From contig CBFFSA010000002.1 of assembly GCA_965644495.1 (NCBI GenBank), positions 1,364,001-1,428,000 on the forward strand: a stretch of 64,000 nucleotides of DNA, written 5' to 3'. This DNA comes from Perkinsela sp. CCAP 1560/9 (Eukaryota > Protista > Euglenozoa: Kinetoplastea). The notes beneath the pieces were generated by a model. The model searched no databases. It was not told the DNA's origin and saw only the letters and a program-made list of their open reading frames with translations. Of this stretch, positions 1 through 64,000 are shown piece by piece. The position numbers were made by a program, and so were the translations under genes. Positions within the stretch are counted from its first letter, which is position 1. Every line of letters starts with the position of its first letter.

Positions 1-1595
1 CCTAAACAATTGGAGTGGCGGTCTATTTCTTTGTTAACTGCACGTTGATAGAGCCTCCAACTCATGTTTTCAGACATCAGGAAGCCACTGTACAACCGTA
101 CTTGCGCAGGGGTAAGCTTCACATAGATCAACTTTTCAGATTTTGCTGTTAGTTGTATGCCAACGTCGTTCTTCAAGCGGCGCAACAGAAACGGTCCAAT
201 ACGGGCCTTTAATTGCTTGCTGAACGCCAAAGAGGAGTGAACATCCTTGTCGGTAGCACCTTTGTACGAACCCTGCCGGATGGGTTCCTCAAATTGGTTC
301 ACGAAGGTATCCAAATCCCCTAACAATAGAGGATTCACAAAATTAAAAAGGGACCACAATTCCGATATCTTATTCTGTATCGGTGTGCCGGTAAGTAATA
401 TCCGATGCGGTGTGCGGAAAGACTTCACGGCTTTCGCTGTTGCGCTTTCCGCATTCCGTATAAAATGACCCTCGTCGAGAATTACGTACCCAATGGACAG
501 TTTTAAAAGCTGCGGTAAGTAGAGACGAAGGGTGGCATAGGTAGTAAGCAAAATCGTATTTCTACTGGACTGGGATCGTAGTGACTCAATAAATGTCCCA
601 AGTTTGCCATCTGCTCCGACCTCCGAGGTGCGATGGAGAAGGCGTACGCGCAAGTGAGGGGCCCAATACGACATTTCTTGCATCCACTGGCTCATTATGG
701 TAGCTGGACAAGCTAGTAAGACATACTCGGCCATTAACTGGGAGTGACCCAAGGAACCCAGAAAGCCAGCCGTGATCACCGTCTTGCCAAGGCCCATCTC
801 ATCGGCCAGGATGCCGCCAGTGTTCAAAGAGTGTAGTTCCCATAGCCATTGTACCGCAACGCGTTGATAAGGGTACAACAGCGTCCATACACCAGGAGGA
901 ATGAAGAGCCCTCCAGGAAATGAGACACACTGGGATTTGGCCCGCCCGTCTTTCCATACCTCAGACAAGTTGGTTGGCGAGGAAGGAGACTCACTGGACG
1001 TGTCGTTGTATTCTTGAATCACCTCTTCAAATAGATTATAGAGCTCCTGGTTCCAGATTTCAGAAAGTTCGGTGTCCTTGCGCGTAGATTTCTTTGCTGT
1101 TGCACCTCGTTTATGTATACTGCGAATTGGGCTTTCCCCTATTTCGTTCTTTATGCGATAAGTAGGTATTGATGGTGATTCACTGCGTTCCCGTTTTCCT
1201 TTGCAAGCTAAAGAAGATCTATTTCTAAACCTGGAAGCAGAATGAGAACTGTTACTAAAAATTCGTTCAACTGGCATAGTGGGATTTACTGAAACGTGAC
1301 CAGCGTTGTTTTGACGTCGTAAAATTGGATAACATTCCTCCAGAGTATCTCCGAATTCTGACTGCAGAGATGGTTTTCTGATTCGCGTTGAACGTTCAGC
1401 ATCAACTCCCGGTGATAAACACGTAGATTGGGACAGGACTTTGGGAAATTTTTCGAGCTCTATATGAGACGCCTCTTCATTATCCTTCTGGAGACATGTG
1501 CCGCACTTGCTTTGAAGTTCTAGGGTATTAGAACCCTTCAATAACTCCACTTCCGCATTGTTTTTCTTTGTATGAAGCGACCGTGTGGGTTGCAT
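1..1595 (-). CDS. ERCC6: SNF2-family helicase, CSB/Rad26 (ERCC6)-like; runs off the left edge of the window
   Basis: Manual minus-strand translation gives LYPYQRVAVQWLWELH, GGILADEMGLGKT (~818-780), VILDEGHFIRN, HRILLTGTPIQN and FLLRRLK. ATG at 1595 is in the same frame. Absent from the ORF track because there is no stop in the window. Confidence 0.85.
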   Translation of the reverse strand, partial: MQPTRSLHTKKNNAEVELLKGSNTLELQSKCGTCLQKDNEEASHIELEKFPKVLSQSTCLSPGVDAERSTRIRKPSLQSEFGDTLEECYPILRRQNNAGHVSVNPTMPVERIFSNSSHSASRFRNRSSLACKGKRERSESPSIPTYRIKNEIGESPIRSIHKRGATAKKSTRKDTELSEIWNQELYNLFEEVIQEYNDTSSESPSSPTNLSEVWKDGRAKSQCVSFPGGLFIPPGVWTLLYPYQRVAVQWLWELHSLNTGGILADEMGLGKTVITAGFLGSLGHSQLMAEYVLLACPATIMSQWMQEMSYWAPHLRVRLLHRTSEVGADGKLGTFIESLRSQSSRNTILLTTYATLRLYLPQLLKLSIGYVILDEGHFIRNAESATAKAVKSFRTPHRILLTGTPIQNKISELWSLFNFVNPLLLGDLDTFVNQFEEPIRQGSYKGATDKDVHSSLAFSKQLKARIGPFLLRRLKNDVGIQLTAKSEKLIYVKLTPAQVRLYSGFLMSENMSWRLYQRAVNKEIDRHSNCL

Positions 1596-1985
1596 ATAAG
1601 TAGGATACGAGGGCCAGAAACTATACTACGAATGAATATACGAAACATTTATGGAAAAAACACAGAAACTTCTTACATCTTTTATGGCACTGACTTACTA
1701 TTCCTGGAGTAACGCAACAATAAAACCCATAATGTTCAGTACAGACTATACTACAAGTACTGATTCAATAGATTTCTCCATAAACGTTCGAGGTATGAAC
1801 CTCGGTTGGGATTGAAACAAAATTGAAAACTATTGAAAATAGACCATTGAAGAACCAAAAAATAAAAGCGGATGAATATTTTCTGTGATACTTCTGTGAA
1901 ATGGTATCTGCACACGAAATGTGTCCTTAGTTGGAACAGTTTCATATGAATTACACGTCTGATTATCTTCACAGGAGGACCATTT

Positions 1986-4718
1986 TTACGCTGCTGTACC
2001 AGTCGTCAGTGATTCCACGAAACGGTTACTCAAAGATGTAGCAACGCCCTCTGACGAGCACTTAACCTTCAGATTACCACTGAAAATTTCCCCATCCTTT
2101 GAGAGGCAAATATGAGTGAGGACAATGTCGTTAAAGAGTGTGCGCGAAGCTGATACCGTACACTGGATAGAAGTTGTATCAGATTCCGCACAAAGAGACT
2201 TGCCATCTTTCAGGTTTAGTTTCTCACAACAGTGCCAATCATTTCCCTTGAAAAGCTTTTGAAATTTGGACACAACTTGGTGCCTCTCTTTTGTCCAAAG
2301 CTCCGTAATTGTTTCAGGTCTACATGGTAACTGCATCATTTCTAAATGGTCCGTCGGATCAACCGATATCTCAAGTAGGGTGTGCGTATTCGAGCTCGTG
2401 GTCCCTGCTTGAGTTTCATAGCTCACTTCTGGAAAAACTATTATTTCTTGCGTACTCTTAATCTTGAGCGTAGCCCGAACGGTAGTAAAATCTCCTGGAG
2501 AGACGTTACACGGTGAAAATTTTTCAATAAAAGAAACTGCTTCACTTTTCTGTGCTGAAGTACGAGCTGACAGCCCCAGCTTAAGATTCAGCATGGGTGA
2601 AGACGTTTGATTCACAATCAGAAACACAAAGGTAACGACGGGAGTTTTAGTGGACACCGCGCACTCCACATACAAAGGTTCACCGAAACCAGTTAATGCA
2701 TGGAGCACTCCTTGTGAGCTATGTATTCCCTGCTGCATTGCATCCAGAAGTGGTAGGGTATCCGAAGTATTGTCAGCACCGCTCACCGCCAGGGCGAGCT
2801 CTTCATCTTCAGTTTTTCTCGTTCCCATCTCGCGGCTTACAGAAGGATGCGGAAGCATCGAGTACGATAAGGGAACATCAATTGAGGTTTCAGAAGGGCG
2901 CACCACGATAGCATTCTCTTCTGGCAAACAGTTTGACATTGGCAGTGATAAAAGATGTAATCCTGTTCCTGATGAATTAAGAGCTGAATCCATGTGTAGC
3001 CTTCGCAAGAAAACAACTTGATTAGCTGAATCAGAGTCAAAAAGAGCAGGGCGTCCAGCAACTAGAATGTACAGTTTTTCTAGACATGCCCGAAGCAGTA
3101 ACGCATCGTTCTCTTCTACTTGTTCATTTGAGAGCGACATAACATCGGAAAGAAGCTGTCCTACCAAAGACGCAAGACAAGAAACTGTGGGTCCTATTTC
3201 ATCAATTGATCTGTTTCTCTCCATTTCACAGTCCGATAGATTTTGTGCAATCTTTTCAACCGCATCACAAACCTGAGAAGCGTGTTTCGGTTGCACAAAC
3301 GCTCTCAAAGTGTTCAACACTTGCCGCCCTGTAGGCTGACCATTGCATACAAGTACCTGTGATAAGAGTTCTCGAATATAGTTGTCGCGATCCTGATCTG
3401 AAATGGATTTAAGGGCAACGGTCAACAAATGCGTGAAATACCGTCCCACATTAAGATTCACCTTCTTAGTGGCGAAACGCACAAATTCTTGCGCTACTTT
3501 CTCTGGGAATTGTCTTAAAATCTGTTCTATGACGTGGGCAATGTATTCCAGATATGCTTCTTGCTCCGACTCAGTAGTTTCTAGCATTCTATTTTCCAAA
3601 CAGTCGATTTCGTAAAGTAAACAAGTCAAAAGCTGGTTCGCCGAATTTTCTGAAATCCAGAACACTATAAATTTTAGTAGTCGACTGCGAATTTCATATG
3701 GAAGCGTTGTACCTTCCAAACATCGTATCATCGTTGTCATTGCATGCGACATGCAATGAGGAGGCAGACTCTTGAACTTTTCAAGCTCCTTCAAAACAAC
3801 TTGTTTGACACTTAAATCCTCGTGAGTGGCCATGAGATCAGAATAGATCTCTGCAGCACTCTGCATCGCGCTTTCCGAGCCTGATATGCGTGGCAGTAAT
3901 TGTGCGCATGAAAATTGCACACTAGGGTCCATGTTTCGAATTTGTAACAAGTAAGATAGTAGATAAGCCCCAGGCGCACGTAGCCCAGCGTTGTTCCGCA
4001 ACTGAGACCCTAGAACACGGAGAACGGTATTCCAAAAGGATACATTGGCCGGAGTAACGTCACGTGGTATGATACTTGATGGTGTCCCAGATGCCACACT
4101 TTGCAAAAGGTTTGTCAACCAAGTCGGATTCATTTCACTTAACAATTGGAACGCGCGGCATCGCACACTCCCATCATGGTCCGTAAGCAAATTCTCCAGG
4201 ACTGGTTCGATTCCTGAAACCAACGAACTGTGTTTTCGAAAAATACACGCCAGGGTATGTACTGCGGCTCTTGAAACGTACGGATGCTGGTGTCGTGAGC
4301 AGTCAACAATGCAAGGCACAAGGGGCTCTAAGAGATCTCTCTCTTGTACGGAGCACAGAAATCGGAGTGTCGCACCTCGAATGTACTCATTAGGATGTTG
4401 TAAATCGACACGCCAGGATGATATCAAAAGGAGCATCTCAGGAAGAAGTTTGCCATCACCGTCCGTCTTGTCGATTAGTTCCCAGAGGAGAAACATAAGC
4501 TTTTTAAGCTCATGGTCACCACAGGGAACGCAAAATTTGATTACGGACAATACAGTAGAGTTTACTGACTCCCCACTGATATGTAAGCGAATGATTTTTT
4601 TCAATGTATCTCTTTTTTCCGAGATATTGGCAGATTCTAAGCCTTCAGCAATTTCTTTAAAAGTCGGCGGCACTGAGCTGCAATTAAGTAATAGTCGACA
4701 AGTGTCTCTAGCCTGCAT
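1986..4718 (-). CDS. COPB1: Coatomer subunit beta (beta-COP)
   Basis: 910 aa; HELKKLMFLLWE and DLQHPNEYIRGATLRFLC adaptin-N motifs; appendage motif LTGFGEPLYVE. Confidence 0.92.
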   Translation of the reverse strand: MQARDTCRLLLNCSSVPPTFKEIAEGLESANISEKRDTLKKIIRLHISGESVNSTVLSVIKFCVPCGDHELKKLMFLLWELIDKTDGDGKLLPEMLLLISSWRVDLQHPNEYIRGATLRFLCSVQERDLLEPLVPCIVDCSRHQHPYVSRAAVHTLACIFRKHSSLVSGIEPVLENLLTDHDGSVRCRAFQLLSEMNPTWLTNLLQSVASGTPSSIIPRDVTPANVSFWNTVLRVLGSQLRNNAGLRAPGAYLLSYLLQIRNMDPSVQFSCAQLLPRISGSESAMQSAAEIYSDLMATHEDLSVKQVVLKELEKFKSLPPHCMSHAMTTMIRCLEGTTLPYEIRSRLLKFIVFWISENSANQLLTCLLYEIDCLENRMLETTESEQEAYLEYIAHVIEQILRQFPEKVAQEFVRFATKKVNLNVGRYFTHLLTVALKSISDQDRDNYIRELLSQVLVCNGQPTGRQVLNTLRAFVQPKHASQVCDAVEKIAQNLSDCEMERNRSIDEIGPTVSCLASLVGQLLSDVMSLSNEQVEENDALLLRACLEKLYILVAGRPALFDSDSANQVVFLRRLHMDSALNSSGTGLHLLSLPMSNCLPEENAIVVRPSETSIDVPLSYSMLPHPSVSREMGTRKTEDEELALAVSGADNTSDTLPLLDAMQQGIHSSQGVLHALTGFGEPLYVECAVSTKTPVVTFVFLIVNQTSSPMLNLKLGLSARTSAQKSEAVSFIEKFSPCNVSPGDFTTVRATLKIKSTQEIIVFPEVSYETQAGTTSSNTHTLLEISVDPTDHLEMMQLPCRPETITELWTKERHQVVSKFQKLFKGNDWHCCEKLNLKDGKSLCAESDTTSIQCTVSASRTLFNDIVLTHICLSKDGEIFSGNLKVKCSSEGVATSLSNRFVESLTTGTAA

Positions 4719-5060
4719 GATTACAAAATCTATCGAAAATTATGAAGAAAATAACCGAAGGAATTATGAAGAGTCATTACTATAACGAGGTAATGGAAAC
4801 GAATAAAATTTCCTACGATGTTATTCAGTAGCCTTTATGAAGTCTGTAGAATACAAAAAAAACGTGCTACGCAACACACTCTATTAAGTACGATCTATAA
4901 TCATTTTTTCTAATATCATTTTGTCATATCCTCCAAGACTGCACAAATTATTTAATAGATTCAGCTAAAGGTGTATTTACAATCTAAATTCTAGCACTGC
5001 GGTTTAGGTAGTAAACTCCAGTATAACAATGGGGTTCAAATAGATTCATCGTATGAACTG

Positions 5061-6092
5061 CTATGCATTTCCAAATATTTGGCCACCTATCGCCCTTTTT
5101 TGAGCCACAGGAAATTCTATTTGGTTTAACGAAACCGATAAACCCTGAAATAGATTCATTGCCCGAGTGATATCGGCTTGATCGCAAAATTTATCCTCTT
5201 CTTTGGTCACATTCCCTTTTTTCCAGTGATGCATCACACCCTTTCCATTCACGATATAAACACCATACCCATGCCTCGAATCATTCTCATACTGCCCGAG
5301 CGAAATTTCCTGTGCGGTTGCGTCCAGAAAAGTCAACCCCCACCCATGACGCTTCCCGTTTTCCCACCACCCCATATAGGTGCGACCACTGCTCGTCCAG
5401 TGATACACACCAAACCCATGAAAATGACCATCCATAAACTCTCCTTCGTAACACTCTCCTTGCGGATGAACCCAATACCCGTGGCCATGTTTCTTCCCCT
5501 TCCATATCTCCCCACGGTAGGACGCGCCTGTGGGAAACACACAGTGGTGAGTCTCCGGAGCTGTCGACTCTTCGGAGCCCTCCTCCGTTCCTTTCGGCTC
5601 CACCGCTCCACGGAGTTGTTGACTCACCCCCTCGTACCTCTTTCCTAACTCCTGTTGTGTCTTCTCACTCTCGAGTTGATCCACCCAGGAGGGTTCTGCG
5701 GCGGTTTGCAGTCTCCCGCAGTTCCACTGCTCCAAAACAGGGACTCCCTCCCCCGGAGCGTACCGTACCATTGGGCCATGTTTGGTACCGGCGTGAAAAC
5801 TTCCGACGGATTTAGAATTCGATTCTGCTTCGTGATTCGTAACTACGCCTTTGCCTTGCCTCAGCCCTCGAGACCACTCCCCGAGATACACCTCACCCGA
5901 GGCAGCGGTGTGGGTGCCACAGCCATGGGGTTTGTTCTGTTCGTACTCCCCTCGGTAGCCCTCCCCACTGGGATGGGTCCACTCCCCGTAGCCGTGCATG
6001 TGGGTATCCCCGAGTACGGTACCGGCGTAGGTACAGCCACTGGGGAACGTGTAGGAGCGGTACTGTAAAGGAGGAGTAACGGTGTCGGACAT
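5061..6092 (-). CDS. MORN-repeat protein
   Basis: Two clusters of YxGEWxxGxxHGxG repeats. ATG at 6092 (MSDTV) preferred over the track's upstream non-ATG start. Confidence 0.85.
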   Translation of the reverse strand: MSDTVTPPLQYRSYTFPSGCTYAGTVLGDTHMHGYGEWTHPSGEGYRGEYEQNKPHGCGTHTAASGEVYLGEWSRGLRQGKGVVTNHEAESNSKSVGSFHAGTKHGPMVRYAPGEGVPVLEQWNCGRLQTAAEPSWVDQLESEKTQQELGKRYEGVSQQLRGAVEPKGTEEGSEESTAPETHHCVFPTGASYRGEIWKGKKHGHGYWVHPQGECYEGEFMDGHFHGFGVYHWTSSGRTYMGWWENGKRHGWGLTFLDATAQEISLGQYENDSRHGYGVYIVNGKGVMHHWKKGNVTKEEDKFCDQADITRAMNLFQGLSVSLNQIEFPVAQKRAIGGQIFGNA

Positions 6093-6609
6093 TAGGAGAA
6101 AGGCATAGAGAGAGAAGAGAGAGACAGAAGGAAGAGTCGTGTTATTATAGTTGTTATACAGCAGCACTACTATACAGTTTTATATACCCCCATTTATGTC
6201 ATATTGCTACAGTTTTTCTGGGAGTACAAAGTGGGTGAAAATGGAAATAATGCCTGTTTTTAAGAGATACAGTATAACGTCTCCCCGTTTAAGCGCACAC
6301 GGATATCCCCCTTTTAAGCGTTCATTGAGCTGAGGTGCAGACGAAGGTGCAATTTTTTTTAATGTAGTAATTCAGACCCTCCTCTTTTTAAAATTTAAAC
6401 GCTCGTATGAACTCTACGAGTGTGAGTGAAAGTTTCATTGTGAAACACAGAGCAATACAATGCAGATGTGCTGTAGTGTAACATCTTTTAAGTATACATC
6501 TCTTAAGACACAGATGTACAGATGTAGTATGTGAATGTGTTGCGGAGTAAAGTAAATCCAGTAGAGTGCCTACCTTGCTTTACATACTCGTGAAGATTTT
6601 TTTGTGACG

Positions 6610-8175
6610 TTAAACTGCACGACTTCGCTGACCATGACTTTCTTTTTCATCTTTCGAATGATTTTTTTGAACCTTCAATGACTTAGCGGTCGCCTTATCT
6701 GAACTGGGGAGGTAGTATACTATGTTGCAATATTTATCACGGACACGAATTGTTGAGCCCACAGCAACGTGGCCCTGGAATTTCTGAAAGTAAACGTGAT
6801 TGATGGTGACGTGTAGCGGGATAGGGTAGACAAAATTGGATTCAGTTGGTTTCAATGAGGAGGGTTCAGACGTTGCAGGAGGTTTCTCGTGTATAGCCTC
6901 AGGTGAGCTTCGTGACGAAGAATTAGCCGAAGGGGGACTTTTTTCTCGTAAAACACCGGAGGGTGGGTGCTCCAGCCTTGACGACATATTTATTGCGCAG
7001 CTCGTTTTCACGTTACTCGGTTGAGAACTTGATATTGACAGACCGACTTGTATTTTATCAGTTTTCCATTGGATATCCCCATTGGATGTCAAGCTAGTGA
7101 GTTCCACCTTGTGATTTAATTTTTCTTTGGAGTTTAACTCATATTGTGTATCTTCTTCAGATAAAGTTTGAAGTTCGTTCTTTTTACCGGCAGGGGAATT
7201 CGGACCGCTTCCCTGCTGCGAATTTTCTGATGATTTCAAGCCTGACAAAGGCTTTTCGTGCGCTTCATCGGAAGATAATGAAGAAGATAAATTTCGGTCT
7301 TTTAATCGCTGAAAGGCGGGCTGCGTATTCAGGGGTGTATAACGCAAGTGAGGTGGTAATAGAGCTGGACTCTTCTTTGTCACTTCAAATTCCTGACCTT
7401 CCTGGCTCCAACCAGTATCGCTAGAGAGGGCAGAAGGCCATGGCTCCTCCGCAGATGTGTATAACCAGCACGCGGGGTCGCTGCGGACCTCAACGATGTT
7501 ATAACGCTCGCCTTCTTGACTCACCAGTTCCTGTTTCGGATCCGGGCCTGTATCTTGGCCGTCTATCACGAAAGTATAATAGTGCATCCCAACGGGGAGT
7601 TCCAGTAAGACATAGAACTCATCTTTGGATTTTATCATGGGCAATGGTCGCCAGCTCGAAAATGATCCCATTATACTCACGTACCGTGCATCGGTTCCTT
7701 GATATCGCAACACAGTAGGCATTACTGGAATATATTCCTGACCAGATTTGTTCGTGAGACCTTGTGCTATTTCTGACGCTTCCTTGGGATTCTGTTCCGC
7801 AGCATGTTGAATATCCGCCTCGCCAGAGGCGGAAGGGCAAGGCAAACCATTTTGATGGTCGTCAAACGCAGTTTTTTGCGTTGCCGGAACTGAAGTTGGA
7901 AATTCTCGGATGATTTCATTATGTTGCAAGTGGTTTCTCGTGGCTCGCGGTCCCTCCTGAACTCGATTGAGCTCCGAGTAATGTATTGCACTAGACAATG
8001 CCGGTGGAACTACCCCGTCTAACAGCGCGCTGTTCTTAGGGCTCTGCGCTGCCAGTCGGTTTATGTTTATAGTCGATAATCCTCGTCTTCCTCTGCTGGT
8101 GGGTGCTGTGGGTGGTGTCCCCCTAGCGCTACTCTTTTCCGCCGGACTGCGAAGATCGCTCGAGGTTTGACCCAT
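6610..8175 (-). CDS. AMPK/SNF1 beta regulatory subunit
   Basis: N-terminal MGQTSS (myristoylation-type), carbohydrate-binding module (VSIMGSFSSW...YTFVIDG), PALLPPHL and C-terminal HVTINHVY...RVRDKY. Confidence 0.88.
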   Translation of the reverse strand: MGQTSSDLRSPAEKSSARGTPPTAPTSRGRRGLSTININRLAAQSPKNSALLDGVVPPALSSAIHYSELNRVQEGPRATRNHLQHNEIIREFPTSVPATQKTAFDDHQNGLPCPSASGEADIQHAAEQNPKEASEIAQGLTNKSGQEYIPVMPTVLRYQGTDARYVSIMGSFSSWRPLPMIKSKDEFYVLLELPVGMHYYTFVIDGQDTGPDPKQELVSQEGERYNIVEVRSDPACWLYTSAEEPWPSALSSDTGWSQEGQEFEVTKKSPALLPPHLRYTPLNTQPAFQRLKDRNLSSSLSSDEAHEKPLSGLKSSENSQQGSGPNSPAGKKNELQTLSEEDTQYELNSKEKLNHKVELTSLTSNGDIQWKTDKIQVGLSISSSQPSNVKTSCAINMSSRLEHPPSGVLREKSPPSANSSSRSSPEAIHEKPPATSEPSSLKPTESNFVYPIPLHVTINHVYFQKFQGHVAVGSTIRVRDKYCNIVYYLPSSDKATAKSLKVQKNHSKDEKESHGQRSRAV

Positions 8176-8477
8176 TGCTATAAATTTTTGTGTACCTAGA
8201 AAAAGAGCATTTTTGTTTCGCTTCCCACTTTGCGGTAAATATTGTTTATACTAGTATACCAAATTTAATTTATATTGTATGAATTTTAAATTATAGTACT
8301 AGCACCCCTCTTTATCACTGTATACTAAATCACTGTATACTAAAACAACGTAGGACTACTGCTGTAGTCTTGGAGGAACCAATTCCTAGAAATTTCGGTT
8401 TCTATGTACATGTAACGTGTCATGTTGATGTGATGTACAGTTAAGATGTAATACCACTAAAATCTTGATGCCTTGGG

Positions 8478-9221
8478 TTAATATACTCGAATTTTGGTAC
8501 CCTGCACGTACCTGATACTCAGACAAGGGGGTAGTTTACTAATAATCATGTCACCCATAAGTTCCTCATTTCGATAAAGAAGAATCCTCTCCAGACCTTG
8601 TGGAAGCATGTCAAAGCGTACCATTCCGGAAAAATTGTTCTTCGCCAAGTTTAGCACCTTCAGATTCGATGGCAGGTGGCACAAATCAATCTCTCCACTA
8701 AATTCGTTCTCTGAGATGCGGAACACGGTCAAGGGAGGGGGGAGTACTGTGAGATCAACGGGGCCTGATAAAGTATTTTCCCAGAAAACAAGAATTTGAA
8801 CTGTGTGTGGCAGAAACTTCCACTGCAGTACACCGCGTAACTTACGACTGCGTAAGTCCACTTTTTCGACCTCCAATTGATCGTTACACACTATGCCCTC
8901 CCATTCACATACAGATACCTCCTGTGACCAAGATGGGACCGGATTCGTAAGATCTTGAGCAAATTGTTGAAGTAAAAATTCTGCTGGAAAAACGTTACCT
9001 CGAACTTTTCCGAGACGGACGCGAGGATTGACATCCGCTGAATTTGCAGGACGGGAAAACATAGGATGAAGTAATCTGACAAAAATTACACTACTTTGTT
9101 GGTACATTAGTAATTTGTAGGTAAAACCGAATAAAGGTCGAATTTCCAGTTGAAACACATTCATAAGAAGGGATGTATGGTATATCATATGCCATACATG
9201 GGTACTACGAATTACGTTCAT
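8478..9221 (-). CDS. Leucine-rich repeat protein (start probably downstream of 9221)
   Basis: CEWEGIVC LRR N-cap followed by NxLSGxVDLxxLP repeats. Confidence 0.85.
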   Translation of the reverse strand: MNVIRSTHVWHMIYHTSLLMNVFQLEIRPLFGFTYKLLMYQQSSVIFVRLLHPMFSRPANSADVNPRVRLGKVRGNVFPAEFLLQQFAQDLTNPVPSWSQEVSVCEWEGIVCNDQLEVEKVDLRSRKLRGVLQWKFLPHTVQILVFWENTLSGPVDLTVLPPPLTVFRISENEFSGEIDLCHLPSNLKVLNLAKNNFSGMVRFDMLPQGLERILLYRNEELMGDMIISKLPPCLSIRYVQGTKIRVY

Positions 9222-9263
9222 GCTATAATCTAATTGAGGGAAAGTGTATTATACATTACCGTT

Positions 9264-10943
9264 CTACTGCGACGCCTCCATCGTGCTCCCTTCTTCGTTC
9301 TTCGTCAAATGAGTATTGGAAAAGTGAGAAAGATAATCCAAAGTGGGAATCGGACATGCTACATCTACGTCATCTTCCTTGGAGACCCCACCAGAGATCT
9401 CAGATTCCGTTTTTGTTTCGTTTGTACTTTCCGCGACCGACTCCTTTAAGCCTTCGGTGTCCGCCTTCTTGCCCTCCTCATCGCTGCCGGGGACTGCACC
9501 TGTGCTGACGAGTACCTCCGAGGCATTACAGACGGGACCCACGGTACTAAGACACAGACTTCCGGGGCGGTAGTATCGATTCATTACATCCCGGATACGC
9601 TCGGAGCTCACTGCATCGACGTGGGTGAAATATTCCTCAAGAGAAAGACGTTTGTCGGCGTGCAGGAGCTGACGTCCAATATCTTCCGCAATATTGGTGG
9701 TGCCATCGACGTTGAGTACCAGTGCAGCTTTCAGGTTCGACTTGGCAAGCTCGAGATCGCTGTCGGAGAGGCGGGTGGAGCACAACTCGGAGAAGAATTC
9801 CATCACGGAACGGAGGTGGTGCTGGACGTTGTTCTCCTGGGGGTATCCGATGAGATACACCCCCATGAGACCGGAGTCAATGTACGGGGTGAAAAACGGG
9901 TTGAAGGTCTCTATCCGGGGATCGGGTTCCAAAACGGAGCCGCCGTCTTCGGTGGGGAAACGCATTGCAAGACACTGAGGACTACGAAAGCGTTGTTTCG
10001 ACATGAGGTCTCGATTGACACGGTTGTAGCTCCCTAGCAGATGCTGCACTACCTGCAAAGCGAAGACGTCTTCACTGGCTATCCCACAGGTCTGGAAAGC
10101 GAGTGCGAGGTGCAGTGCGGGAAGCTCTTTGGACCACAACGTGTACTGCCCACCGGTGTAGATCGCTGCGTGATTCTCCCCACGGTCGCATTTCGGAGAC
10201 AAATCTCCGAAATACTGGGAGGCCAGGGTCTCGAGGGACTTATGCGTGACACCTCCGGCCCCAACAAGCACCATGCGGGGCCCTGTGTAGTGCTGATCCA
10301 CGAAACGCACTATCATGTCTCGGTTGATGTGAGTGGAGATGTTCTGTTCGGGACCCAGAATGGTGAGACCCAGACTGCAGTCCCGGTACGCTGCGATGTG
10401 AAGATGATCCATCACGACTTCGTCCACCAGAAGTTCTACCTCTCGCATTTCTTCTAAAATGGTCGATCTCTCGCGTTCTAAATCTTTCTCTGGGAGTTTG
10501 CTGTTTCGTAGGATGTCGGCCAGAATGCTAACCGCGTCCGGGACGTACTTTTTGAACACTTTAACATAATAGCTAGTGCGATCTCGTGCGGTGTATGCGT
10601 TCAAATGTCCTCCAATCTCTTCAAACTTGCGCTCCAGCTGTGCTTTTGTCATCGAACGTGTGCCTTTGAAGTTCATGTGCTCGAGAAAATGTGCCGTGCC
10701 GTTGATCTCCGGCGTCTCATAGCGGCTTCCGGCATCGATCCACACCCCCACAGTGGCTACTTCACTTTCTGGATGCTCCTCACATGCGACGCGAAATCCA
10801 TTTGGTAGTCGCGAGATGGTCGTAGGCGGGACTTTGTTGAGGATGTGACGTACAGACTGGGTGGGGGCAAAACCGGGCCGAGGAAAGATGCGTGGAAGAC
10901 CTTTCAAATTTCCAATAGAAAGCAATCGACAACAGTAACGCAT
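9264..10943 (-). CDS. PMPCB: Mitochondrial processing peptidase beta subunit (M16)
   Basis: GVWIDAGSRYE, GTAHFLEHMNFKGT (HxxEH zinc motif), basic presequence-like N-terminus. Confidence 0.92.
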   Translation of the reverse strand: MRYCCRLLSIGNLKGLPRIFPRPGFAPTQSVRHILNKVPPTTISRLPNGFRVACEEHPESEVATVGVWIDAGSRYETPEINGTAHFLEHMNFKGTRSMTKAQLERKFEEIGGHLNAYTARDRTSYYVKVFKKYVPDAVSILADILRNSKLPEKDLERERSTILEEMREVELLVDEVVMDHLHIAAYRDCSLGLTILGPEQNISTHINRDMIVRFVDQHYTGPRMVLVGAGGVTHKSLETLASQYFGDLSPKCDRGENHAAIYTGGQYTLWSKELPALHLALAFQTCGIASEDVFALQVVQHLLGSYNRVNRDLMSKQRFRSPQCLAMRFPTEDGGSVLEPDPRIETFNPFFTPYIDSGLMGVYLIGYPQENNVQHHLRSVMEFFSELCSTRLSDSDLELAKSNLKAALVLNVDGTTNIAEDIGRQLLHADKRLSLEEYFTHVDAVSSERIRDVMNRYYRPGSLCLSTVGPVCNASEVLVSTGAVPGSDEEGKKADTEGLKESVAESTNETKTESEISGGVSKEDDVDVACPIPTLDYLSHFSNTHLTKNEEGSTMEASQ

Positions 10944-11222
10944 TTTTGTAGCTGAGAAATGAGGTAACTAGTAATACGCGAATAAGAAGATTGTTGAAAA
11001 CTATTTACACAGTTAGTAGTATAAACTACTAAAGGGCCTTGTACGATTAAATTACGGTTAAAGGGCCTTTTACGATAAAATTACATGTTATCATCCGTGA
11101 AGACACTACATAATTTCGTTCACAAAAGTAATATTTTTGATCTCGGTAAACACGTATATTTTGAACAAAGTAACGTCAAAATCTTCACTCATCGAGAGTT
11201 GAGAGGACATCTGTGCAGTACG

Positions 11223-14075
11223 TCACACACTTGCTTCATGCTCAGGATCCTTTTCCGTGAACACAATACCTTCCAGAATTCGGTTCTTTGCCACGGGACG
11301 GACGGCGCTAGGCGGGAGTTCGGCACGGTCGGAAGACTGCAGCACGACAGGTGAGTTTTGAGTCTGAAACCCTGTAATCCTTTTCGGTTTTCCCGCCATT
11401 GCAACCGTATCTACTGCCGTCCCTACTCGTACAGGTTGCTGTTCGAGCGGTTTCCCCTCACCATCGACCAAAATCAGATGTCTGGGACGCATAGATGCCG
11501 CCAGGCTCATCCACAGATACGAATATTTCGCAACGCTTACCTCAGGGGTTAGCATGGAGAACACAGCGGTGAGGATACCACACAGTGAGGTAGAAGAGGC
11601 GAGTAGGCCATCACTGTGAACGGCTCGTAGCGTCATCTGCCCTTTTCCTAACTCTACCAGACCTAGTGCGATGTGACAGAGCAGCCAGCACTCCGGGTTG
11701 CGTACGTGAAAACCACAAAGCGAGCGCAGCATTGTGGCCGCACGTACACTCCGGGTACCTGCCCCAACAAGTCCAATGGCAAAGATCGCGGCCTGAGCGG
11801 TAGCCGCGTCGGTGTCATGGCTGAGCTTACTAAGGCTTTCGAGCACGGTCACATGCGGATCGGAGAGAGATAGCAAGGCGATACATAATGGAAGGGCGCG
11901 GCGTGCGTGAAGATCCCCAAAGTGGAGGATGTGGTCCAATACCCGACAGGCAACCTCACGCCCAATATTCTCCCCGAAGGCAACAAGGCCGATGCCCAAG
12001 GTCGCGATCGTGTGTGGGCGGAGAAACAAAGAAACCTCTTTCGAAGACTTTGGTTTCCGTACGCCCCGCCTCGCGGGTTGTCCAGATATCAGAGTCGCCA
12101 AATCCGGTCCTTTTGCGGATCCTTCTTTGGGTTTGACATCCTCGGCGGGGGTACCGGCCTCCTCACTTGGTTTCGGGTCCGTATTTTCGTTATGCTTCAC
12201 CTTTGAGTCAGATTCTTTGTCCCTTTTATCTTTGCTCAGGGTTTGTTTCGTCCCTTCTCGTATCAAGTGAAGTAGTTTTTGTACAATCAGTACATTGCCT
12301 GTACCCGCATATGCCAGTGCCGTCAGTAGAGTCTCAATGAAGACGCGAACCTCGGATGATAATGTGTGAACTGTGCTCAGAAGAGTCTCGACTCGATCTT
12401 GCTGTCCTAGAAAAAGTAATCCGAGTCCAAGGATTAGATAGGGCGCTGTGAAATTTTCAGTAAGAACTGCAGACTCCTTCTCCATGAGACAAAGAAGCAT
12501 GGTTTCCACGAGATCCTCGTGCGCGGTGCCAACAAATACGAAGCCGAGAGCTAGTGCTGCAAAGGATTGCAGACTAATGTCCATGCTAGAGTCAGCCACA
12601 AATGGGACTAGGATGGACAGAATTTGTTCACTTCGTGTCCCTGCGTACGCGAGTCCAAGTCCCAATATGGAACACATTCGAATCTCTGTATTTTCAACGT
12701 ACAAATTTTCCGTAAGCAGTGATAACGCGGGATCAAACTGGGAGCACACTCCGTGGCACACCACCCCAACACCCAGCGCTGCTCCCGCCCGTATCCGCAC
12801 ATTCTCGGAGCTAAGATACTTCTCCAGGGCGTTCAACCCCTCTGTGGGATTTCCTAAGTGCAGTAATGCAACAGAGGCAACCGCCGAGATGACACGTTGC
12901 TCTCTTTGCCCATGCAGCCACTCATTGTCCTGCAGTGTAGTGAGTTTGTCGGTGCCAAATCCTGCATTGGAGAAACCACTTAGCAGAGTGTAGGCCAGGT
13001 GTCGGAGATAACGTGGGGTGTTGGATGCGTGCAGTGTGGTGCGTTGATCCATTAGATGTGGTTTCGCAACCTCCTCAGGGGCTTTTGGCTCCAAGGCGTC
13101 TAGCGCTTTGCTACAATGTAGAAAATACTCTGGGATTTTTTCCTGAAGGTCAGTCCACGCAGGACAACAGGCTACGAGATCATATGCCCCGTGACGGTTG
13201 CAGAGTATGAGAAGCTGCTGCTGTACCAGAGGGTCCGCGGCGGCGAGATCTAAAAGTTCTTTTGCTTTTTCGTGATCGGAAAGCTTTAATGCCATGCGCA
13301 TTGCATCATACAGTGCCCCGAAACTTTGGTACAATTCTCCACAATGTCGATATATTTTTCCGTCCTCTCCTTCTGGCAGATAGGGAGCGAGAGCCAGGAG
13401 GTAGTCACACGTACGAACATAGTTGTCCATGGTGCAGCGTGAAGTTAACAAGTCCATTCTGTCGATTTCCAGAAGTAGATCAACGGCATTCGGCTCTCCA
13501 TTGTGAGAAAACTCGAACTGAACAATTTCCTGCAATAGGGGAAGCAAGCTTTCACGGAGTTGGGTTTCTTTTTCTGCTCCTTTCCATGTAGTGACAAACT
13601 GAGTAGACAGTTGACGGACGTAGTGGTGCCCCCAAATATCCAATGCCAGAGTTCCTTTTCGTTTCCAATCAAGACACTGTGTCTGTTTTTCAGCCGATGG
13701 AAATGCCATCGAAAGTATCGATAAGATATCACTTAGCCGCTGTAAGAAATTTTCCGGTAAACCTGTATTCGGTATTTTTGAAAGGGCTTCGTAGCGCTCC
13801 GTGAGTGAGGGAATATGAGGTCGCAGATACTTCAGAGGTTTCGGAATTCCGGTCAACGAATTCGAGTATGTGTCACGCATCATACTCCCAAGTTGATCCA
13901 CTGCGCTAGAGGCTATCTCCAGATTACTGTCCTGAATACGAGAAACACATAAATCCACTCCCTCCATAATTCTTATGTCTTCATCCGAGAGCGTTGATTC
14001 TTTCTTATTAACTCCTTGATCTTCATCTTTACCTGAGCGATTTACTTTCTTGCTATCTTTTTCTGGTTTGGCCAT
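11223..14075 (-). CDS. RPN1: 26S proteasome regulatory subunit Rpn1/PSMD2
   Basis: SLTGIPKPLKYLRPH, PC repeats, VRVGTAVDTVAMAGKPKRITGFQT. Confidence 0.95.
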   Translation of the reverse strand: MAKPEKDSKKVNRSGKDEDQGVNKKESTLSDEDIRIMEGVDLCVSRIQDSNLEIASSAVDQLGSMMRDTYSNSLTGIPKPLKYLRPHIPSLTERYEALSKIPNTGLPENFLQRLSDILSILSMAFPSAEKQTQCLDWKRKGTLALDIWGHHYVRQLSTQFVTTWKGAEKETQLRESLLPLLQEIVQFEFSHNGEPNAVDLLLEIDRMDLLTSRCTMDNYVRTCDYLLALAPYLPEGEDGKIYRHCGELYQSFGALYDAMRMALKLSDHEKAKELLDLAAADPLVQQQLLILCNRHGAYDLVACCPAWTDLQEKIPEYFLHCSKALDALEPKAPEEVAKPHLMDQRTTLHASNTPRYLRHLAYTLLSGFSNAGFGTDKLTTLQDNEWLHGQREQRVISAVASVALLHLGNPTEGLNALEKYLSSENVRIRAGAALGVGVVCHGVCSQFDPALSLLTENLYVENTEIRMCSILGLGLAYAGTRSEQILSILVPFVADSSMDISLQSFAALALGFVFVGTAHEDLVETMLLCLMEKESAVLTENFTAPYLILGLGLLFLGQQDRVETLLSTVHTLSSEVRVFIETLLTALAYAGTGNVLIVQKLLHLIREGTKQTLSKDKRDKESDSKVKHNENTDPKPSEEAGTPAEDVKPKEGSAKGPDLATLISGQPARRGVRKPKSSKEVSLFLRPHTIATLGIGLVAFGENIGREVACRVLDHILHFGDLHARRALPLCIALLSLSDPHVTVLESLSKLSHDTDAATAQAAIFAIGLVGAGTRSVRAATMLRSLCGFHVRNPECWLLCHIALGLVELGKGQMTLRAVHSDGLLASSTSLCGILTAVFSMLTPEVSVAKYSYLWMSLAASMRPRHLILVDGEGKPLEQQPVRVGTAVDTVAMAGKPKRITGFQTQNSPVVLQSSDRAELPPSAVRPVAKNRILEGIVFTEKDPEHEASV

Positions 14076-14208
14076 CAAAAATAACGTAAATATAAAGGAA
14101 AAATGCTCTTTACGTTACGGTACAATGACATGCTTCCCGTTTATATTCTTTAACGTAGCTTTACGCACAATATACACACCACTAAAATAAAAATGAATGC
14201 AGAATTGT

Positions 14209-14985
14209 TTAAAGACCACATGACTCACCGAGCAGTCCGGTGCCATCACTCGTTGCCTCGGTATTTGTCTTATTTTCTGTATCCTGTCGAGATAAATATT
14301 TCTTAAAGTACCATGACCTCCTTTTCGAGACCTGTTTCCAGTAATTGTGCAGATGGGCTTGCGTCCGGCTGTAAAACGAGCTCAGGCTCTCCTCCAGAAT
14401 CACCGTCATCGCGGGGGCGCTGACGCTAAAATACATTTCCTCAGCTTGGAGCGCCGTAACGCTTTGCCCTTTTTTCCGCATCGCGTGGACGTGGCTCTCC
14501 ACCTGGCGGTAGACATTCTCCGTGTACTCTGCCGGGGGCTTCCAGTCTAGATCCACCCACTGGCCTTGACTAAACCCTTTAATCTGGGGGTAACGCAGCA
14601 GCGGCCGCGTGGCCTCCGGAAGCCGCTCCTTTTGGATTTCATAGAAGTGTAGCCGCGGGTAGTGGCTCTCGAGTCGGTGGCAGAGATACTCCAGTACTTT
14701 TCCCATCGCGTTGCATGCGGTACAGTTCTCCTGGGAGTACTGTGCAACCATAACATCCGAGGAGTGGGCGTAGTGCTGGAGCAGACGTCGTAGGACAAAC
14801 TCACTGGGGACCACACGGACGCATTTGGTCGGGAATTCCGCGTTCAGGGGGTTGATACCCGCCCCCTCACGGGCGTAGTCACTCGTAGCCCCCTGGGGAT
14901 TCGCCGTGTTGATGGTCTGGGACTTCATCCAAAGCTGGCGGAAGAAGTCAGAGTCGGATCCAGGTGGCTTGAAGTTGGAGCTCAT
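14209..14985 (-). CDS. Hypothetical protein with thioredoxin-like CxxC segment
   Basis: 258 aa; VMVAQYSQENCTACNAM followed by FYEI...YPQIKGF resembles thioredoxin-fold spacing. Confidence 0.6.
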   Translation of the reverse strand: MSSNFKPPGSDSDFFRQLWMKSQTINTANPQGATSDYAREGAGINPLNAEFPTKCVRVVPSEFVLRRLLQHYAHSSDVMVAQYSQENCTACNAMGKVLEYLCHRLESHYPRLHFYEIQKERLPEATRPLLRYPQIKGFSQGQWVDLDWKPPAEYTENVYRQVESHVHAMRKKGQSVTALQAEEMYFSVSAPAMTVILEESLSSFYSRTQAHLHNYWKQVSKRRSWYFKKYLSRQDTENKTNTEATSDGTGLLGESCGL

Positions 14986-15216
14986 TTTGCCATTTACAGT
15001 TTAGAATGAAAATGTGAAAAAGTGAGAAGTGCGTAATCCGATCAGTGAATCCCCAAGCCAACACTTTCGCTAAATATTTTACATGTCAGTATTTTTAATT
15101 TACGATACTAGATGGTCAATACATTCATAAGTAAGGATCTTATATGTTCATTTCATCTTTACTTGGACCATTACTTCCCTTCCTTTTGTCTTTTCTTCCA
15201 TCCTTTCAAGTCTTCT

Positions 15217-15672
15217 TTATGCCACCAAGGCGCTTGCGCTTCCGGATTCGTATCGCCACGTGGCCGGAAGCTGCTTCGTACGTTTGTAGTATCGTGCCAG
15301 ACGGTGAATACGGGATTCGACCAAAATCAGTCGGAACTTGGTATCCAAATCCTTTCGGTTCTTCTCCAGGTGCTTACGCATGGACACGGCTTTACGAATC
15401 ATGTGGTACAGATCCTCCGGGATCTCAGGTGCCAATCCCTTGTGCTTCAGAATACGAAGAATCTTACGTCCGGTGACGGATTTGACTTGTCCGATTCCCT
15501 GACTGTCTCGCAGGTGGGTGCCGATGGCCGACGGGGTGAGTCCCTTACGGGCGAGTGTTGTGATTTGCTGCACCACCTCACGTGCGGTTGTTTTCAGCCA
15601 CGTAGGAACGGCGCGACGGTAAGGGAGAGAGCTTCCGCTAATTCCCTTGCCATTTCCGTGCATGCGGCCCAT
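15217..15672 (-). CDS. RPS13: 40S ribosomal protein S13 (uS15)
   Basis: [12 protein letters not shown]...[16 protein letters not shown]; 151 aa. Confidence 0.98.
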
Positions 15673-15921
15673 GATGTGAGATGTGAATAATTAATAATGA
15701 GCGTCGAAAAAAATCTACAGAAAAAACAATGGGTAGGTGATTCAAATTGGTTTACTAAAATTTCGAAAGCAGAAACTATCTCCACCGTTTACTAGTTCTG
15801 TGTTTATATGGTATACCTAATCAAGAGTTCATAAAAAAATGTATCACTGCCCAAACAATTGTCATAAAGGAACATCAAGTTTGAAATGCAAACTTTGAAT
15901 ACCGGAATTCTCACCCTATAG

Positions 15922-16923
15922 TTAAAACTTCCGTCGCCTCTTTCTTCCCGTGTATTTCGTATCCGGCCGGGTAGGCTCCCCGTGGATGCGTCGCAACTCT
16001 TTTTTCATCCGGATCCACGCCCGAGTCCCTTTCAATGGACGCCCAGAGGAGGACGCACCTCGAACACTTTTCTGAACACGAACCGTCTTTTTCGACCCCT
16101 TCCCCACAGCTACCCTCTCCTCCCCGTCTTCTGCAGCCCTCTCAGAACCACTCCCCTCCTCCTCCTCCTCCTCCTCCTCCGTACTACACCCCAACACCTC
16201 CTCATCCACCACTCTCTTCCGTTTCCTCCCCCCTCCCTCCCCCCTTTCCCTCCCCCCCTCCCTCCTCCCCGGCCGCGTCATCAGCACCAGGAACACCTTC
16301 CGTGCCCGCGTGCTGTGCGGGTGGTCCACCACCACCCCGCCCCCGAACCCCGCCCGGGTCGCGGCACGGGTCACCAAGTCCCGCTGCGCCGCGCTCTCCG
16401 GGTAGAACTGCACCACGGCCCTCGCCCCGGGCCGCAGCACCGCGAAGAGCGTCGCGAAGAACCGGCGCAGCCTGCGGTGGGGGTTGTGCCCGGAGGCGTC
16501 CGCCCCGCACAGCCACTGCACCGCGGAGATGCTGATGGCGCCATCGAAGGTGGCGGGGCGGAAGGGGAGGCCGGCGCCCAGGTCGTGCCGGAGCAGGCCC
16601 CCGGGGTCGTGGTGGGGGGGGAGGGACTGGGCGGCGCGGAGCATGGGGTCGCTGAGGTCGAGCCCGAGCCAGTGGTGGCCGGAGTCCCGGAGGACGGCCC
16701 CGCTGAGGCCGGTGCCGCAGCCGAGGTCGAGGAGGAGGCGGGGGGGGGAGAAGGAGGAGGAGGAGGAGGAGGAGACGGGGGGGAGGGCAAGGAGTTCGGT
16801 GGCCCGGATGGCGAGATCGCGTTGGACTTTGGTGAGATGGGAGGAGGTGTGGTATTTGTGGGCGTGGTCGGGGGTGTAGATGAATTCGGGAGGGGCGATG
16901 TGTTCGGGGCGGCGTCCGACCAT
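15922..16923 (-). CDS. BUD23: 18S rRNA m7G methyltransferase Bud23/WBSCR22
   Basis: RPEHIAPPEFIY, LLDLGCGTGLSG, FDGAISISAVQWLC, C-terminal KYTGRKRRRKF; ATG at 16923. Confidence 0.95.
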   Translation of the reverse strand: MVGRRPEHIAPPEFIYTPDHAHKYHTSSHLTKVQRDLAIRATELLALPPVSSSSSSSFSPPRLLLDLGCGTGLSGAVLRDSGHHWLGLDLSDPMLRAAQSLPPHHDPGGLLRHDLGAGLPFRPATFDGAISISAVQWLCGADASGHNPHRRLRRFFATLFAVLRPGARAVVQFYPESAAQRDLVTRAATRAGFGGGVVVDHPHSTRARKVFLVLMTRPGRREGGRERGEGGGRKRKRVVDEEVLGCSTEEEEEEEEGSGSERAAEDGEERVAVGKGSKKTVRVQKSVRGASSSGRPLKGTRAWIRMKKELRRIHGEPTRPDTKYTGRKRRRKF

Positions 16924-17242
16924 GGAGGGGGGAAATAAAAGGAGAGAAGGAGGAGAAAGGTTTTCTTCGCTTTGTGTGGGTTTTTGGTTTTTGGTGGGTG
17001 AAGGAAAGGGGGATGAAAAGGAGGATGGGAAAATAGATTTGGAGAGGAGATAGCAAAGGAAAAATTGCGTGCACTTGTACATAAATGTAGCAAAGCGGAA
17101 CCGGGAAAATATACAACGTACAAAGTTTACAGATTTTAAGCTATTCATACATAACATTTACGTGTATAAGCACAGCAAAAGAAAACACGTATTACGAAAT
17201 AAAGCAAGAACATAGAACAAATGTACACTTTGCATGATGCGT

Positions 17243-18148
17243 TTATGAACACATCGACAGAAGCGAACGGTACAAAAAGAGGAGTACGTCGATGATAAGT
17301 GCAATAAGGAGAACTCCGAGACAACAGAACAATGGGGTGTGCCGACGAACGAAATCTGCTCCAAGGGTGTCGCTTTCTGCATCATCCAATACTGCATTTT
17401 GTACCATTTCCTTCTCCACAGTTTCTCCAAGTGATTTATCGGACAAATTCGTGTTTTTCGATTCACGAAATGATGACATTTCGCTAGACAGAGGAATTGT
17501 ATGAAACGACGTGGAGCCATTCGACCCAAGATTTTCGCTACACGGTCCAACTTCCGAACGTTCGTACAAAGAATTTGGCGTGTGTGGCTTTCTCGAAGTT
17601 CGATTCGGGGACTGCTGCGACACAAGCCATCGAACAAGTCGTGGTGCAGGATGTGGAGGTAATGTATTCTCTTTCCTTTTCCGAGGTGATTGCGCTGTTG
17701 AAAATGTTGAGTGCGAACGCGAGAGAGTGTCTGTATTGACGTTGTCATTTTCGGAGACTGATCTACTAGCTCGTGCTGATTCTAGTATTCCGTTGCTAAG
17801 AATTCCACTCAATCGCCGACGCTGTGGCTTTTTACGAATTCCGTTTCTAAACGGGCGACGAGAAGGATTTTTGTTCTTCCCCAAAACATCACCACTTGAT
17901 GTTAAATGCAAGTTTTCAGAAGACTCGGAGCATGTGCTTGTATTCATTAGATTCTGACAGGATTGTGTACGTCGATGATTTATGTTCGGCCTTTCGTGAT
18001 CAGACATTCGAAAAAAAAGAGACTCCGTACAGTATACGGATCCATACGCTTGGGTGAAAGGTGATTTCGTGCCGTGGTACTCGGAAAGCGTGAAAAACGC
18101 TACAAGTACGAACGGCAGATAACTTTCACCGGGCATTTTTATTGACAT
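17243..18148 (-). CDS. Hypothetical protein with C-terminal transmembrane helix
   Basis: 301 aa, Ser/Arg-rich, ending LFCCLGVLLIALIIDVLLFLY; same strand as neighbours. Confidence 0.6.
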   Translation of the reverse strand: MSIKMPGESYLPFVLVAFFTLSEYHGTKSPFTQAYGSVYCTESLFFRMSDHERPNINHRRTQSCQNLMNTSTCSESSENLHLTSSGDVLGKNKNPSRRPFRNGIRKKPQRRRLSGILSNGILESARASRSVSENDNVNTDTLSRSHSTFSTAQSPRKRKENTLPPHPAPRLVRWLVSQQSPNRTSRKPHTPNSLYERSEVGPCSENLGSNGSTSFHTIPLSSEMSSFRESKNTNLSDKSLGETVEKEMVQNAVLDDAESDTLGADFVRRHTPLFCCLGVLLIALIIDVLLFLYRSLLSMCS

Positions 18149-18297
18149 TGTGAAATCAGAGCCGCAGGACGTGTGATAGAAATGATGGCTGTATACATGC
18201 TAAGAATGGGTTGAGTACGGTAAAAAATATCTAGAATGCAAAAAGAACTGTTCAGAGTAAAGGTTACTATTTTCACAAATTTTCTTTTAAAAAAATC

Positions 18298-18350
18298 GGG
18301 TAATGCGCACTTAATTTTGAAAGTGGGTGCAATGTAAGTGGTCTGTACCC
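18298..18350 (+). mobile_element. 53-bp internally deleted Merlin relic (both ends of the 28166-29476 family fused)
   Basis: gggtaatgcgcactta + attttgaaagtgggtgcaatgtaagtggtctgtaccc match the left and right ends of the 28166-29476 element with one mismatch each. Flanks aaaaaatc/gaaaattc may be a decayed TSD. Confidence 0.85.
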
Positions 18351-20517
18351 GAAAATTCGCTATAAAGTACTGAAATCTAGGTGTATGGTAATCACAAAAA
18401 AATTGTCCCCTTACTTTCTATAAGTCCATGGGGTTTAAGTTAATTTTGTCAACTGAGTACGTTTAGTTCAGTTCTTAATATGTCCAAGTTATTTACACTT
18501 GATGGTTCTCCGTAAGGGATGTAAATCCCTAAGTGGGACATGGAGAAAAAAGGGAAACTGTTTTTTATTGCGACAATAAAAATTATGCAAAATGAATATT
18601 ATCCCCTGTTTGCAGATGTTTCTAAAGTGAGAGAAGATACATGTGACGACAAAAATAAACTCTTTTTAGAAACTTTATTGTCCGATATTTCATCTCTCAC
18701 AACAGAGATATCTAGCCGAATTTTAAAAGCAATCAACATGATAATTTTTAAAGACCTAGTAACATGGACATGCTTTCTACAATATAGCGGAGTGGCTCTT
18801 AGATATTCTGTGGAATAAGTTTCTTACCTAGAATCTTAGATTATTTTCAGTTTTATAAAAGTTGTCCTAAAGAACATGTCCCCGAAGAAGGAGAAGACTA
18901 CGAGCAGGTATGGTACACAACCATCCCCCTCAACCCTCGTCTAACCTCTCTCGAGTTCAACGAAGTTCTCCCCTCCGATCACCCTCTGACTCTCCTCGCA
19001 CAAGGACGGAAAATCTGCCCACCAGCACCCTTCATCAATCTCTCCACCTAACCACGGTAAACCCCATCTTTAACTCCCTTCACACTCCTGGCTTCCCAAC
19101 GCACCCGACCAGCCCCGTTCGTCTCTTACCCCATGTCAACGTTTTAGTTGTCTTGCAGAATTCGTGTTCGCAGTCGGGCAAGACAACTTAATGTTCAACA
19201 TTGCATTCGAAACTATCGATATGCATGGCTTGGTGATGAAACGAAAATGTATGTTGATGGTGATCCGGAACGTATTTCCCTTGCACCTGCTGGAATACCG
19301 AATGTGAAAATTGTTGGAACAAATGAAAAAGAAACGGTTATTGTGTTTCTTGCAGGTCTCTATGATGTGAGAGACTCCAAAGTTCGTTCTCTTCCCCCAA
19401 CTATTCTTTTCGAGTCTAGGCAAAAGACAAGAGATCTTCCAGTATTCTAAAGGAAGCCAAAAAATGTCGCGACTTTGCCAAAACAACACGTACACAACTC
19501 TACGCAGGTCGTAGAAGCTGTTATTACTTCATTAGCAGTTACATGTATGCTACTGAGTGCCGATTCCGATGAGGGCGCATCGCAACGGGAGTCCTCTGAT
19601 AATTCTCTCGGATGATTCGACTCAGGAAAAGGAGTTGTGCGATCGAAGTACAGATTGAAATCCTACGAACGGAAAGGTTCTTTGCTCCCTGGTAGCATGG
19701 TAGACGATCTATGTTTGACGGCGAACCGGAAGTTCAAAGATTTATATCCAGTCGAAGAGGTTGTGTTCTGGGGTATACATCACACGCAAAATATGTGTGC
19801 GCACAAGAAATAATCCCCCAAAAGTTCTGCATGCTACCCAAGTGCACCTAGTATTGTATCACAATTTTCTTTGTTTTGTAACATCATATTTTTCTACTTT
19901 TCTATCAAGAGTTGTATTCTGAATATTTATGATCGTTTTTTGATCATGCCACATCAGCACGTCATGCTAACGTGATTTTTTTCTGAAACAGACTTATTTC
20001 TCACTTAGAAATACGTTCAAAGCATTCTTACTTGATCTCTTTTGCCAAATGCCCTCAGTAGATACAAGGCGAAAATACTCGTGCGGGCTACACCTAATAA
20101 ATCACTTAAGTATGCTGCTATTTATTTGGTCTCCGAAAAGAGTATTAAGATCAACACTGCGAAAATTGGTCTCCACAACTTTACTCTAGACTAGAATGGT
20201 TATAGAAAATTACAAAAATTACCACTCCTAATGAGAGTGTGCACTGGGGAAGTATGGACGAGACCTCCTAGTGGTCTTCCCTGGCACTGCTATCTTACCG
20301 ATACTACAGATTCAGAAATGTATTCTAACAAGAAGCCCTACCTAGCTTCTTCCCATGAGCTTGAATATTATGAGTTGCAGACGGATCAGAAATTTCAACA
20401 ACTTTGTTTTGCAGCATTTTTCGCTGAGAACGAGGTGCAGTTCATTGAAGAAACAACAGTACATGCTAATGTTATGGTGAGACTAATTGTACTATTGATA
20501 GCTAAAAGGCTAGGCTG

Positions 20518-23412
20518 TTAACTTTCGTTGCTTAATTGTTTTGACAAGTCGGAAAGGGTTCGCGTAGCCTCTTCTTGTAAATCATTTACTTTCACTAGAA
20601 TGCGGAAGGGTGTACATTCATGTGTATTTCGTCCTGAAGCATCTCTTCCTCTTTGCCAACATGCACCCACCAAGGTCCGTATGAGAGCGGAGATGTACCT
20701 TCTCTTCCTTGAGGATGCCTCCGTGCTATGGAATAACAGAACAGTTGTACTGTTCAACCGGGCTCGGCGATTTGCTCGTTTGTGTTCGACAGCTCCTTCA
20801 GCCGAATCATCTACAGGGGAGGGCACCGTCTTCGTGGGGAAGGTAATTGGTATCGCTTGATCAAGCAGAGACTGAAGCTGTTCTGCTCGAATGCTAGGGT
20901 GTCGCAAAATTTCTGTGTAGTGCAAAAGAAAAAATCCACAATCCGCAGACCAAAGAGGCTGTTGAGGAAGGGCAAGCTCACTAACTGGCACAACTTCTGT
21001 ACACCGTAGACTGCGATACATCGCAATGAGCTCCGTGGGGGAAAGTACAGAGGAATCTTTTAGTGCAATGCAAAGTTCCACATGCCACCTTGTGACCATA
21101 AACCAAAATAGATGAATGAGTATGCTCTGATAAATTTCCTCGTCGCCGTGTCGTATCAAGCTGTTCGCAAAGATGACCTTAGTTTGCAAATAGTTACCCA
21201 TTTGAAGAGTATCGGTGTTGATGCCAAAAGCAGTCGTACTCTCATTCAGTACAGGATTCTCCGGCTCGAACTCAATCTGAGGAATTCGGGTTGAGATTGG
21301 TGAATCAGATGGTGATGAATCAGAACATTTCGTTCTCTCTGCTTCGTCAGTACGAAGAGTTGCGTCCGTTGTAGAAGCCACTACTCGTTCAGTTGCTCTG
21401 GATTGTCTTGGAGAACTATCATCAACATCAATGTGCCCATCGTTCTTTTCATTGACACGGGCGTCATTACTTTTTGGTAAGCCCATATTTGTATAAAGTT
21501 TAGTAGAGGAGATGTTGGGTTTTTGACAAGAAGGCACAAAAATATCTTCGTCAACACTGTTAAAATCCCACGCTTTGGGAACAGTACGCTCCGCTTTGGT
21601 TTTCTCCATGCTTGTCAGGCGAATATCATATATGCGTTGCATAGCCGCATTTCGATCTGTTTTACTTAAAGGTGATCCTCCCTTCGCTTGAATGCGCTGA
21701 GAGGCATGAGCTGGAGTGACGCGTGAAAGCGCCGCGGCAGGATTTTGTATCAAGACCAAAAACCAGTGCTCCTCGTGACAAACTGGCACAAACCACAGAT
21801 CATCTAGGAAGATACAAGACTCCAGTTCACATCGCAATATTGGCGCACGATCTAGGCTAAACCGAACACTTCTCCCCCAACGACCACCCGGGTCCCCCGC
21901 ACATGGGAGCTGAGCGGCGCCTCTCAAGGCATTATAAAACTGTGCGTGAAAGGTACGTACCCTGGGATTGGGCATTACCTGCGACAGGAAACGGAGATAA
22001 AAATCAAGCAAGGTGTCATTCGCGTACGCACTGCTATGTCGCAAGATATCAAGTTCCTTACCCGTAATTCGAATCGGACCATACCGAAAAAGGACATGAT
22101 CAACATTGTACATGGCAGCGACGTCTCGTGCACTCAGTGTTGCATCACTTGCAAAGGAAAAGGAAGGACACCCTCGAAGGAGTTGCTCGGCGCACGTCGG
22201 CTGCTTGGTTTGTTCAGGAACGGCCACGTTCTCCTTCTCCGGCTTTTTCTTAGAAGATTCAGCATTCGGCCTGCTTTTCTTTTTGTCCGCATTCTCGCTT
22301 TTCTTTTTGCTCGTACTCTCGCTTTTCTTTTTGTTCGTATTCTCGTTTTTCATTTTGTTTGAATTCTCGCTTTTCTTTTTGTTTGAATTCTCGCACTTCT
22401 TTTTCTGATTTGACTTTTTGGATTTTTTCGGTGGGGTGCTCTCACAGGAAGAAGTCTCATAATGTGACTCGGATTCGGAACTTGAAGAATCCTCCTCCGA
22501 TGGGGTGTCGGTCGTCTCGTCATCTGATGTTTCCGTTTTGGGCTTTCTCTTTTGACTACGTTTCGAAACTGAAATCGTGGGTTCTTTTTTGTCACGGATC
22601 TGCGTTCCTTTCACGTTCTTCTGAGATTTTGATTTTGATTTTTCTTCGCTAGGCTTCTTTGGGACGTTTCTCTTTCTGTTCGCGACAGCTTCTGTGATTT
22701 TTCCTTTCTTCACTTTTGCTGTGCTTTTCTTTTCTTTCCTATTCACTGTCTGCTTCGGTGAAACTGTTTCATTGGACGAGTTCGAATCTTCCTGATCAAC
22801 GTCTTGGCTTGTATCCCTTGAGCTACACGCTACTTCTGCTATCTGGGGAATCTCAGGCGTTGTATTCTTTTTTGTATCTTCGTCACATAAATCAACCCTT
22901 TTCTGAAAACACCACAAAGCAGTGTCTGTAGCTGACTGTCTGTAAGTTGACCGGTCGAGAAATGTTCGAAAGGAGGCGTCGGGAATTTGAGTACAGTTTT
23001 TCTCATTGGTCTCGTTCGCTAATTGTCCGTTGGAAGTATTCCTGGATCGAAAGGAAAATTCAAGGGGCTTTACATTAGCAAGCGGTTTTGGTGCTTTTTT
23101 GGGTGCGTATTTCTTGAAATTCGGTTTCGCTTGATTTTGCTTTGCGTGATGATCAGAAATTTGTGAGCCGCCCATTCTCAACATTGGAAAAATTCCTTTC
23201 TTCTTGGGTTCAATCCCCACATTATCACTCAATGATTGCGCACCTGATTCAAAACTCAGTACTTCTTTAAGCGTTTCACTAGATGGGCGTGGTACAGTAT
23301 TTTCATGAGAATCGTTCTCTCGTTGTTCGCTCGCATATGGTTTGTGTGGTGACATTGCCCAGAACCCTTCCATACTTTTCTCAAGAGTGGTAGACGACTT
23401 CCTCTCCATCAT
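20518..23412 (-). CDS. Ulp/SENP-family SUMO protease (peptidase C48)
   Basis: YANDTLLDFYL, VPVCHEEHWFLVLI (catalytic His), PQQPLWSADCGFFLL (catalytic Cys); long Lys/Ser-rich N-terminus with NKKKSEN repeats. Confidence 0.85.
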   Translation of the reverse strand: MMERKSSTTLEKSMEGFWAMSPHKPYASEQRENDSHENTVPRPSSETLKEVLSFESGAQSLSDNVGIEPKKKGIFPMLRMGGSQISDHHAKQNQAKPNFKKYAPKKAPKPLANVKPLEFSFRSRNTSNGQLANETNEKNCTQIPDASFRTFLDRSTYRQSATDTALWCFQKRVDLCDEDTKKNTTPEIPQIAEVACSSRDTSQDVDQEDSNSSNETVSPKQTVNRKEKKSTAKVKKGKITEAVANRKRNVPKKPSEEKSKSKSQKNVKGTQIRDKKEPTISVSKRSQKRKPKTETSDDETTDTPSEEDSSSSESESHYETSSCESTPPKKSKKSNQKKKCENSNKKKSENSNKMKNENTNKKKSESTSKKKSENADKKKSRPNAESSKKKPEKENVAVPEQTKQPTCAEQLLRGCPSFSFASDATLSARDVAAMYNVDHVLFRYGPIRITGKELDILRHSSAYANDTLLDFYLRFLSQVMPNPRVRTFHAQFYNALRGAAQLPCAGDPGGRWGRSVRFSLDRAPILRCELESCIFLDDLWFVPVCHEEHWFLVLIQNPAAALSRVTPAHASQRIQAKGGSPLSKTDRNAAMQRIYDIRLTSMEKTKAERTVPKAWDFNSVDEDIFVPSCQKPNISSTKLYTNMGLPKSNDARVNEKNDGHIDVDDSSPRQSRATERVVASTTDATLRTDEAERTKCSDSSPSDSPISTRIPQIEFEPENPVLNESTTAFGINTDTLQMGNYLQTKVIFANSLIRHGDEEIYQSILIHLFWFMVTRWHVELCIALKDSSVLSPTELIAMYRSLRCTEVVPVSELALPQQPLWSADCGFFLLHYTEILRHPSIRAEQLQSLLDQAIPITFPTKTVPSPVDDSAEGAVEHKRANRRARLNSTTVLLFHSTEASSRKRRYISALIRTLVGACWQRGRDASGRNTHECTPFRILVKVNDLQEEATRTLSDLSKQLSNES

Positions 23413-23712
23413 GCTGAGGATACTGACTCATAAGATAGTATTTAATTAGGATAAGTTAATCCCTTCTTGAATCATAAATACAGAACAAATTTACATTCTA
23501 GCATTGCGAATCGCTTACAAAAATTAGAATATAATTCACCCTCTCTAGTTGAGTGCAAAGTTATGCTTCACTACATATTTTTAGACTTCAGATCCTTACT
23601 CTGTACGGAATTTGTATCGTGACAGAAATCTTACCTTTACTTTTCGTTTCTTTGCTTTACATAGTTTCACTGTTCTTCTCTCTCTCTCTCTCTTGCGGAG
23701 GGGTCAGGGAGT

Positions 23713-23982
23713 CTAATTCGCTTTCGACTCACGTAGTAGACCATCCTTGAGGGCGAGTCGGTTTAAGGCCTGATCCCCTTCTCCCCTCTTGCGTAACGAA
23801 CCGGAAAGGACATAGGTTTTGTAGTTGCCGGTGTAGACCCCATTTGAATCGGTCATACCCACATTGATTTGTACGGCGGCGTGATCCTGTGAGTGAATGA
23901 TGCGTCCGGTGCTGGAGCATTTCCGCGGGATGTATAAATCCACATTACGTCCTTCGTCGTTAATGCAACCAACTTGTGTCAT
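23713..23982 (-). CDS. RPS21: 40S ribosomal protein S21 (eS21)
   Basis: NDEGRNVDLYIPRKCSSTGRII...DHAAVQINVG. Confidence 0.97.
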   Translation of the reverse strand: MTQVGCINDEGRNVDLYIPRKCSSTGRIIHSQDHAAVQINVGMTDSNGVYTGNYKTYVLSGSLRKRGEGDQALNRLALKDGLLRESKAN

Positions 23983-24233
23983 TATGAAATTCAATACTTT
24001 GAAGAAATAAAAGTTGGCGTAGGATCAAGGAAACAAACAGAATAACACATAGAAAATATTTCTCGCAAAAGCAACAATGAACAAATGATTTGATGACAGC
24101 CAACGATATCTTCCTTGAACCACATAATAAAATGATACATGCTCGCACTTCAATTTTTAATATGGACTTCATTACTGTACCCAACAAAAAACACACTCAC
24201 TCCACCGTTTACCCCACCTCCATATTACCTTTT

Positions 24234-25067
24234 TCACGAATGTAAATCAATAATCGCCTCCTGTAACCCCCCCTCCAACAACCCCTCCCCCGAACCCTTC
24301 TTCACCCCCTCCCCCGCCTTCTCATCCTCCCGGTGCGTCGCGCCCTGCCCCACCCCCAGCCCCCCCTTCCGCACCCTCTCCCCCCTTTTCCTCTCCAGCT
24401 TCAACACCCGCTCCAGCACACTCATCTCACTCGCGGTGGTATCCAACCCCACGAACGCGGTCCAGTCATTACTGATCACCCCACACCCCACCTGCGGGTT
24501 CCCCCGGTTCACCGTCCCCGCCACCACCGGCAGCTGCAGCAGCGTACTCAGCTCCTCCATATCCGCTTTTGTCGTCTTCGGGGCCACCATGCACCCGTGG
24601 TTACTGAGCAGCGCGTAGCTCCCCACCAGGGCGTTCTCCCCGACACTGGTGCGGAAGGTCTCGACCTTGAGCACGTCCCGCACCAGGTGCTCCGTCTCGG
24701 CATCGAGATCGGTGTGGAGCAGCGCGACGTGGTCGTTGCAGGCGATGCAGTTCCCCAGGGCGCTGTAGCGCTCCTCGATGCGCTGGATGGCGACCGCGGC
24801 GGGGAGCGCGTTTCGGAGGTGCTGGAGCTCCTGGTCGGTGGTGATGGAGGGGAGGAGGAGACCGTGGCGGTTGCCCGCGGTGAGGCGCCCAATGACGCGG
24901 GTTCCCCCGATGGAGGTGTAGACCACGGGGATGTGACGGGCGAGCTCGGTCTCGAAGACGCTGTAGAAGTTTTGGGCGGAGCCCATGGCGACGAGACAGT
25001 AGGCGTTGGTGAGACGGGAGAAGACCCCGATGTCGTTGGAGGACTCGAAACGGGTGCGGAGGGCCAT
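24234..25067 (-). CDS. EIF6: Eukaryotic translation initiation factor 6
   Basis: [26 protein letters not shown]...[14 protein letters not shown]...AGTVNRG. Confidence 0.97.
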
Positions 25068-25314
25068 GGGGGAGGGAGCGAGGGGAGGGGAGTAGAGAGA
25101 TTGAGATTGAGATAAGGAAAATAAGGAAAAGCGGTATTGATCTTTTGTTGCTTCTTTGAAATGAATAAAATGGTGTGAAATAGTTTCAGGCAAACAAGCA
25201 GTGGAAACAAGTGGTGGTTATGCAGAAGTGGTAAACGAAAATTCGCCTAGGGAAGGGCAGAGCACGAAGAGTGAGACGATTTATCCCAGATAGCAGTTTG
25301 GAACAGAAGCCATG

Positions 25315-25755
25315 CTACTCATCTTCTCTCAGGCTTTCTCGAAACTTTTCTGCCTCCAAAAAGCGCCGCTGCATCGTTCGATTCCTCATTGCGTTGACCT
25401 CGTACATGGGCCACAGCATCTCTGTCAATGTCCAGTAGACGAATCCAAGCCCAATGAGTGTTGCACCGAAGCGAAAAGGACGAATATCGGCCATTTTCTT
25501 CTGTAAACGTTCCCGAGACCCAAACCTCTGAGTTGCATTTTTTGCCATTTCTTTAAAAGCACGAACGCCTCTTGTGGATGATTTTACTGTAAGCGGCTTT
25601 GACGGAGTAATACGGCTTTTATAGGAAACCGATGCCTTCAGTTTCTTTAGATTTTGCTCATATTCCTCCTTAGACATGCCGAGAGATTTCGCGATTTTTG
25701 CACTGTCCAATCTGTCGCCCATCATTTCGGGAGGAGTGGAATGTGCCCCGTCCAT
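25315..25755 (-). CDS. Hypothetical small membrane protein
   Basis: 146 aa ATG ORF with one hydrophobic helix (FGATLIGLGFVYWTL); co-oriented with the cluster. Confidence 0.65.
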   Translation of the reverse strand: MDGAHSTPPEMMGDRLDSAKIAKSLGMSKEEYEQNLKKLKASVSYKSRITPSKPLTVKSSTRGVRAFKEMAKNATQRFGSRERLQKKMADIRPFRFGATLIGLGFVYWTLTEMLWPMYEVNAMRNRTMQRRFLEAEKFRESLREDE

Positions 25756-25957
25756 CTTGTCGCGTCAAGAACACTCAATTCATCTGAATAAGTACTAAGG
25801 AAAAATTCGTTTGATTCGAAATCGTAACTCAAGTGCTAAAAATAGGGGATTCTTTCATCATAACATTTCAAGTACTCCCTACGTCTCACCACCATTTTTC
25901 TTATCAAAAGAAGGACAGTCTTATCATCTTTTGAGAACGTAAAGAAAGGTAAGGGGG

Positions 25958-28036
25958 CTACGTATCATACCTTGCAGAATCAATCCGTGAAGAGTGTTGC
26001 CTGGCGGAGTGCTGTCGGCGGTGTACCAGCTCGTTGTGTCGCATTCCCTCCAGCACATTCAGCCCTACGTCATAGGCTGTCACACTGGCAGGTAACGACC
26101 GGGCGGTGTCCATCGAGCACAGGTCCTCCTCCGCCTCCCGTTCCGCTGAGAGGGAGGGGGAGGGAATGCCAGCACGGAGCTGTAGCCTGGCGTGACTAAG
26201 ACGCGGAATCTCAACGGTATGAGATCCGCGACGCATCGGCTCAGGTACCGGGCTGGGCTCCGTGGGCTCACCCAACCCCGACCGCGGGAGAGGGGAGGGC
26301 AACCGAAGCGCTTCTTCCACCTCCGGCACCTGCGGGGGCTGGGTGAGATATCTCCTGCGAGCGACATAGGCCGCGTAGATCATAGAGAACAGCGCGAGTC
26401 CACTCCATGACATCACCGCGCGAAATCCCCAGCGCAGTCCCATACTCTGGGCCAGCGTACCGCACAGAAACGGACCTAAGAAATACCCAAACAACGAGAA
26501 GGTCATGGCGGCAAGAGAACTCGCGACATTTCGGTGTTCCTTTGCGACACCCACCATCAGCAGCCCTGTGGCCGAGGGCACAATCGCGCCCCCAAAGAAC
26601 AGCAAACACCAGGCAAGAATCATGTAGGGCCAGAACTTTGTAACGGTCAGTGAGGCGAGAGCACAGCCCACGGCAACGGTTCCACAAGCGGTGCCCATGT
26701 AGGCTGCACGGTGCGGGTGTTCCTGGTACCCCCCGATACGGTCCAGTACCACCCCGCCGAGGACTACCCCCAGCACAGGACCCGTGGCACTGGTGAGACC
26801 AAAAGCAGCAACAATTTTATTTAAATCCGCCGCGATTGGGGGAAGGCGCAGGTACGCCGTGACCCAGAGCTGCAGCGCGGTGACCACAAAGTACAGCGAG
26901 CACAGCGCAAACACGGTGGAGGTGTACAGCGGGTTGGAGACCAGCTCCTTGAAGACACGCCAAGTGAGCCCGGAGCTGGTTTTGGAGGGCTTACCGTCGA
27001 CTCGGGAGGCATCGTGGGAACGCCCTTGTAGCGCCTCTCCCCGAACGACGTAAAAGATGGTGACAATCGGGACCAACAGGATGGACTTAATAAAGAACGT
27101 CACTCTCCAGGACACCCCGCTGTTGGCCGCAATCAGTCCCGCAATCAGATACCCGAGCATAATACCGATCGGTACCCCAGCCTGGGCGAGTGCCATCCAC
27201 GTGGTCTTATGTTTTCTCGGGGAAAACTCATCCACCCACACCGGGGTGTACACCACCACCAGGGATTGCGTAAACCCCAGAAAGAAACGTGCCGCGATCG
27301 CAAGTCCAATACGCGGGCTGGTCGCGAACACCACCGAGAGCAGCATATGAACCGTCAGGGCGCGTGAGATCACGGCCTTCGCGCTAAACTTCCGAAACAG
27401 GTACCCGCAGAACGACCCCCCGGCGGTATTCCCGAGGTACGAAATCGAGGCCAGCACCCCGTCCAGCGCCCCCGAGGAGTGGAAGTCCTGCGACATCGGT
27501 CCCCCAATCACCGCGGCAATCGCACCGTTGTCAATGTTGGTACTGGCCTGGGTGATCACAAAGAGAAGGAAGACATAGAGCTTGTAGTTACGGGAGAGTA
27601 ACCCGCGGGGAGGGGGGTGGGTTGTGGGGTCACACGTGCCCTCCGCGCCCTCGGGTTCCGAGGAAGAGGAGGAACGGGGTGAGTCCCCGCGCATGGACCG
27701 CGGGGTGAGACTCATGGTCTGGAGGGACAAAAGGTCGAGGCCATGGGGGCCTGGGCTGTGCGGGGGTGGAGAAAAAGATCCGAAGGGGGGCTCCATGGGG
27801 GTGAAGGGGTCGGTTCCTGTGTGGGGTGCGGTCCTTAGGGGGTCCGGGTCGTGGGGAAAAGAGTCACTGGAGAGGTTGCGACCCAGGATATCGGTATCGT
27901 AGCACGCGTCGTTGTCCGATAACATGGGGGAACTGTTGCGCGAACGTGTCTCGGGTTCCTGTGATGTTGCTTTCATCGCAACCTCATGTAGTCGTAAAGG
28001 CTGCTTTTCACTCCGGGAATCTTCATTGTCGCCCAT
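25958..28036 (-). CDS. MFS transporter, Spinster-like
   Basis: About 12 TM helices; NIDNGAIAA, ARFFLGFTQ, YTPVWVDEF, GIMLGY. Confidence 0.88.
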   Translation of the reverse strand: MGDNEDSRSEKQPLRLHEVAMKATSQEPETRSRNSSPMLSDNDACYDTDILGRNLSSDSFPHDPDPLRTAPHTGTDPFTPMEPPFGSFSPPPHSPGPHGLDLLSLQTMSLTPRSMRGDSPRSSSSSEPEGAEGTCDPTTHPPPRGLLSRNYKLYVFLLFVITQASTNIDNGAIAAVIGGPMSQDFHSSGALDGVLASISYLGNTAGGSFCGYLFRKFSAKAVISRALTVHMLLSVVFATSPRIGLAIAARFFLGFTQSLVVVYTPVWVDEFSPRKHKTTWMALAQAGVPIGIMLGYLIAGLIAANSGVSWRVTFFIKSILLVPIVTIFYVVRGEALQGRSHDASRVDGKPSKTSSGLTWRVFKELVSNPLYTSTVFALCSLYFVVTALQLWVTAYLRLPPIAADLNKIVAAFGLTSATGPVLGVVLGGVVLDRIGGYQEHPHRAAYMGTACGTVAVGCALASLTVTKFWPYMILAWCLLFFGGAIVPSATGLLMVGVAKEHRNVASSLAAMTFSLFGYFLGPFLCGTLAQSMGLRWGFRAVMSWSGLALFSMIYAAYVARRRYLTQPPQVPEVEEALRLPSPLPRSGLGEPTEPSPVPEPMRRGSHTVEIPRLSHARLQLRAGIPSPSLSAEREAEEDLCSMDTARSLPASVTAYDVGLNVLEGMRHNELVHRRQHSARQHSSRIDSARYDT

Positions 28037-28165
28037 GTCAAAAGACCAAAGTGTAATAAAGGTACAGATCTTCTACAAACATACATGTATTTTGCCAACA
28101 AACTAAATTATGTGGAAATGTATCTTGCCTAACATTAGACTATTCTAAGAGTAAAAGGTTACATT

Positions 28166-29476
28166 GGGTAATGCCCACTTATATTGCACCCACTTTTCAA
28201 ATTTTGTGTACCTTTTTTTTCTTATGGTTACTTACTCTCCAGTTGCCTAGAAATATTTGTAAGATAAATTTTCAAAAATGTGTACCTGCGCAGACCTTCG
28301 ATGCATTCTTCGGTGGAAGAACGATGCAGATCTACCCGCGTGCTTCGCTTCATTTTTGAAAGCTCATAGCGTTGTGAAAAATGAGCTCTGTACTACGCAC
28401 GGTACGCCAGGAACTCCCCACAAAAAAAATTATTCATTGTGCATCTGTTGGCGACGCAAGGGCAATAATAAGTGCCGAAAGCGTCTCTCGACATTGTCAC
28501 CTTTTTTTTCAGCCAAACAAAAAAAACCCGAATCAAAGTTCCTTTTTTGGGTGAAACTGTGCCAGAGAGTTGAAATGGACAGCATAGCCTCCCAATGTTG
28601 CGTAACTCGAAATACAGTTTTTAAATGGAAACGCGAGCTACTGGATTGGATTTCGAAAGCGGTGGCAAAGCGCAACGAGGAAACAAAATTTCATAAATGC
28701 GCAGCAGACGAAACTCTCACCTTTTCAAGCACTCTTTTCAAGGCTCTCACCACAAGCAGACGAAACTTTCTCTTCCCAAGAAAATATCATCAAGGTAGCG
28801 CGAATCGTAAAAAAACAATATGCATGGCCACCATCACGGGTATCGAGAGAGACGGGAGCTGTGGAAGAACTATATGGAAGCGTGTGGAAAAGCGAGATGC
28901 CTCCACGCTACCAAATCTGATAAGGAAGTATACGGTAGACAGCTACCGGTCCATCGCAAATACAGACGGATTGCGTGGCTACCGAGGACTAAGCGAAGTA
29001 CGAGAGCACCGAACTGTGAACCACCGAAAAAAGGGTAAATACCGCTTCGTCACCGAAAATGGCGTACATACCAACAACGCAGAATCTTGCCATTCGTCGG
29101 TCAAGCGTGCGATACGAAGGCAAGGAAGACTTTCTATGGACCCAGAAAAAGCTGAAAAGGTAGTATCACTCTATACTTTATTTTTTAAGAAAACAACATG
29201 GCAACAACGTCTGCGGGCTCTCCTCGTCGCCTTGAAGTCAATAAAGAATGAAGTGGAACTCGAAGGTATTGAGGAAACCGAAGGGTCTGGTGATGAAACT
29301 CCATCGGATGCAACCGAAGACGATCTGACTTTGAGTATGCTGCAACACTTTTTGATGTAAAGTAAGCGGAAAGAGCAAATGAGGTAAAGTGAGCAAAGTT
29401 ACGCTGCACAAGAAAAAATTTCAGTACCTTCGTATTATTATTTTGAAAGTGGGTGCAATATAAGTGGTCTGTACCC
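28166..29476 (+). mobile_element. Merlin (IS1595/ISXO2-like) DNA transposon, full length
   Basis: Imperfect ~38-bp TIRs (gggtaatgcccacttatattgcacccacttttcaaaat / attttgaaagtgggtgcaatataagtggtctgtaccc); perfect 8-bp TSD gttacatt at 28158-28165 and 29477-29484. Confidence 0.95.
28278..29360 (+). CDS. Merlin/IS1595 DDE transposase
   Basis: ADET...RKYHQG, NTDGLRGY, HRTVNH, GVHTNNAESCHSSVKR; N-terminal Cys/His motif and HTH. Confidence 0.92.
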   Translation: MCTCADLRCILRWKNDADLPACFASFLKAHSVVKNELCTTHGTPGTPHKKNYSLCICWRRKGNNKCRKRLSTLSPFFSAKQKKPESKFLFWVKLCQRVEMDSIASQCCVTRNTVFKWKRELLDWISKAVAKRNEETKFHKCAADETLTFSSTLFKALTTSRRNFLFPRKYHQGSANRKKTICMATITGIERDGSCGRTIWKRVEKRDASTLPNLIRKYTVDSYRSIANTDGLRGYRGLSEVREHRTVNHRKKGKYRFVTENGVHTNNAESCHSSVKRAIRRQGRLSMDPEKAEKVVSLYTLFFKKTTWQQRLRALLVALKSIKNEVELEGIEETEGSGDETPSDATEDDLTLSMLQHFLM

Positions 29477-29594
29477 GTTACATTTAATACATACTTTCCA
29501 GTCTAAGTTAGCCACTTAAACAATGAGCGTGTAAATCTTATGTAATAATCTTATGTACATGAGATGTTAAAAATCGGGGACAGGTGGAATTTGA

Positions 29595-30113
29595 CTAATG
29601 GTATTCTTTTGACTCATTCGCTATCGTATGGTTTTCTACTCGTAAAGCAACTTGATCAAAATTAGAAACATCTTCAAAGGAAACCCAAATGGAGTTAGGA
29701 TACCCGAAGTCACGAAGCGCCTGCACAGCATTGTGACCTCTGTAAGATGAAGCAATGACAACAAGTGCGGCTTTTGTGTCTAGAGGAAGAATTGGACGAA
29801 TAGCTCCTGAAATAATGTCGTGGTAATTCATTGGGACGGCGCGTTGCAGACCTTGATATGCTATGGAAGCTCGTTCTCGTAGATCAAAGAAAGGTACACG
29901 ACTGCGGTACATTTCACGAAGACGCTCGCTTGCATCGGCAATAGGTACCAGAGAAGTTTGTGATTTAATGTGACCTTTCCCTTCCCCCCGGACATTTCCA
30001 TACGTGTTCCGTAAATTTTGAAACCCTTCGTGTTTGTTAGGATTAAACGTCCAGATTACATCACCTACGCGTCGCTTCATGAGTAAAGTACAATCAGATG
30101 CGAATTCATCCAA
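29595..30113 (-). CDS. Rhodanese-like domain protein (start uncertain; ATG near 30080)
   Basis: FFDLRE, AVPMNY, LVVIASSYRGHNAVQALRDFGY pattern; no active-site Cys visible. Confidence 0.6.
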   Translation of the reverse strand: MDEFASDCTLLMKRRVGDVIWTFNPNKHEGFQNLRNTYGNVRGEGKGHIKSQTSLVPIADASERLREMYRSRVPFFDLRERASIAYQGLQRAVPMNYHDIISGAIRPILPLDTKAALVVIASSYRGHNAVQALRDFGYPNSIWVSFEDVSNFDQVALRVENHTIANESKEYH

Positions 30114-30299
30114 ACTTCTATAATTAGAATTTCGATGATTAAAAAAGAACGTATAACTAATTGCAGTTGAAAAAAGATATTTTATTTATAAAAGGATTTT
30201 CTATAGACGCAAATAAGCAAAATTTCCTGTTGGAGTTTCTTGAATCACACTTATTCTGAAATATTTAAGAAACTACGACATTAATTTCCCGCCATCTCA

Positions 30300-31089
30300 A
30301 TGCCGGAAAGTCAGCCCTCCGTTTCTGACGTCATGCGTCAGCTGTCGATATTAACTTCGAAATTCGAGTCTAGCGCGAGCCAACTTCAGAGTTTGCAGGA
30401 AGGAATGCTGCATTTGCAATCTCAAATGGGGCGTTTGGACCGTATGGAAGGCAATCTGAGCCGCTTAAGTACGCAAAATAAAGAAGCTTTACAAATGGTG
30501 GCGCGCGCGTCCGACTCGCCGTCTGCTTATGATATTTCCATCCATGACCTGCCACAGGAACACGTTTTGCAGCCGGAACACTGGAAACCCGAGCATTACT
30601 GTTCTGACAATTTGCGTCGACAGCTCCTCCAACGCGTAGAGCACGAGGTGCGAAAGCTCTTCGGAAACTCTGCGGATCCGACTGCTGTGCCAGGAGATTC
30701 TATTGGTCTAAAAGATGCATTAGACACTATCCAAAGTCACTTGGAGGCTTGCGACGAGCTGGTGAAACGGGGCCAGGCAGTTTCCATGAAGTCGATTACT
30801 CCGGCGATCGAAAACGTCATTTTCCTCAGATACAAACACAAGTGGGGTCGGCGTGTCGCGCTCCAATGGAAAGATGCTCTAAAAAGTTCGCCGATCGGGT
30901 TCAAGGTATGACAATGCTCACGACACCGCTATGGAGTTTTACAAGAACTGTTCGATCGCTCAGGGCGCAGTGTCTCTATCGCAGGCAAAAAACGGCGGAG
31001 GGCGCGGGTTCGCTTCCAGTGGGCGAGGGAGAACCCGCGGGCGCGGAGGTCGCAGTTATGCATCTCCGGCTGCTCCCCCGTCCCAGTGA
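30300..31089 (+). CDS. Gag-like ORF1 (coiled coil plus RGG tail), one apparent +1 indel at 30883-30908
   Basis: Track ORF 30300-30911 has a heptad-rich N-terminus. The +1 frame continues SRYDNAHDTAMEFYKN...GGGRGFASSGRGRTRGRGGRSY to TGA at 31087-31089. Confidence 0.7.
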
Positions 31090-33408
31090 CGGGACCCCGG
31101 GGCCGGACGACCCCTGTCGCGGTACGGCTGTTCGGGAGGCCGTGCCGTGGAGAAAGTAAACTGCCCTGGTCCCGGCCAGGTCCCGATCAGAGATTATATT
31201 TTAGGTCACGATCAGATTTTGAAAAACATAATTTATATAGAGCTTCCGGAAGACGTGTTAGACAGCTGCGTGCGACGAGCGGAAGACATTTTCCGCGAAA
31301 AGTTTTCTCCTGGAAATCATTCCAAAGTTTTCTCCTGGAGATCATGAAAAGAATATGGAGGAGATTCGTGAGTTTCGTGGAAGGAGTCCACACCTTGGGA
31401 TATGTGCTAGACGAAGAGAGAATGCTTGCAGCTTTCGCTCTCCATCTATACGACCAAGAGAAGGTAAAAGGTCAAACGGTGGTACAATACCTGTGCCATC
31501 TGGTAAACGAGTACTCGTTCTCGGGGGTAAAACTGGATATAGCTCGAATAGACGCTTTGAAAGCGGCCATGATGAGGAGGGCCACTCCCGCTATAAAGGC
31601 AAATCCTATGACCCACGAACAAGTAATTCAATTTTTGGATCAACCGCAGTTAACAGAGATCAAAAAAACGTTCGTGATGGTTTATTGGCTCAGCGGACAG
31701 AGACCTGGAGAACTGTTAGCTCTGGACGTAGACGAAGTGTCAGTGACTTCCGAGGCGAACGACGAAACTCACATGGATGCTAAGTCATACCAAGAATGTT
31801 ACGAATCAGGAAAGAAGTACTCCGCGCTGCATAAGAATGGTGGTCCCGCTGGTCTGGAGAAGGACAATTCGGACGTCTCTGTGGAATGCTCGCCGGTTAG
31901 GTCGCGAACAGTGGTTCGAGGGAGTAGAATTGAGAACTCTAAATCTCGCCTTGAAGAAATTACCGGCGGCGCTGAATCACCCTCGACTGAGAGACCGTTT
32001 CAGTCTATATTCCATTCGCAGGGGAGCGCTCCAACACATGGCGGCTTTGGAAGTCTCAGCGCAAGACATTCAATGTTTGACTCGGCACGTATCGGAAAAC
32101 TCTCTCCGGGCGTACCTGGGATCCTATATGGATCCGAAAGCGGTAAAAGGTCTGGAAGTGTCCAGACTATTAGGACAACCCGCTCCCCTGTATTCAGAAT
32201 TTCCTGTAGAAGAGAGTCGAACGACTACGTTGGAAAATACTCCGCGGACCCCATCAACGAGGGGGTCGATCATCGAGATCGATTCACCTCTCCCGGGGAC
32301 CCAAATTTTCTCCAGGTTAATGGAGAAAAGGGTTCCTTGCGAAATGAGGCAGGCGGACCCATCGGAGCAACAGGACAGTTTTATACCCGTGGACTCACCT
32401 GTCGAAACGACGAGTTTAAACCCCCCCTGCTCGAACCACCAGAGGTTCGAGACACCCCTGTATCAAAAGGTGGCACGAGCATTTCCGTTATCAAACCTGT
32501 TTCCACATTTTCCCCCGCCCGACAAAGTGTCAATATTGGCCAGAAGCGTTCCTGTTTCCACCGTACCGGAACTCACTACTCCGTTTTCCGAGAGCCCTTG
32601 CAAACGAGATCAAAACCATCGATTCCCATCAGCACTACGAAACCTGTTTGGAACCCCCCCTCCTTTTCAATTGCTTGCCACCCCCGTTTTCGGGTCGGCC
32701 CCCCAGCAACAGGGTGTTCGAAGTCAATTACACTTTCCCCTTTCCCCTTGCCCTGTCCAGCCGAAGATCAATCGGGAAACAGATGCTCCAGTCCAGGCCT
32801 TATTTCTAGCCACGACACCACGGACAGAAAGCCCAGATCCGATAAGGACCCCCTCTGCCTCGCGGTCCGAGGTCCCTCAGGAAGATACTCCGGATCCGAG
32901 GGGGGTTTCTCCTGCCCCTCGCGCGGCTACATCACATCTGAAGACGCTGGGTCAGGGGGAATGTCCGCATGCTCTTCGGGAAGCAACCCCATATCAGGAA
33001 GCATCAAACCGCGCCACCCCACTTCTCACACCCGGTTTCGCCACCCCGCCGACCCCGTTCAATTTCCTGACGTTTCAGGATGCAGATCATTGGACCCCAC
33101 CTCCGCAACCAACGCCGCCACCAAACCCCGCCTCAATAATTCATTACGATCCCCCGCCGCAGATAAAAAGGCACAGAGTTCCTGCATACCTGTACAACCC
33201 AACGGGGACGGACTACGCGTCCCCAGTTCAATCACGAGCGAGATTCAAAAAAGCCAAACTGGACGAACAAGAGCGGCAACTGGCAAAAGCGGAACAGGAG
33301 GATATGGAAGCTTTAAGAGAGATGGAGACCGATATAGAGCGGGACCTACATGTCCCAACAAAAACGAAGCGATCACAGATAGTGGAGCCTGCGTCGCCGC
33401 ACCAATAG
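31090..33408 (+). pseudogene. Tyrosine recombinase ORF2, frameshifted twice in this copy
   Basis: KRIWRRFVSF and WLSGQRPGELL (first Arg) sit in the 31086 frame. SHTKN, SLYSIRRGA, LTRH and LRAYLG (catalytic Tyr) sit in the 31777 frame. The likely N-terminus is in the 31147 frame. Confidence 0.85.
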
Positions 33409-34991
33409 GTGTCGGCACCTCGCCATGGAAAGTATTATATGAGTTCGCGTCATACGGGTATGCGCGTTCCGGAAAACTTTTTAGCGAGAGAAACATACAG
33501 AAACCGCCGCAATGGCCTTTGGACCCGATGCCAGCGACGCGTTTAAATTTAGAATTATTAAAAAGCCTAGCACAAGCAGAACACCTGGAAGCTGAAGTCA
33601 ATATATTAAAATACTTAGAAGATGAACATTTTAGCAGTTTGACGTGTACAAAATGTACACCTGTCTACAGTGGCGAATCCAAGTACCTCGCCCCCTTTTT
33701 AGGGGATTTAGTGAAAAGTGGTATTTTGAAACCATTACCGCGTCGAAAAGCGAAAATCTGGATGTCAGCGTTTCTAGTTCCAAAACAGAGAAAACGTACC
33801 TTAAGAGCGATACTAAATGCGATCCCACTGAACGAGATACAGGAGATGGTTCCCGGACCATTAGAGCTTCCGGGGTTATCTGACATTGCAGACATGATTC
33901 GGAGGCACGACTTTTTCTGCGAAACAGACGGGAAGAGCTGGTACAATCAATTCGATCTTCCACAAGCGGCGTTACCATTCTTTGCGATTCGTGTTTCGGG
34001 TCGCACATACGCTTGGTCTACATTACCCATGGGGTGGAAGAGTTCAGTGAAGATCGCACATGCCGCTACATCCATTCTTCACCATTTACCGGGAGCTAAA
34101 AGTGAAACCTTGATGTTCATTGATAATGGCTACCGGTTCTCAAATTCAACAAAGGACTTGGAGAACGACATCGGTGAAGTTTTAGTAAGAGCAGAAAAAG
34201 TCTCAGCCACTTTAGTCGTTACAACACCGCCGCAAGAGGCGGGAACCATTTTAGGCGTTCAGGTAGATCTATCTCGAAAGACCCTTTGTTTACCCCGCGA
34301 ATTTATTGAGAAGTTGGTAGCTTTGCGCAACACGTTTGAAACTCTTCAACGAATCCAATCTAGGCCCTCACATCGCTTAGTGTGGAAGGTACTGGGAACT
34401 ATTTTTTGGGCCGCACGAGTGCTGGGGATTGCACAATGCGACTACATAACGGTGATGCTATGGATTCGCAACAGAGCCCGGTTTCTTTCTTGCAATCCGA
34501 TCTACTGGGACAAGACCTGCTGGATGCGACCGGAATTTGTTACAGCCTTGATTGAACTCCTAAATCGTATCGAAATCAACACACCCCGGAGCGTTGGAGA
34601 GTCAGCAGATGAAAGTGAGCGTATCTACGTGGACGCGTCACAGGGCAGATGGGGTCTCGCCTGGTGGGAAGCAGGGAATCTACGAGATCGCAGTGGTATT
34701 TTTCCCTCCTGGTTGAAAGAGAAGCCAATCGCCTATAAAGAACTGTATGCTGCTGAGATGGGTCTGAAGGAATGTAAAGAACGAAAATTAAAAAATGTGA
34801 CCATTATCTCTGACAACAAGAATGTAGTATCATGGATGTCCCGCTGGTGCGCGGGTCCTCCTCTTATTATGTCGTGGTTGCAGCGTCTGCGAAATGATTA
34901 TTATGTGAAGGGCACGTTCAGGGAAATCATCTGGACAAGTTCGGATACAAATCTAGCGGATGCGCCATCCCGACGGGGAGGATCAGCCTAG
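31760..34991 (+). CDS. Reverse transcriptase + RNase H ORF3 (domains from ~33700; 5' boundary approximate)
   Basis: FLVPK...LRAILN, ETDGKSWYNQF, LPMGWKSS, FIDN; RNase H YVDAS, KELYAA, ISDN, NLADAPSR. Confidence 0.92.
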
Positions 34992-35108
34992 ACGGAAAAT
35001 TGCTATTCGTGAAAAGCGACGATTAAGATAAACTTACTGGAATTTCTATAGTTTCGCTTGGATACAGCAACCAAATCCGTCGAACCGGAGGACGACCAAC
35101 ATGGTTAT

Positions 35109-36437
35109 ACACTTATTCTGAAATATTTAAGAAACTACGACTTGAATTGAATATAAGCTTAGTACTAACGAACAGAACTGTATTACGTTATTGTGTTATT
35201 CTCAAAGTAGAAACTGTTCCCAACAGTGAAATTTTGGCGTCTACCTCATTTAGCACATCCTTTTGGTATCTATATTTTCTTCTTCGCTCGGCATGTAACT
35301 CAGACGCTATGGAAAAAGACATTTTATTTATAAAAGGATTTTCTATAGACGCAAATAAGCAAAATTTCCTGTTGGAGTTTCTTGAATCACACTTATTCTG
35401 AAATATTTAAAAAACTACGACTTGAATTGAATATAAGCTTAGTACTAACGAACAGAACTGTATTACGTTATTGTGTTATTCTCAAAGTAGAAACTGTTCC
35501 CAACAGTGAAATTTTGGCGTCTACCTCATTTAGCACATCCTTTTGGTATCTATATTTTCTTCCTCGCTAGGCATGTAACTCGGACGCTATGGAAAAAGAT
35601 ATCTTATTTATAAAAGGATTTTCTATAGACGCAAATAAGCAAAATTTCCTGTTGGAGTTTCTTGAATCACACTTATTCTGAAATATTTAAGAAACTACGA
35701 CTTGAATTGAATATAAGCTTAGTACTAACGAACAGAACTGTATTACGTTATTGTGTTATTCTCAAAGTAGAAACTGTTCCCAACAGTGAAATTTTGGCGT
35801 CTACCTCATTTAGCACATCCTTTTGGTATCTATATTTTCTTCTTCGCTCGGCATGTAACTCAGACGCTATGGAAAAAGATATTTTATTTATAAAAGGATT
35901 TTCTATAGACGCAAATAAGCAAAATTTCCTGTTGGAGTTTCTTGAATCACACTTATTCTGAAATATTTAAGAAACTACGACTTGAATTGAATATAAGCTT
36001 AGTACTAACGAACAGAACTGTATTACGTTATTGTGTTATTCTCAAAGTAGAAACTGTTCCCAACAGTGAAATTTTGGCGTCTACCTCATTTAGCACATCC
36101 TTTTGGTATCTATATTTTCTTCTTCGCTCGGCATGTAACTCAGACGCTATGGAAAAAGATATTTTATTTATAAAAGGATTTTCTATAGACGCAAATAAGC
36201 AAAATTTCCTGTTGGAGTTTCTTGAATCACACTTATTCTGAAATATTTAAGAAACTACGACTTGAATTGAATATAAGCTTAGTACTAACGAACAGAACTG
36301 TATTACGTTATTGTGTTATTCTCAAAGTAGAAACTGTTCCCAACAGTGAAATTTTGGCGTCTACCTCATTTAGCATATCCTTTTGGTATCTATATTTTCT
36401 TCTTCGCTCGGCATGTAACTCAGACGCTATGGAAAAA
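35109..36437 (+). repeat. Tandem array, 280-bp period, ~4.75 copies (B 171 bp x5, A 109 bp x4, plus a 33-bp partial A)
   Basis: Units start at 35109, 35389, 35669, 35949 and 36229; only a handful of substitutions between copies. Confidence 0.97.
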
Positions 36438-36576
36438 TCAAGGAATTAGTATTTTCTAAAGCCAAGGAATATTTATTATACATGTATACTTAGAGGGATG
36501 GAGCGTGAAAAAATGTCAGTTGGACGAAGACGGGCGCACACTTTGTTGCTAAGCCATTCCAATGTATAAAATAAGC

Positions 36577-37794
36577 GGTGGAATTGAACGAAGATTGCAC
36601 ATTTTTTCAAAAAATACGATTTTTTTTATATATTTTTTTAGTTTCTGTTTCTTGCTAAATACATAGATTAGAGTCTTTGCTAGTATTTTTGACTTTTTTA
36701 CGCTCTCAGCTACTGGTGAAATCATGATGAATGATTTGGATGATGGGTTTTGCTGCGGATGCCATGAGATGAACTGTTCTATACGTTTTCCGTTAAGTGA
36801 GGTGGGGCAATGGGATGACTTGAAGTGCCTTCACTGGCTTAAAGGGCACCATCTTGTAGCCCAACTTGTGAAGTGTGAGCGAGGCCACTCATTAACGACA
36901 TGTGTTGTTCAGAATGGTCAGTGGCAGTGCCCCATACGTACTTGTCGGGCCCGTTATTCCTTGGAATCCCCCCTTCTTCCTTCCAAGTCTAAGATCCCAC
37001 CAAAGCAACTAGTCATCGCATTGATCTGCTACTCGCGTTCAATGTAGGGGAAGCACATGGCCGAAGAATGCTTGTTTTCTGAGAGGACAGCGTGCAAATT
37101 CCGACAGACTATGGACCGCATCACTGCATGGGCCCATCAATATCGACGCCTGGAGGCGAACGGTAAGATTGACTACATGCAGGTTGATGAGACTTTTTTC
37201 CCCAAGATTAAAGTCGGAGGCCCGAATCGAAACCGGAGAGTGCGTCAGGCCGGTAGCGAGGTTGCTTAAACCTTGTGTGACACAACAAGGGGCGGAAAAC
37301 TTCGTGAAATCTATGTGACACCGGTGCCAGACAAAAAAGGCTCAACTCTGGTATCCCTCGTTGAGGAAATGGCTCGCGGGCCCCGTACAAGGATATGGAC
37401 AGACGGGGCGACGCACAACGCTCCTGGATTCGACGGCAAGTACCGTTGGAGTGAAGTTATTCACCGAAATGAATGGATAACTGAAGAGGGGGTGCACACT
37501 AATACTGTTGAGGGGGCGAATTCGATGCTAAAGAAAAGGTTAGTGTGTGAGGGGGGTAGTTTGGGTAGGTCAGAGTCTTCAAGAAAGGCACGACTCCGAG
37601 CCATAACTGAGAAGTGTAATGGTTCCTTACGGGTTCCAGAACAAAGCCCGTTGGTACGAGTTTTGTTGGATGTGGCGTTGTTTTGTGCGGAAATAGTCTT
37701 ATGTTCGTAGTTTTGATTTTCTTTGAAATTCGTTGATTTTTAGTTACTTTTAGGATTTTTTTTGAAAAGTGTGCAAAGTTCGTTCAATCTGACC
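36577..37794 (+). mobile_element. Second Merlin-family DNA transposon (different family)
   Basis: Imperfect TIRs ggtggaattgaacgaagattgcacattttttcaaaaaa / ttttttgaaaagtgtgcaaagttcgttcaatctgacc; perfect 8-bp TSD aaataagc at 36569-36576 and 37795-37802. Confidence 0.93.
36724..37710 (+). pseudogene. Merlin/IS1595 transposase with two in-frame stops
   Basis: Three same-frame ORFs broken by TAG 37045 and TAA 37267; QVDETFF, IWTDG, GVHTNTVEGANSMLK. Confidence 0.9.
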
Positions 37795-38024
37795 AAATAA
37801 GCATTCAAAATTTAATAATATTGAATAATCATTCAAAATTTCGGCGAAGGAGAATCGGACGAAAAGTGTAGGAGAAACTGAAGAAATTTTCGGTTTAAAA
37901 AAATCAGATTTTTTTCAATATTTCAATTCCTTGATTGTAGAAAATACTTCTCCAGAGATTTTATTTGTGTTCTCTCGAGTTCGCCATTCTTTTCGTCATT
38001 TTTAGTAATTTAGTCTATCTTTCC

Positions 38025-38234
38025 ATGCCTTGAAGGGAGTGTGTTGGGTTTTCTTGTCGGCAAAAGCTAACAATAAGTAATATTTCAACTTGGACTGAAA
38101 AGCAGTGCGTGGAGTGGCTACAAAACCGTAAGTTGGTGGCGCAAAAGGTCGTATGTTGCAAACAAAATCACACGAGTGACCACACTATGGAAATCAAGGT
38201 GAAAAATGATGGGCAGGGCGCAGCGAAGCGCTAA
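38025..38234 (+). pseudogene. N-terminal fragment of a third Merlin transposase
   Basis: Manual translation ...RQKLTISNISTWTEKQCVEWLQNRKLVAQKVVC aligns by eye to FPLSEVGQWDDLKCLHWLKGHHLVAQLVKC of the 36724 ORF. Confidence 0.7.
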
Positions 38235-39110
38235 ACAAACATTGGAGTACATAGTACCTTACGTTCGGGGAAATAGACGTGAGGGGTCTGTTGTAGAGAG
38301 GGAGCTCAGTGAGAAAACTATTGTATCACTACGTCAGTGGATTGATTCATGGCAACTTGTCATGTCCGTCGACGTGCCCGACAAAGAGGGAACGTCCACT
38401 CGATGCAGTGTGACGAATCGTTTTTCTCGGTTTGGAAATGTCACCGATATGTGTGCGTGTTCTGCTAACCTACAAGTACTAAGCTTCTCTGTAGAGTTTT
38501 GGGAAGAGTTGAGCTGTCATCGGGTGAAGTGGACACTGAAGATAGACCATAGCCCTGCTTTCTTACACGATATCCCCTTCCATTCACAGGTTGGAGTGCT
38601 TAAATCCGACAAGCGGATCTTTTCCTGCGAAAAATACTAATTAATAGCAAGTCCATGTCCTTGCTCACCTCAACAAAATTGTGTCATGAGGAGCGTAAAC
38701 AAAGCATCAGGAAAATGTATTAAACGAAGTAGAGATAAAACCTTTTTCCCAACCTGTCTAAGCCTGCCATATGAAAGCTCTACAATATTACACCACTGTG
38801 CACCGTAACCGTAGCGGGGCACACTACTGGTGATAATATAGTAATAATGTAAGACAATGTACATTTATTAGAAGAAACCAACCTCCAAACACTTAATCGG
38901 AGTAGTATACACATAAGTCACAAAAGTACGATAAAGTTTTTCCTATAGAAGTCCCTTTTAGGTCAACAAACGAAGGACTCTGGAAATTACATTCAAGGTG
39001 AACGATCTCTGAAATATTAATTAACCTTTAAGGAACGTTAGTCAACGAAAAAAAGAAATAAATACGCCAACTAGTTCTGGAACTAATCGTCCCTTCCATT
39101 TCGCAAAACG

Positions 39111-40697
39111 TTACGAAGAAATCTCGATGCCTTTCTTTTCTCGGCCATTCCCTCCCAATATTCGCTCACTATGCCGAATCCTTTCCATGGCCTTTGATTC
39201 CGCGTGTTCCCACCGTACGCGTTGGAAGAACACAACATAACCTAATGCACCGCCAATGAGACCTAACACTGGGCCAAGCCATAAGCCACGAAACCTCATC
39301 CCTAGCTTGAAGGCAAACACCCACCCGAGAGGCACACCAATAGCATAAGCAGCAAACAGAAAATAAAATCCGTACTTTGGGTAACCCATTCCTTTCACGA
39401 TTCCGTTGCATACGCAAAGGATGGAGTCAAGAATGTGAAAAACAATCAGCAACGGCATTACTTCACGATACAAACGTAAGAGTTCAGGATCACCATTAAA
39501 GAATCCGGGTACAACGTCCTGAGTAAACCACAATACAACAATATCGACAGTTGCTACGCCAGCCATAAGAATTGAAGTTGCTAATGCAGCTCGTCGCGCT
39601 TTTGGAATATTGCGGGCACCAAGAGCATTGCCGACCGTAATACTGACCGCGACGTTAAGTCCAAGGGGAAGCATATACAGAAGGGATAACACCTGCATAC
39701 AAATAGACATGGTATCAAGTGTTTCCACACCGAGACGTCCGGAAGCTAATCCATTAAGTTCAAAGACTCCCCACTCAAGGAAGAGCATTAGGGCACTTGG
39801 AATGCCCAGTAACAAGAATTGTTTCCAATCCTTAAATGCCGCGAAACTGAATCCGTGCCATAATCCTCGATGCAGACTACCTCGTAAAGCAATGTAGCCC
39901 ACCGTAAAAATCACCATGCCTAGGAAAAACATTGTGATTGTTAACGGACATCCTGCGATTCCTTGTTCTTGTATCAGACCATAAAACATAAAAGGACTCA
40001 AGCCCGTGAGCAAAATGGACACAAGAACTACGGCGGTCAAATTGTGCACACACATCAGAAACTTTCTCAGCACTTCATAGAAGATGCAAAGTGGAAGATT
40101 TGCCAGGTTGTACAGGATGTACGTACCAGCCATAGCGGCAACTTCTGGCTTCTGTCCTGTCAAACGCAACACTGGATCTGCAAAAACCCAAACTGCTGTT
40201 ATTGGAATAGTAAGGAGGAGTAGAATCAGGATTGCACGCTGCACATACAACATGATGAGGGGACTCTTTGGGTCTGCCCCATGGGCTTGAAACAGTAGTG
40301 TATCTAACGCATTGGCCATGCCGAATATAACAGAAAATCCGAAACAGTTACAATACATGATACCCATGCTAGCCCCGGCCAATGCCTCTACACCAAGCAT
40401 TGTTCCTGCGTAACGGAGTGCGATTTGAAAAACTGCAAGTTGGCTGAAATAGCTGATGCATATGGGAAGCGCAATGTACAATAAATTCCAGGCTGTGCGC
40501 CATAAGGATTCAGGCGCGGGCGGAGGAACGCTGATTTCTTCTTCTGGCACTTTTTTTGGTGCCTCCGCCGATACTTCTGAAATCGAAGCTGGTGGAGCTT
40601 CTGGTTTGCTAAAAGAAAATATTGGACTTCCTACACTCATGAGTTCTAATTCATGAGGGAGGCTACCACATGTGAAAAACTCGTGTCCTGCACTCAT
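39111..40697 (-). CDS. MATE multidrug/toxin efflux transporter, paralogue 1
   Basis: GMANALDTLLFQAHGA, LGIPSALMLFLEW, VGNALGA; ATG at 40697 matches the paralogue's MSAGH start. Confidence 0.93.
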   Translation of the reverse strand: MSAGHEFFTCGSLPHELELMSVGSPIFSFSKPEAPPASISEVSAEAPKKVPEEEISVPPPAPESLWRTAWNLLYIALPICISYFSQLAVFQIALRYAGTMLGVEALAGASMGIMYCNCFGFSVIFGMANALDTLLFQAHGADPKSPLIMLYVQRAILILLLLTIPITAVWVFADPVLRLTGQKPEVAAMAGTYILYNLANLPLCIFYEVLRKFLMCVHNLTAVVLVSILLTGLSPFMFYGLIQEQGIAGCPLTITMFFLGMVIFTVGYIALRGSLHRGLWHGFSFAAFKDWKQFLLLGIPSALMLFLEWGVFELNGLASGRLGVETLDTMSICMQVLSLLYMLPLGLNVAVSITVGNALGARNIPKARRAALATSILMAGVATVDIVVLWFTQDVVPGFFNGDPELLRLYREVMPLLIVFHILDSILCVCNGIVKGMGYPKYGFYFLFAAYAIGVPLGWVFAFKLGMRFRGLWLGPVLGLIGGALGYVVFFQRVRWEHAESKAMERIRHSERILGGNGREKKGIEISS

Positions 40698-41801
40698 GTC
40701 GTGAGAATTTCTTAGAATACGAAGTAATACTGAACAAGAAAATGAAAGAGTGGTGCTATAAAAAGAAGCTATAAAATTCATTACTATGACCCTCTTTAAT
40801 ATGCATACGTTTTTGGGATTTGTGCATACAAATTGTATTAACAAATTGTAGGGGGAAAAGAAAAAAGTGTGAAATGTGATGCCCCCTTTAAAAAAATCAG
40901 AAAAAAAATCAGGTGCCGCGAAGCTCTGTCAAAAGTCGGGACCATTAAAATAGTCGGGACCCTAGATCCCGCAATGCGTGGAAAAGGAAAAAAAGAAAGT
41001 TTGAGCATTCTTTTGCTTATATAGGCCAACATAGAAAATCATATACGCATCTGGACAGTATCCGCATATTTTCCTTACCTTGCATTTCAGCAATATAACT
41101 GTATAGTTTTAAGGGACGTCTGGTACATCAATGGTATACACTTCTAACTCGCTCTAACCTTGGACTCTCGAATCTCTGAAATATAGCGGGAAATGCTAGT
41201 CAAAGCAAGATTCTTCTCTTTCTGTACATGTTGATCTCAACATTTTTTACTCCTGCGCACTCACAGTGACTTCTCATTAATTTAAACATCGGGCATAAAA
41301 TGTGGACACCGGACGCTGGAATGCAACCACTGCCAGACGTCCTTTGCCCCACGAGCGAAACAGACATCCTTATGTTATAAGTGTCATCGACTTGGCCTTG
41401 TTGGCGCGAACTGCCCGAATAATGAAACTTCAAATTTTTCCTCTAATTCGGTTTTTCGGTCAGGGCGTCAGCCGTCTCATAGATATCATCCGTCTCACGT
41501 CGGATAATGGGGTATCTTGGGTATATTGATCCATGCGTAGCTAAATTTAATAGTGGCATTTTAAAGGATTACTCATTTGTCTCCCCCGATAGTGATTCAC
41601 AGTCCGTTCAGAACACAGAGGAACCGATCAAAAATTCTTTTGAGAACGGAGCAAAGGTTGCAAACGCCAGTTCAAGCAAGAAGCTAAATTCTTTTGGGTT
41701 TACAGTCTCTCGTCCTACAGTCTCTAGACCAGAAAAAGATGAATAAATTGAGGCGCGCTATCGCCAATAAAGTATTCACAAGATTAATACTTATTTATCT
41801 A

Positions 41802-41953
41802 CACGTGAGGGGCTGCGGGTATGATCTCTCGTGATCTCGCGTGATCTCGTTTTGAGGTCGTCCAACCACTCTACCGAGCCAAATTCGCTCTCGAGAGATC
41901 TCACGTGATCTCGCGTGATCTCGTATTGGGCCTAACCCGCAGCCCCTCACGTG
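41802..41953. mobile_element. 152-bp MITE, Tc1/mariner-type TA target
   Basis: Perfect 19-bp TIR cacgtgaggggctgcgggt; TA on both sides; internal gatctcgcgtgatctcg repeats. Confidence 0.85.
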
Positions 41954-42710
41954 TATCATAATTGCGGTGGTTGTATAACTACCGCTCTACCCTCGATTAT
42001 TAAAAAAAAGTGAAGAAAAACAGTGAAAATATAAAGAGAAACAAGATAATACAATAGAAGAAAAAAATATAAAAGGGGGTTCCGGTGGTCCAAAACTCCA
42101 TGGGGGGGGGCATACGTCGCGATTTTGTTTCGAATTTTTTGGTTTTCAAAATCGAGCGCAGGGAAGTGTTAGAGTATGCCGTGGCGATAATTTTCCACCC
42201 CCCCACCTGGGGGTACCCCCCTGGTACGCGCACGAGGGATCCGACAAGGGTGAGTCTGTAGTTAGTATCTGTAGATATGTGCGGGTTTCTGTGAATGTGG
42301 GCTGCTGTGATTCGCTGTGAGTAGCTGTGAGTATTTTTTTTTCGTCGGAAGACCCCGAAAGACTGGAAGAGGCACTTCAAAAGATTGGTGATGCTTAATG
42401 GCTTAGGGGATAGTAAACCGACTACGGGGAGTTGCATAAATGATTGTAATTATATAAGAAAAAACTTTTTGATGACCAGAAGTAATTAGGATTTATGCGA
42501 ATCTATGACTAAATTCATTGATTTTCTATTAAATAAATTTGTACTCCAAAAAGGTATTGTCGTATCGTACCATTTTCCTATTTAAAACATTCCTATTAAA
42601 ACGGTAATCTTGGCAAGTAAGCATGATCGATAGACAAAAGCTACTGAGTATTGTTTTCATCTTCTAAATTGCTGATTTGAATTTCCGCGTTCCTTTTCCG
42701 AGAAAAGGAT

Positions 42711-43556
42711 ATATTTTTTCTTTTTTAGGCTCTTCGTTAAATGCGGTGGTAGTTTTTAACGCGAAGCGCGCAGCATGAGTGACTTCTAAGCTGAAAACAA
42801 CCACCGCGTTTAACGAAGCCACTAAAAAATAACTTTATTGCGGTGGTTGTATAACTACCGCTCTACCCTCGATTATTGCAAAAAAAGGTGAACAAAAAAA
42901 GTGATAATATACACTACATAAAGAGGTACACAGTAGTATAATAATAGAAAAATATATAAAAGGGGTTCCGGTGGTCTAAAAATTTTCAAAAAAAATCGGT
43001 CCATGGGGGGGGGGCATGGGGGGGCATACCGCACGAATTTGATTCGAAAAAATTATTTTTCGAATAAAATGCGCAGAAGCGGTAGCCGGGGGCTTGGCGC
43101 GTATTTTCCACCCACCTACCCGGGGGTTGAAAAAAAAATCAACTTGACGAAAAAAATGAAAAAAAAAACTATTTTTCCAAAATCGTTTCCGTTATTGTAT
43201 TTTGAGAGTTCGGGACGTATACTAGCTTTCTGCGCCGTTGTTTTCACAAGATAACCCATCTATGAGCCGTGGTGCGCTTGCCAGAATGGCCCTTTTTGGA
43301 CCAAAAAAAGCCAAAAAGTATTTTTCGTACCCAAAGGGGTCTTTTTGTGTCGGAAGAATGGTGTGGTTGGATTCGCATTATATACCCAATACGTTTGGTA
43401 GCTTTAAATTCATGCCTACGAGTCATTTCCCACACGCAAATTTAGGCTCTTCATTAAACGCGGTGGTTGTTTTCAACTTAGAAGTCACTCATGCCGCGCT
43501 TCGCGTTGAAAACTATCACCGCGTTTAACGAAGAGCCTAAAAAAGAAAATATATTT
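42711..43556. repeat. Pair of ~120-bp inverted repeats, each itself palindromic
   Basis: ~42711-42830 is the near-perfect reverse complement of ~43438-43556. Confidence 0.85.
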
Positions 43557-43784
43557 CTGGGTTTTTTTCCATGCTTTATTCGATGCGCCTAACAACAGCA
43601 ATCGCTGGAATAGAGAGAAGAAAAGCTTCTAGGCTCATCTCTGAAGACTAGAAGCTAACTTCTTGGCTCGTCTTCAGAGTGTAGATGAAGTAAGCAAGGG
43701 GATCTAGGTCCTTCCAGCGCGTAATACTGAGGAAATATTTGGCGTGTAGTCCTTTCTATAATATTCATCTATAATAATCATTCC

Positions 43785-44243
43785 ATGTCTGATTCCGAAA
43801 TGATCTCAACCGTATTAAACTCCTTGGAAAGCGAGTACAAGGTCACTGAGAGGTACGCAATGCTGAAAATAGTGGAGAAGAAGTGGGTCCCTCTATTTCA
43901 GGCTTCGCACGAAGGTTGGCTCAGCCAAGGTGACTTCATCCCGGCTATGCTGAAAGCAGTGGGAGAGAACGTGCACGAAGCTCAAAAGCTGGAAGTTGTC
44001 CGGCTAATTGAGGAGAAGCGATACGAGGATAAGAAAAATTCTGGAAAGCTGGTTCTTGAAATCGCGAAGCACTATATCGCTAACAAAAGGGAAGATGTGG
44101 GAGCCGCAAGAGGAGAAAGTCAAAGATTCCGGTCTCCAGGAAAAGGAAGGAATGCTTTCTTCTCTTATATGCACCTTCTTAGTGCCATTTCTATCCGAGA
44201 CTTTCGTGAACTCAATAACCCCCCGCCGAAAAATAGTAACTAA
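43785..44243 (+). CDS. Orphan ORF in the inter-MATE insert
   Basis: 152 aa ATG ORF, natural-looking helical composition, opposite strand to host genes. Confidence 0.5.
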   Translation: MSDSEMISTVLNSLESEYKVTERYAMLKIVEKKWVPLFQASHEGWLSQGDFIPAMLKAVGENVHEAQKLEVVRLIEEKRYEDKKNSGKLVLEIAKHYIANKREDVGAARGESQRFRSPGKGRNAFFSYMHLLSAISIRDFRELNNPPPKNSN

Positions 44244-44848
44244 GCAGGAATCGAATACCGGTCGAGCAGAAAATTTGGTCCACTTTTATTCGGCCCCAAC
44301 AAATTTCGTCCACATAAATTTTGGTCGGACTTTATTTTTCCTTTGGCGGCGGTCCAAAATACTTTTGGACTTTATTTTCAGTCGTTTTCAAAGTTTAGAA
44401 CTCGTCATTAGAAATTTTTGCTTCTTTCAATCGACACTTCGTTTTTTAGTCTTCGTGTAATGTCTCAGTCTGTTGAATGGGTGCAGAAAATCTTTGATCA
44501 AGATATTTACTCTACGCACGTAGGGTCCTCACTATAACACATATAGTGAGGCTGAAGTTAGAGCAATTTGAGAATTGTGTGTGACACGAAAGGTTGCAAG
44601 TGTTGTGAGCTACTGGAATAGCACACAAAGCAAAAACAATCTAAAAGTACGGTCCTTCATTTTCTGGAAAAAGAAAAATCTAATAACGATATCAAGCCTC
44701 GAGGGAGGCCAAGAAAATATATCTTTTTTGTTTCAATGCACGAAAAATTTGGCCCCAATAATTTTGGTCCACATAAATATTGGTCCGACTTTTTTTTCGA
44801 GCTCGAAGGACCAAATTAAAAAAATGTCAAATTTTTTGCTCGATCGGT

Positions 44849-45133
44849 ATGTCGAACGCAGTGGCCGAAGCGCTCGCGAGAGGCGAGGAGGTAGTTTTGG
44901 AGGAGTTAGTGTCGAGGGGGGCTGGCTCTTTGAAAGAAAAGTGGCTCGTGCCACGGATACACGTCATGGTATGGGAGCTACTTGGGAAGGTAGCGGGAAA
45001 AGTGGTGACTGAACTGGCTGCCGATTTGGGTGCCGAGGTTGATTTCACCGGAAAGTCGCTCTTACAGGGCATCATGGCAGGGAAGAGTGCCAGTCTGGTA
45101 CGCAAAGCCATCCAAAAGAAAGCAAGGAATTAA
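44849..45133 (+). CDS. Orphan small ORF (MSNAVAEAL...)
   Basis: ATG ORF downstream of a repeated tttggtcc motif block. Confidence 0.5.
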   Translation: MSNAVAEALARGEEVVLEELVSRGAGSLKEKWLVPRIHVMVWELLGKVAGKVVTELAADLGAEVDFTGKSLLQGIMAGKSASLVRKAIQKKARN

Positions 45134-45146
45134 GCCTTCCTTCATT

Positions 45147-45419
45147 ATGAAGGTATCATTGAACGAGTTAAAAGAGCTCATGGCAACACCCGAAAGCAGA
45201 TCACAGAACAGTGAGGCCCTGTCAAATGCAGCGGTGAAGCCAGCGACTTTCCACGAGCGTACAAGAGACTGGGACTCCTTAAAACATATCCTAGACGTCG
45301 CTAACGTCAGGGATGTAACGATGAATGATTTTTTGAGTGCAATGGAACTTCTAACCGAACAATGCAGTCAAATCCTGAACCAGGATAATTTTGTGCCACC
45401 CAAGAAATACGCCTTGTAG
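45147..45419 (+). CDS. Orphan small ORF (MKVSLNEL...)
   Basis: Starts 13 bp after the previous stop codon. Confidence 0.5.
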   Translation: MKVSLNELKELMATPESRSQNSEALSNAAVKPATFHERTRDWDSLKHILDVANVRDVTMNDFLSAMELLTEQCSQILNQDNFVPPKKYAL

Positions 45420-45535
45420 GTTGGTTCAATTGGTTCAGTTGGTTCGGTCGTGGTTCATTGAACCAAAAGGTACGTTAATACAACTTTTGGCAACTTTTTT
45501 CGACAGAATGTACTTCTGTTGACAGAATGTAACAA

Positions 45536-47092
45536 CTACGAAGCGCTTACAAATACTTTCTTTTGTTCGCCATTCCCTCCCAACATTCGTTGGCTATACC
45601 GAATTCTTTCCATGGCCTTTGCCTCCGCGTGTTCCCACCGTACACGTCGGAAGAACACAACATATCCTAATGCACCGCCAATGAGACCTAACACTGGGCC
45701 AAGCCATAAGCCACGAAACCTCATCCCTAGCTTGAAGGCAAACACCCACCCGAGAGGCACACCAATAGCATACAGCAATACAAAGAAAAAACCATACTTT
45801 GGATAACCCATTCCTTTCACGATTCCGTTGCACACACAAACTGCGGCATCGAAAACGTGATATACTATGAGGAGAGGCATTACTTCACGATACAAACGTA
45901 AGAGTTCAGGATCACTGTTGTACAAACCCGGTACAACGTCCTGAGTAAACCACAATACAACAATATCGACAGTTGCTACGCCAGCCATAAGAATTGAAGT
46001 TGCTAATGCAGCTCGTCGCGCTTTCGAAATCTCACGAGCACCAAGAGCATTGCCGACCAAAATACCAGCGGCAATGCTAAGCCCCAGTGGGACCATATAC
46101 AGAAGGGATAACACCTGCATACAAATAGACATGGTATCAAGTGTTTCCACACCGAGACGTCCGGAGGCTAATCCATTAAGTTCATACATGCCCCACTTAC
46201 AAAATAGCATTAGGGCACTTGGAATGCCCAGTAACAAGAATTGTTTCCAATCCTTAAATGCCGCGAAACTGAATCCGTGCCATAATCCTCGATGCAGACT
46301 ACCTCGTAAAGCAATGTAGCCCACCGTAAAAATCACCATGCCTAGGAAAAACATTGTGATTGTTAACGGACATCCTGCGATTCCTTGTTCTTGTATCAGA
46401 CCATAAAACATAAAAGGACTCAAGCCCGTGAGCAAAATGGACACAAGAACTACGGCGGTCAAATTGTGCACACACATCAGAAACTTTCTCAGCACTTCAT
46501 AGAAGATGCAAAGTGGGATATTTGCCAGGTTGTACAGGATGTACGTACCAGCCATAGCGGCAACTTCTGGTGTTTGCCCCATTCGCTGCAATATGGGAAC
46601 AGCGAACATCCAGACCAATAAGACAGGTAGAGCGCATACGTGTAGAATCAGGATTGCACGCTGCACATACAACATGATGAGGGGACTCTTTGGGTCTGCC
46701 CCATGGGCTTGAAACAGTAGTGTATCTAACGCATTGGCCATGCCGAATATGAAGGAAAATCCAAAACAGTTACAAAACATGATACCCATACAGGCTCCGG
46801 CCAAGTACTTTACACCGAGCAATTTACCAATAGAGCGAGAGGCGATGAGAAAGATTGCGAACTGACTAAATAAACTAAGACAAATTGGGATACCGATGTA
46901 TAATATTTTTCGTATTGTGTGCCATAATGTTTCTGAAGGAGGTAAGCAAACCTCCTCGAGTTCCTTTATTTGCAGCGCTTTTTCAGAATCTACCACATCT
47001 GGCAGTGGGTCACTGCCACCTAGGCCAAACCGAATGGACTCTTGCTCGTGCGGAAGACTGCCACATGTGAGAAAATCGTGTCCTGCACTCAT
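45536..47092 (-). CDS. MATE transporter, paralogue 2
   Basis: Collinear with, and in blocks identical to, 39111-40697. Confidence 0.93.
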   Translation of the reverse strand: MSAGHDFLTCGSLPHEQESIRFGLGGSDPLPDVVDSEKALQIKELEEVCLPPSETLWHTIRKILYIGIPICLSLFSQFAIFLIASRSIGKLLGVKYLAGACMGIMFCNCFGFSFIFGMANALDTLLFQAHGADPKSPLIMLYVQRAILILHVCALPVLLVWMFAVPILQRMGQTPEVAAMAGTYILYNLANIPLCIFYEVLRKFLMCVHNLTAVVLVSILLTGLSPFMFYGLIQEQGIAGCPLTITMFFLGMVIFTVGYIALRGSLHRGLWHGFSFAAFKDWKQFLLLGIPSALMLFCKWGMYELNGLASGRLGVETLDTMSICMQVLSLLYMVPLGLSIAAGILVGNALGAREISKARRAALATSILMAGVATVDIVVLWFTQDVVPGLYNSDPELLRLYREVMPLLIVYHVFDAAVCVCNGIVKGMGYPKYGFFFVLLYAIGVPLGWVFAFKLGMRFRGLWLGPVLGLIGGALGYVVFFRRVRWEHAEAKAMERIRYSQRMLGGNGEQKKVFVSAS

Positions 47093-47454
47093 TTATTGCA
47101 TGCACTATGACCTTGAATGATACCCACTTTCCAACTACTCATCGTCCTAGCGTTGAGACGCTCATGTGCGCATTAATTTCATAAATATTCTAATCATTAC
47201 TTGGTATTACGTATCAATAGCAATTCGTGTAGAACGATGTTAAACCTTGCAAGTTCATTCCAAATTTGTGAATTACTGTTCTTTCGTTTTATTTCTATCT
47301 ATACTGGACTTATTCGGACATCGTCTTCAACTACACTGCTTTGAATAGGCAAAGCATGAACCCCAAGACGCGTGCTACACGTCCGCAAAATAAGATTCAT
47401 AATTTTAATGTTCGTATTCAGGACTTTATGAGTTCTGTTCACAAGTTCTAAGAC

Positions 47455-48543
47455 CTATTTTAGCGGGGTTCCTGGAATATTGTATATTCCTGCCAACATT
47501 CCAGCAAGCTGTAGAGAGGTGGTAACACCTTCTGCCATACGATACTGAGTATCAGCGACAATACGCAGTAAATGGAGTTGTAACTCGTGAACCCCGGGAT
47601 TGTTAACTTCGTAGAGTTTACTTTCTCCAGGTGAGTTACTTATTTTGAGTCTGTTATTTGCAGGTGTTACCAAATCCATAGTCTGAATTACTTTTGCAAC
47701 CGTCTGAACAACGTCCACTGGCACAAACCCACGATTTAATAAACCGGACATCTCTTTTAATGCAGTGCTCAAGTGCCCTTCCAATGCAGACGCGACAATG
47801 TTCTCTACAATCTGCGGGTGCGGTTGGTCACACACTCGAAAAACATTCTCCGCGTTCACCAGCTCGAAACCTGTATGTGTTGCCTGTAAAGCATTTAACG
47901 CATTTCTCATATCTCCTTCGGCAATGAAAAGTAAGGCCTCAATGCCATCTTCTGTGTAGACTACGTTCTCCCGTTCTGTGACGAATAACAACCGTGTGAG
48001 TATCTCTGAATTTTCCAGCCGGCTAAATCGGACGATTGCGCACCGACTTTGAATAGGTTCAATAATTTTCGTGCTCGTGTTACATGCGAGAGCAAATCGC
48101 GTTGTTGTGGAATGGACTTCCATTGTACGCCGGAGCGCTTGTTGTGCCGCGGGTGTCATACTATCTGCTTCGTCCAGAATCACAATCTTGTGACGACCAA
48201 GCGGCAAAGTAACCTTCTTTTGAGCAAACATTTTGATCTTATTGCGAACGACATCGAGGCCACGCTCATCACTGGCGTTGAGCTCCAGCACAGCCTCAGA
48301 AAATGCATCCCCGAGTAACTCTCTGGCGAGACAGAGAATACTGGTTGTTTTTCCTGTCCCTGGTGGGCCAGAAAGTAGAAGATTGGGCATGTTGCCCTCG
48401 CGAGCAATTACTTTTAAGCGCAGAACAATGTCTTCATTTCCAACTACCTCTTCCATGCTCTGGGGTCTGTACTTTTCAACCCATGGAAGTGTACTGTTTG
48501 GCACTGTTTCTGTTCCTCTAGATGACTCGGAAGCTGAAAGCAT
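47455..48543 (-). CDS. RFC2: Replication factor C small subunit (human RFC2 / yeast Rfc4 type)
   Basis: PWVEKYRP, GNMPNLLLSGPPGTGKTTS, ELNASDERG, ILDEADSMT, SRC motif. Confidence 0.93.
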   Translation of the reverse strand: MLSASESSRGTETVPNSTLPWVEKYRPQSMEEVVGNEDIVLRLKVIAREGNMPNLLLSGPPGTGKTTSILCLARELLGDAFSEAVLELNASDERGLDVVRNKIKMFAQKKVTLPLGRHKIVILDEADSMTPAAQQALRRTMEVHSTTTRFALACNTSTKIIEPIQSRCAIVRFSRLENSEILTRLLFVTERENVVYTEDGIEALLFIAEGDMRNALNALQATHTGFELVNAENVFRVCDQPHPQIVENIVASALEGHLSTALKEMSGLLNRGFVPVDVVQTVAKVIQTMDLVTPANNRLKISNSPGESKLYEVNNPGVHELQLHLLRIVADTQYRMAEGVTTSLQLAGMLAGIYNIPGTPLK

Positions 48544-49445
48544 TGACCAAAGATAAAATTACGGTTTGCGCTAAAAGTTCTATCTCCTTTTTGAATTTGA
48601 GAAAAGAGATTTTATGTTTTCGTCAAAAAGGACTTTTTCCCCCGATATATTTTTCTATTTTTTTGTAAAAATGATTACAGAACTTTCAAACTTCGAAACC
48701 TTTTTTCTTAATATTTATACTCTTGGCTGGATAAAAAGCTTTACAAAGCATCCAACGCCTCGTCACAAGAACCCTTTGCCTTGGAAAATCTTTGCAGCGC
48801 CTTGAGAAATTCTTCAAATAAATGCTCGCCACGCAAGCTCATCTTTTTTTGTTCACCCCTAAGCCCTACGCTCAGCTATCAAACCCTGCGGCGGTACTTT
48901 CTGTACATTTGCCAGACCACTTGCATACCACTGTTTTGCGCTAAATATTCGTAATATTTTAAGAATATGCTCTCCATTTTAAGAATAATAATTATTCTTA
49001 AAATTCTAAAGAAAATCTAGCATCCATGGGTAATCCCTGAGTTCCATAAGGCTTTCCCGGAGAACAGGGGACCGTGAATGCACCACATACAGTAGTATAA
49101 ATTAGTATTTGTACACTAGTATAGATTATATTTGTACTGTATACTGTGTACTGTAGAAGCGCCAGAAAAGATCAGATATTTCAAAAAAGATCTAGCATAC
49201 ATGGGTAATCCCTGAGTGCCATGAAGCAATAAAACAAACAAGGGACCTCTGCACGCGTTATATCGGACAGTTCGGTCCAACTCAATTTTTATTAAGTACC
49301 GTGGAATGTCAAGATAAAATACATTATTATTTTATATCCTCCCGGTGCAGAATATCTCATTCAGCAATTTTACAATTTGAGAAGGCCAATTCAAGCTGCC
49401 AAAGGGATGGCAGCCAAATCTGAATATCGCGTGATCAAATTTTTA

Positions 49446-50645
49446 TCACTGTATCACAAGCATTGTATTCGGGGCAAAAATTGGAGAATACGTACGGTGC
49501 AACCGCAAGATTGCATCCATATACTCCTGGTGATACATGTTAACAAGATGGGTAGCAGCCTCCGGATTTGTTTCCTTTCGTACAGCAATGGGTGCCCCGA
49601 CGACAACCCTGATGGGCACACGCCGTGGAAAAATGACCCAAGCACCCAAAGGAAGAAATGGGGCAAAACGAAGCACCTTTTGTAATTTTTGCTGGAGTTT
49701 TAAGATCAACGACCACTTGCTCCCAAGGTTGATGTACACCATATTTTCATTAAATGCGAAAGTCGGTACCAGCGATGCACCGGTTTGCATCGCAAGCTTA
49801 ACGAAACCTTTGCGATTGCGTAGAATTAAACGGATTTCGTGTTCCGAGGAATACAAGGACTCCGCTGCGCCACCAAGAGCAATGCAAGTCGAAGAGCCCT
49901 CAGACGCACTCAGTTGACGAATGATTTGTTCCTTGCTCGCATTCCCTGCCCCACAACTGATTGGTACCTCTCTCCACAGAGGCAACAAAAATTGCAATGA
50001 AAGTGTTTGTACGTTGCAGGAAAGTCCAGGATATGCAACTTGTAGTGCACACAAGTCTGTACCAAAGCAAGGCAATGCGCCAATGGCAAGAGCCCCGTGG
50101 GGGTGGTAACCAAACAAATAGTGCTTGGATGGATCAAGTTCTGAATCTGGGGTAAAAATGAGTGCTGTTTGATAGTAATCTCGCAATCCTTTTATGGCCC
50201 ATTTGTGAATAAAGTGGTGAAAGAGATCGCTTCCCCATGTGGTGCGGTTAAAGATACCTTCTAATAGAACAGCAAGTACGTATCCGAACCAAAGACAGCG
50301 AAAAATACTGCTCTGATAGATTGCTATAGCTTGTATCACAAGAACGAATGGCAGCCCAATAAAGTAATTGAAAAACGTTGCGCATAGAAAGCCGCATACA
50401 ATGTACAACCCTTTTTCCAAAATAGTACGCCAACTACACCTTCTACGCATCCTGTTTTCTATTTCTTCTGCCTTCTGCAACAAATTTATCGATTCTCTTT
50501 CTACGTCCTTGGAAAGGGGTTTCGTTGCGATAATTTTTCTTAAAAACTCTGCATAAGTGTGTAAAAGACCGGATGATGAACTATCACATTGATTCCATTG
50601 ATCTAACTCTTTCAATATCAACTCTAGACATTCTGACACGGCCAT
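49446..50645 (-). CDS. Diacylglycerol acyltransferase, DGAT2/MOGAT family
   Basis: YLFGYHPHG, GGAAES, RKGFVKLAMQTGASLVP, VVGAPI. Confidence 0.92.
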   Translation of the reverse strand: MAVSECLELILKELDQWNQCDSSSSGLLHTYAEFLRKIIATKPLSKDVERESINLLQKAEEIENRMRRRCSWRTILEKGLYIVCGFLCATFFNYFIGLPFVLVIQAIAIYQSSIFRCLWFGYVLAVLLEGIFNRTTWGSDLFHHFIHKWAIKGLRDYYQTALIFTPDSELDPSKHYLFGYHPHGALAIGALPCFGTDLCALQVAYPGLSCNVQTLSLQFLLPLWREVPISCGAGNASKEQIIRQLSASEGSSTCIALGGAAESLYSSEHEIRLILRNRKGFVKLAMQTGASLVPTFAFNENMVYINLGSKWSLILKLQQKLQKVLRFAPFLPLGAWVIFPRRVPIRVVVGAPIAVRKETNPEAATHLVNMYHQEYMDAILRLHRTYSPIFAPNTMLVIQ

Positions 50646-50967
50646 AGGTTAAGCAACATTAGTGATTCAGCGAACGCAACCATACATTGAGATTCATGCA
50701 AACAGTATATTTACCAAAGAAAAACAGTTTCGCTTATTTGCATTGCGGAGCATATCTATCAGTAACATCAAGCTCGTCCTAAATAGAGAGTTGCCCTAAA
50801 CATTACTTAAAGATAACTCACAATATTTTCTTACAGATCATTGTTAGAAGTAAGATAGGAAATATTTTGCAAGGCAAGACTACAAAAAAATCCTGCAATC
50901 ACTGTACAAAAGATCTGTTTCTCATAGAGGACATACCGAAACGTTTGCAGTATAGGACTTCTAAACA

Positions 50968-53900
50968 TCAGTCCAAGTGTACCTCGTAGCTGTCGTGTGG
51001 TAGAATTCCACCAACGCTCCGAGGAAGCACACCATCAGTAAATTCTTTCACACTCGAGAAGGGAACATTCCATGCCATTTCCTTTGAGGTTACATGATGC
51101 AAACATGGCATCTTATCCGTACCACAGGATTGTGACTCCATTGTCGCAGACGCATGGGGTAAATCACTCTGGTGACTCGTACTCTCATCTTTCTTAAGAT
51201 TGGTGTACAAGTTTCTCCAAACTAGGCAGACACATAAATTGAGCAGACAACGACCCTGTTTTCGTGTTTCTGAGTAGATCATGGTGTCATCGATGGCATT
51301 GTTAAACACCTTATCAAGTTCTCGCCAATCGTAATTCAGGCTTTTGAATATTTCAGAAGCTGACACCGATGTCGTTAACGTTACTAACTGATGCCCAGGC
51401 AGTGATGTAAACAATTTTCGCCACTGGACAGTCCACTGTTCTGGAATATACTCCGCTGCGTAAGTTTGCAGATCGTATGGCACATAGTTTGTGATTTCAA
51501 AGTCCAAAGACACCTCTGCATTTCCATCAGTATGTACTCCTTTTGTATTTTTCTCGCCTACCGCATCATGAGCACTTTGAATTAGGCGCAATGTCTTCAA
51601 AGCAGGAGAAAGTCGTTGAACTTGCTCAACGAGTTCCGCAGAACTACAATTATACGTTGTGCAAAGTTCTTTCAACAAATCCGGCTCCATGGTAAACAGT
51701 TGATTGTGTTTGCAAGCTATCCAGCGGTTATAAAATTCACTGATGGCTATAGTACCAAACTTCTCCGTTATCTCGCTATTTGTGCGCCCAGATAAAACTA
51801 TTCGATGTTCCGGTGAAATTTCACCTGGGAGATTTACAATGGCCTTCACCCCCGTCTCAACCTCGTTTTGAAGGATAGCCGTACGAGAAAAACAAAAGTA
51901 AGCTGGATATTCAAGACTGCGTCCTATCCATTGCAGGACTCGCTCATGTTCATCCGCCTCAGAAGTCTTACAAGATTCTTTGGGCATTGTTTCGCCCAGC
52001 GCGGTTGGAAGTCCTTCCGAGGTGTGTAGCATGGTTACGTCCAATTGCTTTTCCTGGCTTCCCTCTACGGTTGTATCGCTCGCTGTCTTGCTATCTACCG
52101 TTTTGTCTACTGCATTTCTCTCGCCTGAACCACCGCTGACTAATGGATCAGATCTCAGACGATTAGTCGGTGTTACAGTGGAAGACATGGATAGCCGAAT
52201 AAAAATTTCCCATAAAGCCGTGGCATCACTAAGGGCACGGTGTAAATCTCCTTCAATCGAAATGGCTAATTCTTGTAGCATATTACTCAAACGAAACGAA
52301 CTCAAACCGGTCTCCGGAGATTTATCACGAGAAAAACGTAACAGCGGTATGGAGTCTACAAAATGCACCCCGGAAGGCAGTGTAAGTTTTTCCTCTTGCA
52401 ATTGACGAAGAAGAATTCGCTCGTCAAGCTTTCGGCTATTGTGGGCAATGAATAGAACTTCCTCCTTGGTGCTTCGGTCGGGGGTTAAAAATTCCAGTAT
52501 GCGTGGGGCCGCATCTCGCCACGTTGGTGCGTGCGCCACGTCTTCATTGGAGAGCCCATGGATTGCAATCACTTTTGGAGGTATTCGGGTCTCCGGGTTG
52601 ATCAAAGTACTAAACGAACGACGATTCAATGCGTCGTACATGGCAAACTCCACAATGCGGTCTCTTTGTATATTCAGTCCCGTAGATTCAATGTCGTAGG
52701 TAATGATGCGATACCGATTCAGCCAACCTCTTTTAGCAATAAAAGAGGATATTCTCGAACTCTGTGCTGTCTTAGTATCGCGGGACACACCTCGAAGTTC
52801 ACTATAACTTGCTAAGATGGAGAGCGGCAAGGAAGGTACCACTTGCGCTGTGTACGCAAGCTCCGTCACGGCATATACGTACGGCGAGTGCCCAGCATCA
52901 AATGGGTCTGCGGATTCTTGTCCTGCCTCTCCAAACTGAATCGTGCCTCCGAAATATAGCGCTTCTAAATGTTTCATATCGTCCCATCTCCATTGTTGGT
53001 GCATTTCTAAAGGTACCGAACTGGGAATGTAAGTTCTTAGCAAATTCCGAAAAAGTTGCAACTCCGATCCTATTTCTGATAAGGTCTGTCCGAAATTCCG
53101 AATTTTCTGAGAAAACGAACGCCTATCCTGAAGCGCTAAAGAATATTCTGAGTGGAACCGCAGTAAAGAAAACGCGTTCAACTCATTCTGTGATTTAGTA
53201 GACAAGAAAACAGCGAAGTCCTGCAGGTACTGATGTTGCATATCGCAATTCCATGGTGTTAAATGCGACACTATATCATCGTTTTTTTCTTCCTGGCGAT
53301 ACTGCAGTTGCATGTCCGTGAAACATCTCATGTTTATTTGACTTAATTTATCGGCCATTGTTGAGCACCAAAAATAGCCACCACGCGAGAGAAAAGCAAT
53401 GAACGGTGTACTGTGTAAAAGCGCAGAACATGAACTCAACATTTTCCTTAAATCGCGTACCACAATTACACGAGTAGCAGATATTATCTCATTTATCTGC
53501 ACTTCGTCACTACAATCTTTCGAATCTTCTTCTCCGGATTTCAATTTATTGATACGTAGCAAATGTTTTCCAGAGCGACCTATAAATTCTATTTCTCCGT
53601 TGGTGGTCAAACTTAAGAATAGGTGAGGTAAAAGTAAAGTGTCGATCATATTCGTCGGCAAACGCAAGCATCCCTTACGATATACTAGGTGATCAACTTT
53701 GTTTGATGCATAAATATGTGGAACACGGCCAATACCGCCATACTGCATTAATTCCAGTTCTCTGAACGAGACAGAAGCTCCTAGAAGGTAATTTTTTGTC
53801 CGCTCATGAATTCTCTGTATCTTTGTCGTCACCGAGGAGAGATCTAAAGGAGACTTGCTAGCCGACGAGAATTGTAGTGGAACAATGCGATGATGCGCGG

Positions 53901-54807
53901 CATCATGTTGATCGCCATCTTCCCCTTTTGGAATTTCAGCAATCAAAGAACTAAATAATAAAGTCGTGATATCGACAGGCAGTACGATTGCCATACAACA
54001 AATCGCGAGAGTAGAAACCTCAGAATTCCATCGAAAAAACTGATGAGTTAAAATTTTACAAGCTTCACTTACTCCTATTGCAGCAATCGTTTCGAGCGCG
54101 CCTTGCTCAGTAAACAAGTGAATTCTGAAGTTAATCGTTTCCGGATCATGCATCCAGTGTGATGGTAATTGAGCCATGTGTGACTCCGATATACAAGTAT
54201 GATGTTCGGATAAGACTCGACAGTTAGAGTCACCTTCCGCTAGGCGAACAATGCATGTATTCTTGCTGTGAATTTTCTCTCCTGATAAGCTTTTGTTGAG
54301 CGAGTCCATTCTATTGAACATTCGCATAATTATTTGTGTCTTCTTGCGAAGCTCATGTATGAGAGATCGAATCCAAATCTTGGGGAAGTGTGTGTCTTTT
54401 TGTAAAAGGTGAAAAATAAGTGGAGAATTGGCCTTTTGATCAATGAAAAGATCATTTTCTTGTCCTTCAGGATCTGGAATTATATCATCTTTCGAAGCCG
54501 CATTATAGACTTTGAAAATCCAAGTCGTTAGCTTTACAACAGAATTTGCCGCCGTCAAACAAATTGAAGCTTTCCGATGAGGAGGTTCTTGCCTATACTC
54601 ATCGCACGAAACCTTCTTCCACACTTTCGCCACGCATGAATTATTCCTGTCGGCATGAAGTTCCAAAACATGTATCTGACCTTCCCAGTACGCTCGAGTA
54701 AAGCTATATAACGGAACAGGACCAGGAAACTCAATAGATATTCGCTTAGATGAGCGAAAGTAAACAGGGCCTGGACGCAATACAGGTGCGAAATAAAGAA
54801 ATCGCAT
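50968..54807 (-). CDS. Large protein with DEDDh (DnaQ-like) 3'-5' exonuclease domain
   Basis: YDIESTGL, IAHNSRKLD, HRALSDA within a 1279-aa ORF. Confidence 0.8.
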   Translation of the reverse strand: MRFLYFAPVLRPGPVYFRSSKRISIEFPGPVPLYSFTRAYWEGQIHVLELHADRNNSCVAKVWKKVSCDEYRQEPPHRKASICLTAANSVVKLTTWIFKVYNAASKDDIIPDPEGQENDLFIDQKANSPLIFHLLQKDTHFPKIWIRSLIHELRKKTQIIMRMFNRMDSLNKSLSGEKIHSKNTCIVRLAEGDSNCRVLSEHHTCISESHMAQLPSHWMHDPETINFRIHLFTEQGALETIAAIGVSEACKILTHQFFRWNSEVSTLAICCMAIVLPVDITTLLFSSLIAEIPKGEDGDQHDAAHHRIVPLQFSSASKSPLDLSSVTTKIQRIHERTKNYLLGASVSFRELELMQYGGIGRVPHIYASNKVDHLVYRKGCLRLPTNMIDTLLLPHLFLSLTTNGEIEFIGRSGKHLLRINKLKSGEEDSKDCSDEVQINEIISATRVIVVRDLRKMLSSCSALLHSTPFIAFLSRGGYFWCSTMADKLSQINMRCFTDMQLQYRQEEKNDDIVSHLTPWNCDMQHQYLQDFAVFLSTKSQNELNAFSLLRFHSEYSLALQDRRSFSQKIRNFGQTLSEIGSELQLFRNLLRTYIPSSVPLEMHQQWRWDDMKHLEALYFGGTIQFGEAGQESADPFDAGHSPYVYAVTELAYTAQVVPSLPLSILASYSELRGVSRDTKTAQSSRISSFIAKRGWLNRYRIITYDIESTGLNIQRDRIVEFAMYDALNRRSFSTLINPETRIPPKVIAIHGLSNEDVAHAPTWRDAAPRILEFLTPDRSTKEEVLFIAHNSRKLDERILLRQLQEEKLTLPSGVHFVDSIPLLRFSRDKSPETGLSSFRLSNMLQELAISIEGDLHRALSDATALWEIFIRLSMSSTVTPTNRLRSDPLVSGGSGERNAVDKTVDSKTASDTTVEGSQEKQLDVTMLHTSEGLPTALGETMPKESCKTSEADEHERVLQWIGRSLEYPAYFCFSRTAILQNEVETGVKAIVNLPGEISPEHRIVLSGRTNSEITEKFGTIAISEFYNRWIACKHNQLFTMEPDLLKELCTTYNCSSAELVEQVQRLSPALKTLRLIQSAHDAVGEKNTKGVHTDGNAEVSLDFEITNYVPYDLQTYAAEYIPEQWTVQWRKLFTSLPGHQLVTLTTSVSASEIFKSLNYDWRELDKVFNNAIDDTMIYSETRKQGRCLLNLCVCLVWRNLYTNLKKDESTSHQSDLPHASATMESQSCGTDKMPCLHHVTSKEMAWNVPFSSVKEFTDGVLPRSVGGILPHDSYEVHLD

Positions 54808-56049
54808 TGCTCATAAAAAGTGTTTGTTCGCAGCAGAATCAAGAGCGCAATAAATTACCTGGCATGTTATAAGTTTTGTTATAAGTTATAAGCTCGTAAT
54901 GCAGGGTTTACAGTAAGTATATCGAATCATGATACGAGTTTATTTGTTTCAAAGACATCTTCCTTCCCATAAGAAACGTATGATTTAATAAACGATGATT
55001 TATCATGTAATTTCACTGAACTTGGTATGAAGAAAGAAGAGCTGCAGATGTCAACTGGAATAGAATAGAAGGGCATCAAATTTACAAAGTTCATATTTCG
55101 AATACGAACTAAAAAATTTAACAACAAATTCGACGTGCTTTCACAAAGAACTCCTTTGCTTCCTCAAGAACATACTAAAAAACTATAAATATAGAAAATG
55201 TGTTTTTGTCGAGAGCACTCAAAGCAGAAAACAGATACGTTGAAACTCATTCATTTCCAATAATACTCCAGTATTACTGGAGTATTCAGAAAGATTTAGC
55301 ATACATAACCTATTTTCAGATGTCAATGTGAAAGTTATCATTGTGATAGTAACTCAGCAGAATGATATAGAATGTCCTCATGTCAAAAGGAAAGAAATGC
55401 ACAGTACTTTAAACTTACTAAAACTAACTTTAAACTTATTGCATTCCGTAAAATAAATTTCAGTAGCAAATCTAATGAGAACTCATGGTCGATACGTACG
55501 GATGAGAGAAAATTCATCATGCAGTAGCTAATATGAACAGGTTAGTATAAAATTAAATAAAAATTATACACTTATACTCTCATGCAAGCCTCTAAAACAG
55601 AATTGACGTGCCGACGTTTTATAATATGTATAATACGAACACAACAACCAAGATTTGTCATTTTTGTGAGTCAGTGCTTTAGGAAAGGAATAGTTAGTTG
55701 AACAGTAAACAACTCCAAAGCTCAAGTATACAAGTAGCCTTCAATATAAAGCCTTCGACAATATGAATATAAAGCCCTCAACATGAACTTAGATATCTGA
55801 AATGCGCTATTATTTTCCAAACTTAAATATTCTTTATACACTTTAGACCCCCTTAATGTAAATTTGCAGATTACTTTCATTGGAGTTTTCATTGAAACGT
55901 GATCAATAAAACGTCTTTGAGTCCTATATCGAGATCGAGAATACATGCATGACCTGCTACTCGGAACGCTATTCCATGTGTTCACATATATTGTACTACC
56001 AATGGACATAACTCCCTAATGCACCGGATTAGGCTTCCGGTTCGCATAT

Positions 56050-56502
56050 CTAGAGTGACTTTTGCGCATGTCGCAATGTCCACTGCTTTGCCTTCTGTAA
56101 CGCTTCCGCTGGATAATTTCTCCAATACGCCGCAACCTCTTGATCGAGGGGGTCGTCGGGGTTGGGAGCGCTCAAGAGAGCACGAATGCTCAGGAGTACC
56201 GTGCGTACCTGTAAAGCCGGACTCCATTTGTCTTTCACGATATCTAAGCAAATTCGGCCGAGACGGTCAATGTTGGGGTGGTAAATAGGAGTGAGGAAAC
56301 GTACCTGGGGTGGAGACATCGGATACTCCGCAGGGAGAAACAGTTCCATAAGAAAGTTGCCGTCCTCATACGGGGAGTCAGGGGGTCCTGTCATAATAAC
56401 GGAAAAGTGGCGTGCGTTCAGTGCCGAGGGAGAGGCAAGTACGCCGGGTGGGGGATCCGACTGGAGCTCTAGAGTTTCTTTCAGTATACGCGTTGAGAGC
56501 AT
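56050..56502 (-). CDS. UBC13: Ubiquitin-conjugating enzyme Ubc13/UBE2N
   Basis: [46 protein letters not shown]. Confidence 0.93.
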
Positions 56503-56734
56503 GAGAAGAAATGCGAGTATAAAAACGATGAAGTAATACACAAATACAAGTATGACAGTCTCGTACGTAAATTACTGAGTTTATGTCTCATTATACATAG
56601 CAGCATGTCTCATCATAAGCAGTTTATTGTCTCATTACAATCACACAAAAAGTGCTCTTCATAATGACATAAAACTGTATACACAACTGGGTAACTGGGT
56701 GTAGTTACCATGCGGGTAATATTTCAGAGAAGAG

Positions 56735-57988
56735 TTATTTTCCTTTGCGTTCTTTTTTTGCACGCTTCTCTTCTTTTCGCTTTTGTCGAATTTCCGCTTC
56801 GGATAATTCCTCCGTGACAACGGGGGCTTCTGCGGCTGCATATTCTGAGCGAATCTCTTCCCACCGTTTGCGTATGTGTGTCATGGGGTCATACTGGGCG
56901 ACCCATTGAGAGATTGCCAGAGCTACTTGGTGTAAAACAGCATCCGCAGTAGTCGTAGAGGTGGGCGGTGCAGTAGCCCTATCTTCAGTAGTCCTCTCTT
57001 CTACATTAACACCAGACGAGGAACCTTCTTCAGCGCTCTTCTTCCCCTCCTCTGTTGTCTCGTTTTCGGATTGAGTCAAACACTGAATCATCCTCTCATG
57101 CGTTACGTTTTTTACTGTGACTACTTTTCTTACATTCAGCAACTTTTTATGCAGTGCCACGGCAGGCTTGTCCAGCGTAGGCTCCAGGCCAGGTACAATA
57201 AGCTGTACAGGATGCCGAATCAGTCCAATTTTTTCCGCACTCAAGTAGGTTTCTTCCAACCTCTGCTGCACCTCTCCCGTCCTTCTACACAACTCCGGAA
57301 TCCTATCCTCCTTTTCCAACACCCTCCCCTGCGCTGCCGCCTCCTCTGCCTCCGCTGCGTGCTCTCTAAACAGCCTCGCGACCCACTCCCGGCTCCTCTG
57401 CTCTCGTTGTCTCGGGAAGTACCCCCCTTTCTCCCCATCCCCACCCACCCCTTCCCACTCGGCTGCATCCTGGGCGCCCCACAGCGCTCTCCACTCCCCC
57501 ATGGACACATTCGGGTTTTGACTCCACTCGACGATGTTCTTACGAATGCGATGATTGTGTTGCAACGCCGCTGTTGTGAGGCCACTGTCCACCAGGGTAA
57601 CACTCCCTACCCGGGCCGGGGCACGCCATGTGAGATAACCCCCGAGCAGTGCCCCGGGGCCGTAGCCCAGGAGATGGGCCCAGTCCACACGGAGGGCGTC
57701 GAGAAGAGCCAACACGCAATCTGCGTTTTCAGATAACGCGAAATTTGAATTAAGAAAAAGGGAAACGACACCATCCCGGTGGGCGTAGGGGGGTTGGATT
57801 AGCGTAGAGGAGAGAGAGGTCCCGAAGAGAGGGGGGGAATTGGGGGGTGTGAGGGTAGAGAGCAGGATGAGAGGCCGGGGACCACAGCAGAGATGGCCGG
57901 CACGGTTACGTAGGGGGCTGAGACGCCATATTTCGGCGTTTTTAAGGAGAGGGGAGAAATGGGGTTGGTAGGGGATGCGGGTAGGCAT
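56735..57988 (-). CDS. Alpha/beta-hydrolase-fold protein, probably non-catalytic
   Basis: ADCVLALLDALRVDWAHLLGYGPGA...APARVGSVTLVD; ATG at 57988. Confidence 0.65.
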   Translation of the reverse strand: MPTRIPYQPHFSPLLKNAEIWRLSPLRNRAGHLCCGPRPLILLSTLTPPNSPPLFGTSLSSTLIQPPYAHRDGVVSLFLNSNFALSENADCVLALLDALRVDWAHLLGYGPGALLGGYLTWRAPARVGSVTLVDSGLTTAALQHNHRIRKNIVEWSQNPNVSMGEWRALWGAQDAAEWEGVGGDGEKGGYFPRQREQRSREWVARLFREHAAEAEEAAAQGRVLEKEDRIPELCRRTGEVQQRLEETYLSAEKIGLIRHPVQLIVPGLEPTLDKPAVALHKKLLNVRKVVTVKNVTHERMIQCLTQSENETTEEGKKSAEEGSSSGVNVEERTTEDRATAPPTSTTTADAVLHQVALAISQWVAQYDPMTHIRKRWEEIRSEYAAAEAPVVTEELSEAEIRQKRKEEKRAKKERKGK

Positions 57989-58293
57989 GGGGTCGTCTAC
58001 ATGGTGGAGTGAAGTAAATTGATAAGAAACATGGTTTCTTGCTTTTATGAGAAATTGTAGATTTTGTAAGAATGGGGTAGAATAATGTTTAATGTTGAAA
58101 TATTGGCCGGTAAAGCCGATTTCGACCACTTAGAAATTGTTTTTAGGGCAATAAAATCATCAAAACTCGACAAGTAAAAATATCAAGCGCACTTTGTTGA
58201 ACCATATAAATTGGATTTTATCTTGACCTTTGATATCGATTAGTCCATATTATGGAATCCCACCACCAAACGCCCCCCACTGTGTGTCACCTT

Positions 58294-59895
58294 TTAATAA
58301 TCTGATCGTTGACGGGGAGTGGCACGCATGACAGTGTCTACCCGCAGCAACACTTCGGCCGCCTCGGCCGCGAGACGCAACACACTGTCCTTCACTTTGT
58401 AGCACTCCAAGATACCTGATTCCATCACGTCCGCAATGTCGCCTGTTTGGATGTCCAGTCCCATGTTGTGTCGACCCTCTGTGTGGGCGGCGCGAAGTTT
58501 CGTTATGAGTTCCGTACTATCCAGACCCGCATTCTCCGCAATAATCATCGGTAGCATTCGCAGCGCCTCCGCAAAAGCATCCATTGCGAGTGCTTTCTTC
58601 CCTGGAGTTCGCCGTGCCTCGCTCTCCACCGCTGTTGACATGAGCATCTCACTGGCCCCGGCGCCCAAGACAGTTTTCGTGCTTTGTACGGTTTGACACA
58701 GCACACACAGCGCATCATGAATAGAGCGCTCAGCTTCATCCAAAATATGCTGTGAGGTGCCCCGCAAGACCACCGTGCACGCCTCCCCCGCACGTAGCCC
58801 ACTGAATCGGATTACCGTGTCCTCCCCAATCATAACCTCATCAATCCGCTTGGCAAAGCCGTACGTTACCCCCTCGGTGTTATCAAAGGTGGAGCACACG
58901 TCCGCGCCCAGAGCCTTGGCGAGTCGCTCCACGCCCTCAAAGTCCGCGTGCTCGATCGCCATCACCCCTGCCTGGGCGAAAAGCTCCTCGGGGTAGTTGT
59001 AAATCAGCTGACGGTTAATAAAGCAATGAATGCCGTGCGCTAGAATCTTATCTACCTTGTTCTTCATTTTCTGCTTCTCTGCTTTTTCGATTTCCGCCAA
59101 GGCACTGACGCTCTCCACCTGTACCTTAGCCCCGAAAACCTTAATCTTGTCCGCATCCATTGAGGTGTTGGCGACCATAATTTTTGCCTCCTCCAGCACC
59201 CGGGGTTGTCCCATCCCCACTTTCTTCTCCAGCAGGAACCCAGGCTCGAGATAGGAATCCGTCAGCGTGCCCCCGAGGGATTTGATCACATTAATCATCT
59301 CTAAGTTGTTCGACCCTTTCAGTCGCAGCACCGCGTCCACACAGAGCTGGGCGAAATGCTCCTTGGCGAGTGACACCACTTTGGAGCTGAGTGTCGTGCG
59401 GGCAATGCGGAGTAAATCCTCACGAAACTTTTCCTCATTGTCTGCGTTATCCTTTGCGGCACTCTTCAGCGCGTCCCCTGCCACGGAGGCGGCGATGCGA
59501 AACCCCTCGATTACGGTCTGGGGGTGGATGGACTGTTCAAGGAGGAGACGCTCGGCGCGTCGTAGCAGCTCCCCGGCAAGTACCGTGACGCTCGTGGTGC
59601 CATCCCCGACCTCCTCGTCCTGCGCTTTTGAGGTGTCGATTAAAAGCTTCGCTGCGGGGTTGTCGATATGAAGCGAGCGAAGAATGGTGGCCCCGTCGTT
59701 GGTGACACGCACGCCTGCGCCCCGGTCGGTGCTTTGGAGAATCTTATCCATCCCCTTAGGCCCGAGTGTGGATTTCACGACCTCCGCTACGCTGATGGCA
59801 CCCATGATGTTGGAGAGTTTCGCGTGCTCGCCTTTTTCTTCGGTGGCCCCGAGACGGAGGACGTCGTTGGGGGATTGGACAAAGCCGGGTTGCAT
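58294..59895 (-). CDS. CCT2: T-complex protein 1 subunit beta
   Basis: [36 protein letters not shown]. Confidence 0.96.
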
Positions 59896-60165
59896 GGAAA
59901 AAAGGGGGTGAGGTGAAGATAAAATTATCGGATGTAAAATTGGCTAATGTGTAAACGGATTTATGAAAGTAAGCGGGTAGTAGTGTTGGGTAGAATGGCA
60001 TAAGAATGAACATAACAAAAATATTGAAAAAAACATAACAAATTGAAAAAACACAACAAAAATGAACATAACGTGTATCCTTTGTGTGCTCTTTAAACAT
60101 TTTTCTAACTTAGGAGTTCTAAGAAAAAGTTTTTTTAAGGAAGAAATAAAAACACGTGTGGTATC

Positions 60166-62253
60166 TTAAACGTTATTTTCTCGAGCAACACGTGTCGAAG
60201 CTCGTTCATCCTGCGGTGTATAGTGCGTCGTGGAAGACACTTTGTGTCCTAGGGGTCGATCAGGATTCACATTTTCTGTCATTTTACTTGCCTTTAAGTC
60301 ATCTGGGGTGGGTAATACGTCTTGAAATTTTACTGAGAGCCAATGAGGTGCAGAAGATTGAGAGGAGTTGCGCGAATACGTACTGGCCACCGCTGAAGGA
60401 CGATTTTCTCGTTTTCGCCTCTGCAGTATGTTATCTCGGACGCGCACGGCTTCCTCACGTCGAAGCGACTGAGAGAGTGCATGATAAAGTCTTTCAAGCG
60501 TTTCTAAATGGAATAAATGAAGAAGAGTGTCTCGCTCTCTCTTTGGGACACAATCATACACTGCCACAGTGAGACGAATCCAGCCGGACTTTAGAAGAAA
60601 GATCAAAATTTTGGCGGACGAGTGTATTTGACGACAAATGCCAATCTCGGCAAGCACATTCACGGCACGCTCACAGTCCGTCTCACTTCCGGAAGCCATG
60701 CACAAGGCCAGAAGGCGAGCGACGAAGAGAGCACAATTATGTGATGAGTACTGCATCGTATCCTCCGCTTTGCCAACGTTAGACGTTGAGTTATCATCCG
60801 AGCTGTCTCTCACTTCTTGTGTAGGCCAACGGTTCCGCAAGGCCTGGAACCAAAGTTGCAAAATGCGTGTTGCGCTTAACCCCATGTGACTACTAAAGAC
60901 GACTGAAAGATTCGTTAAACATTCAGCAAGCTTGGCTAGAACGCGGACTTCTCTTTCCGTATACGCCACCGAAGGCTCTTTCAAAATATACCTTCCGTAC
61001 ACGTGTGCCAATACTCTTACGTAGTCGGCTTCAGCAATGTACGGCTCCGGTGGTGAGAGATGGTTTCTCATATCTAACGCGATCCATAGACAGTGGGCCG
61101 GAAGTAACAATTCTCGGTCAAAAATGGCGCGCAGGATAAATTTCCAAGCGTCGCCTATTTTTCCAAGGACGTAGTACGCTTGCAAAACAATGCCATACAT
61201 TTCAGTATTCCAGGCTTCAAAGGCATCATACGCATCGGTGGCATCGCAATGCATCTCATGTATCTCATAGGCGTGCATTACTATTTGTTCAGCAGTACTT
61301 TTATCGACCTTTCCGTCCACTAAACAAGTAAAGTCACTCTCCTTCAGGCCCCAACACGTCATGTAGGACAAGATAAACGAACTATGCATGCGCAAACCCG
61401 AATGGTGTTGTAACGCCCGCAGTGAGGTCACAAAATTCGTAGGCTCCCCGAGTACGAGCACATTGGCCGTTGCCACCGCATCCAACGTCTCCTCCCCCCG
61501 ACCGTACCCCATGGTGCGTAGAAACTGAACCCCGCAGCGGGTGAAATAGGGCCGCATCTCGTGGGCTTCCAGCGTTGTTTTGTACGGCTGCGCCCCCACC
61601 CACCCGAGCTGGTGCCGCACCCAGGGCGCGTCACACCCACTGAGCAGACACAGCGCGGCGGTGAGACCCCGAAGGCTTCGGGTGTCACGCGCGGGGGTGT
61701 GCGGTGCGAGCCGCGGCTGCCACCGCAGCGCACTCACCAGGGAGAGGCGTAGGATGGATGGGGTGTTGAACGTGGTCCAGGGGAGGGCCATCCAGGGGTG
61801 GTGCCGTATGTTGCGGGCAATGCTGTGGGCTAAGGCATAGGGGGCGTGGTGACACCATACGTAGGTGAGTTCGTCGGGGGTAAAACCACCGACACAACGG
61901 GTGTGGCGGACGCGCTGGGGGGCGGTGGGGGTAGAGGGGGGGAAAGAACGAGAAAAGGCATGGACCGTTTTGTTTGTGGAGTTCTGTGTAAGATCTGAAG
62001 GGGAATCATAAGCACGGAACCACTGTAGCACGTGGAGCGCAGAGTCGAAAGCACAACATGCGTGATGCAGAAAATACAGCCGAGCTCCTGAACAACGCGA
62101 TTGGGAAAAAAGCATAGACGCTAATGTGCGGTCTTTGAGAACCGAATTTCGGATTTGGGAATAAGATCCTTTTCGTACGGACTTCTCGCCTAGGGGTCGC
62201 AAAGATCGTAAATTGGGTCCTCTCAACTTAAACGGTACGCAAGGTGGTCTCAT
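60166..62253 (-). CDS. Hypothetical protein (helical, possibly mitochondrial)
   Basis: 695 aa ATG ORF co-oriented with the cluster; no recognised motif. Confidence 0.65.
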   Translation of the reverse strand: MRPPCVPFKLRGPNLRSLRPLGEKSVRKGSYSQIRNSVLKDRTLASMLFSQSRCSGARLYFLHHACCAFDSALHVLQWFRAYDSPSDLTQNSTNKTVHAFSRSFPPSTPTAPQRVRHTRCVGGFTPDELTYVWCHHAPYALAHSIARNIRHHPWMALPWTTFNTPSILRLSLVSALRWQPRLAPHTPARDTRSLRGLTAALCLLSGCDAPWVRHQLGWVGAQPYKTTLEAHEMRPYFTRCGVQFLRTMGYGRGEETLDAVATANVLVLGEPTNFVTSLRALQHHSGLRMHSSFILSYMTCWGLKESDFTCLVDGKVDKSTAEQIVMHAYEIHEMHCDATDAYDAFEAWNTEMYGIVLQAYYVLGKIGDAWKFILRAIFDRELLLPAHCLWIALDMRNHLSPPEPYIAEADYVRVLAHVYGRYILKEPSVAYTEREVRVLAKLAECLTNLSVVFSSHMGLSATRILQLWFQALRNRWPTQEVRDSSDDNSTSNVGKAEDTMQYSSHNCALFVARLLALCMASGSETDCERAVNVLAEIGICRQIHSSAKILIFLLKSGWIRLTVAVYDCVPKRERDTLLHLFHLETLERLYHALSQSLRREEAVRVRDNILQRRKRENRPSAVASTYSRNSSQSSAPHWLSVKFQDVLPTPDDLKASKMTENVNPDRPLGHKVSSTTHYTPQDERASTRVARENNV

Positions 62254-62504
62254 TTCTCAATAAAAAAGGTTCCGCTGAAATGTTAGTGGTATACTTCTGG
62301 AGAGGGCGCCGTCAAGACAGACCTGCTAGTGCGAAGCAGTACAAATGTGTATAGGGTCATGGAAAAAGTAATGTGTAACAAAAAAATCCAAAGGTTAGAA
62401 CGTACAATTCTAGTCTAATTACAAAATTCCAGTGGGTAATCAAATATTTCTTCTGAAAAGATATACGGTAATATCCAAGTTTTTTGAAAAGGATTTTCTA
62501 TATT

Positions 62505-62820
62505 CTGTGACCCCCCCCTTTATACTTCGCCCATTTTGAGCAGTAACAAAGTATAAAGGGGGGGGTCTGAATTTTTTCCCCGCTGTATAAAGAAAGCCGC
62601 GCTGCTTCGCGGCGCGGCTCATCCAGTTTTCCTGTCTTTCCTTTCATATCACCTTCCATTTCTAGAAGGGAAGACTTAGAACGTTCTTGTATTTATTTGT
62701 AAAAAAAGATGAAAAACTACGAAAATTAAAAAAAATCGTCCCCCCTTCGGGGGGGGGGCACACAAAAAACAAAGTATAAAGGGGAGGTCTGACCAGCGAA
62801 GTATAAAGGGGGAGTCACAG
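62505..62820. mobile_element. 316-bp MITE
   Basis: TIR ctgtgacccccccctttatacttcgc / gcgaagtataaagggggagtcacag; internal repeats aaagtataaaggggRRgtctga; TA on the right flank only. Confidence 0.8.
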
Positions 62821-63622
62821 TATGTTAATGTTGAATCACTGCCGCAGGCTTACAGTAATTTACTGTGCCCCAACTTGTGTGCCGCGAGTTTTGGCCATAC
62901 GGCACTATAAGTGGGGGGTACTCGAATTTCCAAAAAAAAAAAGAATGTCAGCAAAAATGTTTAAATTTTAGAAATAAAAGTAAGCGGTAAAGCGTAGTTT
63001 CTGAGACAATTAATAAAACATTTGAGGCTAGTGAGTATACTACTCGCAAATCTAAGGAGGATCTCCTTATCCTCCCAACTGTGTGAATCAAATTCGTTTG
63101 AATTCAGACTGTGTGAATTTAAACCGTGTTAACCGCGTAAAATTACTAATTCTTTCCTTGAACCTAATCTGTATTAAAAAATCGAATTTCCATTTCTCTT
63201 TAACTTTTTTCTTCTCCAAAGATGGACGCTTAAGAGAATACACGTGTATCTTACACGATGATAACAAATTAAACAGCGTGCACATAAAAATATCAACAAA
63301 CGAATCTTTTAGATTCGGTTATACCACCCGATGCACAAGGCACGACCATGAGCGAAATACAGGAGCCAGGCATCGGAACCGTCGTGTTCCGGCTGCACGC
63401 GCAACTCAAGTGCAAGGAACCGGTGAGCTACAAGATCTACCACAAAAGAAAGCTTGCGGGTACACCACCCGAGACCGCACCGAAACCGCACCGAATCTTC
63501 TAGAAAGCAAATGTTGCATCTTCGTTCCCCCTAATACACTGCACTTTCTGAAATTGTATACACTGCATCTTCTGAAAAGGAAACGGGGTAACTGCCTTGT
63601 ACCTCCAAAAATGCAGTAGCAA

Positions 63623-64000
63623 CTACGTTGCTTTCCGCTTCAATGCATCTTCTATTATATTTCGTATTTCGTCTTCCTCTCTACGGTCACGGGATCTTAT
63701 CCGAGTGCGAGCAGCCTCCATTCTTTCTAGTTCCTCTTCAGAATTCGCTGTTCCTTTGCGCCAAACTACTTTCATCTGAGTACGTCGCAATCGAATTTTC
63801 TCCCCGGCGCTGGAGCAAGCGGATTGAGAGTCTGGTGGACATTGGTAAGCCAAAGATTCTTTATGACTTGTGATATTAATGTTCGCTGCGTGAACAGTAT
63901 TATTTTTTGCATCTATAACCGTTTGTGCAAGAACTGGAAGCTCTTTTAGTTCTTCGTCCGCTTCGTGTGCTAATCGTCGACTATCGCTATTACGAGCAAT
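63623..64000 (-). CDS. 3' end of a hypothetical protein entering from the right edge
   Basis: Frame is open from 64000 to the stop at 63623 (IARNSDSRR...EDALKRKAT). Confidence 0.65.
   Translation of the reverse strand: MARNSDSRRLAHEADEELKELPVLAQTVIDAKNNTVHAANINITSHKESLAYQCPPDSQSACSSAGEKIRLRRTQMKVVWRKGTANSEEELERMEAARTRIRSRDRREEDEIRNIIEDALKRKAT

Follow-up and report, generated by a model that had tools for sequence, protein, structure and literature searches.

The VIPER-like group of retrotransposons was defined by Ribeiro et al. in 2019 and comprises VIPER, reported from Trypanosoma cruzi, other trypanosomatids and Bodo saltans, and TATE, reported from Leishmania and others (PMC6681497). These elements encode a Gag-like ORF1, a tyrosine recombinase (YR) as ORF2 and an RT/RNase H as ORF3; the YR ORF overlaps the RT ORF, and there is no methyltransferase. 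Both VIPER and TATE have A1..B1-A2-B2 split direct repeats and insert without target duplications (PMC6681497, PMC12278014). The RT alignment in supplement 16 shows MIDN, LIDN, CIDN and YIDN (PMC6681497). Ngaro and PAT elements have the same split direct repeats and also a YR in place of an integrase, in the order gag, RT/RH, YR; PAT additionally carries a methyltransferase, and solo A-B repeats of Ngaro/PAT-like elements are found in genomes (PMC8547959). DIRS elements are believed to employ a short oligonucleotide at the junction, which is left on both flanks, and DIRS-1 amplifies through linear single-stranded cDNA (PMC7192593).

Here we describe a locus in the window, by which we mean the whole 64,000-nucleotide stretch of Perkinsela DNA that was analysed. 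Positions 30170-36437 are a real but mutated copy of a VIPER-like (VIPER/TATE) tyrosine-recombinase retrotransposon (Table 1). On the plus strand the element reads A1, a gag-like ORF, YR, RT-RNase H and a'-B, followed by four 280-nt A-B units. It shares with VIPER-like elements the gene order, the overlap of the YR and RT ORFs, the A1..B1-A2-B2 split direct repeats, the lack of a methyltransferase and of a target duplication, the xIDN RT motif of the published VIPER, TATE and B. saltans alignments, and the presence of solo A-B fragments, comparable to SIRE. The tandem arrangements reported for TATE are a further likeness, and the length of the YR ORF (781–815 aa) is nearer to TATE than to T. 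cruzi VIPER. It differs from the described members in having a 33-nt a' before B and an amplified A-B unit, present in 5 and about 101 copies.

Judged by its structure and one motif, the element is an added member of the VIPER-like group and not a new kind. The first-pass annotation had suggested an uncharacterised lineage, which was overstated, as all structural traits and the xIDN motif match this group (PMC6681497). Its reading as a YR retrotransposon combining the VIPER/TATE order with split repeats of the Ngaro/PAT type is borne out. What is new here is the conserved oligo-A core and the amplification of the A-B unit; the VIPER-like literature cited holds no description of an oligo-A junction or an A-tract target (PMC6681497, PMC12278014).

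In contrast to Ngaro and PAT, the YR lies upstream of the RT, and the RT frame overlies the entire YR gene. Membership in Ngaro was rejected on the upstream position of YR, and membership in the DIRS1-like or PAT-like elements on the lack of a methyltransferase, the direct orientation of the repeats and the lack of a terminal inverted repeat. With DIRS-1 the element has in common the proposed integration of a circle by the YR, a short sequence of the circle junction that is left on both flanks and the lack of a true target duplication (PMC7192593), whereas DIRS-1 has inverted terminal repeats, an internal complementary region, a methyltransferase domain and a trinucleotide core instead of A5-6.

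Table 1. Features of the element; positions are those of the window.
Feature	Position	Strand	Remarks
Left junction	30170..30175	+	A6 between host flank ..gcagttg and A1 (GATATT)
A1, 5' split direct repeat	30176..30279	+	104 nt; last 33 nt recur as a'
Gag-like ORF1	30300..30911	+	203 aa; truncated by an extra T at 30900
RT-frame ORF	30912..34991	+	-1 relative to gag/YR; open across the whole YR gene
A_AAA_AAC heptamer	30987..30993	+	in the register of gag; candidate site for a -1 shift to the RT frame
UGA followed by C	31087..31089	+	end of gag frame; YR ORF continues in the same frame
YR ORF, broken	31090..33408	+	catalytic C-part and Pro-rich tail at 31777-33408
RT-RNase H domains	about 33411-34988	+	F-I-D-N instead of YxDD
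a'	35109..35141	+	repeats the final 33 nt of A; immediately 5' of B1
B1	35142..35312	+	171 nt
Four tandem units, A2-B2 to A5-B5	35313..36432	+	each AAAAA, A (104 nt) and B (171 nt)
Right junction	36433..36437	+	A5 between the B5 end (..CTATGG) and host flank tcaagg..

Architecture and genomic setting

The repeats and ends of the element are far beyond chance. A1 is 96–97% identical to the A copies of the array (A2-A5), and the units of the array, with a period of 280 nt, are 98–100% identical to each other. These coordinates bear out the proposed layout A...ORFs...a'-B-A-B-A-B-A-B-A-B. A B1-A2-B2 3' layout is canonical in family 3, which has an analogous a' of 24 nt, and is amplified to B1-(A-B)x4 in the window. 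The copies on C3 and C4 end in a single a'-B1, so that the A2-B2 part is not obligatory. The amplification of A-B units likely proceeds via unequal exchange or via recombinase action between the repeated B-A joints.

The gene order gag-YR-RT-RNase H without a methyltransferase, as first annotated, was confirmed by Pfam, by a profile search against the PDB and by fold search. Pfam finds a methyltransferase domain neither in any frame of the element nor in the intact related proteins, and it finds no endonuclease or DDE integrase encoded by the element. All repeats are direct, and the element showed no terminal inverted repeat. A search of Rfam at permissive threshold with the element and six related loci gave no match.

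The element is on the plus strand and all long host ORFs of the window are on the minus strand. The antisense orientation noted at first therefore holds within the window, but as a rule for the family it is rejected, because the copies on C8, C25 and C29 lie in sense relative to their neighbouring genes. The host has same-strand arrays of intron-less genes and Merlin-type transposases; with Euglenozoa as the nearest taxa, these features would suit a kinetoplastid outside the trypanosomatids. Among kinetoplastids, we know of reports of Merlin transposons only from B. saltans and Perkinsela.

Coding capacity and candidate recoding signals

The copy in the window is old (2–4% divergence) and can no longer encode its own Gag or YR. 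It had been called complete, which is true of its structure; its coding part carries three frame-breaking indels, namely the extra T in gag and, in YR, an insertion of 17 nt (31320-31336) and the loss of 8 nt after 31772. Owing to the latter two, the YR N-terminal domain (about 31338-31775) is one frame off. Homopolymer sequencing errors were rejected as the cause of these 17-nt and 8-nt events. The copy on C13 has the same 8-nt YR deletion and a stop codon in RT and was for these reasons rejected as an intact master.

In intact relatives the gag-like ORF has 265–277 aa, and Pfam detects no domain in it. In every intact relative the gag frame, the UGA and YR share a single frame, as seen in families 2 and 3 and in two relatives from further samples; this points to putative readthrough at UGA-C from gag into YR. 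The heptamer A_AAA_AAC, or G_GGA_AAC, also occurs in C29 and C4, both of family 2, in C8 and C25, both of family 3, and in the other-sample relatives L047 and L048; by its sequence and register it may act as a -1 frameshift site.

For YR, the assignment rests on the fold search, because Pfam and PDB sequence searches are silent. Pfam gives only weak matches for the window YR (0.06 and 0.14) and no detection for intact YR sequences, and the YR profile, searched against PDB sequences, drew no match. The model of an intact YR homologue matches Cre/Tre with an E-value of 6e-10 and a TM score of 0.63. Like Cre and other simple tyrosine recombinases, the protein has a two-domain Cre/Int fold and candidate catalytic residues: R157, R265, H288 and Y297 are invariant in the YR alignment A4, while the Lys is not. 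It differs from Cre in being encoded by a retroelement, in its long Pro-rich tail and in the HxxR box, where Tyr replaces His (Y-S-I-R) in all six aligned sequences. The YR protein query retrieved three ENA proteins at 47–76% identity.

The RT and RNase H domains are recognised by Pfam (RVT_1, E 7e-5; RNase_H, 0.045). In the PDB, the profile of the RT-RNase H family matched the Ty3 RT at 5e-29 and also the CaMV and HIV RTs. In C29, C8, C25, L047 and L048 the RT frame stays open along the entire YR ORF; in the window the overlap of YR and RT persists with frames scrambled by the indels. A 1301-aa ORF of the window is a chimera of RT frame, YR N-terminal domain and RT frame again. Pfam searches with this ORF and with intact YR, gag and RT-frame proteins returned nothing significant except RVT_1.

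Relatives of the reverse transcriptase

The FIDN motif is invariant among the three families. At E<1e-10 we found 622 relatives of the RT; among the best 150, the majority carry xIDN or xVDN. The nearest atlas clusters are from Euglenozoa. A database match at 52% identity, from an ENA assembly, is near-identical to family 3 of this very genome; the next nearest relative is P0003 at 49%, and the other rows of the 43-sequence alignment lie at 20–36% identity. In a tree of unnamed relatives, the three families group together as sister to P0003. Related RTs occur in the diplonemid Flectonema, the only name returned by the cluster look-ups, and the clade is therefore wider than kinetoplastids. Word-indexed protein searches with the RT query, the RT profile and the YR query reached no named VIPER or TATE protein; besides the family-3 protein, the RT query and profile gave a few weak RT matches.

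Oligo-A at the junctions

The left, internal and right junctions read exactly as first annotated. The internal B-A joints have the sequence CTATGG-AAAAA-GATATT, with GACATT in the first one. Other copies were collected from the genome, and the termini of the element are identical at all of them. Oligo-A stands directly 5' of GATATTTTAT in eight of nine independent 5' ends. In the 21-Mb genome, with its three element families taken together, at least five A's adjoin 8/9 independent 5' ends and 5/5 3' ends, compared with a background rate of 0.44–0.49% (about 0.5%) of positions. The A-runs are 5–13 nt long before the element (one copy has A9 and then C) and 5–14 nt after it. The internal B-A joint holds A5 in families 1 and 2 and A6 in family 3. 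Both independent copies of family 3 have A14 at the 3' flank; this 3' A-run may have come with the element, from a poly(A) tail for instance, and not from the target. In a distant relative from another organism, the corresponding joint and flank carry a (CCT)n/(CTT)n run.

No target-site duplication was found; the flanks have only the A-run in common and nothing beyond the A's. In the assembled contigs no empty site or polymorphic insertion was seen, and the C2 and C13 loci both carry the insertion. There is no flank-to-flank joint in these contigs, which end at the junction, and the flanks are unique apart from the C13 duplicate. No circle junction was observed in them either. The crossover in an A core put forward by the first-pass annotation is upheld as far as the oligo-A is common to the B-A joint and to the flanks on either side, a pattern that a circle joined at B-A should give on recombining with an A-tract. 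Recombination inside the oligo-A core is well supported by the junction sequences, because A-runs at the 5' and 3' ends are far above background and the B-A joints hold A5 or A6. The crossover itself we infer.

Discussion

We consider it likely that the element is a VIPER-like (DIRS-order) tyrosine-recombinase retrotransposon that integrates by crossover of its B-A joint with a genomic A-tract. Judging from the conserved candidate recoding signals, the element RNA would encode Gag, a Gag-YR product via UGA-C readthrough and a Gag-X-RT-RNase H product via a -1 shift at A_AAA_AAC. Reverse transcription would yield a closed DNA circle with a short oligo-A at the B-to-A joint, as the internal B-A joints suggest. 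The Cre-like recombinase would then cross this joint with a genomic A-tract; the pattern is seen at the junctions, and the chemistry is presumed. Such a crossover would leave the element bordered by A's on either side with nothing else duplicated, and its canonical product would be A1..a'-B1-A2-B2. A more far-reaching version, which we hold only tentatively and regard as rather doubtful, takes the B-A joint as a true recombination site with a homopolymer-A overlap. The YR would integrate circles into any genomic A-tract; at repeated joints it would in addition cut out 280-nt A-B circles and insert them again, and in this way would have built a 28-kb satellite at one locus.

The A-runs might also have an origin other than a recombinase core, either as a poly(A) remnant after B, through capture of linear cDNA at A-rich DNA by microhomology, or as an A-only target duplication from staggered cuts. 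The 3' runs often exceed the internal joint (8, 9, 14 and 14 against 5–6), the 3' ends of both family-3 copies have exactly the same A14, and amplification through linear single-stranded cDNA has been shown for DIRS-1 (PMC7192593). A 3' tail alone, however, does not explain the A's that precede the 5' end (at least five at 8/9) and has to be reconciled with a fixed A5 or A6 at the B-A joint of every array unit, with a duplication that never extends past the A's, and with a coding content that includes a Cre-like YR but neither an endonuclease nor a DDE integrase. The CCT/CTT run of the distant relative cannot be a poly(A) tail. We therefore regard such an origin as improbable.

Two further alternatives concern the array and the lineage. 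The window units carry point differences and so are not copies of one read, which argues against the five-unit array being an assembly artefact with a collapsed or expanded repeat. The same locus was assembled with five B's on C2 (the window) and about 101 at the duplicate on C13, and the depth of A/B contigs relative to the internal part is unequal among runs (about 10x, 97x and 30x), as an artefact would allow. This depth is nevertheless high in every run, so that long arrays exist, and a contig returning on itself after 280 nt is present in two runs; an artefact is thus unlikely. It is less likely still that the element represents a lineage apart from VIPER and TATE, in which a YR and an LTR-type RT were joined independently and the layout is convergent. 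Such a lineage would fit the fall in RT identity behind the family-3 match and P0003, the closest relatives being without names, and the reach of the clade beyond kinetoplastids to Flectonema. Against it stand the gene order, the YR/RT overlap, the repeats and the lack of a methyltransferase and of a duplication, which fit the published VIPER-like definition, and the xIDN motif, as in RT alignments published for VIPER, TATE and B. saltans.

Integration at oligo-A through the B-A joint, the reading we prefer, bears on a step that, to our knowledge, is known only from models: for target choice and entry by DIRS-order and VIPER-like retrotransposons, no recombination site has been defined. Apart from its junctions and array, it is a decayed and unremarkable element within a group already described. 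The three diverged families of this small genome follow one rule, an A-run at the inferred circle joint and at both flanks, and the oligo-A flanks point to the short stretch in which the recombinase probably makes its crossover. Together with the other simple-sequence core of the distant relative, this rule provides a concrete and testable substrate for the recombinase. The split-repeat unit can become a long satellite, which is relevant to assembly and annotation of kinetoplastid-type genomes. Should the tentative reading of the B-A joint as a true recombination site hold, it would be the first such site defined for a VIPER-like recombinase, and arguably for any recombinase of the DIRS order.

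Results

The window belongs to a eukaryotic assembly of 21 Mb in 110 contigs, and its long host ORFs, closely packed and without introns, are all on the minus strand. A plus-strand island, bordered by an MFS transporter gene and a MATE gene, holds the retroelement and two Merlin/IS1595-type transposase ORFs. On either side of the retroelement stands a Merlin/IS1595-type DNA transposon copy with terminal inverted repeats; in kinetoplastids, Merlin transposons are known only from Bodo saltans and Perkinsela (PMC12278014). The repeat layout that the first-pass annotation had described, with A1, a' (which repeats the final 33 nt of A), B1 and four further A-B units, is borne out exactly.

The same annotation called the element complete. 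Structurally it is whole, but its gag and YR (tyrosine recombinase) frames are broken by three indels, as seen by comparison with the C3 copy, which is 98–99% identical and lies in two places, and with the C13 copy. An extra T at 30900 shortens gag to 203 aa, compared to 265–277 aa in relatives. Between a 17-nt insertion at 31320–31336 and an 8-nt deletion after 31772, the YR N-terminal domain is one frame off, and the original frame resumes after it; the 1301-aa ORF is therefore a chimera of RT frame, YR N-terminal domain and RT frame. Homopolymer sequencing errors as source of the 17-nt and 8-nt events were rejected on the same comparison. The other two copies of family 1 are damaged as well: on C13, the 8-nt deletion recurs and RT carries a stop codon; on C3, YR lacks 2 nt and the first 884 nt of the copy are found 340 kb away. 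This split is due to an inversion, some other rearrangement or a misjoin; nothing in the neighbouring sequence pointed to one of them.

The genome contains two further families, family 2 (77–80% nucleotide identity; copies on C4 and on a quadruplicated segment of C29) and family 3 (about 51% RT identity; copies on C8, C25 and C31). In both, gag stops at UGA-C and its frame continues into the YR ORF (781–815 aa). The RT ORF, in the -1 frame, starts about 190–260 nt upstream of the gag stop and is open across all of YR, for up to 2.4 kb. Two relatives from unrelated public runs (L047, L048) have the same arrangement with shorter YRs, and all of these contain A_AAA_AAC or G_GGA_AAC in the gag register within the gag/RT overlap. 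YR would be made by readthrough of the gag stop, and a -1 shift would yield RT. The C8 copy, a candidate autonomous element, is the only fully read copy in which all three ORFs are open. The four family-2 copies on C29, spaced 13–15.4 kb apart, share one identical 5' flank and are therefore a tandem segmental duplication carrying the element, not four insertions.

RT and RNase H occupy the 3' third of the long ORF. Pfam matches are weak (RVT_1 7e-5, RNase_H 0.045), and a profile from 43 family members matches Ty3 RT best (5e-29), with caulimovirus and HIV enzymes next (PDB). YR is barely detected by Pfam in the window copy (0.06 and 0.14 on its two halves); intact YR homologues gave no Pfam match and YR gave none in a PDB sequence search. 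The AlphaFold model of the conserved 328-residue YR domain (pLDDT 74) matches Cre/Tre across both domains (E 6e-10, TM 0.63), followed by XerA/XerH, lambda Int and integron integrase. Residues R157, R265, H288 and Y297 are invariant in a six-sequence alignment, which has Y-S-I-R as HxxR box. In its C-terminal half (31777–33408 and relatives), the YR ORF consists of a Pro/Ser/Thr-rich tail that is little conserved and varies greatly in length; both overlapping frames are open throughout this tail in all intact copies, and the whole YR ORF ranges from 436 to 815 aa. A methyltransferase domain is absent from every frame of the element. No domain could be recognised in ORF1 (gag-like), which is the usual situation for gag-like genes of such elements.

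The element start drawn by the first-pass annotation recurs in the other copies: GATA(T/A)TTT begins all nine independent 5' ends of the three families. Immediately before eight of the nine stand 5–13 A's, and the ninth has A9 followed by C; AAAAA precedes only 0.44–0.49% of positions in the surrounding DNA. After all five independent 3' ends, which read ..(C/T)TATGG or ..GATAT, come 5–14 A's, and the flanks show no duplication beyond the A's. At internal B-A joints, families 1 and 2 have A5. Family 3 has A6 there, and its structure is the textbook A1..a'-B1-A6-A2-B2. As read from these sequences, the junctions are as predicted for a circle that is closed at B-A and recombines inside its A-run with a genomic A-tract. 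For DIRS elements the same recombination logic has been put forward to account for their junction trinucleotides (PMC7192593). In L050, a distant relative in another organism, the equivalent joint is a CCT/CTT run, and the first copy is flanked by a long (CCT)n tract. This suggests that the group as a whole tends to have simple-sequence cores specific to each lineage. The A's could instead be remains of a poly(A) tail, a reading favoured only by the family-3 3' runs, which are long and equal (A14); it leaves the 5' A-runs, the fixed internal joints and the CCT case unexplained. No empty site was found with the window-copy flanks in the genome or in public-run contigs, all of which stop at the junction. 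The flanks of the window locus are unique apart from C13, which has the same insertion.

On C13 the locus is present a second time, as the other haplotype or as a segmental duplication, and there it has about 101 A-B units (C13:285461–313624) compared to five in the window. A/B contig depth relative to the internal part was about 10x, 97x and 30x in three runs. Given this depth and the C13 array, long arrays are real, and they are probably variable. The C3 and C4 copies have a'-B only. A few solo B-A fragments were found, and thus most A/B units adjoin an element rather than occurring independently of its ORFs. The solo fragments cover the B-end/A5/A-start joint or the A start and recall SIRE or solo A-B repeats. 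Unequal exchange explains the array; YR action between the repeated joints would be an attractive alternative. In run X5 (2015, guessed to be RNA), the tandem A-B unit (35111–35390) is represented by a contig of 310 nt with greater depth than neighbouring host sequence, which may indicate transcription of the array.

Features of the window element and of related loci (bare coordinates are window positions)
Feature	Location	Strand	Description
A1	30176-30279	+	
a'	35109-35141	+	
B1	35142-35312	+	
Four A-B units	end at 36437	+	each AAAAA + A (104 nt) + B (171 nt)
Left junction			gcagttg-A6-GATATT
Internal joints			CTATGG-A5-GA(T/C)ATT
Right junction			CTATGG-A5-tcaagg
Merlin/IS1595-type transposons	28166-29476 and ~36583-37788		
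Merlin/IS1595-type transposase ORFs	28278-29360 and 37273-37710	+	
Second copy of whole locus (L045, L052)	G000:C13:280180-313932		flanks identical over 303-310 nt compared; same insertion; ~101 280-nt units, ~28 kb
C3 copy, two pieces	C3:383100-383982 and C3:40390-44643	+ and -	98-99% identical; break at element position 883/884; opposite orientation
Family-2 copies on C29	C29:6655, 22052, 37472, 50476		
Family-3 copy on C8 (L041)	G000:C8:704400-709800	-	gag 265 aa, YR 815 aa, RT frame 1405 aa open; canonical A1..a'-B1-A2-B2
Solo B-A fragments	C22:125660-125771, C34:34264-34375, C38:43759-43901, C7:41690-41764		
Distant relative (L050)	ENA ERZ25333236 ctg626, ~6400-17200		copies arranged head to tail with a 5186-nt period; CCT/CTT microsatellite, not oligo-A, at repeat joints and 5' flank

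Discussion

The VIPER-like subgroup of DIRS-order elements was defined in kinetoplastids, B. saltans included (Ribeiro et al. 2019, PMC6681497). Its traits are gag-like, YR and RT/RH (RT-RNase H) ORFs and A1..B1-A2-B2 repeats, with SIRE as A2-B2 (PMC6681497), and a 2025 survey describes overlapping YR and RT ORFs and no target duplications (PMC12278014). In the published RT alignment the YxDD position reads MIDN, LIDN, CIDN or YIDN (VIPER, TATE, B. saltans; PMC6681497). In the families of this genome FIDN is invariant at that position, and xIDN or xVDN predominates in the best 150 of the 2106 RT relatives found by exhaustive profile search (622 at E<1e-10). The closest atlas clusters are Euglenozoa, and two profile matches come from the diplonemid Flectonema neradi. 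In a tree of unnamed relatives, the three families form one clade, with a sequence from a public run as sister.

The element thus resembles VIPER-like elements in its gag-like, YR and RT/RH ORFs, YR-RT overlap, split A/B repeats, lack of target duplication and xIDN motif, whereas membership in Ngaro, PAT or DIRS1 fails on gene order, methyltransferase and repeat type. The observation of the first-pass annotation stands and its interpretation is right in part: it correctly recognised a YR retrotransposon, and its suggestion of an uncharacterised lineage goes too far, since structure and RT motif match the described group. By these two features the element belongs, as a decayed member, to the known VIPER-like group and is not a new kind. 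New compared to the cited literature are the oligo-A rule for junctions and targets, which is conserved in three families, the satellite that has grown from the split-repeat unit, and the conserved layout for putative double recoding.
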